Origin: Hyaloraphidium curvatum SAG 235-1
Lineage: Eukaryota; Fungi; Monoblepharomycota
DNA: 64,000 nucleotides
Direction: 5' to 3'
Assembly (NCBI GenBank): GCA_025558095.1
Contig: JAIVFI010000003.1
Location: forward strand, 496,001-560,000
Below are positions 1 to 64,000 of the stretch, in pieces. Positions within the stretch are counted from its first letter, which is position 1. Each line of letters begins with the position of its first letter. Position numbers and translations under genes: made by a program. The notes below the pieces were generated by a model. That model saw only the letters and a list, made by a program, of their open reading frames with translations. It ran no database searches and was not told the origin of the DNA.

Positions 1-3000
1 CTTCCTGCACCCGCTGCACTGGATGCTCGCGCAGCTGCTCGCCAAGATGCAGCAGATCGCCGCGCTTCGGTCCGCGCGGGGCGCCAAGCCCGGCGCGCTC
101 GGGATCGGCGCCGAGACGGAACCCGAGGGCCGGCTCAGGGTGTGGAAGCAGGTGTTTGACCTCGAGGCGGCGCCCGGGACCGAAGTGCCCCGCATCAAGC
201 TCATGAACCTGCAGCGCGTCGTGCTAAAGCCCGTGCGCGTGCAGGCCTTCGTGGCCCAGATCCGGGCCAACCTGTGGGTGCGCAACGGTGACGCCATGCG
301 GATGCAGGCTTTCCACTACAAATACGAGTCCCTGCGGGAGCTCGGCTACGATCAGGACCTCACGGTGATCCAGGCTGCCCTGTGCGTGATGGAGCCCGAG
401 GGCGTGCTGCAGACCATGGCCAACGCCTTCAACCTGGACTGGTGGCTGCGCGGGCGGTCGGCGACGTCGGCGCGCCTGCACGGCATGGAGCCCAGGCAGA
501 TGAACGTGCTGGCGGAGGAGTTCATGGAGCTCCTCATCTTTTTGCTGACGGAGCGCACCGCGGCCGCGGCGCTTTCGTACGAGGAGGTGGCGAGGCGCGA
601 GATCCGGCACCACCTGGCTTTCCAGCCGAACGGCATGACGTACAGCGCGCTGGTGAAGCGGGTTTCGGACCGGGCGACCGAGTCGGCGACGGACGAGAAC
701 CTCGAGCCGCAGTTCGAGAGGATCCTCAAGTCGATGGCCAGGTTCAAGGAGCCCGACGCGACCCGCGAGTACGGCGTCTACGAGCTGCACGACGGCGAGT
801 TCGACGCGGTCGATCCCTGGTTCTGGCATTACTCGCGCAACCACCGTGCCGAGGTCGCCGAGGTGGGTTTCGTCGAGGGTCGGCCAGCGGTACCGCACCC
901 GCGCTGACGCTGCTTCCGACAGATCCTCAAGAAGCGCGCGTCGGCAAAGAAGGGCATCCACGTCCCCGCCCTGCTCCCCGTGCCGCCCAACACGCCGTTC
1001 TCGCACCTTGCGGATCTCGTGCACGACAAGCACTTTGCCTCGGTGATGTTCTTCACGATCTGGAACTGCACGAAGCGTGCCGACGCCAAGGTCCGGGTCG
1101 CCAAGGACGTCAAGACCTGGTCCGCGGAGGACATCCGCGAGTGCGGCCACAGCAGCGGCATCCTCGACGCGTCTCTGCACCTGCTGCTTGTGGCTTGCCA
1201 GGAGGAGGTCGAGGGTTACGCCAGCTCGGTCTCGCGCCGGCGTGGTATCAACGCCCGCAAGGCCGGCTTCATGGCCAATGCGACATCGTGCGAGTTCGAG
1301 GTGCCGTTGCCCACCGGCGACAAGCTGGTGAAAAAGACGCTGCTGTCTTTGCTTCTGGAGCTCATCGAGGCTTTCGGAGGCGGAGTGACCCTTTCGGGGT
1401 CCACCAAGCTCAAGGCCAAGGAAGCTTCGGCGGGCTTCGTGGAGGAGTCGACGGTTGCGGATTTCGTCCCGCGCATGTACTGGATCGTGCAGCGGATCGA
1501 GGAGTGGGGCTCGGACGAAGCGCGCACGGCCGTCGCCGAATGGAGGATTCGCGTGGTCGAGAGCCAGGAGGACCGGGGCGGTGCCGACGAAAAGCCGAAG
1601 GAGCTCACGGACGTGGACAAGAAGAGGCAGGCGGCCAAAGATCGGCAGGCCGCCATCATGGCGCAGATGAAGGCGCAGCAGCAGCAGTTCATGGTCTCCC
1701 ACGGCTTTGGCGGCCCCGAGAGCGAGGAGGAAGACGACGACATGGACCTGCAAGCGGACGATGGGGCGCCTGCCGAGGACTCGCTGCGCGAGAGGGCGTG
1801 GAGATTCCCCGCCGGAACCTGCATCGTGTGCCAGGAGGATGCCGACAAGGGCAGCGAGCTGTACGGGATGCTGGCTTTCGCGCAGTCGAGCCGTCTGGTC
1901 CGGCCCCTGAACCCGGCCGAGCCGGACGAGGCCACGGCCGCCCTTGCTGGCGTCGTGCACCTACCGTCATCGCTGGACGAGGATGCTGGCCCGGCTTCCG
2001 GGTCCAATCTGTCGAAGGAGTACCTCGCGCGGCAGACCTTTGGGGCGCGAGCGGACATCTGCGTCAGCACCTGCGGCCACATCATGCATTCCAAATGCTT
2101 CACTTCCTTCATGCAGAGCGTGACCCAGAGGCTCACGCAGCACCGCGAACGCAATCATCCCGAGCAGGGACCCAAGGACTTCATGTGCCCGATGTGCAAG
2201 AGCCTGGGGAACATGCTTTTGCCCGTCGTTGCTTCAGTGAAGACGGAAAAGGTCAACGTCGTCGCCGACGACAGCAAGGGTGCGGCCCATTCGAAAGGCA
2301 AGGAAGATCACGTGGGACAGTTTACGACGTGGAGCCAGGGCGTTGTTCACCAGCGCGACTTCCTGGGCAAGCTGCGCAGCGGCGCTGCTTCACCCCGTAT
2401 GGATGCGGGTCCTCCGACGACGAGGGCGCGGGCGGCTCGCGCTGGCAGCTCGTCCGGCTCTTCGGCCGGGCCCCTCGCGTCGTCTCCCCCGACTCTGGGC
2501 TTCCGGGAACTGTTTGGACGTGCACTCGGCCAGATCATCCCAGGTTTGTTCCGCGGATCGCGTGCAGAGTCGGGAGCGGGAGACGGTGCGCCGGCTGAGA
2601 GCAAGGGGGAAGCTCTGCGTTTCGCGTACAATGCCCGCGTCGTCAACGTCCTGAAAGATATCAAGGCCAAGATCCGGATTTTGCCGAGGACCGCGGACAC
2701 GATGGACCTGATGGAAACGCTGTGGTCTTGCTTTGCGTACACCGTCAAGTGCTACGAAACGGCTGCTCGGGGCACGGGAAGGGCCGCCGGGGAGCCGCTG
2801 TGGCACCGGGGCCAGCCCTCCATTTGGGTTTCCCAGCTCAGTGCCAACCAAGTTACCCTGCTCCGGCTGCTCGGCGAGACGATCCTCGGGTACGCCAACA
2901 TGCTGATGACCGACGACGATCCAAACGTGTCGACGGAACCCGAGGTGGTCGAGGCGCAGATGCGAGAACGGAGTGCGGCGCTCGTCGGGGCAATCTTCGC

Positions 3001-4208
3001 TGGCATAATCGCAAAGCCGAGCTTGCCAGCCGAGCCTCTGTTGCTGCGCGATGGCCTCGACATCTTTGCCGAAGTGTCGTCCACCGTCATCCCGGCCACG
3101 GCCAATCCGCTGAGCGAGGATGACGACATGTGGCAGTGGACTCGCCTCATCTATCTGATCGACATCGTGAGGACCGCGGCCAACATCGCTCACCTCGTTG
3201 GCGACGTGCGCGCCACGCTCGAAATGGAAGGAGAGGCATTCGACGGCCCGGCATTCCCCGCCAAGGACCTGGTGCAATGGGTAGCGGGACTGATTGGCAT
3301 GTCGAGTGCCGTGACGCAGATCGGTTCAGTTGCGGAGGCGTCACTGGCGAAGCTCTTCCAGGCCCTGCTCCTTCCCTCGCTGCGGCGCTATGCTCTGCTC
3401 CTGCACGCCCGCTTTGGCGTCGTTCCCGAAGGCCAGGATGGCTCGACGCCGTCTCCCGTTTCGCCCACGGCGTCGTCCGCGGGGCACCATGACGGCGAGT
3501 TTGCGCGCCTCACCACGTTCCTGCGGCTGCCAACCCTCGCGGAGGTGTGCGCACACCTTCTGGGCCACGGCAGCGCGGCTGGAGAGCCGGGCGACCCCAC
3601 GTTGACGCGGATCGTGTCTTCTTGGTGCGCGCATTATCGGGATTGGACCCGTTCACCGTCTTCCTGGACCATTGCGATCGCCGACCCGACGATACCCCAG
3701 CTTGTCGCTTTGCCTCAGCAGCTTACTTTGCTCATCGAATCGTCCATCGCGTTTGTCTGCGGGAAGTGCGGCACGACGCCAACCGACCCGGCGCTCTGCC
3801 TTCTGTGCGGACAGTACGTTTGCTCGCAGTCCATGTGCTGCGCCGAGAACCGGCAGGGGGAATGCAACCAGCACATGCAGAACTGCGGCGGCGAGACGGG
3901 CATTTTCTTCATCGTCAAGCGCGGCGCCATTCTGTACCTGCACCGCGGCAACGGCACTTTTGTTCCTATGCCGTACCTCGACACACACGGGGAAAGTGAC
4001 GTGGGACTCAAGTGAGTGATACCTCATCGCCATGGCGGAACGGCACTGATCTCTCTTTTGTTTCTTTCGCAGGCGTGGAAGGCCCGCGTTCTTCAATGCG
4101 AAGAGATACGCCGACATCCGCAAGACGTGGCTGACCTTGCAGATCCCGCAGCTCATCGCGCGGAAAGTCGAGAGCAGCTACGACGTCGGTGGTTGGGGAG
4201 CATTCTGA
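1..4208 (+). CDS. UBR1: N-end rule E3 ubiquitin ligase UBR1/UBR2 family, 5' end outside the window; exons <1-862, 923-4011, 4073-4208
   Basis: RING-H2 (CIVCQE...STCGHIMHSKC...FMCPMCKSLGN) and C-terminal Cys-rich UBR domain (CGKC..PTDPALCLLCG...CNQH...CGGETGIF...PYLDTHGESDVGLKRGRP). GT-AG introns 863-922 and 4012-4072 join the frames; TGA at 4206-4208. Confidence 0.93.
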
Positions 4209-4602
4209 TTCGGTGCAAAGTCTTTTGCAATACATCCTGCGTCTTATGAGCGAAACCGGTCCGATGGGTCCGATCCGGCGGGGACTTCGGAGTGGGCGCG
4301 TGCGTCCGCGGAGTTCCCACACCCACCACAACATGGTCGCGCTTCCCGCGTTTACCGCGCAGCCAGGCCCTGCACTAGGCATCAGAACACTTGTCTGCGC
4401 GGCCACAGTGTCCTGCAGCCGCCGCACCGTCTGCATTCGGACGACCCCCCCCTCCCGGTGTCTTGCGCCGAGCTACACCATTCGGACGCGCCCCCCTTCC
4501 CCGTTTCTTGGGCGGAGCTACACGAATCGAGCTGAAAGGCCAGGGAGAGACGACATAATTCCAAACTTTTTCCCTGCGAAGGCCCATCCCGTGTCTCCGG
4601 CG

Positions 4603-5466
4603 ATGCCGGGGTTTCGATTCGATGCCGGGACTCTGGAGGAGATGCGTCGCCACCTCGAGCGAGCCACTCGTGACCAGACAGTTGAAACGCTGCGCGACAG
4701 GCCCGCGCCTTCGCCGGCGTCCGCGCAATTCAACCAAACGAGTGCGACAGTCACGCCGCAAGCAGCGCCGGTGGTCGCCCAAACGGAGCAGGCGACCGCG
4801 ACGGTGACGCCGAAACGGCCTACACGCGAAGCTGCAATTTGCCTGCTATTCTGCGAGGTGGACGAGGTTCCGAGTGTTCTTTACACGGTCAGAAGTCCCC
4901 GACTGAGGCGACATACGGGGGAAATCAGCTTCCCTGGAGGCGTCCGAGACCCCTCGGACGCGTCGCCGCTGGCTGCGGCACTCAGGGAGACCAGGGAGGA
5001 GATTGGGATCAACGAGGCCGACGTTACCGTGCTCGGCGGGCTGCCGTGGCTGCCGGACCTCACTGGACGCATGCGCGTCTACCCCTTTTGCGGCTTCGTC
5101 GACCTCGCGAAGCTCGGGATCCGGCGCCCTTCCGAGATCAAGGGGAACCCCACGGAGGTAGCAAGGGTATTCCACCTCACGGTTCCCCAGCTCCTTGACC
5201 CGAATCGCCGGCGGGATCTGAAGTTTCGCAACCGCGATGTGGCATACACTGCTTTCCGAGCCGACGACGTTGACTTGCTGCCGGAACTGCCCCAGTCGGT
5301 CATTGAGACGGGGGACCTGCGAGCTCTCGCCGATTACGAACACCAGTACGGCTCGACGGTGGTGTGGGGCTTGACCGGCTACGTAACGACGCAAGTTCTG
5401 CGAATCGCTGTGGAACCCGTGGTGGAGCAGTTGCGAGTCGCGCGGGAAGGCAGTGGGAAAGGGTGA
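4603..5466 (+). CDS. Nudix hydrolase, CoA diphosphatase type (NUDT7/NUDT8/PCD1-like); start codon uncertain
   Basis: LYTVRSPRLRRHTGEISFPGG (NuCoA motif), then Nudix box AALRETREEIG and C-terminal VWGLTG. Confidence 0.88.
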   Translation: MPGFRFDAGTLEEMRRHLERATRDQTVETLRDRPAPSPASAQFNQTSATVTPQAAPVVAQTEQATATVTPKRPTREAAICLLFCEVDEVPSVLYTVRSPRLRRHTGEISFPGGVRDPSDASPLAAALRETREEIGINEADVTVLGGLPWLPDLTGRMRVYPFCGFVDLAKLGIRRPSEIKGNPTEVARVFHLTVPQLLDPNRRRDLKFRNRDVAYTAFRADDVDLLPELPQSVIETGDLRALADYEHQYGSTVVWGLTGYVTTQVLRIAVEPVVEQLRVAREGSGKG

Positions 5467-5644
5467 ACGATGCGTGTTGTTCTATGGCCAACATGTGTCA
5501 AACTTTCTCGCTGAAGCTATCCAGTTCACGTCAGGACGAAGCTCCGGATCTTCGGGGATTCGAGTGCTCGTTAAGTCCCAATCCGACAACCGCACGGACA
5601 CCGACTCTAGGCATCATCATTGCCGCTTTAGTTAGAGGGACAAA

Positions 5645-6212
5645 GAGAGCAGTGGACTGTTCCTGTCCAGTTTCGGGCCGCCGCGGCAGGCCGGCCCCAT
5701 CGGGGCTTCGTTCGTTTGCGTCTTTGCCAGCACGAAGAAAAGAAAGCTGGACAGCAGCCCGAGAGAGTGCGATACGGGAGCCATCCGGGCGGCTGCTGAG
5801 CAAGCCCAGCGACACCGCCGTTGCCAAAAAGAAACATTATGCAACGAAGGTCAGTGACCTTCGATATAGACATAAATCTGCGGTGGGGCGCGGGATGAGC
5901 GGTTGCTGGAGCGGCGCGGCGCGGCGGACGCACCTATATAGAACAGATACTACACTTGATCTTAGCCAATAGGCCGAGAGGATGGGCAAAATCTTTGGTG
6001 CGGGCGGTGCATTTGTTGCCGTCCGGGGCCCCGAGCTTCTGGGGGGAGCCGTATTTTTGGGTGCGCAGCAGCCCTCAATCCACCGCTGCGCATGATGACG
6101 GCGCCGCCGGGCCGTCCGGAGGGGTCGGGCGGGGCCGGAAGGTCGCCGCAGGACGGCGTCCGGCGTCCGGGTTGGAGCGGGCCTCGGAGTCCCGGGATGG
6201 AAAGGGACCGTG
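5645..6212. repeat. About 567-bp duplicated unit (U2 gene, ~230 bp upstream, ~100 bp downstream); inverted copy at 21021-21586
   Basis: Near-identical reverse-complement match, with only a few substitutions or indels seen by eye. Confidence 0.95.
5746..5983 (-). ncRNA. U2: U2 spliceosomal snRNA, copy 1, with a 56-nt spliceosomal intron (5878-5933)
   Basis: Reverse complement reads ATCCTCTCGGCCTATTGGCTAAGATCAAGTGTAGTATCTGTTCT, the conserved U2 5' end with the GUAGUA branch-pairing site. After intron removal, stems IIa, IIb, III and IV fold. Confidence 0.95.
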
Positions 6213-6654
6213 ACCTTTCCCAGGCAAAACATGCCGTTCCTTCATTCGACCGAAGTAGGGCACTGGATACTGAACCTGCTGAACCTTGCGTGATCCCATG
6301 AACCCGGAGCGAACTTGTGAACCAGGCGCATCCCGCGAAACGCGCATCATTTCAGCAGTCCACGGTAAGCCCGAGCTGCTTTGGGCCGTGTAGAGACAAT
6401 GTAGGGAAGCAATGTAGGCCCCCTGAAGCCCATTCCGGCGGCAGAATGGAGGTGCTCAAGTTGCGCAAGTGCCAGACGCCGGAATCCCCGCGCTTGCCCT
6501 GGCCCCGAGCACCAGACATTCCCTCTGTGTGAGAAGCTTCATTCACGGCGCCGATTCTGGCAATTGGCCGGTTGAACATCGTCGTGTGCAGTGACAGGTC
6601 GCGTGCCGGCGCGGAGAAAGAGGATCATCAACACAAACACTGCGAATTGCAAGG

Positions 6655-8489
6655 ATGCCTCGCCTTCCCCGGACCGTGCATGGGCTCCTGTTTGCCTGTG
6701 CGCTGGCATTGCCAGGCACCCGCGGCAGCAGCGCCCCGCCGTCCGCGTTCTTCGAATGCGCGTTCGTCGACGCCGCGCTCAGCTACTTGGGCAGCCCGCC
6801 TCTGGCTCCGCCCAACGCATCCGCCAACGCGTCGTGGTGCTGCGGCCTTGACATGTCTTCCGGAAACTCCCGGCGAACCGTGACGTGCGCCGGCGCCGCC
6901 GCGGGGACCAACGGGTCCGCGACCGTGACGGAGCTGTGGTGGACAAACTCTGGCCTCAACGGGACCCTCGCGGACCTGACGCCGTCTTGGCTGCCTTCCC
7001 TGAAGGTGCTCAATCTGGCGGGCAACCCGGGGCTGACGGGCCCGTTTCCTACGTTCCTCGTGAGGGAGAGCAAGTCTCTCGTTTATCTGTAAGTTCCTTT
7101 CTCCGTCAAGCTGTCGATGCTTGCCCTGACCTCTGTTGCCGTACAGAAACCTCGAAGGCAGCTCAATTCATGGCTCGGTACCGGATCTGTCGTACCAGAA
7201 GCTGGAGTACCTCTACCTGCGCGGGACGCGCCTGCGGTCGCAGGTCGTCCTGCCATCCTTCATGCGGCAGTGCTTCCTCGTGCCCGGCGTGGATTCCATG
7301 TGCTTCCAGCAGGGTGCGCGGATCCCACCCGCGTGTGCAGCTACGGGAGCGGAGCGGTGCCCGTCCAACACCACGCTCCCGACGGCACCGCCGGCGTTGA
7401 TCGAATGGAAGTGCATTGACGGCTACAACACCCCCGTGCGGCTGGTCTCGGACGGCGCGGATCTCGTGCCGGCATGCATGACCATGGACGGAAAGAGCTG
7501 CGTCTTCACCGCGACGCCAGCAGAGTGCGACGTCTTGGCCGCGACACCCCTGCCAAACGCGATCGCCTTGACGTGCGGCCAGATGTTTGCAGACGTCTAC
7601 GGCGCATCCGGCTATTCCTACAGCCCCAGGACGTGGTGCACGGCCGCCTTTTACTCCCTTGCTTCGCCGGCCGTCATCCGGCCTTGGCCGTTCAGCCCAC
7701 ACTCACAAAATTACACGTGCCTGCCGGGCATCCACACGCCGCTGACGATCATCCACGAGACGGGCGAAACGGGCTGCATGCTGGCCCCGAGAACGCCCGA
7801 CTACCCACCCGGCTGCCTTTGGATGGGCTCCCAGGAGGGCTGCGAGGCCGTTGCTAAGGCGCCTCCCGCAGGCGTCGACGTCAACGATCCCTTTAGCTGC
7901 GGGAACTGGTACCGAGAAGTGTACGGCTGGGACGGGTGGGTGTGTTTCCCCGTGCACGGCTGCCCAAGAGCTGACGGATCGGCGCAAACTTGACAGCTAC
8001 AACGCGTCGGATCCCCACAACTGGTGCTCCCTCGGACGCAGTTACCTCTACGTCAACCAGACGGATATGCATGGCAACGTGACCCTTTTCCCGACAGCGA
8101 CCACTACGACCATCACGTCGATCTCGATCCCGACCGTCTCCCTCACGGGGACGGGCTCCCTCCCCCAGAGCCCGTACTTCTGCGTGCAATCGGTCAACAC
8201 CCCGATCCGAGTCTCGCCAAACGGCGTTGACGTGGCGTGCATGAGCATGGACGGCTACCTGTGCTACTGGCTGCCGAACTCGGATTCCTGCCAGCTCGCC
8301 GCCGGCAAGGGCGACTCGAGCACGTCTTACCTCTCCTGCGTGGGTGTTACCCGTGGCGGAGAACGCAGACCTCTCTGACCTGACTTCAACCAGGGCGCGG
8401 ACTACGACGCCAAGTACGGGACGAAGGACGGGGGCTACACGCCAGGAAGCTGGTGCACGATCGGGAGGGCGGCGCTCCTAGGTGTGTGA
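6655..8489 (+). CDS. Secreted protein with plant-type LRRs and three Cys-rich ~75-aa repeats; exons 6655-7088, 7147-7935, 7997-8339, 8394-8489
   Basis: Signal-peptide-like N-terminus (GLLFACALALPGTRG); LRRs LPSLKVLNLAGNPGLTGPFP and SLVYLNLEGSSIHGSVP; three GT-AG introns restore one frame; three copies of C..TP.R...CM..DG..C.W...CG..Y...YG..GY...WC. Confidence 0.85.
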
Positions 8490-8689
8490 GCCACGATCGG
8501 GCCAGGACTTCGCGGCGGCTGGAACGCGGGACTATTCATTCTTGTGGAATGTCAATACATGCTGGTTCATGCTCTCTTCCTTTTGAGGGGCTTCTTGATC
8601 TTGGGCGGCTTGCGGAGTTTGACTTGACAGACGACAGTAGTGCTTCGCGTCCCCAAACACCGGCCCCGCCGGGCCCGCGCGCCGCCGCC

Positions 8690-10561
8690 ATGTCCAGCGC
8701 GCCGATCCCGCCGGCGCTCGTGTGGCTGTCCGGCGCGGCGGCGTACGCGGCGTCGCTGCTGACGCTCGCGACGATGTGGCGGCACCTCAAGAACTACCGG
8801 CGGCCCGACTGCCAGCGGCTGATCTGCCGCATCCTGTGGATGTGAGCCGCGCCTTGTTCTGTGCCGCGGACGTCGCCGACGCCTCGCAGGGTGCCGATCT
8901 ACGCGCTGTCGTCGCACATCGCGCTCACCGCGCCGCCGCCCGTGCCGTCTTACATCGACGCGCTGCGCGACCTGTACGAGGCCTTCGTGCTCTACTCCTT
9001 CTTCGGGCTCTGCGTGGCGCTCATGGGCGGCGAGCGCGAGTTCCTCCGGCGACTGGAAGCGCGGCCGTGGGTCAATGCCGGGGGTTGCGGAGGCAGACTC
9101 GACGTGCGTGCTGCGTTCCGTCGACCCTGGGCTGGGATGACGCGATTTCCGCCGAGCAGATGTCGGATCCCTCGACGTTCCTCCTCATTCGCAGGCTCAT
9201 ATTCCAGTTCGTCGTTCTGAAGCCGGTCCTCACACTGGTCATCTTTGCGATGCAGCTGGCAGGGGCCTACACCGAGGGACGGATCGCGCTGGACTCGTCT
9301 TACATGTGGATCTCGCTCTTCTACAACCTGAGCGTGAGCGCCGCGCTGTGGGGCCTCGTGGTGTTGCTGCTCGCAGTGAAGGACGAGCTGGCGCCGTACC
9401 AGTGGGTTTGCTGCCGGCGACCTCGAGTGACTTGGCCTGAACGGTTCCTCTAGCCCGGTCGCGAAGTTTTTCTGCGTCAAAGCCATCGTCTTCTTCTCCT
9501 GGTGGCAATCTCTCTTGCTCGCGGTCCTCGTTTGGGCCGGCATCATCCGCGGGACGGTGGATTACCCCGCAGGCGTGCTGGCCACGGCGCTGCAGGACCT
9601 CCTAATCCCCTTCGAATGCCTCGTCCTCGCCTTTATCCACATGCGCGCGTTTCCCCCCTCGGATTACGACCCGGCGGCGGGGAACGCACCTCCGCTGTCG
9701 GGGCGCCTGGCGCTGCCGTACGCCTTCCGGGACGCGGTCGGGTTCCGGGACCTCGCCGACGAATGGAAGCACACCATGCTGCTCGGGACCCGCTTCGAAG
9801 GGAGGCCGGCGGGCGAGGCCGAGCGGTACGAGCGGCGTTTGGAAGACGCCGGCGCGCAGGGCCGGCTGAGGAGGAGCCTGGAGAGGGTGCGCGGGGAACA
9901 CGACGGCGGCGAAGGGCGCTGGGTTCTGCAGCGGACCGGGCGGTACTACGATTCCGCTGTCGTCGGTGATCCATCTTCGCCGTCGTTGGCGCAGGCGGAG
10001 GATCCCGACTGGGGCGGGCAGGAGCTCCTACATGCATCGGTCGAGTTTGCGGATCCCGCTGCTGCGTCTGAGGCCAGCACGGAACGGCTCTACGCCCAGG
10101 CGAGGGCGCTGCTATTCGGGGACTACAACTACCCGGTCCTCGGCGGACCCGAGGCGCCGTCTGCAGGGAAGCTGCGGATGGGAGCGGGCGGGTTCGGGTA
10201 TCAGATCGAGGGCGAGGACCACGGGAGGCTAGCGGGCTACGAGGATGCGGCAGTGCTGGAGGTCGAGCCGGAAGATGGTCCGGCGGAGACCGGACGGGGA
10301 CGGCAGGAGCGAAAGGGGCTGCTGGGATCCATGGTGGGGGCGGTGCGGAGCGCCGTCTCTCGCTCTCGATCACGCGATCGAGACTTGGAGGACGAGGATG
10401 ACGCGGATGCCGAGGGCCGCGGGGATGTTCCCCTCCTCGGCCCTGGGAGAGCAAACAATGGAAAGCCCCGGGCGAGCGTCGAGGGCAAACCCGATGTGTC
10501 GCCCATCCTTAGCCCCGTCGACGCAGAGGAGGCTCGGAGGGCTGTTGGATCTCGCGGTTGA
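8690..10561 (+). CDS. TMEM184 / organic solute transporter alpha (OSTalpha, Hfl1-like) membrane protein; introns ~8842-8890, 9104-9159, 9402-9453
   Basis: HLKNYRRPDCQRLICRILWM|VPIYA, RDLYEAFVLYSFF, QFVVLKP, PVAKFFCVKAIVFFSWWQ are typical of this family. Confidence 0.9.
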
Positions 10562-10662
10562 AGGTTCCGGACCTTCACCTGACGCATGCTGATGATGTTC
10601 ATCTCTTCGATTCCCTCTCTCTGAATCATACAATCTTCTTGCCATCTAGCCATGCTCTCCGT

Positions 10663-13600
10663 CTACGCCGAGGCGATAAAGCCTGGCAGTCCGGGGACCG
10701 CCTTGTCCACTATCCGTTTTTCGTCCGCCGACAGACCATCGACCGGGCCGTCGACCTCGACCACGTCCAGAGAAACCAGGTTCAGCTGTTTGCAGATGTA
10801 GTCCATGTTGTCCTCGACCGTCTTGCGCTCGTCGAACTTGAGAGTCCGGTCCAGCGCGGCCACACCAGCAGTCTCGGTCTTTGACTGTCGAATGCGGGTG
10901 AGTGGAATCCTGGATTCTGCCAACTGAATAACATACCCGAGTCTCCATGGCGAAGGGAAAAGCCAGTTTCTCCTTCATCAGGCCGGCCTTGGCCAGGATC
11001 TCCTTGATGTCGCGCTTGAATGTGTTGGTGGACTCGTCGTACTCTTTGCGCAGCTCCTCCAGGACCTTGTCCTGCCACGCCGGGAAGCTCTTGGCGAGGT
11101 ACAGCTTGCCCTTGCGGGGACCCTTGGTCGCCTCCGCCTGTCCGCCTTTCTTGGCGGCCTTGCGCGCGGCGAGCGACTCGGCACTGCGGATCTCGCCGAG
11201 CAGACTGCGGAGGTAGTTTGCGGCCGCCATCACAGACTCGTCGTTTGGTTGCGGCTTGGGCAGGGGCTGGTCAAGAACCGTCGAAGGCTGGAAAAGGACA
11301 AAGTCAGTTCTGTGCCACGACCATCCCCCAAACACCGCGGCCTCAGGGGATCAGACAGTGTGAATGAACAATCCCACGAAGGCAGGGCCCCGTCAACCAA
11401 CAAGATATCGTCCTTTCCCAGCACTCCAACCGTAGTAGCACGTACCTTCTTCAGCACCTCCCGCCAAATGTACTCGCTCCAGTGCGGGGCAATCGGCGTC
11501 AGGAGCAGGGTCTGCCACTCGATGAACCGCTCAACGAGGTCCTTGTGCAGGCCGACAGCCGCATCGTCCCGGCTCATTGCCGAGCTCACGCTCAGGTTGT
11601 AGTCCCGGTACCAGTCCTTGGCGGCCTGGAACTCATACAGGCCGTTCTTCAGCGCCTCCTTGTACATCATGCCGTCGTATGCCTTGGCGGCCGCCTCGGC
11701 GAAGCGGTTCATCTCAGCCTCGAACACGCGGTCATTGAAGTTGTAGGGCCCGGTGCGGAGCTTGCCCTCGGCAATCTCCTGCAGCGCCTGCTCCACCCAT
11801 TCCTTCTGCGTGAACAGCCGGAGGATGGCGGCGTTGGCGTTCGCCACCTGGAAGTTGGCATCGTCCGAGAAATCGCCGGCGTCGGCCAGAGCAACACGCG
11901 TCGCATCGGCGCCAAACTCCTCGACCGCGTCCTCCAGGGTCATGAAGTTGCCCGTGGACTTGCTCATCTTCTCCGCGTTCAACAGCAGGTGGCCGTTGGA
12001 ACGGATGGCCTTGGGCCACTTCTCCTCCGGGAAGATTGCCACGTGGTTGTAGATGGCAAAGGTCAGGTGGTTCGGGATCAGGTCCTTGCCCGAGCACCGC
12101 AAGTCCATGGGATACCAGTACTGGAACTCGTTCCGCAGCGTCTCCAGCTTCTCCTTCGGGATATCACTGGAGCTGGGGAAGGGCGCCGAGTCTATCAGGA
12201 TGTACTCCCAGACCTCGTCCGTCATCTGCTCGGGGGTGATGCCGAGTGGTCCAGGCTTGGAGCCGTCCAGCGTGCCCTCTGCGCGGAAGCTCTCTTTCAG
12301 AACGGAAGCTGCGCCTACACATGACCAGTAACTTACGGTGCAGGAGGTGCGAAACAGTGTAGTACGCCATGTAGATGGTAGAATCGGACAAGCTCTCGAT
12401 GAGCCACTCCTTGTCCCACGGCAGCCTGCTGCCCAGCCCGAAGCTCCTCGAGCACGCCCATTCGTGCAGCCACCCGAGGACGCTGACGAACTGGTTCCGG
12501 GTCTCTTCGCCGTACGTGTTCAACCTGTCCAGGCACTTGCGCGCGAGGTCCTTCCAGCTCTGCTCGCCGTAGTCGAGGTACCACTGATCGACCAGCGCGG
12601 CAACGCACTCGTCTCCCGAGCGCGACATGACGAGGTTCTCGGGCTCGCAGTATACGATGGCTTCACCGCTTGCCACCATGTCGTCCTTGATCAGCGGCTT
12701 CGCGTCTTGAACGGGCCTGCGCGAGACAGCACGTTAGTGGTGCGGTCAGGACTTCCTCCCCCCGCGCCAGCCAGAGTGCGATCAGAACGTCTTAATCTCC
12801 CCACAAGGTTTCGGAAGAACGAAAGTTATTTTTGAATGTGTCTCATCGTGTCGCCGCTGTGCCCGGTCCGGTCCCCACGATCACTCACTTTCCCTTGTAC
12901 TTGCCGATCAGCATGGTGCCGCCATAGAACCCGACCTTGTAGACTGCCTCCTTTGCCTGCGTAAGCTGCAGCTTGTCTTTCGGACTCTTGATCTTGAAGA
13001 TCTCGCAGGCCTTGACCGCGGCCAGGGTGCCGTACTCGGGCGTGTCGATAATCTCAATCGGGGGAAGGAACGGCTCGACCCAGGACGGATCGACGTTGTA
13101 GTAGGCCGGCTTCTTGACCAGGTCTGTCAGGGTGATGAAGTCGTCCGGCGAATCCGAAGGCACGGAGGTGACAACGCCGGTACCCTGTAGGCGAAAACTT
13201 TAGGACGACGGACACCAGACAACCGCCGCCCACCCACCTTCGTGCTCAGAACACCCTCCATCGGCACGACATAGACCTTCTCGTACTTCGTCAGCGGTGC
13301 CTTGATGGGCACTCCCACCAGATCCCAGCCGGTCAGTTCGAGCACCTTCTCCACCTCTCCGCGCGCTCGGTCCCTCCCAAACAAGCTCTGGTAGGCCATG
13401 TTCCTCGCAGCCCTCTCCGTGACGATCCAATACTCGTCTCTGTCGGCCGCGTGGGCCTTGTAGACACCGTATGTGATGTCAGGACCCACGTAGCAGTTGG
13501 TCTGGCCGTACATGGTCTCGGGCCTCAGCGTGGCCGCGACAAGGTAGACCTTGGCATCCCGCCCCATGGAGCCTTCAAGCATCTCCTTCGCCAGCTTCTC

Positions 13601-14643
13601 GCCGACCTTCTTGCCCTTGACCTGGAAGCCGCCTTCGGCCCCCATGGTGAATAGGTCCTCGTTGAGCACACGGATCTTGATCCCCGTGTACTCCTGCACG
13701 CCCACGCCTTCGCCGCTTTGGCGATCGTGGTCCATACACGGTTGCCCGTCCAGCGGAGAGTAGATCGTGTAGCGCTCGCCGAACTTGACCTTCTTCGGCT
13801 CCAGGGCGTTCAGCTTGTTGAACTGCCACCGGATGAACGAGTCGTAGTACGGGTTCGCGTCCGTGGTAATGAAGCTGCGACGCCAATCGTTCTTGATGCC
13901 CAGAGCTTTCAGATCCTCGATGGCCAGAGGAGGGAAGTAGTACAGCCAGTGGGTCGGGTCGGCAAACTTCGGGATCTCCTCCAGCGGCACGCCCATCGAC
14001 AGCATGATCTGGAACTGGTACTGAACGTTACCCGTCTTGGCCAGAACCTTGGACTTCTTAGGGGCCGCAGGTCCGTTTGCGGTAGCGTCAGCGTCATCTG
14101 GAGATCGTAGATCAAGCATGGCTCGATGTCGGCTCGTCTTCCAATTACCCACCTCTATCCTCGGGAACCTTAAACTCCGGGCCAAACATCTCGAGTTCGC
14201 GCTTGATCTTGTCGGCGGAGGCCTGCGAACGGGGATTCAGCAATACAGCAGGTCTCGACGACTGTGGCCCACCTTGATCGGCATGCCGGTGCAGTGGAAA
14301 CCGAAAGGGAATAGAGACTTCTTTCCCTTCATCCGCTCGTAAGACACGGCGAATTCCACCTTGCTGAGCGAGAAAGAGTGCCCGAGATGGAGCTTGCCGT
14401 TCATGTACGGGTAGGGGAACGTTGCCATGAACTTTGGCGGCCGCTCCTCTCCCGCGGCCGGCGCATCGATCTCGAAGACGCGCTCCTCGGCCCAGAGGGC
14501 CTGAATACGGCGCTCAATGGCGCGGAGGGTGTCCCTCTTGATGGTCTGCCGGCAAGATCGCTTCTAGTTTGGGTCCTCCTCCTTTGCGGCTGCAAACCCA
14601 CCGACTTGACCTCTGGGAGGCCAGCTTTTTCCTTTTCAGCCAT
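10663..14643 (-). CDS. CDC60: Cytosolic leucyl-tRNA synthetase, multi-exon
   Basis: [16 protein letters not shown] (HIGH motif), [10 protein letters not shown] (KMSKS), editing domain [15 protein letters not shown] and [30 protein letters not shown]. Confidence 0.97.
11347..11419 (-). ncRNA. Candidate intronic box C/D snoRNA, target not identified
   Basis: In the 158-nt LeuRS intron 11288-11445. GGGA/TCCC terminal stem, C-like AGGACGA, C'-like GTGGGAT and box D CTGA; same layout as the 12778-12854 snoRNA. Confidence 0.55.
12778..12854 (-). ncRNA. Intronic box C/D snoRNA, snR54/SNORD59-like (18S rRNA 2'-O-methylation guide)
   Basis: Lies in an unusually long (~170 nt) LeuRS intron. Terminal stem GCGA/TCGC, box C ACGATGA, D' CCGA, box D CTGA. 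The guide TAACTTTCGTTCTT is complementary to the conserved 18S sequence AAGAACGAAAGTTA. Confidence 0.85.
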
Positions 14644-14951
14644 CTCGGCAGCTACCGCGGCGCGGATACTATTGGCGGCGGAGTGCTGGGGGCGTGAACC
14701 CCGTGGGAAGTAGAGAGAGGGTGGCGCGGTTGCAGGTCCACGGGGCGCGCTGCGAGGCGCAACGGAGCGGGCAAATGCGGCACAGCGGTAAAAGAACGCT
14801 GGGCCGCGGGTCATGCAACCCGCTCAGACGCGCATCGGCCTTCCGAAGGAGCCGGAGCGACTGAAAACAAACGAAGCGCGTCCAGGTTCCGATCGTGATC
14901 GCCGCGCCGCCCGCGCGCAACCCACCTGCTCCGCGTTGATATCTCCGCCCG

Positions 14952-16917
14952 ATGAGCGCGCCTCCGGGCTATCAAGGCGCACCACCGCCCGGCTACGCGC
15001 CTGCATATCCTCCTCCACCGCCTCCGGGGACCGGTTATGGGACTTCCGCGCCGCCTTCGTACGCCCCGGGCCCGCCGACAGCAGGCCCCGCAGAGCCCGT
15101 CTCGTGCGTTCACCATGGAGCTTGGACCCTCCTCCACAATCTTAACCCTCGTCGACGACAGCAAAGTTGAACTCAGATTCAGCTGCGAGAACCTGCCCAA
15201 CTTGGACGTGACATCGAAGAGTGATCCCCAAATCTTCGTTTTCCTAAAGACTCTGCTCCCGGGCCAGCTGGGCCAGACCGCCCGGGAGGCGTTTGTGGAG
15301 CTTGGCCGGACGGAAGTCGTCAAGGACAGCTTGAATCCTCGGTTCTCGACGCCATGCGTCATGGACTACTACTTCGAAGCTGTGCAGAACTTGCGCGTGG
15401 TCGTCGTGGACTCCGATAGCTCCAACCCTTCGGCCGGCTTGACTGCCCATGATTTCCTTGGGTACTGCGACGTGACCGCCGGTGAGAGTCGGGGAACTGT
15501 GCGAAAGCCTCATTGGCCAAAGTGTGACCTAAGCCGCAGGGAACATTGTCGCCTCGGGAAAGGCTAGCGCTTTCGAGCGCAAGCTTACGATGCAGGTTCC
15601 GCCAGGCATGTCCGTCAAACCGCCTTCTACTGCTCTCGTGAACCGGGGCGGGACCCTCAAGATTCAGGTGGAGGAGCTGGACGTCAACGGGGCCAAGCAG
15701 TCGGTCGTGCTCCGGCTGAGGGGATCCAAGCTCGATAAGAAAGACATGTTTGGAAAGTCCGACCCGTTTCTGGTCATTTCCAAGGCGAGGCCGGACGGTT
15801 CCTTTGCGGTCGTGCACAAGACCGAGGTGATCAAGAACACGCTGGACCCCACCTGGCAACCGCAGCGGCTGAAGATGGACGTGCTCTGCGGGGGCGACGT
15901 GAACCGGATGCTGCGCTTCGAGTGCTTCGATTGGGACAAGGACGGCACCCACGACCTGATTGGCATCTTTCAGGCTCCGCTGTCGGCCGTGACGCGCGGT
16001 GCAAGTTTCGCGCTCATCGAGCCCAAGAAGCAGGCCAAGAAGGGCAAATCGTACACCAACTCGGGAACCATCATTGTGGACGACGTACAATTCCACCGGG
16101 AGTTTTCGTTCCTGGACTACATCACCGCGGGAACGCAGATCGAGCTGGCAGTGTCCATAGACATGACTCAGAGCAACGGGGATCCGAACCATCCGGCCAG
16201 CCTACACTACCGCAACCCGAATCCCCGGATCCCGAATCCGTACCAGATGGCCATAACTGCGATTGGACAGGTGCTCGAGCCCTACGACGCCGACGGGCGG
16301 TTCCTTGCTTACGGCTACGGCGCGAAACTGCCGGACCAATCTGTCAGTCATTTTTTCCCTCTAGGGCTGGCGGCGGGGCCCGAGGTGCAGGGCGTGCCGG
16401 GCCTTTTGGACGCCTACAACCGGGCCCTTGGCACCGTGCAGCTCTGGGGCCCGACCAACTTCTCGAACACCATCAACGCCATTGGGGCTTGGGCCAGAGG
16501 ACCCAATCCTGGCGAGACTGTGCTCTCCCGCTATTGTATCCTCCTGATCATCACGGACGGTGCGATTACCGATCTTGACCAGACAATTCGGGCCATTGTG
16601 GACGCCTCCTACCAGGCCCTGTCGATCATCATCGTCGGCGTCGGGAATGCGGACTTCTCGACAATGGACGCGCTTGACAGCGACGATAGGAAGCTGCAAA
16701 GCGGTGGGAAAGTTGCGGAGCGCGACATTGTCCAGTTTGTCCCTTTCCGGTGAGCCTGAACCCGTGGTACTCGAATGCCTAGCGTGATTTTCGCATCATT
16801 GGCAGCCGCTTTAATCCCAACGACTTCCATGCCCTTTCGACCGTGACGCTGAAGGAGGTGCCGGGGCAGTTCATGGCATATGTTGGGACAAGGGGGCTGA
16901 AGCCTTTTGGGGCGTGA
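14952..16917 (+). CDS. Copine (C2A-C2B-vWA), paralog 1; introns 15104-15161, 15482-15539, 16750-16805
   Basis: KVELRFSCENLPNLDVTSKSDP, LDKKDMFGKSDPF, IDMTQSNG, ILLIITDG, SIIIVGVG, RDIVQFVPFR. Confidence 0.95.
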
Positions 16918-17459
16918 TTGTGTCGCAGCTGGTTTGTGACGCGAGCTCGACGGCACGGTACGGGCTTCACGCGTGCCTTTCTTCCTCGATCTCCCCGCCT
17001 GTTCTTGGCCTAGAGTGGCGGCAGGAACGACCCCCGTCGCCGTCCTTCGTGTGGGGAGATCTGCGCGACGTGCTTGTCCGACGTGCATGGCCTAACGCAG
17101 CCAAATGTAAGCTATGATCATGTACGGACGTCCACTCGCGTCCTCACTCTCGACCCGGCGGTCGAACCAGCGCAGGTTGGGCGGCCGAATGTGATTGGAG
17201 GGGCGGCGCCAGCGCGCTCGACCCCCTCCTCTGCCCCTGCTGGCCTGCGCCAGCACATCAGAGGCCCCGCTGCTAGCCAGCGAGCCTATCCATCCCTCTG
17301 GGTCTCCCCGGCGCGAGTGAACTGTGCGAACCCTCGTCGGGCTCGGATTAGCAGGTGGAAGACATATAGCAGACGTTTCTGTGATCGCGGCTGCATCACA
17401 GTGATCGGACTGATGCACGGACGACGCGCCACGTGCGGACGCGACGAGCACAGCGAACG

Positions 17460-18002
17460 ATGCTCTATCGCCTATTTAGTTTGGGCTTTTCGTTCGGCGT
17501 CTACTACGCCGCGTCCTTGCCGCTTTCCTTGGCGCTTGTTTTGCGCACCGTGGAAATGCTTCCCGCGAATCCGAACCCTCCGGATCACCGTCCTGGAGCT
17601 TCTCTACAGCGGACACAGACGAGCACGGGCTTTCGCAGCCTGGATCGAACTTTCAAAAGGACCCCGACGCGCTCGTCGACAATCACGGGGAATGAGCCCG
17701 CTCCGTCGATTATCCAAATCGTGTTCGAAGAGGTCGCAAGGCAGTTTGTCGATGTCATGCTGCTGTCAATGGGCACGATTGCAGCGAGCACGGCCGCGGT
17801 CGCCCTTTTGAGCACGACTGTCGTGAGCCCAGTCATCTCCATTGGCCTCCTGTCAGTTTCTCCGCGTCGGGACGACGGCTCCATCACCATCAACGGGAGA
17901 TTTCCGGTCGCCATGCTTGCGGCTGGCCTGGTTTTGGGTCCCGGGATAGCCTGGGTGCGTTCCATGATGGCGAACCAGGGGGAACCGACAAAGAAACAGT
18001 AA
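17460..18002 (+). CDS. Small hydrophobic (about three TM segments) protein of unknown function
   Basis: Intronless ORF with hydrophobic segments; no recognisable motif. Confidence 0.4.
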   Translation: MLYRLFSLGFSFGVYYAASLPLSLALVLRTVEMLPANPNPPDHRPGASLQRTQTSTGFRSLDRTFKRTPTRSSTITGNEPAPSIIQIVFEEVARQFVDVMLLSMGTIAASTAAVALLSTTVVSPVISIGLLSVSPRRDDGSITINGRFPVAMLAAGLVLGPGIAWVRSMMANQGEPTKKQ

Positions 18003-18108
18003 GGCTCGAAACGTTCAAACAGCATTCCAATTTCGATTGATGCAATGCGATTGATGCAATGAATGGCATGTCTAGTGTCTCTTTGCGATGTACAGATGTC
18101 TGGAAAGA

Positions 18109-20375
18109 TCACATTCCCACCAATGTGTTCAGTGCCGAGTGCACCTCGGACGGGTCGTCCTGGTGGCCCTCGGCCGTGTCCGTCAGCGCCTCGACTTGTG
18201 CCGAGTGGAAGTTGATGCCCTGAGCGGGCGGCAACTCGTGACCGTAGTTGATTGTTGCAGAGACGCGCCGCATGTACGCCTGCAGGGGATGTCGGTCGAT
18301 CTCGATCGGGGGTCGCGGTAGGACAAGATCGAGTCCAACTCACCTTCCAGCTGTCGCTGCCGCCCTCCCTGCCTCCACCGCTCTCCTTTTCCCCGCCAAA
18401 GGCACTCCCAATCTCGGTCCCGCTCGTGGGAACGTTGACGTTGACGATGCCGCAGTCGGAGCCCATCACAGAGGTGAAACGGAACGAGGCCCGCATGTTG
18501 GTGGTAAAGAGCGCCGACGCCAGGCCCTGGGGCACCGAGTTGTTGATTTGGATCGCCTCGTCAAGTTTCTGCAGTGTGGCGAGCAGTTTAGAGGAATGAT
18601 AGTCACGCCGGTCCAAGACGTCAACGAACCTTGAACTTGGCGGTGTAGAGAATGGGAGCAAACGTTTCGCGCTGCACAATGAGCGCGAAAGGGTCGATCT
18701 TGATGATGGCGGGCCTGACAAAGAGGCCACCCTTGAGGTCGCCAGGGAGCTCCAGCACGTCACCGCCAAAGATGACCTCCCCGCCCTCCTTCTTGGCCTG
18801 CTCGATGGTCGCACGGAATTGGTCCACCGACTCGGGCTTGTGCAGCGGGCCGCACATGGTCCGGGGCTCCAGAGGGTCGCCAATACGGATCTGACGGTAG
18901 GCGTGGACGAGGGATTCAACAAAGGCGTCGTACGAGCTCTGCTGGACAAGCAGGCGGCGAGTCGATGTGCAACGCTGGCCGGTGCTCCCGATGGCGGAAA
19001 AGACGGTGCCACGCAGGGCAAGGGCCATGTCTGCGTCGTCCATGACAACTGGAGAACGAACGGTCAGCGATCACGGCGGTGAGGAATGCGGGGCAGAACC
19101 AACTGATGGCGTTGTTGCCGCCCAGCTGGAGCACCGTCCTGCCGAACCGCTCCTGGACGACCACGCCGACGTTGCGGCCCACAGCGGTGCTCCCCGTGAA
19201 GCTGACAAGCTTGTAGCGATCGTCCCGGCACAGGGCTTCGCCGATGTCGGCCGTGCCGGTACACAGCGAAGCGACCGCGGGGTCGACCTTGTGGCCGATC
19301 AGGACTTTGGAGATGAGCTTGGTCATGGCGATGGCAACGAGGTTGGTGGAGAGCGCGGGCTTCCAAACGGTGGTGTTGCCGCAGACGAGGGCGACGGACA
19401 TGTTCCACCCATAAACAGCGCAGGGGGAGTTGAAGCTGGATAGCGTTTTTGCGTCCATCAATGCGAGTGGCGGGGACCGCGGGCCCGCGCGACCCACGTT
19501 GTGATGATGCCGACCACTCCGAGCGGGTGGTAAGCCTCCAGGAGAAGGTGCTGCTTGCGCTCGCTGGGGAGCGTTTTGCCCTCGAGCTTCCTGCTCAGCC
19601 CCAGTGCGAGCTCGGTCATGTCGATAAACTCCTGGACCTCGCTCTCGGCTTCCGCGAGAAGCTTGCCGACCTCGAGAGAGATGAGCCTTGCCAGCTTCGG
19701 CTTGTGGAGGCGCAAGGTAGCGCCAATGTCGCGCACAACAGCACCGCGGGTCGGCATGGGGGTCTAAAGGTGGAACGGTCGAGGACACCGGCGGTCAGCT
19801 GTCAGTTCACACGCAAAAGCCGAAATCAGGTAAAGGCTCCCGAGAGCAGCAATGTCCGGAGCTCCGGAGCTGGACCACTCAAATCAACGCTCCCAGCTTT
19901 AGCTCATTGGACCCCTGCCGTCGTGGCGTCCCTGATTCCGTCAGCAACCCACCCGCTTCCAGCGATCCCACGCCGCGCGTGCCCGCTTGGAGACCGCGTC
20001 AAGATCCTCCTTGCTGCCCGTTGCAACCTCGGCGATCACGCGGCCCGTGCTCGGGTTCAGGCAAAAGACGCGCTCCCCGCTGCCCCGCCATTCGCCGTCG
20101 AACACGCCCTGGTTCGCCTCTGCCAGGCCCAACGAGGACAGCAGCTCCGCGTGGTGGGCGTACTCCGAGACCAGGGTATCCGATGGCGGGACGGCGGCGT
20201 AGCCGCGGACGGCGGGCCTCGCCGGGGCGGGCGCGATGCGGGGCACCTGGCGAGGCCGGCCGGCCGCGGCCCACGGCCTCGCGGGCGCCGCCGCCGCCGC
20301 ATGCAGTGTGCGAGCAGCAACCCGCGACGGGATGCGCAGCAGCCGCGACGCGGCAGTCGTCCGCGGGAGGGACAT
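18109..20375 (-). CDS. ALDH7A1: Aldehyde dehydrogenase family 7 (antiquitin / alpha-aminoadipic semialdehyde dehydrogenase), with mitochondrial-type presequence
   Basis: EVQEFID, LPSER, FNSPCAVYGWN, SFTGSTAVG, LQLGGNNA, GSTGQRCTSTRRL, SDCGIVNVN, EIGSAFGGEKESGGGRE; Arg/Ala-rich N-terminus. Confidence 0.93.
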
Positions 20376-21020
20376 GGTGGGCGGGGCGAATGAGTCAGGT
20401 GGCGTGAGTCGACGGGGCGTCGCGAGGGACAGGGACGCAACCGTACCGGCACAATTGCGTGCCATCAACATCGATTTGCATGTAGTACAGTAGAAACATC
20501 TCCCTATTTGTCCGAGCGGAGGGCTCCGGGGAGCGGTGATCGCTCTTACAGTAGCAGCTTGCCGAGTCGATCGCTCACCATCAGTGGCCCGATCCAGTGG
20601 AAGCGTGAGCAGGGTGAAACTTTGCTGTTTGCTTACGACGAAGCTCTGGGCCGAAAGAGTAGCCGGAAAGAGCGCAGTGCTAAAGCAGCTGGTCGAGGAT
20701 ATCGCTGAACCATCTGGAGGCTCCGAAACGCGTTTCCCGGAGAGCGGACGGCATTAAAGTCGGTCCAGAGCAACGCTCTTGGCTCAATCCAGCGATAGGA
20801 GCCCTTGTCGGCCGCGATTGACAAACGAGTGGCACCTCAGCACGAGTTGCACCTCAGCCCGACGACGCCGAGAACGGGAGTCCACAAGCTCCGGGCCCCC
20901 ATGAATCCACTGCAATACGCTGAATTCGCGTGTGAAGGTCAATTTCGACGCGACGCGACGCGGATTGACAGGGGGAAACGCGTGCGAAGTCGCGGCATCT
21001 CGTCCCCGTCCCCGCGACGC

Positions 21021-21586
21021 CACGGTCATTTCCATCCCGGGACTCCGAGGCCCGCTCCAACCCGGACGCCGGACGCCGTCCTGCGGCGACCTTCCGGCCC
21101 CGCCCGACCCCTCCGGACGGCCCGGCGGCGCCGTCATCATGAGCAGCGGTGGATTGAGGGCTGCTGCGCACCCAAAAATACGGCTCCCCCCAGAAGCTCG
21201 GGGCCCCGGACGGCAACAAATGCACCGCCCGCACCAAAGATTTTGCCCATCCTCTCGGCCTATTGGCTAAGATCAAGTGTAGTATCTGTTCTATATAGGT
21301 GCGTCCGCCGCGCCGCGCCGCTCCAGCAACCGCTCATCCCGCGCCCCACCGCAGATTTATGTCTATATCGAAGGTCACTGACCTTCGTTGCATAATGTTT
21401 CTTTTTGGCAACGGCGGTGTCGCTGGGCTTGCTCAGCAGCCGCCCGGATGGCTCCCGTATAGCACTCTCTCGGGCTGCTGTCCAGCTTTCTTTTCTTCGT
21501 GCTGGCAAAGACGCAAACGAACGAAGCCCGATGGGGCCGGCCTGCCGCGGCGGCCCGAAACTGGACAGGAACCGTTCACTGCTCTC
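21021..21586. repeat. Inverted copy of 5645-6212 (U2 transcription unit)
   Basis: Reverse-complement identity with 5645-6212. Confidence 0.95.
21249..21486 (+). ncRNA. U2: U2 spliceosomal snRNA, copy 2, with a 56-nt spliceosomal intron (21299-21354)
   Basis: Conserved U2 5' end; intron GTGCGT...GCTCAT...CCGCAG. The spliced ~182-nt product forms IIa (ATATAG/CTATAT), IIb (CGAAGGTC/GACCTTCG), stem III and stem IV with an ATAGCAC loop. Confidence 0.95.
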
Positions 21587-21761
21587 GTTGTCGTAGAGAA
21601 ATGGTGCTACGTGCCCTCGTTGGATGGGCTGTCCGTGCTGTTGTCGGGGGGCCGGGTTGCGAATGCGCTCGAGCCGCACGAGGTTGGCGTTTCTTCGTAT
21701 TTGATGAATGAGCAACTTCCATGTTTCATATTCAAAAAGCAATACAAATGTGGCAGCCAAA

Positions 21762-23430
21762 TCACGTCGCAAACGAGTGGATGCAGAGGACGTTGTTGAA
21801 CCCGTCCGACAGGAGGAAGTCCGGCCCCACGTGGACCGATCCGAGATCTGTGCGGGTCGCGGCATGGTCAGCATCGCCAGCACGACATCCAGAGCCGACC
21901 GAGGCGGGGGAACCCACATGCGGTATGCCTCCAGATAATCCACCCGTCGTCCCGCATCAGGTCGTCCCCAACAAGCCACACCTTGACCGCGCCGTCCGTC
22001 CCTCCCGTCGAAAGTCGCCCACGAGCGAGGTCGAGGTCGATCGACATGACGGTGCCGTGGTTGTGCGCGCGGAAGGAGCGCACGGGGTCGATTGAGGGCG
22101 CCGCGGGGCCGGCGGGGAGGGCGAGGGACCACAGGCGGAGGCGGCAGTCGTCGCCGCCCGAGGCGAGGATACCGCGCGCGGGGTCGCGGCGGAGGGAGCG
22201 CACCGGGCCCCCGTGGGCGCCCTGGATGGCGGTTTCGGGGGCGGAGGGCGGCAGGGGAGGGAAGGATGCCAGGGGCACGCGGATGACGTGTATCGAGCCG
22301 TTGGAGGTGCCGAGCACCAGCAGATCAGCGGAGCAGAGGAAGGAAGTGAGGCGGCCGTTAAGGGTGGGTAGGTCGAGCCGCTTGGTGTCACGGTCCGGGT
22401 CGTAGCAAGGTGGCGAGGGCGTTGCCGCACCGTGCGGCGGACGGGGCGGCAGAGTGATCCTGTGTGCCAGCACAACTCCGTCCAAGCCGGCCGAATAGAC
22501 GACTTTTGTCCTCGCTGCCCGGGTTACCAAAGCCATCCTCGAGGCGACCACACCCGAGTCGCCGGCATCAAAGGAAACAGCGGCATCCCAGCCCTCGAGA
22601 TCGGAACCGGCGAGGTCCATGATTTTGACGCCCACGACGCCCCTGGAGTGGCCCGCTACGACGGCGAGCTCCTCGCCCGTCCACGCGTCCCACACGCGAA
22701 CGGAGCCCGAGCAGCCCGCGGCCACCACGTCCCCGTCGCAGTCCAGGCACGTCGTCTCGGTGGGCTGCCCTTCGTATGTCACCTCGATCTCGCCCGATAT
22801 CGCGTTGATGAGGTGCAGCGGCCCGGCATAGGTTCCCAGGAGTATCATCTGCGGCATGGAGGGCAGAGGGAGAAGCCTGCGCACATAATCGTCCAGAACG
22901 TGGATCGTGCGTGTGCGGAATGAGCCGTCGGCCCACATGGCCTCGCGACGCGCCTCTGCGACGTGCAGGCGGCCGTACAGCGCCTTGAACGGCGAGGGAG
23001 GCGCGATCGCCGGCGAGGGCAGGTCCCCGAGGGCCTCTGCCGCCTCCGCCTGGCCTGCCGCATCGCCTTCAATTTCGCTGTCGTCCTCGAAGTTAAGCGG
23101 CACCGAGCGACGCGCGCCGGGGCTCGCGGGTGCGGCGGCCCTGCCGCTGCCCGAGCCGAAGCGGCGCTTCGCGTCGCCCGGCAGCCCCGCCGAGCGCGCC
23201 GCGCGCGGACGGCCGACGGGCGACGGCGGCTCCCTGCCGGCCAGCGCCGCGCGGCCCCACCGCCGCGCGATCTGCTCGCTCCAGAAGAGGTCCGACGCGT
23301 CGAGCAGCGACAGCGCCCGGCACGTCGCCGCGAGCCGCGCCGCGGACTCGGCATCGAGAAAACCCCGCGCAAGGTGCAACACGAGGTCCGGCGGTAAGTC
23401 TAGCAGCACGGTCGGGGGCTCAGGCTCCAT
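21762..23430 (-). CDS. F-box/WD40 repeat protein; intron 21848-21917
   Basis: N-terminal F-box (LLDLPPDLVLHLARGFLD...LAATCR) and WD repeats (GSVRVWD, GHSRGV, LASGGDDCRLRLW, STGGTDGAVKVW). Confidence 0.88.
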
Positions 23431-23614
23431 CGCACGGGTGCGCCGGGGGTGCGGGGGACACAGGATCGCGCTTCTCCCTCCTGACCAGTCACCCTTTCTC
23501 CTCCCTTCTGAAATCTAGTGAAATCAACCTATGGCAACATACAGGCCATGTAAATTCGAAGTAGAAGACACCAGGGCACAGTCCCGCGTCACAGATCTCG
23601 CTCCCCGCACCCCC

Positions 23615-25536
23615 TCACGGCTCGCCGATCGGCTTCAGCCCGCGCCGCGTCGCATACTGCACGAGCTGCTCCGGCACCTCAGCTAGCGTCGCAGCAGACA
23701 GCGCGCCAAAGTCGTTGGGATTGAAGGCTCTGAACGGGACGAACTGAACGCAGTCCCGTTCGGCCCTCTTGCCGCCCGCCTGAAGCACTGCGTCGTCGCT
23801 GTCCAGCAAATCCATACTGCTGAAGTCCGCACCACCGACGCCGACGATGATGATCGACATTGGAAGCGCGGAGGCGTCGACGACGGCCCTGAGGGGAGGG
23901 TGAGGAGAATGACAAGTGGCTCCCCGACCTCCACACCCACTTTATCGTCTGATCCAGGTCCGTGATGGCGCCATCCGTTATGATGAGCAAGATGCAGTAC
24001 TTGCGCAGGTGCCTGTCGCCGGGGGGCATGGAGGACCGTACCCATTGCCCGATCGAATTGATCGTCGTGGCGAAGATCGTAGGTCCCCAGAGCTGGTTGC
24101 CGTACAGTGACCTGTGCGCCAAGAACCGTCAGTAGCTCGACAGGCGCAGCCGATAGGGACCCACTTATTGTACGCCTCCATCAGCCCCGCCACCCCGATC
24201 ACCTCGGGCCCCACCGCCCCGTTGAGAGGGAAGAAGTGGCTGACAGTCCCATCGGGCAGCTTGGCACCGAAGCCGTAGGCGAGGAACCGCCCGTCGGCGT
24301 CGTACGGTTCGAGCACCTGGCCGACGCTCGACAAGGCACGCTGGTACTCGTTCAGGATCCGCGGATTAGGGTTGCGGTAGTGCAGGCTGGCCGGATGGTT
24401 CGGGTCACCTGTTGGTCGATCGGTGGTTAGATTCCGGGTGCAAAGATCGATGCAGAAGCCATGCCGTTTGATTGCGTGAAATCTATAGACACCGCCAGCT
24501 CGATTTCCGTGCCCGCCGTGATGTAGTCGAGGAAGGAGTACTCGCGCTGGAAAGAGACATCGTCCACGATGATGGTTCCCGAGTTGGTGTACGATTTGCC
24601 CTTCTTGGCCTGCTTCTTGGGCTCGATGAGCGCGAACGTGGCTCCCCGGGTGAAGGCCGACAGGGGCGCCTGAAAAATGCCGATCAGGTCGTGGGTGCCG
24701 TCCCGGTCCCAATCGAAGCACTCGAAACGCAACATCCGATTGACGTCGCCGCCGCAGAGCACGTCCAGCTTCAGTTTGAAGGGCTGCCACACCGGATCAA
24801 GGGTGTTCTTGATCACCTCGGTCTTGTGGACCACAGCAAACGCGCCGTCGTTGCGCGCCTTGGAAATGACGATAAACGGGTCGGACTTCCCGAAGAAGTC
24901 CTTCTTATCCAGCTTGGATCCCCTCAGCCGGAGCGTGACGGACTGCTTGGCGCCTCCGGCGTCGAGCTCCTCCACCTGCACGCGGAGCGTCCCCGGCCGA
25001 GACTGCGCCGAGGCCGGCGCGGGCTTCAGGTCCATCCCGGGAGGCACCTGCATCGAAAACTTGCGCTCGAACGCGTTGACCTTCCCAGAAGCCACCAAGT
25101 TTCCTAATTGCACGTCGACATGACCAAGGTAGTCATGGTCCCGCAACGGTGCCGTTGGCGAGGGGTTATCCACGTCGAGGCACACGATCCTCAGGTTCTG
25201 CACGCTCTCGAAGATGTAGTCCATGACGATCGCTTTCGCGAAGCGGGGGTTGAGCGAGTCCCGAATGACCTCCGTCCGCCCGATCTCAAGCAGCACCTCG
25301 CGCGCCGTCTGTCCGGGCGGGCCGGGACGCAGCTGGCGGAGGAAAACGAACAGCTGGGGGTCCGATTTGCTCGTGATATCAAGATTGGGCAGCTGCGAGC
25401 AGCTGAACCGCAGCTCGACTTTGGCGGCCGGCGCAGCCGGCCCGGGCCCAGGCGCGGAGGCATTGTAGGACGGCAGCCCTGCGGTCGGGGGTGGCGCCGC
25501 GGGGTACGGCGTGTAGGGCGGGAGATTGGCCGACAT
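23615..25536 (-). CDS. Copine, paralog 2; introns 24409-24464 (GC-AG), 24112-24164, 23889-23940
   Basis: Same C2-C2-vWA motifs as paralog 1, with long near-identical coding stretches. Confidence 0.95.
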
Positions 25537-25859
25537 GCCGCGACGGTGTTGCGTTTGAGCTGTGCTGTTTGGACTCGCGGACTCCGATTGGCAATCGGCA
25601 CGAGGCGGCGCCTGGCCGGCGCGGCTCGAGCCGTGACTTCCCCAGATCGATTCGTTCCTGGCGTCTAAAGTCATCTTGGAGCTACATGCTGTTTTGCCGA
25701 GGGGGTGATCTCGGGCGTGGTCAGCCCAGGCGATCGGATCTGAGGCGTCTGGACTTGACCAAGACCCCAGCATGCATCGCAGGCTCCAAACTGCCAAAAG
25801 ACATTCATATTTGAACTTCCGACGCAGGTGCTCGAATGATCAGCACAACGACAAAGAAA

Positions 25860-28800
25860 TCACGACATAGATACTGTAGATTCACCGTCCCTCGCGGGGA
25901 GCCACCGAGACGAGCCCTTCGCCTCGGTGATGAGCTGGTCCACGGCGTCGCCGAGCTGCAAAAGCAGCGCGTCAATGTCCACGCCCTCGTCCCCCAAGGA
26001 GCCGTGCTCGTCCGCGGCGCCGAGCCGCGAGTTGGCGGATGCCGCGGAAGAGGCCAGCACCGTCTCGGTGGCACCGATTGTGGAGGCGTCCCGATCCACG
26101 GAGAAGGCGGCGGAATGCTGTGACTGCGAAGGCCGCCGGCCGCCCAGGTCACTGCCCGCCAGCCAATGAAAATCGCCCGACTGCGAGTCACGGGCGTGGA
26201 CCCCGGCGTCGTGAACTACCGGAGCACCTCTGCCGCCCTCTCCGCGGCTTGCAACACTGGCCGCCTCGGTCGAAGGCTGGGCCGAGGTAGCTTCGGGCTC
26301 GAATGCTCCGAGAACTCGAGCCAGAACGACGGGATTCGTTCCGCGGTCGGCGCCGTCCGCGCTTGTCGGCGACCATTTGCTGGAGCTCCCTCCGTCAGCG
26401 CCATTGCCTAGGCCGTTCAATGTGCCTCCAGAAGAGGAGGTGCCGATGCTTCCGCCGGTATCGGCAGGGGTGAGCATTGCGGAGGCAAGAACGGTACCGT
26501 AGCCGGGGCTCCGCAGGACCCTCGGCAGCGTCGCAGACGGCGTGACTGTCGGTGTCGACGCGGCGGAGACGACCGAGTTATCGAAATGCAGGGCAAATAG
26601 CGCACTGGAGATGGCCAGCAGAGTGGCATCGACCGTGGCCGGGTCCGAAGGGGTATTGAAGATGTCGAAGCTGTTTGGATCGAGAGGATTAATCCGATAG
26701 ATCCAACGAGGTCTGCGACATCGTACCTGAAAGAGACTTTCGACCCGCTCGACCCGTCGCCGTCGAAGATCCCGCTCTTCTTCAACGTTTCCATCACTCT
26801 CCGCCCAACGTTCCGAAGCTCCTCCGCGTTGGACTCGGCGGAGTCTTTCAAAGCGCAAACCAGTTGGTATCTCTGTTTGAGATCCGCTTGATCCAACGCG
26901 GATCCATCCGTGTCGATCGTCTGGCTCGCGTTGTCGCTCGTGGACCTGTTCCAAACGAAACGCTCGCCCGCCGAAGCACTCCGGGGCAAGCTCGGCTCGT
27001 CGTAGGCTGCAGCTTCGGCCTTGTTTCCTTCGAGCTCTGCTGCCATCTGCGCGTTGCGGGAGGCCGTGGCGGCCAGACGCGCCTCGAGTTCCCGGAGCTC
27101 GGCTTCTCTGTCGGCAATCTCCTGCTCTTCGGTTCGGAGCCGTTCCCTGAGCTCTTCGACAGCAATGAGCAGCTCCGGACCACGAGCAGCCGCCGCCTCG
27201 ACTTCTTCCTCAAGCTCCACCACGCGCAAGCCGCTGATCCGTGCCGCTTCCTGCATGACACGGAGGTCCGACTCCAGCGACTCGGCCTTGCCCCGCAAAT
27301 CTGCCGCCCTGCGGTCCTCCTCGAGGATCGCCGCCTCGATGTTGGCAATATCGGCTTCCGCGGTGGTGACGATGAGCTTGGCGGCGACCAGCTTCTCCCG
27401 GAGATCGGCCACTCGGCGCTCGGCGCTCGACTTGAGGACCAGCTGGCTCATCAGGTCCGATTCGAGAGCGGCCACTTCGGCCTCGAGCGCAACCGTCTCC
27501 GTCCGAGCCACGCTCAGGGCAGAACTCGCGGAGTCAAGATGTGCCTTGACCTCGGTCGCATCGGCAGATTCCGCCCCATTTGGCGACTCGTCGGGAACGG
27601 AAAGCGCCGCTCTCTGCTCCAGTTGCGCGCTCGCAGAAGCTGAAATAGGCGAATCTGCTGCCCTCGCCGCACCAAGACTCTTGGCGTTCGCCAGTTCGAG
27701 CTCAAGGGCTTCAGTCCGTGCGGCGCTTTCCGCTGCCCGCGCCGCTTCGATGGCAAGCTCGGCTTCCAGCGCAGCTGCAGCTGCCGCAAGGCGCTTGGCT
27801 GCATCGCCGGAAGCATCTAGCCGCACGCGCAATTCTCCAACGTGCGCTTGAGCGAGGATCTGGCGAGCTTGTTCAGCCGCGAGTTCCGCCTCCAGTGCTG
27901 ACGTCTCCGAAACGCGAGTTTTGCACTCCTCCTTGACCGCCAGAAGTTTCGGCTCGAGATTTGCTTTACGCGCAGCGGCCTCCGCGACGCGCGACTCCTC
28001 CGTCACCAGTTCGGCTTCCAGCTCGGCAAGCTCCGACACAGCACGCTCCGAGGCTGCTTTCGTATCCTCGATCCGGATCCGAAGCTCCTCCACCTTGGCC
28101 GCAGCCTCCCGTTGCCGCTCCGCCTCGGTCAAAAGAGCCGCTTCCTGCCTCCCGTGCTCATCCTCCAACTCGTCGGCACGCTTCCTGGCCGTTGCGAGCT
28201 TTTCTGAGGTTTCGGCGACCCGCGATTGCGTTTCAGCGAAAGCGGACTCCATTGCCAAGAGGTCCGATCGAGTTCTTTCTGCCTCTCGCCGCGCCTCCTC
28301 AATCACAGTTTGCAGCTCCGTTACGCGCGTTTCGGCGTCGGCCTTGCGGGCCATCTCGGCGGCCAACGCTGCCTCCAAATCCGTCAGCTCCAACAAACAG
28401 GCATCCGCCGCCTCCTTGTTGCCGAGAAGATCCTTCGCAAGCACGTCCTTCCGGGCAACAGCCTCGTCGAAACGCGTCCGTTCTTCGGTGACTTGCTCTT
28501 CGAGCGCAGAAAGCTCGAGGGCGACCTTTGCGCTCTCATCCCGTGCTGCAGAAAGGTCGCCCGCAAGAATTTCCAATGCGGTTTGCCGGGTGGCGTTGTC
28601 GTCCTTGATGGACAGCAGCTCCTTCTCGAGCGAATCCTTCCGCACCGCTGCATCGCCCGCTTTGGAACGCTCCGATTTCATCTGCGCCTCGATTGCAGCC
28701 GTATCAGCAGCTGCTTTCCCAGCATCCTCGGTCGCTGCCGCCAGGGCAGCCTTCAACGCGACCACGGCCGCAACTGCTGTGGCAGCATCGTTCTTGACCG

Positions 28801-31800
28801 CTTCCAGCTCGTTCTCGAACGACGCCTTCTGCTCCGAGAACTCTGCGATCCGCGACCGCTCCTTGGAGAGCTGTGCTTCAAGAGCCGATACCTGCGTCGA
28901 CAGTTTCTCCGCTTCGACGAGAGTCGTGCGAAGATCGGCATCCAAAGCTTCGATAGCGGACGCCTGTGCGGCTGCCTGGTCCCGGCAAGCCTGCAGCTCC
29001 TGCTCAAGGGCGTCCTTGCCCGCAGAGATATCCGAGAGCCGCGACCGCTCCGAGTCCAGTTGCGCTTCCAGAGCGACAGAGTCTGGCGCAACGATCTCCT
29101 CTTCAACGACCAGCTCACGCTCAGGACTCAAAGAAGCGGCTTCGGATGCCAACCCGGCGATTTCCTTCGGTGCAACAGATGGAGCGATCTGCAACTGCGA
29201 GTCCCTTAGCCTTCCTTCCCGCATCGCACGTGACGAAAGCAGCCTCACCTCCAGTTGTGTAGCTCGTGCAGAAACTTCTAGTGCATCTGTCGTCGCCACG
29301 TCCAAAACCGACGCCTCCAATTCCAAGCCGGCTTTACGCGCGGTTGCTTCGGCGACCCGCGACCGCTCCAATGCCAGTTGCTCCTGGAGTGCCTGCGCGT
29401 CGGCGGAGAACTTGGCCACTTCATCGCGAACAGCACCGAGAGCTGCTTCCGCGACAGCTACTTGGGCAACGAGCGACGTAACCTCGTCCTTGCAGGTCTG
29501 CAGCTCCGCGGCGAGAACCCCCTTGCGCCGGTCAGCTTCGGCGGCATTTGACCGTTCCGCGGCGAGCTGCTCCTCCAAAGCGGCAAGGTCCGTTGAAACC
29601 CGTTGCGCTTCGTCCCGCGCGGCGAGCAAAAGGACCTCTGAGTCGGCAAGTTGCGATGTCTTCGCGGCCACGTCTTCCCTGCACGACTGCAACTCGTTCT
29701 CGGCAGCTTCTTTCCGCTGTGCCACGTCGGCGAGGTCTGCGGCGCCCTTCTGCCTTGCGTCCTCGATCTCTTTAACAGCTGCCTCGAGCGCGGCAAGCTC
29801 CAAAGCACGGGTCGCGAGCTCATCCTTCGATACCCGGAGCTCCCCGGCGAGAACATCCTTGCGCTGCCCGGCTTCGACGGCAGCTGATTGTTCCGCGGCA
29901 ATCTGCACCTCCAACCCGACAATGTCGGCGGCAATTTTCTGCGCTTCGTCCCGCGCGGCCAGCAAAGCGGCCTCCGAATCGGCAAGCTGCCTTGCCTTTG
30001 CCGCGGCGTCGTCCCTGCAGGCTTGTAAATCCTTCTCGGCGGCCTCCTTCTGTTGCGCCACATCGGCGAGATCCGCAGCAGCTTCCTGTTTCGCGTCCTC
30101 GATCTCCTTGACCGAGGCCTCGAGCGCGGCAAGCTCCGACGTCCGCGCCACGAGCTCGTCCTTGGATGTCTGTAGCTGGTCCTGCAGCGTCCCTTTGCGG
30201 GTTTCGGCTTCGGCAGCAGACGACCGTTCCGCGGCTAGCTGCTCCTCCAATCCGGCAAGGTCCGCGGAGACCTTCTGCGCTTCGTCCCGCGCGGCCAGCA
30301 AAGCTGCCTCCGAATCGGCTAGCAGCAACGCTTTTGCGGCCGCATCGTCCCTGTAGGCCTGCAAATTCTTCTCGGCGGCCTCTCTCCGTTGCACCATGTC
30401 GGCAAGGTCCGCGACGGCCTTCTGTCTCTCGTCACCGATCTCCTTGACGGCAACCTCGAGCGCGTCGAGTTCCGACGTCCGCGCGGTGAGCTCCTCCTTG
30501 GACGCTTGCAGCCGGTCCTGAAGTTCAGCCTTGCGCTTCTCGGCCTCAGCAACCTTTGCCCGCTCCGATGCCAGTTGCTCCTCCAACCCAGCGGTGTCCG
30601 ATGCGGATTTATCGCCCTCCTTCTGCGCGTCCTTCAGCGCAGCTTCCAGAACCGCCTGCGATTCGGCAAGCTGCGACGCCTTCGCAGCGGCTTCGTCCTT
30701 GAATGCCTGCAGGTCCTTCTCGACGGCCTCTCTCCGTTGCGCCATTTCGGCAAGGTCCGCGACGGCTTTCTGCCTCTCGTCCTCGAGCTCCTTGATCGCG
30801 GCCTCGAGAGAAGCAAAGTCCGACGTCCGCGCCGCGAGCTCCTCCTTGGACGTCTGCAGGTCCTTCTGCAGCGCCACCTTGCGGGTTTCGGCCTCGGCTG
30901 CCTTTGCCCGCTCCGACGCCAGCTGCTCCTCCAGCGCCGCCATGTCCGATGCGGATCTGTCGGCCTCCCGCTGCGCGTCCCTGAGCGACGCTTCCAAAGC
31001 GGCCACGGCCGCCAGTCCGGCCGCCGCCGCATCCTGCACCGACTTGAGCCGGTCCGCCAGCACGTCCTTTTCCCGCTCGGCAGCCTCGGCCCGCGCCTGC
31101 TCCGCCGCGAGCGGCCCGCGCAGGTCGTCGGCCGCAGTCGCCGTCTGATCGGCGTGATCCCGCGCCGTCCGCAACGCCGCGGATTGCTCCTGCACGCGGA
31201 CCTCGGAGTTCGTGGTGCTGCGTGCCTCTGAGGCGAGCCCTGCGAGGCCGGCGACCACGGTAGCACCTCCGACGACCGCGGCAACCGATCCCAAAGTGGT
31301 TGCGCCGCGCGATTCCGCGGAACTGCCGGCTTCCTGGGCTGCCTTCAAGGCTTCCTGCAGCGCCGCGCTCTTCCTTTCCGCGTCAAGTTCGGCCTGCACG
31401 GCGGCGAGCGCGAAGGCGGTGTCGCCCGGCCGCGAGACGTCTGGAGCCGGGGAGGAGACGAACTCGGTCGCGGCGGAGGAGGGTGCCGGGGATATCGGCG
31501 CGTCCGAGTGCTTGGGGGTTGCGGGCTCGGGAACCAGGAGGCCGGGCTCTTCCGGCGCGGCTTCGGGGAGGTCCGGCGCGAGGCCGCGCCCCGAGTTCGT
31601 GGCGGTGGCAATGCCGCGCCCCGAGTTCGTGGCGGTGGCAATGATGGCTGTGACGACGGGAGCTGCCTCTGAAGCCGAGGACGTTGGCGCAGCGTCCAAG
31701 CTTTCGGTCGCGACGATATGCGCGGGCCGAGCACCGGTCTCCGCCTCTGCCTTGAGCTTCCCGTACGAGTGCTGAAGGTATCGTACGCCGACTTCTAGAC

Positions 31801-32570
31801 CGGCCAGCCGTGCGCGGGCGGTCCGCAGCTCATCCTTGGTCCGCTTGAGTTCGTCACCGGCATCGGGCGGGGCCAAAGCCGCGGCGTCCCCGGGAGAGGG
31901 CGGCTCCACGTCCACCAGAGGAAGATCATGCCCAGTTGCAAGCGACCGTTCGGCTGCATTCACGTCGATTTGCAAGTCGGCGACTGGCTCCGCGTCCGAG
32001 GAGGAGATTCCGCCGGCGAGTTCGTCGCCGACGTCGAGGGAACCGGGAAGGATCAGCGGCGTCCCGGACTTTGCGTCCAGCAGGCCGCGCAGCACGACCT
32101 GGCGATGCCGACGGGCGTGAGAAGGCAGAGACGGACATCATCGGTCGAGAACACACCTCTTCCTGAAGCAACAGCGCGACCAGCGCCCCGGCTGCCCCGA
32201 CCAGCAGCGCCGACCACACGCCCGACGCCGTCCCCGACCCCGCGTGCCCGGCAGCGACCCTCAGCGTGCCCAGCTCGGTCTCCAGCGCGGCACGGCCCTC
32301 CTCTGCGCGCGCCAGCCGCGCGGCCAGCGAGCTCGAGCGGTTGCGCTCCGCGATGAGCAGCAGCTCGAGCTGCACGGCCTTGGCGTTCGTCGGCAGCGGC
32401 GCGGGCGGCGTGGCGGGGCCGCGGCGCGCGACCAGCGAGAGCGCGAAGCCGAGCAGCAGGAGCGCGGAGATCCACAGCGTCGGCGGCGACCGCGGCGGCC
32501 GCGCGGCAGTCCGCCCCGCGGGCCGCCGCTCGGGGCGCGGCGCTTCCGTCTCCGCTCGATCGGCCGCCAT
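25860..32570 (-). CDS. Very large (>2000 aa) coiled-coil protein with N-terminal transmembrane segments; 3' exon structure approximate
   Basis: 1892-codon open frame rich in A/E/L/K heptads; upstream exon with hydrophobic WISALLLLGFALSLV and VWSALLVGAAGALVALLL. Confidence 0.8.
29480..30935 (-). repeat. Internal tandem repeat of ~336 bp (112 aa), four or more copies, in the coiled-coil gene
   Basis: Recurring LEEQLAxER...LQTSKEEL..RTSEL..LE...KEIED..QKA.ADLA...EKDLQA..DDAAAK..QLADSEA.LLAARDEAQK. Confidence 0.9.
31583..31643. repeat. Perfect 30-bp tandem duplication (IATATNSGRG x2)
   Basis: GCCGCGCCCCGAGTTCGTGGCGGTGGCAAT occurs twice in tandem. Confidence 0.95.
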
Positions 32571-32951
32571 GCCGAGCCCGGAGTTCAGGACGCCGGGGCC
32601 GATTGGTGGACCCGGTCGGAGTTGCGGCTCGGAGTCCCCCGCGGCAAGCCCTGATCGGCCGCAGCGCGCTCGAGCCCCTTCATGGACGACCGTGGACGTG
32701 GACAGCGGCAATGGAAATGGGAAAAGACTTCCAAGAACATGATTAATTGACTGACGCATTGTACAGGATGATGGCAACTTCCCCGCCGTCCGGCGGCGAG
32801 GTGACAACGATTGGCAGACGGCATGCACCCGACGCTCTACAGGTAAGAAAATCCCGCATCCGCGTTCTTTTTGGGCTTATCGTTGTTGCTTCAAGCAGGA
32901 TCCAGGGGTCCTGCACCCCGTGACAGATCTGTGATGATGAACTGAGGCTGA

Positions 32952-33788
32952 TCACGCCTCCAGTCCATCAGCAAGATCAATGTACTCGTAAGGAAAGTCC
33001 TCAGGGGCGTCGCCCAGCACCTGGGCTATCGTGGCATCGAGCACGGCCGATGCCAGGGCGTGGATGTCCTGCAGCGTGCGTCCGTGCGCCACCACCATCA
33101 GGTGGTCCAGCAGGGCGTCGATCGCGGCCCTTTGGCAGGCCGGATCGGGATTGAGCGTCGCGACGTGAAGCTCGACGGTCGTTTGGAAGAGCTCCTGCTT
33201 GAGCGCCACCTCGGAGGGCGAGGGCTTCTCGAACTCTTCGAACTTGGCCATCGCCGACCACTGATCGACCGGCTGATCAGCCTCATCGGAGGGCTCGGCA
33301 TCGCCCAGGGGCTCGCCGCGGGACATGGGGCTGAGCGTTTCGTCGTCCCCGTCTTCCTCGGCTTTGACGGCGGGCGAGCGGGGCTCGGCGCGGGGGGCTT
33401 GCGCGGCTCTTTTGCGCGCGGCCGTGATGCGCTGCCCGCGCCGCCTCACACTCTGCACCTTTGCGCGGCCGGGGCAGGCCGCCCTTTTGATGTGGCGGTT
33501 GAGGTTTCCCCCCATCTGACCCTCGTCGACGGCCTGCGGTCCGATGACCTCCCGGCAGTGCGGGCACAGGCTGACGATGCGGGGCTTCGATTTCCCGCCC
33601 GTGGCGCGGGCTTTGCCGCGCCGCGGGGCGGCGGAATCATCGGGGACGACGAAAATCGGGGTCGCGGCGGTGCCGTTCGACTCCCATTGCAGGTGGGAGA
33701 TGTGCTGCGCATCGGGGAACCTGCTTCGCAGTTCGGTGCAGAGTTCGTCAAAAGCGCCGTCGGCGCGTTCTCTAGGGCGGTCGGACAT
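32952..33788 (-). CDS. Unknown protein with N-terminal zinc-finger-like module (family member A, intronless)
   Basis: IVSLCPHC...GQMGGNLNRHIKRAAC; coding-like codon usage. Confidence 0.7.
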   Translation of the reverse strand: MSDRPRERADGAFDELCTELRSRFPDAQHISHLQWESNGTAATPIFVVPDDSAAPRRGKARATGGKSKPRIVSLCPHCREVIGPQAVDEGQMGGNLNRHIKRAACPGRAKVQSVRRRGQRITAARKRAAQAPRAEPRSPAVKAEEDGDDETLSPMSRGEPLGDAEPSDEADQPVDQWSAMAKFEEFEKPSPSEVALKQELFQTTVELHVATLNPDPACQRAAIDALLDHLMVVAHGRTLQDIHALASAVLDATIAQVLGDAPEDFPYEYIDLADGLEA

Positions 33789-34122
33789 TGTTTTCGAAGC
33801 GCTAGGCCTCGTTTTCGAGGACTACAGGTCGATTCAAAGGGGCAGAGGGGCTGCCGGAGCGCGGGCGGGAGCGGCCCGGCGTGTGAGCTTGATTGCCCGC
33901 GGGCGCACCGCTCCGACCCCGCCGCCGTGCTCTAGACGTACCTGAGAGTGCGCGCTGTGACGGCGCGGCGATTCCAACGGTGGACAAGCGCGGGATGCGC
34001 GGAAAGGTAAAAAGCGTTGAATGCAGTTGAATAGCGCGAGTGATCACGCGGCACAGCAAGCTTGCTGGGATGCTTTCGAGTATCGACCGTCTAGTGATAT
34101 CCGTATCTGTACAAAAAGGATA

Positions 34123-34365
34123 TCATCCCGCGCCGGCCGGTGGCACGTAGCCTCGCTTCCGGAAGGCGGTAAAGATGTCAGTAGTGCCGCGAATACATAA
34201 AATAGATAGGCGTTGACGCATGTTGCACATGAAGGTAGCACGGAGTCCGTCCAGGTCTTCGTCATCGGGGTACTTGGTGTATGCGATCTTCTTCATGAGG
34301 CGTTCGGCATCATCGTGGAATGCACAGTACGATTCCATGGCGAACGGTACGAGGCGGTGTGGTCC
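34123..34365 (-). mobile_element. Fragment resembling the C-terminal restriction-like endonuclease end of a non-LTR retrotransposon (CRE-like)
   Basis: LVPFAMESYCAFHDDAERLMKKIA...RQRLSILCIRG resembles the F.P...E..G...A..l.k.ia...qrls..l.rg terminus. Lower GC than neighbouring genes; no upstream RT. Confidence 0.5.
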
Positions 34366-34707
34366 CTTCAAAGGCAATACCCACCAGGAGGATCAGCCGT
34401 TCGACATCGAGCATCGACTCCAAAGCATCCCTACAAGGCCCGGTGGGTATACGTCGGAGGACCACGCTGCAAGATACCGAGGCAGATTAGAAGCGGCACG
34501 GCCTATTCTCGCCCCGGATACGGAAGATTGACATCGAAAGTACCGCTTCGTGGTCCAAATAGCTTCTCAGAGGCGTCTGAATAGCTTCGGTTTGCTGTTT
34601 CGCCCAACGCCTCGAAAAGGCGAAATTGGTGCGCCGGCGCCGAGAGCAACACAAACACGTCGCCCGGAGTCCCGTTGGTCGGCCCGAATGCAAACGAGCG
34701 GCCAGCG

Positions 34708-35932
34708 ATGACCGGAGAGAGCGGAGCGAACACTTCGGACGCGGCGGCGGCCGCGCCCGGCGGGCCGGCAGACCCCGTGTCGCCCACCTCGGCGCCCTCG
34801 GTCCCCGCCTCGCGGTATCCGTCGCCCTCGCCCGATTCTCCGCCGCTGCGGCCACAGTCGCTGCCGCCACTGAGACCGACGGTGGTCATCCCGCCATCGC
34901 TGTCTTCGCCTGCCGCCGCCTCGGCGCCCGCGGCCGCTGTTTACCGCGGCCCGCCGACCGTTTCACGATGGGGACTGGACCGTTCCATGCCTGCCGCCCC
35001 TTCTCCCGTCTCTCCGCGCCAGCCGTCCAATGTATTGCGAGGGGCGGACGCAAGGATGAAGGGAACCTACAAACTGAACACTCGGCCGCGTGTGCTGCGT
35101 GCCGCCGGCGGGATGGCGGTCTGGGCGTGCCTGATGTGCGCCCTGGCGGCCACGGGAGGCTGGCTGCTCATCGGCATGGGAGAGGATCCGGGCGGGTGGG
35201 AAGAGTGGATGGCGTGGGGCCGCTGGTTCGACGGAGATGTGGGTTCTTGCCGCGCTTTGGACCCTCCCCGATTTCTAACTGGGCATGCCGCCGTGGTAGG
35301 GCAACACTCGCGTCACGCTCGGCGTTGCTGGCTACTGCCTGCGCTCGCTGCTGCGCACGGTGCCCGATCGCGCTCCCGTGTCGCTGGCCTTGGTGCCGGG
35401 GCCGAACCTGACGCTTGCAAACAGCTACCAGACCGTCTGCTCTTTCTACCCCCAGGACATGCCTACTTCGCCGCTGGCGCCGGCGTTTGCCCCCATCTAC
35501 TTCCCGTTCCGCGGCCAGCCGCAGTTCTACTCTTCCAGCTACCTGGTCGCCATGCCAGCCCTCTTCCTGGCGCACGTTTGCGCGACCGTTGGCGCGATCA
35601 TCCTTCCTATCATCTGCGCCGGCCCCGACGCGCGCCGCTTCGCGAAGGGGCTGGGCTGGGGAGCGCTGGCCGCGCTGCTGAGCGGCTTCGGCATGACCGT
35701 GGCCTTTGTCGAGACCTGGAGGCAAGGCATGGCGAACCTGGCCAGCATCGGACAGATACCGGGGATCGTGCTGGACGGCCAGCAGTTCCAGTACGCCGGC
35801 GGGCTTGGCGCGGCCATCGCCGCTATTCTTACCTCGGCGTTCGGCGTGCAGCTGGGGTTCTGGCGCGGGTTCCAGAGACCGGGGAAGAAGAGGCGGGGGA
35901 ACGAGGATGGGCTCTACGATTGGATGGACTAG
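34708..35932 (+). CDS. Multi-pass membrane protein, possibly SUR7/PalI (claudin-like); intron 35239-35299; start uncertain
   Basis: TM1 followed by a TLGVAGYC...C loop motif and three more hydrophobic helices. Confidence 0.6.
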
Positions 35933-36175
35933 CGCGGCGGCGACATGGGCGCGAGCAGGAACTGGGTCATGCTTTGTACTTCTTCTCATACCTATCGATC
36001 TATTGCCTTTTCTTCTTCCTCTGTTTGCTGCTCAAGCTGTTTTGTCGCAAAATTGCCCCATGAGGCGGCCATCGGCGCAGATTGGACTGAAGAAGGTGGG
36101 ATTCATCTGGGGCTCGAGCATACACCCGCCGTCACAGTCCTCTCAACACCGCAACAACCCACCTTCATCACCGCA

Positions 36176-37172
36176 ATGGACGATGCGGACCACCCCGAGC
36201 ACGAGGATTACGCCGACCATGTCGATGCAATCAGGGCGGCGAGCGGCGATGCCGTGCCGAGCGGCTATCTGCTCGTCAAGCGCACCGGACTCGGCCAGAT
36301 GGCCATCACGAAAATCCCGCTGTACCGGGACCCGGCCGGGCAAGCGGGCGCCAAGCGCATCCTTTCCGTGTGTCCCTCCAAGGATTGCCGCTACGTCTTC
36401 CACCGGAAAGGGTACCCCAGTGAGTTCCACGGTGCCGGGACGCCCGTACCTGGTCTGAGAGGTCCTCCGATGCGCAGGTGGTGCCCAAGGAGCGATGAAT
36501 CGGCACAGGAGTTCGAACCATCGTGGTGGAGAGGCCTTCGAGGTCCTCGTGCCTCGCCGGCAGGGGCAGCGGGAGGTGGGTCATTCCCCCGCTTTCCCCT
36601 TCCCCTCTCACCCCTTCATCCAGTTTGCCGCCAACACCAGCAAGGGCTCGTTCGGCGCAAGGACCAGGGGCAAATCCATCGCTACTGCGCCCCGGACTGC
36701 CGCCGTGAAGGGCAAGGAGACCATCGACAAGGTGGCCAGGCGCCCGACGCGAACGTGCCGTTCGAACCCCAAGGCCGTGCAACCGCTGCAGGAGATGCCG
36801 GAGGTGCAACCTCCCCAGGACGACAGTGCGTCCAGTGCGCTGCGCCAGGAGCCTCGTGGGGACCAAGACCTGCTCCAGCAAGCAATCCACACCCTCTTTG
36901 CGACGTACCCAGACTTGTTCAACGGGCCGCTGCAATCCGTCGTGGATTCCTACGGCAGCATCCCGGACTCCAACCCTCACGATCTGGAAGGCGATGCTTT
37001 CATATGGGAAGCTGGCGTTCTCTCACAAGAGTACCGTGATCAGCTGCCGGCCGCAGACGACTTCGGCCCCTATGGGCCGGTCCTTCCGAGCCTCCCGACG
37101 AGCGTGCTCGGCGCGGATGAGGACGGCTACTTCATTCAGCCAGCTTTCGGCCTTTCCTACCATTTGGACTAG
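36176..37172 (+). CDS. Unknown protein with zinc-finger-like module (family member B); introns 36420-36477, 36576-36623
   Basis: ILSVCPSKDC...YPS|GAQGAMNRHRSSNH after splicing. Confidence 0.7.
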
Positions 37173-37251
37173 CAGATGTGTCGAAACTTGGTCATGTATG
37201 CAGCTGTGTCATGTATCATCGGATGGAGAAAAGATCAAATGCGTCATTGCG

Positions 37252-37911
37252 CTACACAGCAAGCATCTCGGTCCCGTTCCCGTTGCCGTTCCGGATTGCA
37301 ATCGACCGGCGCTTGGGAGTTTTCTCGGCAGGCTTGCGAATCCGGATCGTGAGCACGCCGTCGCGGATGTCGGCGGAGCACTTGGTATCGGTGAGATCGA
37401 AAGGCAGCCTTTGCACAAACAGCTTAGTTGTAGGACGGACCGAACTGGCCGGAACCCACTGGATGGCCGTGGAAGCCTGATCCACTCCTCTCTCCTGCAG
37501 CACCAGCTTGCCATCTCCCACTTCGGACGGCAGTGAGGTAGCGCGACTCGCAGAGACAACCAACTGCTTGCCCTCGCTTCTCACGGCGACCGAGCTGGCC
37601 TCAGCGCCGGCCAAATCTTGGGCAGGGTCACTAGGCTGCTCGTAGGGGGCGCTCGAGGGACAGCAACCCACCAGCTGTCACCACGAACTCTTTTCCTAGT
37701 GCGAGAAAAGTGAATTTTCTAAGCGCTGCAGCCTAGGTGTAGTCCACGAACCGGTTTCGACGAGATCGATCGGAATCTGCCAGTGTCGGCCGGCGACAGC
37801 GGGCGAAGGCGCTCCGGCCACAGTGCTTGCTTCTTCATCCTCCGACGATGGTCATGGAACAGCACCGGACTCGGGAAATGCTCCGGGATCGGGGTTCGAG
37901 GGCGACGGCAT
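37252..37911 (-). CDS. Small heat-shock protein (HSP20/alpha-crystallin), with an in-frame TGA at codon 20 of the upstream ATG frame; possibly a pseudogene
   Basis: Spliced WQIPIDLVETG|KEFVVTAD|LAG...V.V...GKQLVVSA...LVLQER...RLPFDL...ADIRDGVLTIRIRK...RRSIAI. Confidence 0.8.
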
Positions 37912-38188
37912 GTTGTCGATGATTCGGTCGGCGTGGCGATGAGTTGCCGATGAGTCGTCGTGAACTTGCTCGACGGTTTTCTTCGCCGAAAAAATCGACG
38001 ATGGAAAACATCGAAGAGGATAGAGGCTAGGTATTTGTCACGAATCGAGCATCGAAGCACGACCGTTGAATGAGAGATTGAATGAGAGATTTGAGGCGTC
38101 CAACGGGAGTGAGGACGCGAGCTACCGCTGGAGCTACCGCACCATTTCTCGCGTTGGACAGTGCTCACGCTCCGCAACGAAAGCAACC

Positions 38189-39324
38189 ATGGCATCGGCC
38201 GTTGCGCCGGAGCACTCTTATGAAGACCTTGCCGTCGAACTGGTCAGGAGATGGAAAGGAGCCGACCTGGTCCCGCATAGCTTCTTCCTCTATGTCGACG
38301 CTCCGGGCCACCGCGGGCCCATCTTCAAGCCGCAGAACACGTCGGACGCAGACAAATTCACGATGGTGACCATTTGTCACGTGTGCCTGCACGTGCACAC
38401 GGGCAAGCGCGAAGAAGGTGGGCAGCACGGCCAGCTGCCTCCGGCGCCGCCCGAGTTGACTATCTGCGATTTTCAGGCCAGCTTCTCTCGAACGTGAACA
38501 AACACATCAGCCTGAAGCAGGAAGGCTCTTTGAAAGTCAAAAGCTGCCGGAACGTGGGGCAGCGGAAGACCGTTGTCAAAAAGGAGCCTGTCGACGACTC
38601 CTTTCCGGACCCACATCCGGTAGAAGGACCCGAAGCTCAGGCGGACGCCGTTCCCTCTGCCGTCAAACCCAAAGACGATGATTTGGGGCCAGTGGACGAC
38701 AAGGCGGTCGCCGCTGCGTCTTCCGCGGCACCTGACGTCGGCGCCTGCGCTGGAGAGGACCCAATGGCCGAGTCGTCTCTCGACGTCAAGGGCACGGATG
38801 CCACGAGCATCACGCTTTCGCTTCCGGAGCTGCCACTTCACCTGCAGCATCTGGCACCTGGATTTGTCGTTTACGCTGCCCAGCTTCTTGCAAAGTCTCA
38901 TTTTGCAGCAGACCAAGAGGCGCTTGGTGCAAGCCGCGAACTCATTTCACTTCTCATGCCGGTTGTTTTCGGGGACGTGAATGTTTTTGAGTACGCTGCC
39001 AAGATTGGCTCCCTCGTGCAAGCGGAGGCAGAGAAGAAGGGCGCCGAGTGCCAGGCGGCCAAAGTGGGATCACCAAAACCTCTTGCCGACGACGACGAAG
39101 CGAGCGAAACGGACAGTGCCGAGGACTCCCCGTGTCTCGTGAAGGTGGGGGATTTTCCTCATTCGCCTGCTTGGTCGAACTCCGGACATTCGCCAGCTCG
39201 GTCGGAGTCTCCGGAATCGGACGCTTCGGACGAGATGCACCTGAGCATCGTGAAGATGGAGGAGGTGGAGGCGGACCCAGTTAGCCCGTCTGACGATTTC
39301 GTCTCGTGGGATGGCCTTGAGTGA
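38189..39324 (+). CDS. Unknown protein with zinc-finger-like module (family member C); intron 38418-38476
   Basis: MVTICHVC...EEG|QLLSNVNKHI...KSC after splicing. Confidence 0.7.
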
Positions 39325-39448
39325 GGCACGCTTGTCAGCATTGGAGCTTGGTCATGGAAGGGCGTGGCGTGGACGTGCTGGGACAGATGTGTATGCCATT
39401 GTGTTGGCTAATCGTATTGTTTGCTCATTCTCTGCCGCGCCGTCGGAG

Positions 39449-40904
39449 CTAGCCCACTCCGGGAATCCAGATTGCAGTCCGTTTTCGGTAGGCATCCCAG
39501 CCCGCTGCGCCAGCCAGTCTTTCCTCTTCCTCTGCAATCCTCGCAGCAAAGAAGTTCGCAAGCACGTAAGCGTATGCACCGCACGCCAGCGGATTAAGCA
39601 GCATCAGCTGCGTTCCGACAGAGTACCAGAAGAACCCCGTGTAGCTCGGATGCCGCAGGATTGAATAAATGCCGTGCTGGACAAGGGTCGAGGGCGGGTG
39701 CGAGGGAAGCTGGTGGGTGAAGTGCGGACCCAGAGTGTGGATGGCCAGGTTGCGCAGAACGAGGCCTCCAAGGGTCACTAAAAGACCTGCAAAGCTACGG
39801 TCAGCTGCGAGAACCGGGCAGCGGCCTTCACCACATACCAGCGATCGAAAACAGATTCCACCGCTTCCAGGACGGAACGACGTACCACTCCAGCAGGTAC
39901 TCGACCAGGCCAAACACGAACGCAGCATGGTACGCGGTCGAATGGTTGATAAGGAACGCTGCAAGGGATGCGCCTGTAAGGAAAGGGCGGCATATGAAGA
40001 GATGGCTGAACTCGTGACACGCACAGTTTATGTTGACCTCCCTCGTGCGCCACGTTGCTGCTCCGAGGTATTCTGCCTCGTGAAACGCCCCCAGCAATGC
40101 AAACCACATGCCCAGAGGACCGTAACCCGCCATGTCCTTGGAAATGGTGCTGGCAAAAGCAAACCCAAGTCCCAATCCGGAAAGCAAGCCAAGAATGTAG
40201 CTCAAAGAGGAGATATTCGGCGGATTGTGAAGAGGGAGAGAAACCAGCGGCAGCTGCGCGCGTGTCTGAGCTTGGGTGGCACGAGGAAACGATTGGGCAT
40301 TCAGGATCGGTCGGGGAGCGGAAGGCGTGGAGATCACGGGCGTTGCGGCGGCATTTTGCGAGCCGGAAGAAGAAGGTTGCGCCCTCGCCGGCGTACTCGG
40401 CTCGTTGCCGGGTGTCGAAGATTCGCCAGTCGAAACAGGTCCGACGCGCTGTCGCAACCCCGGCATTTCCTTCTGCGGCGTCGGAAACGATGTTCTGGAA
40501 CCAGACACCCCACCAAGTGGGGTCGAATTCAATGGCGCGGTAGGGCCCGAACGCGTGTCCTTCGGTCGCTGCGGCGCCGGTTCTTCCGCCATGTACGCGT
40601 CCTCGGCGGCCTTGGACGCCGCCTCATCGATGCGCAGGTTCGATAGAATCGAAGGAAGCTCCTTGGACGCGGTGGCCGTGGGCGAGAGCTCGGCGTCCGC
40701 CAGCGAGAGGTTTCCCAGGGCAGCAGTCTCGTTCGCGACGTCGCGTCCGCCGTCCAGGGTGAGATCCTTCATGGTTTCATCCACCGCCTCGACGGACGCG
40801 TCTCCGACTTTGGCCATCGGAGTGGAGCCAGAGAGAGGCGGCGCGTCTGCGAAGGTTGTCGTCTGGCGATCGTCTTCGGAAGTATCATCAATCCATGTCC
40901 CCAT
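39449..40904 (-). CDS. STE14: Isoprenylcysteine carboxyl methyltransferase with long disordered N-terminus; start codon uncertain
   Basis: FHEAEY, AFLINHS.AY, LRNLAIHTLGPHFTH, LVQHGIYSILRHPSYTGFF, QLMLLNP, FFAARIAEEE. Confidence 0.9.
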
Positions 40905-41496
40905 GGCCTCCAACGTCGATACCTCCACCAACGACGAACGATCGGTGGACTCGGAGTCGCCGCTCATTGCTTCCGATTTTGCGGCGGCCGACCGGCCCCA
41001 GGGCGATGCAGCTTCCGGCGCCGCAGCACCGGATCCAGCGGGTCCTTCGGCTCCCAAGGACTTTCCGTGGTCTTTGCGTCTCGAACGGGACTACATACAC
41101 GGCGATGTAGTGCAGTACACCGCGGACTTCCCGCCTTTGCTGTCGCCGTACCTTCCCGCGGACGTTTTTGAGTCCGTGGTTGCCCACGTCAACTGTCGCC
41201 TCTTGGAGCTGGACCGCCCGACCACCGCATCTGTGGTTGAAGGCCTTGTTTCGTGGCTCACGTTGGGACTGTCGGACTTGTGGCGCGGCACGCCCCGGTT
41301 CTGGATCGAACTGGATAAGCTCCGAGAGTATCTTCGAGAACGGAGCGAAGAATGGGCGGAGTACGGACTTTCCATAGTCGACCCCAAGGAGACGGCGTGG
41401 CAGTTTGTGAGTCTTCCGTCCGTCGTCTTTGTGTACCTGACGTAGCTGCATCGCCAGCTCGAGATACGCGTTTTGCGGGCGCCAACAGTTCCGTAG
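40903..41496 (+). CDS. ERF4/golgin-A7 family palmitoyltransferase accessory subunit; intron 41407-41457
   Basis: RLERDY..G.VVQY..DFPP.L...F...V..VN..L...EGLVSWLTLGL...GLSIVDPKETAWQF|LEI. Confidence 0.8.
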
Positions 41497-41587
41497 CAGA
41501 CAACGTGTCTACCGGCAAGTCTATCCAATCTAAACATCGACCATGCTCTCGAGTTCATGCGCATGCCACTTGTTCTGCTCCCATGTC

Positions 41588-44500
41588 CTAGACAGCGTCC
41601 TCCATGTTGACAGGCCCTTCACCTCCATCCAGCAGCAAGCCGCACTTCTCCGTGGCTGGCACGCCCCTCCGTTCGTTTGCGGCGGGCTTCAAACCCCGCA
41701 CGATCCAGAGGGCCTGGTTCCCCAGCGTCGGAGTTGCAAGCAGTTCGATCTGCAGGGAATGTGTCACGATTCCGCCTACGGGTGACACAAAGAAATCACA
41801 GACCTCCCACATCGCCGTCGCCAGAAAGCTCGCAAGCTCGATGACGAGCTCCCTGGAAACCGCATCCGTTGGTGCAGAGGCCGCGATTGTGTTCACGGTA
41901 AAGCTCGCAAGGTCTGGATCCCCGAAGTCTGGTCGTGCTTGCGAAGAGGCACGCCAAGCTTCTTCCCACGCGGGCATTGCAAATGCGCCCTTGGCGTCCA
42001 ATAGACTTTCCACGCTACCGACAAACACCTTCCAAGGGATAGCGACGCGCAGCGCCTGGAATGGATGCGCTAGGAGCGAAACTGAAAGCTGTACAGCGAT
42101 CGGCGACGACCCCATGAGGTCTGAGTAGGCTGCCGATTGCGGTGCGCTCCTTTCCGAGAACCGAACCACCGTGCGCCCGTTTCCAGTTGTCACGTGTGAA
42201 ACCGAGTCGAAAAAGTCGATCGTTCCAAGTCCTTCCAGGGTGCGCGGGAGTCGCCTCAAGCGCGCGAACGTTGGCGCGGAGCGAGTCGGTTCCGGATGGT
42301 GCAGCAGCGGGAGCTCCCTCATTGCTTGCAGCTCGCGCTCCGTGCAAGAGTAAGCATGCAGTGACGAAGCTGGGGCGTCCACAAGAGTCCGACCTCCCGC
42401 CCGCAAGGATGCGAGAAGCGTGTCGGCCGATCGCATCAAGGTCTGCATCGCCACAGGATCCCTGAGAAGCTGATGCAGCGACTCGAGACGAGTCTTGCCG
42501 TCCGGCTTCCGATCATCGGTCTTGACGACAGCAGACTCCGTGGGGGCAAGCCACGGAACTTGCAGACGGTTGTGTACACCACGGTGCTGCAGATCGTAGA
42601 ACGCTGCTGCCGCCGGGCCCTGCGGAAAAGATATCAGGAGAAACTCAGCGAACCAGCAGAACAGGAGAGCACCGTGAAATCGCCCCAAATCAAGGCGCCG
42701 CCGAATCCCTCCTTGGCCCGAATGACCACAAGGGATCCTGATTCGTCCGAAACGACTGCATTCCTGAACTTGCGCCGATCATCTCCGATTTCCTCGACAT
42801 TGGCAAGCGCTGGCTTTGGTTAGGGCGAGAACAACCGGACAACCTTGATTGCCCTCACCTAGTAGCAGCCCGACGCAATCGACGTCGGAGCCCTCTTGGA
42901 CTTCGAAAAGCTCGGTGCACGTCCAAAACCGCCGGTGGCTGTAGCCAATTGCGGCAAGCTCTTCCGAGCTAACAACCACCGGCTGATACCGGGTCATCCG
43001 CTGCGTACTCAAGCGCACTCTGGACGCCAATGCGGAAGCTCCGACAAATCGTCGCGGAAGCGGCTTGGAGGATGCCGAAAGCGAAGAAATCTGTAGCCCC
43101 ATGGTAAGGTACCGAAACGCCATGCACGACATTGCGATCAACGTACGCGGAACCTGCTGCCCTCCTTCAAAAGTACCCAAGACTCCTCGCCCGGACGCCA
43201 AAACGTGAGTTCCAAATCCGGTCCCTCTGCGAGAACCCCGTCCCTGGGGAAATCACGGATCTTGATTCGGAAGAATGGAACCACGTTTCGCTCAGAAGCC
43301 ATCAGGGTCTGCGATTGAATCAAAGCATTAGCTGGTGTTCATTGGGAAAGAGGGTCCGCGTCCAAACTCACTTCGGCCTCGGCCTCCGCCTCCTGCCACA
43401 TTTCACGTCGCTTTCGCTCGCGAGCTTCCTCCGCGGCAGAATTGAGTGCCGTCAGCTGTCGCGGCCTGAGTCCTTCACGGAAAGCTGCCGGATCGCGATG
43501 CTTGCGCATAAGGAAAAGGAGCTCTCTGCCGTCCTCAATCTCAGAGAGAGGAGCTGCCATGACACGCATGAACTACGGCTCTGCATCGGGCAGGCAGCGA
43601 GAGACAAACCCACTTCCTGCGCCAGATTTGGAACCAAAAGGGGGAGTCTCCTCGTACGATGAAACCGAATTCTGTTCCATTCTCAGCCGGACTGCTGCCT
43701 GCGCTGCGAACATCTTTTCCTGATTGAGACGCTCCGTCAGAATGACACGAGGATAGGATCGAGGGCACAGCTAACCTGGTGCTCACGCTTCGCCCGCTCT
43801 TCCTCCTGCTCCGTGCGCACGATTTTTGTTCCGTCCTGCAGAGTTTCCATGAAGCGCATCTCGCTTCGACGCATGACGATGACGTCCACTTCCGACACGG
43901 CGCCGCCGTCGGGTTCCAGGGTCCGCAGGGGAACTGTCAAAGCTCGCAGTCTGTGGAACCCCAGTCTGGCGTCCCAGCGGGCCCGGCGAGTAGAATTCGC
44001 GTTCAGGATAAGCTTCACGGACGGCGGAGCTTCCAGAGGCGGGCACGCTTCGCCGTGCGTAAGCTTGTTGGACACCGTCGAATGAGGCCACGCAACGCGT
44101 GCAAAGCGAGCATCACTCACCTGTGCACCGCACGTCACAAGCTTGAGACCGACGTAAATCTTGCCGCGCCTCACAGCCTCCTTCAGCGGTTCGTCGAACT
44201 GCGCCCCAATGCAGTACCATCCATCCGTCAGCTCCACAGTCACGGATCCTTGATCGCAGAGGACTCTTGACACACAAAGCACAAGACTGCGGCCAGGGTT
44301 CCCGTCTCTTTCCAAAATCAGCTTCACGGCCGATCGGCGACCTCGATTGACTTCCTGTTCGTATCTGAGAAGATTTGGACAGGTCTTGAGCACACGTGCG
44401 GAGACCAACCCCAGTCTCCCTTACCGGTAGCGCAGCTGGTTCAAGACGTTGACTGCGTTCCACATCGAGATCGTGTTTGGGAACTTGCGAACGGTGCACG

Positions 44501-47500
44501 CCAGCTTCCATACGATCCATCTGTAGTGGTTTGCCACCCATGCCAGAGAAATCAAGTGTTCATTGGCCCCTGCACAAACGAGATCGCGGAAGGCCTCCGA
44601 AACTCCCCAAGGCTCGTCAGGGGTCTCGAACTTGTGCGCGCCTGCCGTAGCGCTGCTGACGGCCAATAACACAGGCGCACTACAAACATGTTGCAGCTTA
44701 GCAACGTCGACAAGCCCGCCGACGAGAAGCACCAACAGAGGTTCCACAATACCCTTGCCATGCTGAAGCTGGAGCTCTCGCAAAGTCATGCGATGCCCCC
44801 CTGATCCTATTGACAGAATGAGCACCGAGCACGCACGATTCGACAATTGACAGTACTTTGCAAGTTGAAGACCGGCTGGAGCTGCTTGCGCTGCATTTTG
44901 GAAGAGGTTTCAGTAAGATGGCCTTCACCGTCGTTCCGGAGGCCGGTTTGAGTGCCTGCCGGCCCAGCAGGAAGGGGTGTGGTGATTGGCGTGACTATCC
45001 CAGCGGCATTGGGCCTGATGACGGAAGGTGCCTTGAAGGGCGTGTTAAAGCGACCCTTTGCGAGTTTCCGCAGCGGCAAGGGGTCCGGAGTGCCAAAAGA
45101 AGTTGGGCGAGCAGGTTTTGCCGGCACAAGAAACGTGCTGGCCAGGTCGGCTTGCTCGGGAGCTCTTTGTGCCAACGGAGATTGGTCCTCGAGAAGCTGC
45201 TGCGCCTTCAGCAGTCGATCGCCTGAAACAGCTTGCAGGCGTTTGCCAGTTGCCTTGGCAAAACCTTGGCCACGGTGTGGCACGTCGTGTCCGCTGCGCA
45301 ATGGCAGCGGGGTGGTCTCCGCATGCGGGACTTCTGCAGCTGTACGGTCCACTTGAGGTGTGCGGAGCGTGCCGTTGCCAGAAAGGGGCGCGACATCCTC
45401 CACCGTGAGCAATTGATTCGCTTTGGCAAGTTGCTCCGGGCCGACGTCTCGCAATCGCTTGCCAGTTGCCGTAGCAAACCCCGATCCACCTCGCATGGGA
45501 AGGTGCTCCTTCCCCGTGTCCTTAGAGAAGAAATCTTCTGCCTCTTGAAGCATCTCCGCAGTCACGGCAGGGAGCTTGTTTCCGCCCGCTGTCGCAAAGC
45601 TAGATCCTTTTGCGGCGGTCCGCGGAACTTCGGCGCTCGATGCGAGAAGCGACTGTGACACTTGAAGCTTCGCTGGACTCATGAGCGGAAGACGGCCACC
45701 GCCAGCGGTCGAGAAGCCTCCGCCTCTAACGGGAGTCGTCGGCAAATCCACTGACTTTGGACTCGTTGGCGCAAAGGCTGCAGCAACCAAGGAAGCGGCC
45801 CCCGTCGTGGGCGTCGTCAAAGGGGGGGCACCTTGCTGCTTTCCCGGAGGCTCCGCGAGCCTAGATTCGGCCTCGCGGAGCTGAGTTTCGCTCATGGGTG
45901 GCAGATTCCGTCCCGCAGCGCTGCTAAAGCCGGCGTACTTTCGCGGCGTCGTCGAAGAAGAAGCTTTCCGATCCGGGGATTCTGAGCGGCGACTCCTTCC
46001 ATCTGCTGCAGAAGGTTCGGCTGCCGACCCACGCTCCTGACCAACGGTGGGGAGGACGCTCTTCCAAACAACGCAAGCGATCGCATCGCCAACTTGTGGC
46101 GCATGCACCGCGACCGCGTTCAACGCCGCAGGGTCATTCTCCGCCATGGCAGGTACCGCCGTCGCGGCGAGCGGGCAAGCAGCAGGCGGTTTGTCCGCCC
46201 CATCCGCCTCGAGAGCCTGGTCATGACCATCGAAAGAAGCAAGTGCTGCGGCAGTGCGCCGCACAGGGCTCAGGAGCTGCTTTCCGGATGCTGAGTGAAA
46301 CAGGTTCGGTTCCAGCGGCGGTCCGGCTTCGGGTTCAGTCGACAAGCGCGAGAAAGTGCCACGGTCAGTAGATTCGAGGCTCTTCCTCGCTGGCCGTTGC
46401 CGAGACCTGTGCGCAGCGTCCAATGCAAGCGTCTTGAGATTCTTTGGTCCGAACTTGTCGAACTTGTAGTCCGGATCGACGAGATGCACGTCAAACGGTG
46501 CGCGAGCCGCTCGAGGATTTTTGGTTTCCGTGAGATGTTCGGGCTCATCCAGCATGACTGGCGGATCCGGATCCACGACCTGTCCGGCTGCGGTTGCCGG
46601 CTGACCCTCCTGTTGCTCCGCGGCAGGCTCCACGACTAGGGCAAAGTCTGGGTCGCAAGGACCATCCCGGGGTGCAGGAGCTGGAGGAACAAGAGCGACT
46701 GCTTGCAGCGCTGAAGCAGTTGGTAAATCATCGTGGGTCAGAGCAACTTCGCCTGCTTTCGGCACCATGGCGTTGTCCTCGCCCGATCGTTCCTCGATCG
46801 CATTCGGAACTGCATTGTCCAAATCCTCCGCACGAAGCACGGGCGGTGCACGGATTGGTTCGGTGGAAACAATGACTGCGTCCATCGGCCCCAGCAGACG
46901 AGACCGGAGCTGTGCCTCTACAGCAAGATCCGGAGGGCTGGGCGGCTTAGATGCTTGCGGGCTTCCACAGTCGTCAATCTCGTCCTGCAAGCTCATGTGG
47001 CCGCCCGGGCGTGGGGAAGGCAAGGAACCGGGAAGGCCGAGCTCCTCATCGTCCCGCGCATGGCGCATTCCTTCGACGGGAAGACCCTCCACCTGGCTGC
47101 CGTCTAGGATATCGTCCTCAATGCCAAAAGGCCGGCAAGAATCCGACTGGAGGCCTTCGATGTCCCCCGACCCATCGCGGTCGGCGGCCACAGCCTCGGC
47201 TTCTCCAGACTGGTTCCCGTAGCTCTCCAACGAAGCGTGCAAAGGATCTTCCCCAACTAACCCGGGATCGATTGATGCGGATTCCGAAGGGCCATCGCGA
47301 TCGCTCCCCGCACCAGACGCATGCTGGACCGCGACAGGCGCGCCCAAGTCCAAGGAACCGCTGTGGTGACCGCCCTCGGAGCGGAAAAGTGCCGAGAGCT
47401 CTCCACTGTTCTCCATGAAGAAGCGGCCTCGCACGGGCGTGCAATCCTTCAGCGAACTCGGCATCGGCACTTCGCCAAAGTTCCACCCTGAAAACTCCCT

Positions 47501-49675
47501 TTCGGCCACGGAATCACGGACCGCTGGGCTAGATGGCTGGATCTCCGCAGCAGCCGCCGAAAGACCTGAAAGAAATGCGGGTGTGAGCCCCGTCATGCAC
47601 ATGGCGATGCGTGGCTGACCTCGAAAGTCTGTGCCTCGAGCCTGGTCCGCCATCCGCTCCGGAAAAGCCTTGGCAATGCGCAGAGGAGGCCTCCTCCGCC
47701 TTGCCCTCGTCAAGATGCTCGGGCTCGCGTCGCCCTCGTCGTCGTCCTCTTCGACGTCCGCTGCAATGTCCGCCCGACCTTCCTTTGCCGGCTCTTCTTC
47801 CTCCGGATGCACCGTGAACCCCGCTGGTCCAGCCGTCGGCGTTGCGTTGACCATGGCCGGACTCGGCGGCCCGTCCGGGACCTCGATCGAAGCAAGCTTG
47901 CGTCTCGCGGGGGTTTCCGCGGCTAGCACCTGGCCGTCCGAGGATCCGCGTGCGGGGGCCGCATCCGAACTAAGGCTGTCAGCCTGCAGGATCTCGGGGG
48001 GATCCGGGTGCCTGATGAGGCTCCGCCTCGCCCGGCTTTTGGGCGCCGGTTTCGGGTCGTTCGCGGGCGGCGATGACGAGAGCACGACCAGGGGCCGCGC
48101 TGCCGGAACCACTGGCACCAGGGTGGCGCGATGCCCCGAAAATGCGGCCAAGTCCGATTCCTGCTTTCCTGTCCCGGCCACAGGAGACGGGAAAAGTGCG
48201 TCGACGTCCACGACCGCCGCGGGAGGCCGAGACGCGGAAGCCTGCGGTGCAGCAGTCCGGTCCGTTGCGTTCGGCGAGACGATGCGCCTCTTCCTGCCAC
48301 CTGGTGCGGAGGAGGGCTGGCGGCGCCGCGTCCGCCGGAAAATAATGCTGGGAGAAACGTCGCCGGCGTCGCAGTCCATATCCGCCTGGATCTCCATCTT
48401 CGGGGTCTTTGTCGCGGCGACAGGTGCCGTGTTGCCGGGGCCGTTCCACGTCCGCCGCCGGTTCGCGGCGGGCGGGGTGCTTTCCGGCAGGAGGTGCTCG
48501 CCAAACAGCTCGTCGCCGAGCTGCGACTGCGGCACCTCGTCTGGCACCATCTGCTGCGTCCCCGTGACGAAGGCTTGCGAGAGCCTGGCCGGCGAGGTCT
48601 CGAGACCATTCGCAGCCCAATCCTGCGCGAACCGAACCCCGGAGCTGCCGCGCGTTGGGCTGTCCCCGCCCGACTCCAGATCCAGACCAAACAGCTCTGC
48701 GTCCCGGAAAAGCTCGGCCGCCGCTGGCTCGTTCCCGCGGGTGAGCAGCCTCCTTTTCCTCCTCCGGCCGTTGTGCGACGACGAGACGGGGTCCATGGGC
48801 TTTGTCCGGTTGGCCGTGGGGGCACTGGGCCGAACGCGGTCGGTCCTCGGCGTTCCCAGCAATGCATCCTGTTCGTCCCCGGAAGCGTCGTCGTGTGCGT
48901 CGATTGCTGGATTTCTGCGTGCACATTAGGCAAGGCAACGCATGCGTCGAAAAGACGACCAAACTTACGGTGGCGGAAGAAGCCCTGCGAGATCGCCGTA
49001 CGACTGCCCGTCTGCCTCGGACCGATCGAACGCGGGCCCCAGTCCGAACCCGTTTTGGTCGCTGTGCTCGAAGGGGAACGCCGCATCCGCGTCGCTAGGC
49101 AGCTTGAACCGCGCCGGCGTCTCCTCGAACGCGCGGCCTGCAGCGAGCTTCCTCCGCAGATCCTCCATGGCGGCCGTCGGATCCTGCGCGGCGGCGGGGC
49201 CGCCGACGCCGACTGCTGGGGACTCCATGCTAGGGCTCCATTGCAGGGCCGCGGGCCTGCCGGGGCCGAAGGGCGTCCTCTGGCCGACGTGGAACTGGTT
49301 GATCCCGGCGTGCGAGAGAGGTGCCCAGGGGGTGTGCGCCGCGCCGTAGCCGCCGGGCACGAACGGGCTGATGACAGGGGAGGAGGAGGGGAACAGGTTG
49401 GGGAATGCAGCAGGCGAATCCCTCTGGGGCCCAGACAGGTACGGCGTCTTGAAGCGCTGCCGCGTCAGCGGTGCCCTGTGCATTGTCTGCGACGGCCCGG
49501 TCCTGTGCCGCTGCGCGGCGGGCACCCTGTCCGGCGTCGAGTTTGCGGCTTGCTCCGCGTCCGGGTCGTCCACGATGGCGTCCGATGGCCGGTCGCGCAG
49601 GCTGCGGAGCCGCGATGCGGGGTGGCTGGCCGGGCCGAGCTCCGAGAGGCGCCGCTTGCGCGCCGGCGCGGCCAT
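41588..49675 (-). CDS. BRCA2: BRCA2/Brh2 homolog, multi-exon; start 49675 or 49957
   Basis: Five to six BRC repeats (FxxAxG); DNA-binding domain WVANHYRWIVWKLA, LNQLRYR|YEQEVNRGRRSA, ELTDGWY, NANSTRRARWDARLG. An intron at ~48916-48968 joins the upstream exon in frame. Confidence 0.92.
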
Positions 49676-50224
49676 GCCGTTCGAGGTGTAGCTTCCGTGG
49701 TCGGGGTAGTGCGGCGGGGCGGTCCGGACCGCTCGTCCAGGCAGGGACGTGCGCCTCCTGCCGCGGCTCCGCGTCGAGACCTCCGCGTCCGACAGCGGCC
49801 CCTGCGACCTGCGGCCCCGCGCCGTGCGGACGGGTCCCGGTGCCGGGCTCGCAGACCGTGCCCGGCTGTCCTCCGAGCCGCTCCCGCGTGCGCGCCTGAT
49901 GTTCGCCTTCGTGCGCGGCGGGTCGGCCGTCTGCGAGCAGCCTTTGCGCCGCGTCATTGGCGCGCGGGCCGCGGGGAGCGGGTCGGCCTCGTCGCGGGGG
50001 TGCCGCCGCTCATCGGCCGCCCGTGCGCCGCTGCGCCACCGGGAGACTCAATCGGCTCTAGAGCACGCGCAGCCGCGCAGACAGACCCGCCCACTCAAGC
50101 CGCAGGCCGGACGGTCTTCGGAGGTGGCTCCTTGGGGACGGGCGACCCAAACGATCCTCTCTTCGCCACCTTCAATAGAAAATGCCAAGTCTACTGACGC
50201 CGCAGCCCATCTACAATGCCAGCA

Positions 50225-51302
50225 TCAGCTCTGCAGCCTGCAGTTGCTCATCGAGAACAGCAGGATGTCCTTCGCCCCGACCGCCTCCAGCCTGTCCATG
50301 ATCTCGGCCGCGTCGCTCTTGAGCACCATCGCGCTCATGCTGACCCAGTCGTAGTCGTCCAGCGGCATGATGGTCGGCGCCTTGTTGCCCGGCGTGATCT
50401 TTGCGCACTCCTTGATCTTTTCGCGCGGCGCGTTGTACGTGCACTGGACGTAGCGGTTGGCGTTCCACACGCCGCGTATCCGGTTGGCGATCCGGTCGAC
50501 GAGGGCCAGCTTATCCGCCTGGGGCATCCGGCCGTCGTCCACGGCCGATTGGCCGCCCTGGGATTTCGGCTTGGAGATGAGCACGGCCTGGGAGGTGAGG
50601 ATGGTGTGGATGGCGGTGAGGCCCGCGGCCCTCATCGTATCGCCCGATTCTGGAAACGGCTATCAGGGGGAGCGGCCGCGCCGCGCCGACGCGGGACCCA
50701 CCGACGAGGTCGACGATGCCGTCGGCCAGCCCCAGTGCGCAGGCCGCCTCCACCGACCCCGAAACGTACTCGATGTGGGTCGGCGTCTCCGTGCCGACCT
50801 CCTTGTCCAGCTTCTCAAAGAAATTCGTCGCCATGGTAGTGAAGCTCGTCACCACCCGGCGCCCCACGAGCTGCTTCGGGTCCGTGATGCCCGAGTCCAC
50901 GGGCACCTGCACGCACAGGCGGCATTTGCCAAAGCCCAGCTGCATCAGTTCGTTCACTTCCACGCCGGCCTCGGCGACCATGTCCTGGCCCGTGATGCCA
51001 AGGTCCACGTTGCCCTCGCCGACGAACTTGGCGATGTCCGCCGCGGGCAAAAAGAGCAGGGCCAGGGGAAAGTTGGTCGCGATGGCAATGTCCAGCCGGT
51101 TTTTCCGGTAGAACTGGATGTCCGCGCCCTCGACGAGCTTCAGCGCATGCTCGGCGAGCCGGCCCTTCTTTGGCAACTGTCCGGCGCCCGCGGAAAGTCA
51201 GCCCGGCCGTCGAACCCCATCGCGGCACAAAGCACCCACAGCAAACAAAAGCTTTCCGTGGAGATCGCTGATCCCGCCGAAGCTCGATTTCTCGGACGCC
51301 AT
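50225..51302 (-). CDS. HIS1: ATP phosphoribosyltransferase; two introns
   Basis: LLFAV|PKKGRL, DIAKFVGEGNVDLGITGQD, FGKCRLCVQVP, SGSVEAACALGLADGIVDLV|ESGDTMRAAGL, ITPGNKAPTI. Confidence 0.96.
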
Positions 51303-51569
51303 GTGGGGAGCGGGCGAGCCGGGCACGCTGATTTCGTCGCGGATCGAGAGGAAGTGGAGCCCGTTGAGGGCGGAGTTGCTGGGTCTCCTTCTCTCCCGCT
51401 CGGGCGTGGCCGCGTTTCCGTTCGCCTGGTCCTCCTTGACCATCGGTGGCGCGGACACCACCACCAGCACGAGGTTCTGTTGACGCAAAGGGATCGGTAG
51501 CGTCGCGTCGATCGCCCAACGTCGGATAGGGTCCCCGCAAACACCTCAGTTCCCGGACATTTCGCAGCG

Positions 51570-52569
51570 ATGGATCCCTCTGCGCCCCCGCCCTCTGTTG
51601 CCTTCCCGCCGCAGTCTGCGACGCCGCCGCTGCCGCCGTCGTACCAGACACAGCGGCCCGAGCAGCACGGCTGGAACGACCCGCCGCCCGCGTCGTTCTC
51701 GGCCGGCGCGTCATCCCGCCGCAAGGCGCCGCGGCTCGCCGGCAGCTATCTGAACCCGCAGCACGCGCCGCCGCCGCACCCGCTGCCGCAGTACCCCGCC
51801 GGCCACCCGCACCACGCGGGCCACGAGGACGCTCCGGTCGGCAACGGCGCCCCGGCATTCGAGGCCGCTTACGCCCCCGCCGGCCCCGCGTACGGCGTGC
51901 CGCCCCCCGCCCTCGCGCCCACGCCGCCCCCGCAGCACGCGGTGGCCTACCGCCCGGCCACGGCGACCCCGGAACCGCCGCGCACCGTCACCCCCACCGC
52001 CTCGGCGTCGCCGGCCCCGGCACCCACGCCGCCGCCGCAGCGGGTATCCTCCGTGTCGCCCGCGCCGGCGGCGGCCGCGGCACAGCCCTCGCAGACCCCG
52101 GTGCTGCAGGCGGACTCCGAGGCCATCCTGGCCTCCATCCGCCAGGCGATGGACGACGCGAGGGCCAACGTCAGCGATGTGGGTTGCTTTTTGGGCCCTC
52201 CTGGAGGACCATTCGCTGACGCTCGCGCGGCAGACCCCGAGCAAGCGGATACTGGACGACTCGGAGCGGAGGCTAAAGAGCCTGACGGACAAGCTGGGCC
52301 GGAACGCGCTGGCGCCGCAGGTCCTCCAGCTCCTCATCGAGCTGTCAGATGGTGAGTTGCCCGTTCTTCTTTCGCGGACTTTGTCTGACGTGTAGTGGTG
52401 CTTGATCCCAGGCCTCACGAAGAAGGACAAGGCCGCCGCGTCGGCGACCGCGACGTCGCTCATGTCCGCCGCGCTGGCGTACTCGAAGGAGGGCGACGAC
52501 AGCGGCTGGTCTGTTGGCTTGAAGCGGCTGGTGGTGGACGTCTGGGCCAAGGCGGTGCCCACGGAATAG
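51570..52569 (+). CDS. Proline-rich protein with SRA1/Sec31 C-terminal domain; two introns
   Basis: GWNDPP motif; KRILDDSERRLKSLTDKL...WSVGLKRLV. Confidence 0.8.
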
Positions 52570-52729
52570 CGGGCGGACGGTGCCGGCTGAGACTGTGTCG
52601 AGGAAGTAATCTACTGGCAAACGTAGGAACGAAACTTTGGAAGGAGTAGATCTTGCTACCAGCTACCAGGTCCGTGGGGAGGAGCACTTCCATCCGATCG
52701 CGGACTTCGCGAAGGAATATGAGCACACA

Positions 52730-53068
52730 ATGCAGGCCCGTCACGCCCTCAAACCACTCCTACGCGTCGCCTGTCCCCGTGTCAGATGCGCGTTCTATCG
52801 TACCGCATCGATGGGGGGTCGGAAGGACGGCAAACCCGGCCAGACGGACGCGGAATCGCGGACGGCGGACCTGAAGGCCCGCTCCCCCAAGGAACGAACA
52901 AACGGCCCGGAAGACCCGGCACCGATCAGCGCCGCCTTTGCCGAGACCAAAGCCGCGGTGGAGTCGGACCCGGAGCTGGCGGCCCTCGTGGACCGGATCG
53001 TGGCCCAGCTGGAGGACTCGCCCGCGCGGGCGGCGTTCCAGGCCCTGAGGAATCCCCCGAAGCGATGA
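52730..53068 (+). CDS. Small hypothetical protein, possibly mitochondrial
   Basis: Coding-like codons in the 3' half and an Arg-rich N-terminus. Confidence 0.35.
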   Translation: MQARHALKPLLRVACPRVRCAFYRTASMGGRKDGKPGQTDAESRTADLKARSPKERTNGPEDPAPISAAFAETKAAVESDPELAALVDRIVAQLEDSPARAAFQALRNPPKR

Positions 53069-53493
53069 TCGGAAGCACGCTTCGGCGCGTCCTGGCGCTG
53101 CGAGCACACATTGAACGTGGTGGCGTTAGGGCTCGGTCGAGGTGGACTCATTGAGTTGAAGCGGGCGGAGCAGTGTGACCATGCCGCCGGTGATCTTGAA
53201 ATGGCAGCCGGAAAAGTTGTCTGAGGCTGGGGCGGCAGGGTCGAACGCGAGTGGAGCCTCAGCTCCGAGCTCGGAGGGTATGTTGTTGGGCGACGCGTCC
53301 AGGCGGCCGCCTCGACGCATAATCTCCCTCTCGGCCCCGACGGACGTCGACTCGCTCACAAAAAGACGAGGTATCAGGTGTTTTGTGGCATCGTGCGTAG
53401 GTTACATATAGTTGTCTCTGAAGATACGATCGGGTATCGTGCTGTTTGCTCTGGCTCAAGTGCAGTCCACTTTGCATTCGGGCCCCCGTCCGG

Positions 53494-55416
53494 TCACGCG
53501 AGCAGTGCACCGGGAACGTAGGCCTCGGCGTCCCAGAAACAGTCTCCCCTGCGCACAATCTCCTGCTCCGACTCGAGGCTGCCGCCTTCGACGAAGCAGC
53601 TCAGGTCCCCCACGGCGAGGAGGAGCCTGACGATGTGCTCGTCGCGCAGGCCATGCCAGCGGTACGACAGGACGCGCTTGCCGCAAGCCATCTTGATCTG
53701 CTGGATGACGACGACCAGGCCGCGCACGAGCGTCCTCAGGCCGGTCTTGACCCCCTCGAGCGCGTCCGCGACCCGCAGGCAGGCCCGGCCCATGTCCTGG
53801 TCCACCTGCCTCGCGAAGCCTCGCAGCTGGATCTGGTGCTGCTCGACCTTATCGAGGAAGGCGTAGGCCACGCCCGTGATGCCGTCCATGGAATCGTGCA
53901 CGGCCCTGAGGCGGCGCGCATAGCCCGGTGCCGAGGCCAGCCAGTCCCGAACGCCCCGGAGGGTCTTGAGCAGGGCCAGGGCTTCGCGGGCCCGGCCGTC
54001 GAAGTGACACGCCTTCCTGGTCTTGCCGAGCTCCTCGGTCGAGGCGAGGACGGTGAGGAAGTTGTCGAAGGCGCCACCGTGCTCGAAGGGGGTGTTGAAG
54101 AGGTCGAGGAGGTTGTCGGCGATGGCAAGGGCGGCGGGGCTCTTGGGGTTGGCGAGAGCCGGGGCCGCCTTGCGCGGCTTGAAGACCTTTGCCTTGAGGA
54201 TCTCGAACCTGATGCGGCATTGGTCGATGATGTTGACGGTGTCGTCCGAGCCGCAGCTGGAGGCGGTCGAGGTGGGGCTGGGCACGGCCGTCGAGTCCGT
54301 GTCGGAGTAGGCGTCGACGGCGCCGTCCCTGGTGACGTCGAGGCCGAGGGTGGTCCACGCCTCGATCTCCAGCTGGTCCGTCTCGAGCTCGGCCGCGGGC
54401 TTAACGTCGTGCGCAGCGGCCGGCTCCGGAGCGGGCTGCTCGACCGGCTCGACGTAGAGGTCGACGACGGAGGCGACGGCGGAGGCGTTCTGCTCGTCCT
54501 TGTCGGTGAAGATGATGGGCTCGATGGAGTAGGCGAGCTTGATGTCGACGATGTACTGGTCGAAGATTTCCGAGACGGCGCTGTAGGTGCTGTCGGTCTC
54601 GGACTTGGAAAGGGCGTCCTCGGCGACGTCGGTTTCGATGCTCGCGGTGCTGAGCTCGATCGACTCGCGCAGGTGCTTGAGCGAGTGCAGGCGGGTCGGG
54701 ATGATCTGCAAAGAGGGCACAGGTTAGCATGCATCGTCGTGGGCCTGCGCATGCAACTCACCACCTTGTCCAGCGCGAGCGCGTCGGACACGGAGTCCTT
54801 GATGCCCTTGGGCTCGAACGCAGGGGACGTCTGCGTGTTCGAGTTGTCCTTGAGGATCTCGGCGATGTCGATGCCGGTCTGGGTGCACGGCTGAAATGGA
54901 GACGAATGTCAGGGGTGGCTTCCATCGAAGCAAGGCAGCGACGCACCTGAGCGACGATCGAAACAATGGGTATGATGGGTATGATGGCAGAGACTTCGGT
55001 GGCCTTGGGCAGCTCGATGGTCTGGACGGCGGCGACGATGGCGGTCTGCGTGACAGGTGGCACTAGGTCAGCGGCTGCGGGCGAGAAGCGCAGGCTCAGA
55101 TGCGCCCTACCTGCTCCACCGTGGGGGTATCAATGCTTGCGATGGCGGCGGCGTCCTCGGGTTGGGCGGGCGATTCGTCGGTCATCTGCGAAATGGCGGG
55201 GGGAGGTGTCAACAAAGGGTGCACTCGCGCTCACACATCCCCGGCGGCGACACCCACCTCGGCGAAAATGGCCTTGAAGGAGTCGATGACCGTCTCGGCA
55301 GCTTCGGGTAAAGACTGGGGAGGGCGGGACGGCGTCAGAGGGGAAAGTGGGCACCCGGCGCCGGGCCTCACCTCGGTGAAAAAGCGCTGCGCGCGACGCA
55401 GGGCCTGCTTGAACAT
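53494..55416 (-). CDS. Hypothetical multi-exon protein; 3' end uncertain
   Basis: Strong codon bias, several GT-AG introns, 408-codon last frame; no recognised domain. Confidence 0.65.
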
Positions 55417-56696
55417 ATTGTTTGGAGCTTGGAGCTCGGAGCACAGGACACGTTGAGGCAAAGCACGGGTGCTGCGGCGCGAAGAGCCGGGGCAGTGTTT
55501 GCGGTGTCGAGTGCAATTCTCTCAGTTTCAATTGCCGCCGCCTTATGTACCTTGCGGAGCGCTAGGTTAGGTCACGCGGCCCCTCTGCTGCTCCCTGGCC
55601 TCGCACGCGGTCCTGGAGGGTCGCTCGGTCGTCGCGGGACCTCTGCGAGCTTCAGGGAGGCACCGCCGGGGGCGGCGCGGCGCCCGGAAGCGGTGGGGCG
55701 CCCGCGGGATTCCCGGGCCTCCCCCTGGATCTTTTGACGCGCTGGAGTCTCCTGGGCATCTTCCGGCGCTCCGACGGCGAGCGCCAGACCGAGAGGGCTC
55801 TCCTCGGCCGAGAAGCCTCACCGGACCGATGGCGTGTCGTTTCGAATTCGCCAACCGAGGAACTGGAGCCCAAAAGTCATGTCAGCTTTACATTCCGTCG
55901 TGGATGAGCAAGTCCTGGCGCTCCACGGCCCATGCTTTGTCTTCCGTGGTTCCAAGAAGTAGATGCCTTGCGGAATCCCACTCGCGCGCAGCGAGCGTCG
56001 GCGATCGCGGATCCGCGGTACCCAAGCAATTCCAGGCCAATCTTAAACCGTGGCCAAAGCTGGAAACGTGCCGAAAGAACTTGTGTGCTGCAATATCTCC
56101 CCGAGAGGTGGTGCAACGAACCGGCGGGCCTGATCCGGACATTCCACCGAGCGGAACCCATTATCGACCCCCGGATCACCTCAGAAAAATGCTTAAAATC
56201 CGGATGCCGCGCATTCGTGTTCAGCTCAGCGGGATTGAAGTTTCGGGAGCGGAGGCCGTCGGGGACAACATCACTTGGAACCGCGGATCCCCCAATCCCC
56301 CTCCGGCTCCAAAACGGGGCGGTCGCGCCGTAATCTCTTTCATTCACTTTCTATCCTTGCTGAGGCGCGAGCGGGAGTCAAGGCGGCCAGAGAAAAGCGT
56401 TGCAGCGCGTGTTGCGTTGGAGTGTGTTTGGGTGGACGGTCGACTGATCAACTATTGCTTTGCGATCACTGGGCTGATCGCCCTCCGAAGCTCGAACGTT
56501 GGCTGCGGTCTACAGGCAGATCTATCCTTGAAAACGACGCAATTACCAGCGTGATGATGTGAACGTTTTCATGTGGGCCCTGGAGCGTCTCGACCCCCGG
56601 GACTGAGCCCGCGACGGTGATGCTCATCTTGGCGGCGATGGAGGCAACGATTTGGGACAGGATATCGCGTTCGACTTTTGTATTCTTGCTGCATTA

Positions 56697-58232
56697 TCAC
56701 TTGTTGCTTCCGGGTATCGACAATGAACGGTTCCTGCACCTGCACTCCGGGCATCACGCGTCTCAAGTCCGCCGCACCTGCCCCGACGACGCCGCCTCAC
56801 CCCTCGGCCTCGAGCATCACCGCCTTCCTCACCCTGTCCCACATCTTCTGTCTCTCCGCCTCGCTCCTCCTCTTTTCCTCCTCCAGCTCCGCCCTGACCG
56901 CCTCCAGCTCCCTCTCCAGCTCTCCCACTCTCCCCTGGGCCCCCTTTGCCCCCTGGAGCTCCCTCTCTAGCCCCTCGGCCTTCGCGACCGCCACCTCCAA
57001 ACCGCGCAGCGCCTCCCTCGCGCGGGCCTCCCACCTCGCCGAACGCCGCTGCGAGTCGGCCAGCTGCGCCGAGAGGTAGCCCAGCTGCCGGCGGTGGAAC
57101 TCTTCACGCCCTTCAGCGAGCCGGAGCAGCGCGGAAGAGTAGGCGGAGAAGCCGGGCACTGTGATGGAGGCGTCCGCGGGGCGCGGGGGCGAGTCGTCGC
57201 CCGAGGCGCCGGGGGAGGAGAAGGCGGTGCCTGCCGTGTCGGGCTGGGGCGTGCCGCCGCCGCTCGAGGCCGAGTCGGGGCTCGCGGTCGCGCGGATGGG
57301 GGTGGGGCGGCCGGTGGCGGCGCGGGAGCTGCCCGGGCCGGCGCTTCCGGGGGTGCTCTTGGGGTCGGCGAAGCGGGCGCGATATTCGGGATGGGGGTCG
57401 CGGCGCAGGGTGAGGACCATGCCGTCGAGGAGCGAGGGCGAGGCGGGTTCGGCGATCGTCTGCGAAACGGCACAAGGCAAATTCAGCACATCGGGGCTAA
57501 CACGAACTTGCATGCATGTACGGAGCTTACCTCGGCGGACCGCTCCCCGCGCTGCTCAGCGTCGCCAAACAGCCTGCCCCTCCCGTGCGCAAAGCGCGTG
57601 ATCTCGTCGTCGTCCTCCTCGTCCTCTTCATCGGCGTGCTCCTGCTCGTCGCCGCGCTGGGGTATGATGCGCTCCGTGACGGGGCCGAACGAGACCGACT
57701 GCGACCGCGGCCGCTGCGGCGTCTCGCCGACAATGTCCGATTCGGGGGCGGGGGGGCGTGCGGGCTGGCGCTGCGCGGCCCTTGTCGGCGCTGCCTTTGT
57801 GGGGGTCGGGGCCGCCGAGTGCCTGCTGCGCTTCGAGGGCGGCGCGGAGCCCTTGCCGCCGACCAGCGGGTCGCTGGGGCTGCTCGCCGACGACTCGGAG
57901 CCGTTCCTGCCCCGCCGGCCGGGCCTGTTCGGGGAGCTCTCCTGGGCCGCAGCGGGCACGCCGTCCACCTGGTCGGTGCTTGCTGCGTCGCCCCGCTTGC
58001 GCTTCTGCAGCCTGCGGCGCGGCGCGGGCGGCGAGCCGTCGTTCTTTGCGGGCGAGTCGGGCATCTCGGGGTAAATCTCTGCGAGCTTCTTGCGGCGCGA
58101 CGAGTTCGGGTGGTCCTCGCTCTTGACGGCGGTCGCCGGTGCGGGCAGCTCAAGCGCGTCGCCCGACTTGGGAGCGATCCAATACGGCGTCGGTGGCTGG
58201 CGGCTGCGCTTCACAACGGAAGGCGTTGTCAT
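56697..58232 (-). CDS. Hypothetical disordered protein with C-terminal coiled coil; intron 57460-57530; last exon approximate
   Basis: SP/TP-rich and basic N-terminus, heptad-rich C-terminus. Confidence 0.65.
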
Positions 58233-58383
58233 GATCCACCCGACCGAGGTGTCGACGGTTGGTGCGGGGACAGCCGTCCCCGCGGTTCGGCCGCTCGCGG
58301 ATCAAGCGACGGAGTCAGAGTCCGTTGCAGGACACCTCACACACTCCACACCCCGCTTCCGCCCGAGCAAACACCGCATCGCC

Positions 58384-59518
58384 ATGGCGGGGCCCGCGAA
58401 GAAGCCGAAGCTGGACCATTCCGACGGCCCGGCGCCGCCCGCGTTCGACTACGCCGCCTGGCTGCTGCGCAACCCGCCCGACTCGCCGCACGACGCAGAC
58501 GTGGCCCGCATCGCAAAGTTCGTCGGCACGCAGCTGGAAAAGGGCCGCCGGATCGCGCTCGTCACGTCGGGCGGCACCACCGTGCCGCTGGAGCGCAACA
58601 TGGTCCGCTTCGTGGACAACTTCTCGGCCGGCACGCGCGGCGCCGCCTCGACAGAGCACTTCCTGCGCGCGGGCTACGGCGTCGTGTTCCTGCACCGCCA
58701 GCACTCGCTGCTGCCCTACTCGCGCCACTACTCGCACTCGCGCCACTGCTTCCTCGACTTCATGTCCGGCGGCAAGGACGGGCGCGTGGAGGTGCTGCCC
58801 GAGTACGCCGGGGAGATGCGGACGGTGCTGGAGGAGTACAGGCGGGCGCAGGAGCAGGAGCAGCTGCTCATGGTGCCGTACGTCACCGTGCAGTCGTACC
58901 TGCACTTTCTGCGCGAGATCGCGCGCGCCCTGGAAAAGGCGGGCTCCTCGGCCTTGCTTTACCTCGCCGCGGCCGTCAGCGACTTCTACATTCCCCGGGA
59001 CGAAATGGTGGGACCGGCGCGGGGCTGCCACGGGCTCTGCCGATGGCTTGATGCCAAGCATGACTCCACAGGCGGAGCACAAGATCCAGTCCAGCGGCGG
59101 CGGCCTCGAGCTCCGCCTCGATCCCGTCCCCAAGTTCCTCAAGCCCCTCGTCGGCGAATGGTGCCGCGACGCCTACGTCATCTCCTTCAAGGTCGCTGCC
59201 CCGCCGCTTCCTCGCGACCGCGGCTGACGTCCCTTCCTGCAGCTCGAGACGGACCCGGCGCTCGTGGTGCCCAAGGCCCGCGAGGCGCTGGCCAAGTACG
59301 GGCACCAGCTCGTGGTGGCCAACATGCTCACGAACCGCAAGAAGGTCGTCACGCTCGTGACGGCCGAGGACGAGAAGGAGCTGCACATGTCGGACGTGGA
59401 GCTGGAAAAGGGGCACGAGATCGAGGAGAAGCTGATACCGGCGTGCATCGAGGCGCACGACGCGTGGATCAAGGACCTGAAGGTGGGCAGCGCGGTCGCG
59501 GCGCGCGGGCGGTGCTGA
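58384..59518 (+). CDS. CAB2: Phosphopantothenate-cysteine ligase (PPCS); two introns
   Basis: [55 protein letters not shown]|LETD, VVANML. Confidence 0.96.
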
Positions 59519-59700
59519 CGTAGAACGTTGCAGGAGTTTCGGGACGGGCAGCTGGAGGCGCCGGCGCCCGGGATGGTCGAGGAGTGAACGGGACCGGCCT
59601 TGTCTTGATATGCTGCTTCTTCATTCTACAGCTACAGATGATGATCGCCAATACAGCGGAACCGTGCCCACAAGCCCTGTGCCTCGTCTCTCCCGCTCCT

Positions 59701-62700
59701 TCACTGGGACTTCGCGTTGGGCTGCATCTGGGGCGCTGCGACCAGGTTGCGCCCGACGGGGCTGATCGACCGGGAGCGCAACGTGGCCGCCTTGCCGGCA
59801 ACGGGATCGAACTTGGCGAGGAGGTCGGCGACCTTGTGGATGGATTCGGTCTGAACCCCGTCCGAAGCGGGTGCGGCAGCGGGCTGGGCGACCTGCTCTT
59901 GCACGGCGGCAGGCGCAGGCGTGGCCTCCGCTTCCGAGTGCACGGCTTCGGCCTCCTGCTGCGGCTGCTCCGCGGCGGGCGCCTCCGTCGCCGCGGGAAC
60001 CGAAACCGATTCGGGCACAGGCTCGGGCACATCGGGCACGGCCTCGACGGCGGGTGCCTGCTGCTCCGGCTCCTGGACCTCCGCTTGCGGTTCGGCCGGC
60101 GCCGCCTCCGCAACGACCTCAGCAACGGCCTCCTCCTGCTTCTGCTGCTCCTCCGTCGCAAGAATCTCCGTCGCCTCGGGTGCTGCCTCTCCGTTCGCCT
60201 CGCTTGTGGGCTCGACGGGCATCTCCACCTCGTCCACGACGGCAGCGGCCGCCTCCTCGGCGACGTCCGCGCTCGACGGGGCGCTGACGACGTCGGCCTG
60301 GGGCTCCACGACGGTGGAAGCCTCCTCGACCACGACGGCTTCGACCTCGGGCTGCGGCTGCGCCTCGGCGGTGCTTGCCGCGGCGAGGGGCCTCAGGTCC
60401 GTCTCTGACGAGTCCCGCGGCAGGGCGGCGATGAGAGATCCGAGGTCTCCGAACAGGTCCGTGGGCGTGGTCTGCTCCGACTTGAGCTCCAGCGACATCT
60501 CCGCGGCCCGGGTCACCTCGTACGACGACGCGGGCTTGGGCAGCTGGCGCTCAAAGTAGACGACGGTCGAAACGACCTTCATCTCGGCCGCCGTCTCGAC
60601 CTCCTGCGCGGCCGCGCTCTGCACTTCGGTAGCGGTTCCGGCCATGCGCTTGGCGAGCCTCTCGGCAGCTGCCATCTGCGCCTCCAGCTTGGTCAGGTCG
60701 GCGAGGAAGCCCTTACGGATCTCGAGCATGGTGCCCTCGGCGAGGATGTCGTTGAAGTGCTTCTGCAGCTTTTCGAGCTGGACCCTGGCGGCGTCCTGGG
60801 TCTCGTTGACGAGCGGAGAGACCTGCGCGAGCTTGGTGGCGTACTCGGCTTTGGCGGCGTCCAGGTCCTCCCTCATGCGGTTCAGCTTGGCGATGAAGTT
60901 GCGCCCCTGCTGCGTGATCTGTACCGAGATGACGTGCTGCACGGCGAGAAGCATCTCGATGTCGTCCGAGCACTGCGTACAGTAGGTCAGCGTGCACATT
61001 CTCCAAGACCGGCATGCCTCGCTTACCCTCTTGGTGGCAGCATCAAACTCCCTGTGGAACTTGGCGGCGCGATCGGCAACGACCTTATCGTACCGTTCGA
61101 GCGAGTCCAGCGGACGCTCGCCATCGAAAGAAATGTTGAAGCGGCCCTTGAGGGGAGCGACGGCAGCCGCGGCTTGCGACAGCGCCCTGTTCAGCTCCGC
61201 ACGTTCCTGTGTCGTTGCGTGGGATTAGGCGACATCATCCTGATGTGCACAATTTACCCACGTTGGCCAGCTTCTCCTTTTCTCGCTCCCAGTCCGCGAT
61301 CTTGGCCCTGTACATCTCGACCTTCTTGGTGATCTCGGCGATCGCGTCCTTGTCCGCCTTGATGGGCATGCTCCGTGCGACCCGCACGTTCCTCGTCAGC
61401 CGATCGGTGAGGTACACAACGAGCCGGCCTCGGTCGCGCAGGTTCTCGCACGCCTGCTCCAGGGCCGTCTCGGCTTCGGTCGCCTCGATCTTTGCCCTGA
61501 TTGTCGAGACCTTGCCGTCCACGGGAACCACGTTGCGGAACTCGGCCATGGGCCGCGCGACAGACACTCCGAGGTACTTGGCAACGTCGCGGAAGTGCGA
61601 TTCGTTGCGCGCCTCTGCGAGGGTCCTCTTGATGAGCTCGAAAGGACCGTCGCAGGCGTCGAACTCGGCGCCCTGGAACGCTCCGGTGGCCTTGATGTCC
61701 TTCAGCATGCCCTGAAGCTTCTCGATGCACTGCGAGACGTATGCCTCCGTCGGGAAGGGGCGGACTTTGTGTGCGTTTTTGACCTCCTCCTGCTCCGTCA
61801 TGTCAGCTGCGGCGCGGCACTGCAGGTCGGTCATGGTGACAAGCGACGGGTAGCGCTCCAGCATGAAGCGGACGAGGCTGGGGTGGTTGCCCATGGTTGC
61901 GTGGGCGAGCATGGTCAGGCCGTCGTTGTCGCGGTGCTCGAAGTTGACGCCCTCGGCGATCAAGAACTTGATCGACTGTGCGGATGCTGGTCAACGTGCG
62001 GTCAAGCTCGGTATCCGGATGACGCACCTCGACCTGACCGCGCTGCGCGGCAAGCAGCAGGGGAGTCCTGCCGCGGTGGTCGCACGCGTTGAGAAGCTCC
62101 TTGTCTTCCACGGCCAGAGTACGCAGCACAGAAACGGATCCCGTCAGCGCAGCGACATGGGCCAGCGTGTATCCCTCCTTGTCCGCCTTCATGAGGTCGG
62201 GACGGCGCGTGAGGAGCAACTCCACCACCGGCAGGCGCTGCTGGTCAAGAGCCAGAAGCAGGGCAGTGGCGCTGAAGGAGTCGGTGGCGTCCAGCAGAGC
62301 CGGCTGGACCGCAAGCAGGCACCCGCAAACTTCGACGTGTCCGCGGAGGGCCGCAACATGGAGCGCAGTCCGGCGCGTTTCATCGGTGTGCTCAGGCTTC
62401 GCTCCCTTCTCGAGGAGGAAGTTGACGATGTGGAGGTGCCCGTTGCTGCACGCCTCGATGAGCGCCGTCCATCCACGACCGTCCGCCCAGTTCACGTGCT
62501 CCGACTGCGGGTAGTGGTGGAGCAGCGACTTGACGCAGCTGCAAAGCCGCGTAAGTTGGTGCGCTGCACCATGGGCAATCGAACTCACTCCAGGTGACCG
62601 TTGCGAGCCGCGAGCTGAAGAGCCGAAAACTTGGAGCGGTTGGTGGGGATGTACCTCGAGCCCGAGTCCAGGAGCAAGTCAACGACTAGCAAACGGCAGC

Positions 62701-63457
62701 TTCAGTCTTTGTCCTAACCGAGGGTCGCTTTAAGGGCCCACCAGGGGTGCTCCCGAAGCATGATGCGTGCATGAGCGGAGTGAGTCCATCCTGGTCTTCC
62801 ACGTCGACATTTGCTCCACGGTCGAGAAGCAGAGTAACGGCTGAAGCACAGGTCAGAAGATGCAATGGGGACGTCCGCGCGACTCACTCGAGAGCTTTCC
62901 ACCGATGGCTGCCCAGATGAGGGCATTCTTCCCCTTCCCGTCTACGGTTTTCAGGTTGGCCTTGTTGTTGAGGAGCAGGCGGATCATGTCGTCGCGTCCT
63001 GGGAGAAACAGTGTCATTGGGTGTTGTTTCCATCCCTCTCCATCCGGCGCCCACCTTCTTGCGCGGCAAACATGAGTGCGGTGTGGTGGAGCTATAGATG
63101 GGTCCGTCAGTCCGACAGCTGGGAGTCCGACCGGGAAATCCGACCCACAGTGTCAATCTCGCAGTCGGCCGACATGCCCTTCTCAATGAGGTGGGCCAGC
63201 GCGTGCAGGTCGGCCCTCTGCGTGGCCGCGCACCATTGCTGCACTTCGGGCGATGCCTCCTCAAAGACGCCAATGGAAGCCGCATCGATCTTGTGGCGCT
63301 TGGCCGGCGGGTCGACTGCCGGGCGGGGTCCTGTCGGGGCCTGCACAACCGGCGACAGTGGGCTAGACGGCGCGCTGTCCTTGCCGCTGCCGGGAGCTCC
63401 GCCGAGCTTGGCGCCCTTGTGCATGCGCAGCGAGCCGAAGCCCAACGCGCTCTTCAT
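59701..63457 (-). CDS. Ankyrin-repeat protein with C-terminal coiled coil and acidic low-complexity tail, multi-exon
   Basis: About ten ANK repeats (GWTALIEACSNGH, RRTALHVAALRGH, GRTPLLLAAQRGQ, GLTMLAHATMGNH). Confidence 0.88.
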
Positions 63458-64000
63458 CGCGAGGACTGTTTGGGGGCTCTGTTTACGTTGGTGGGGAGCG
63501 GCGGCGTCAGGAGCTGCCGCGCGAGCGCGCGGGCAAGAACGCCCGGGACGCCACGTGCCTACACACGATGTCTTCGATCGTCGTGGGTTTGAGTGGCACA
63601 GGTCTCGCGATGGGGCGCAGGAGCAATGGGATTCGAGGTGCGAGTGCTGGGTGGCTGACGTGCGCCAAACGGGGTCCATGCGGTCCAGGACCTAGGCGAG
63701 ATTCCGCGGCAGTCGCAATGCTGTCGCTCCTCAGAAACCCAGGATCCCTCTTCGGCATTGCTTGTGCCCTGTTTCTTCTCTTGGGATCCTCGGTCGTCTC
63801 CGCATCCTCGCGCCGTGTACCGCGAAATGGGAACCTCCGCTCCTACGGCAAAGACGGGGCGGTTCCGGCCTTCGCATCGCCGCGTCGGGTACCGCGAAAC
63901 GGCCAGGAAAGCAACCTCCGTTCACACGGCATCGATGAACCAGTGTCGATGTTCCGTCGGCAGAACGGAACGGCGATTCAATGCCAGCTCGAGCTGTTCA

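Follow-up and report, generated by a model that had tools for sequence, protein, structure and literature searches.

The gene for U2 small nuclear RNA (snRNA) of Hyaloraphidium curvatum SAG 235-1 is present twice in the window analysed here (64,000 nt of contig JAIVFI010000003.1), and in both copies it is interrupted at the same place by a 56-nt insert, very probably a genuine spliceosomal intron. On the basis of sequence comparison, we consider it highly likely that both copies are working U2 genes, each split by one major-class (U2-type) intron, and that they would be transcribed, spliced and assembled into snRNPs. The sequence-only reading had described a U2 gene with a GT-AG spliceosomal intron at a single locus, 21249-21486 (copy A, + strand). 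This locus is real and its coordinates hold, but a second, inverted copy with an identical intron at 5983-5746 (copy B, - strand) had been missed. Three features count against our explanation, namely a non-consensus Sm site, a weak branch site and the 80% GC content of the intron. In turn, the intron reading is made much stronger by the unrelated canonical introns that occupy the same site in U2 genes of Dothideomycetes.

In its unspliced form, copy A matches the Rfam U2 model (RF00004, gathering threshold 46 bits) at 21247-21490 (+) with 110.4 bits, and the alignment places 64 nt where the loop of stem IIa normally has 8 nt. Scored against RF00004 one at a time, exon 1 (21249-21298, +, 50 nt) covers model positions 1-52 with 55.9 bits and exon 2 (21355-21486, +, 132 nt, 3' end approximate) positions 53-192 with 47.3 bits; hence, the two matches abut at 52|53 with neither gap nor overlap. 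Together they amount to 182 nt, the ends of the mature RNA being approximate. Exon 1 carries stem I, the regions pairing with U6, the invariant branch-point recognition sequence GUAGUA (21279-21284, +) and the 5' strand of stem IIa (21293-21298, +), which ends in AG (a proto-splice-site context) and forms six of six Watson-Crick pairs with 21363-21368. The predicted intron occupies 21299-21354 (+), an assignment consistent with the local splice-site matrices and with same-site introns of other fungi. Exon 2 (+) begins with the 8-nt IIa loop (21355-21362) and the IIa 3' strand (21363-21368), followed by stem IIb (21370-21386), the IIc partner strand (21390-21395), the Sm site (21401-21408) and stems III and IV, including the U2B''/A' loop. 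When the intron is disregarded, a 6-bp stem IIa with a loop of 8 nt, stem IIb and the alternative stem IIc can all form, the last by pairing of 21357-21362 with 21390-21395 (five Watson-Crick pairs and one GU). Relative to the Rfam consensus, stems IIa and IIc have changed in a compensating manner in exon 1 and exon 2 alike; the two exons have thus kept their ability to pair, which points to selection. A protein-coding reading of the loci was rejected, as the antisense ORFs over U2 (21260-22132 and 5364-5972) are absent from the called genes.

Copy B likewise scores 110.4 bits (match at 5742-5985). Its exon 1 (5934-5983, -) is identical to that of copy A, its putative intron (5878-5933, -) is 100% identical over all 56 nt, and its exon 2 (5746-5877, -) differs at one position, in loop IV. 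Both copies belong to a duplicated unit of ~570 nt (5639-6206, -, inverted relative to 21026-21592), which extends ~220 nt past the 5' end of U2 and ~105 nt past its 3' end, and outside which the flanks are unrelated. The common upstream block (21026-21248, + in copy A) is a probable Pol II snRNA promoter, and the downstream block (21487-21592, +) probably holds signals for 3'-end formation. The two units differ at eight of 568 columns, one of which falls within loop IV of the RNA, while the intron has none. These differences, together with the unrelated flanks, rule out copy B as an assembly artefact. The identity of the intron implies that it is older than a recent duplication, or that the copies have been homogenised.

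At the Sm site, a U5GG tract is correctly placed yet preceded by C, where the consensus PuAU4-6GPu has A, and this substitution is found in both copies (21401-21408, +; 5831-5824, -). It is the kind of feature expected if both were silent or defective paralogues (pseudogenes) while intronless U2 genes elsewhere supplied the cell. The 64 kb of genome examined and the position of the copies, which are not syntenic in relatives and thus recent movers, would be compatible with this too. From these 64 kb, the sequence-only claim that U2 must itself be spliced can be upheld only as a possibility. We did not find U2 at the syntenic loci examined in Logan sample SRR23967301 (L001, L070), in L002 or in Gonapodya (L071, L072), so that neither a close relative nor Gonapodya offers an orthologue within Monoblepharomycota for comparison. 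Yet all stems are intact and bear compensating changes, neither truncation nor decay is seen, the upstream and downstream blocks are conserved between the copies, and each of the two loop IV variants is also seen in U2 genes of other fungi (L004, L017), which makes the loss of function of both copies very unlikely. The viral contigs searched contained no U2, and a search for transcripts via a neighbouring gene returned the genome record only.

The reading of the insert as an intron in working U2 genes is supported by its likeness to the mRNA introns of the window, 23 of which we mapped with the help of annotated proteins, the annotated lengths of genes and spliced alignments guided by homologues (the eight mapped LeuRS introns total 654 nt, as the annotation implies). 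Their median length is 56 nt, exactly that of the U2 insert, as had been noticed from the sequence alone. The insert starts with GTGCGT (21299-21304, +), contains CTCAT at 21333-21337 with a putative branch A at 21336 (-19) and ends in CAG (21352-21354). On the local splice-site matrices it reaches 14.6 bits, more than the leave-one-out median of the local introns (13.1 bits, n = 23), and only six of the 127,888 56-nt segments of the window score as high, the two U2 inserts among them (background 4.7e-5 per segment, or a chance of ~1.4e-4 when the three equivalent registers created by a repeated AG are allowed). Local donors are dominated by GTG, with GTGGGT the commonest (10/23), and GTGCGT, worth 8.2 bits in the U2 insert, is the donor of two of the 23, at 15104-15161 (annotated copine) and at 9104-9159 (in one of two ORF solutions). 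CAG ends 21 of the 23 introns, and the CGCAG of the insert is the commonest acceptor pentamer (5/23); both donor and acceptor of the insert lie above the local median. Local branch sites are degenerate, CTCAC occurs among them, and many mRNA introns are as poor in this respect as the insert. Its CTCAT forms four of six pairs (two Watson-Crick, two GU, two mismatches) with the branch-recognition sequence of the same U2, and the position of its A is within the local range of -11 to -23. The GC content of the insert exceeds that of the local introns (59 +/- 5%, maximum 73%), while its fold is ordinary (MFE -14.1 versus a shuffle mean of -13.4, sd 2.3).

It had been claimed that only GT-AG excision rebuilds stem IIa. 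In this form the claim is too strong, as any 56-nt deletion within the loop restores the loop length; however, among the GT..AG pairs available there, 21299/21354 is the sole one that leaves 8 nt, the others leaving 12, 36 or 40. The same geometry was found in intronless U2 controls from assembly contigs of marine-invertebrate symbionts, of which 11 out of 14 distinct sequences show a 6-bp stem IIa with an 8-nt loop, all with CAG immediately before the loop. Contigs of unclear host (L026, L035, L037, L042, L048, L052, L054, L056, L057, L061 and L067) were excluded from the controls. U2 genes of eukaryotes, frequently arrayed in tandem, were also noted in 46 stretches of contigs from prokaryotic MAGs (L024-L069), where they represent host contamination.

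Retention of the insert in the mature RNA as an expanded IIa loop is extremely unlikely in light of these data. U2 RNAs do tolerate large expansions elsewhere, as in the fungal domain of Saccharomyces cerevisiae, and a weak branch site combined with high GC could slow splicing. Nevertheless, the loop has 8 nt in intact controls, both ends of the insert carry typical local splice signals (~1e-4 by chance), stem IIa is absent from the predicted fold of the unspliced RNA (pairing probability zero), and the same-site inserts of 12 other genes, described below, vary in length and share nothing but splice signals. Other kinds of insert were also considered and rejected: a self-splicing intron (too short, no special fold, no match to the Rfam group I or II models), a tRNA-type intron (no tRNA found), and a tandem U2 duplication or a copy of a local intron or element, since within the window the insert matches only its twin, other matches being of 14 nt or short G+C-rich runs.

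The sequence-only reading had proposed comparing the intron position elsewhere, and this comparison revealed unrelated introns at the same 52|53 site in the U2 genes of Dothideomycetes, which reinforces the spliceosomal origin of the Hyaloraphidium insert. Our metagenome scan, which fixed only U2 exon 1 and the donor and is hence conditioned on this site, gave 20 loci, comprising 11 distinct complete U2 genes, one fragment and one cut contig. Two loci were left out of the counts: L009, which looks 5'-truncated, and L010, cut by the contig end. The U2 fragment of L009 (1269-1298) lacks the 5' end and exon 2 and is probably a remnant. Two named Dothideomycete genomes, Extremus antarcticus (L073) and Coniosporium uncinatum (L074), carry the 52|53 intron as well; L004 clusters at 90% with the former and L018 with the latter, L007 encodes a CreA protein closest to Pezizomycotina, and the hosts are ascomycetes wherever this was tested. 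With exon 2 placed without use of the AG, all 12 of the complete inserts at this site have YAG as their last three nucleotides and CTRAY at -10 to -14; they span 46-129 nt. Between the orthologues L018 and L074, the exons are identical at 190 of 194 positions and the same-site intron at 33 of 53, which, judging from the sequences, is the classic pattern of conserved exons around a diverged intron.

As in Hyaloraphidium, removal of the intron from the Dothideomycete U2 genes (L073, L074, L004-L023) restores a 6-bp stem IIa with an 8-nt loop. Unlike in Hyaloraphidium, their introns have a strong CTRAY 10-14 nt from the acceptor and 31-51% GC, several of the genes are preceded by TATA-like boxes, and extra introns are frequent. 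Further introns were found in six of the 11 genes, at approximate model positions 8, 10, 12, 25, 68 and 158; those near 8, 12, 68 and 158 are canonical extra introns seen in L007, L008, L011, L016, L018 and L074. The U2 gene of E. antarcticus has three introns in all. This three-intron organization is seen in L073 (~13090-12740, -) and L004 (1352-1474), where the middle intron, of 52 nt at about model 25|26, ends in CGG rather than YAG in three assemblies and thus has either a non-canonical acceptor or marks a defective copy. Downstream of U2 in the ascomycete loci L005-L008, L011 and L015-L019, we observed a T-run followed by CAT, with a TTGAGG-A-rich motif 20-30 nt further on; this pattern, which may be a 3'-end signal, is absent from the Hyaloraphidium copies. 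Genes with several introns or a long one score 53-109 bits against Rfam. As intron-split U2 genes lose score or escape annotation, surveys of spliceosome components may undercount them.

With regard to the origin of the intron, a single entry in the Hyaloraphidium lineage, prior to the ~570-nt duplication and at a ready-made proto-splice site formed by the conserved YAG that closes stem IIa, is most likely. Since this YAG precedes the site, any intron inserted there receives a good exon context, which, along with the scatter of introns along Dothideomycete U2, makes independent gain likelier than one ancient intron. From these sequence data, the same site probably acquired its intron independently in Dothideomycetes. 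To our knowledge, the U2 genes of model yeasts are intronless. A single intron inherited from the common ancestor of fungi and lost in most other lineages is a possible, though doubtful, alternative. It draws on the exactly identical position in two phyla and on the 5' intron of U3, which shows that introns of non-coding RNAs can persist widely in fungi (PMC5832005). Yet, the Hyaloraphidium intron shows no sequence similarity to any of 11 others (z from -1.1 to 1.5), weak evidence in itself as introns diverge fast, the Dothideomycete genes gained introns at six other positions, and 52|53 is a natural AG| proto-splice site.

Whether independent gains in Monoblepharomycota and Pezizomycotina make 52|53 a true hotspot is, in our estimation from sequence, an evenly balanced question; conditioned on this site, the scan cannot show a preference for it over other positions. 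If the hotspot is genuine, fungi would have in U2 a third small RNA that is frequently split, its genes carrying as many as three introns each and no fewer than seven positions being used, and U2 would provide a natural series for testing models of intron gain. Lying outside the catalytic core, the site would then also speak for the capture of proto-splice sites rather than for reverse splicing into the active site. An origin near the catalytic core, which the sequence-only reading cited as a frequent explanation of snRNA introns, finds no support here: the intron sits where stem IIa meets its loop, 14 nt beyond GUAGUA and outside the U2/U6 catalytic helices, and the introns of U2 in other fungi are scattered along the RNA.

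As for the fate of the transcript, Pol II would produce a pre-U2 of ~238 nt, in which existing U1 and U2 snRNPs could recognise the GTGCGT donor, the degenerate CTCAT and the CAG acceptor, as they presumably do in the short mRNA introns nearby. Splicing would bring back stem IIa with its loop of 8 nt and the switch between IIa and IIc, and the resulting U2 of ~182 nt would then join the Sm proteins. Such a pathway poses no chicken-and-egg problem, because snRNPs are inherited. It seems unlikely that pre-U2 splicing is a regulated, rate-limiting step by which U2 is tuned to spliceosome activity in the feedback loop that the sequence-only reading considered: U2 is a stable, inherited RNA, donor and acceptor are stronger than the local median, and many local mRNA introns have branch sites just as poor. 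The weak branch site and GC-rich sequence would suit such control, which has also been suggested for U6 paralogues (PMC5855946). Constitutive, housekeeping splicing of pre-U2 is most likely.

A U2 intron as such is of a known kind, described in 1993 from the yeast Rhodotorula hasegawae. The intron of that gene is reportedly 60 bp long and located 'immediately downstream' of the branch-recognition domain. In both fungi an mRNA-type intron thus lies 3' of the branch-recognition sequence of U2. R. hasegawae, however, is a basidiomycete, and in H. curvatum the intron lies 14 nt downstream of that sequence, where stem IIa gives way to its loop. The R. hasegawae finding (Takahashi et al. 1993, PMID 8355704) is cited in PMC5855946, where introns of U1 and U5 (Takahashi 1996) and of U6 are likewise reviewed. 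According to that review, fungal U6 introns (S. pombe; Canzler et al. 2016) resemble the present ones in having canonical splice signals and unrelated interiors, in numbering up to several per gene and in repeated independent gains. Unlike U2, a Pol II snRNA, U6 is transcribed by Pol III, and whereas U6 introns are concentrated around the catalytic core, the U2 site is outside it. Fungal U3 snoRNA introns offer a further parallel, being spliceosomal introns in a capped, small structured RNA (PMC5832005). Among early-branching fungi, the authors of that survey encountered no U3 gene with an intron, and they named U3 and U6 as the sole small RNAs in which interruption is common. By comparison, the U2 intron described here comes from an early-diverging lineage, and in Dothideomycetes introns in U2 seem to be frequent. 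Figure 1 of PMC2396436 also marks some snRNAs as intron-bearing.

A copine ORF of the window is 100% identical to a protein of H. curvatum, and the corresponding locus of GCA_025558095.1 matches window positions 4952-26753 without a difference. The early-diverging position surmised from the DNA alone agrees with the assignment of H. curvatum to Monoblepharomycota, and the impression that such an intron was unreported there also stands: neither the snRNAs of Hyaloraphidium nor a wide occurrence of U2 introns is the subject of any paper that we found in the searchable literature, most subscription papers falling outside the search. As far as this literature shows, the occurrence in an early-diverging fungus, the shared cross-phylum site and the multi-intron U2 genes are new. 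With them, the known range of snRNA introns reaches an early-diverging phylum of fungi, and U2 introns, for which a single yeast is usually cited, would seem to be common in some ascomycetes. The same-position introns in Hyaloraphidium and distant moulds suggest a recurrent, apparently unreported insertion site, whose distance from the catalytic centre bears on whether such introns originate by active-site reverse splicing or by proto-splice-site capture.

Several other features of the window were observed. A snR54-like box C/D snoRNA (12780-12853, -; 23.6 bits, below the Rfam gathering score) is nested in a LeuRS intron (12888-12717), and the same guide element is found in the Gonapodya LeuRS gene (L071, 5804-5879, -; 38.1 bits, also below the gathering score). 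Two copine paralogues (14952-16753, +, and 23615-25536, -) form an inverted pair with 77% protein identity, and their introns lie at different places; a single copine, adjoining LeuRS, is present in the relative L001. In the stretches at about 24477-24421, 25030-24977, 18343-18280 and 20413-20120 (all -), the second copine seems to hold a GC-AG intron, and some annotated introns look doubtful, namely an in-frame 54-nt intron in copine 2 and, in ALDH, an acceptor at 18301 where homologues favour 18280 and a first intron of 294 nt. Finally, the region 26417-32095 (-) contains an ORF of 1892 aa of coiled-coil type with internal repeats of 336 nt and 147/189 nt.
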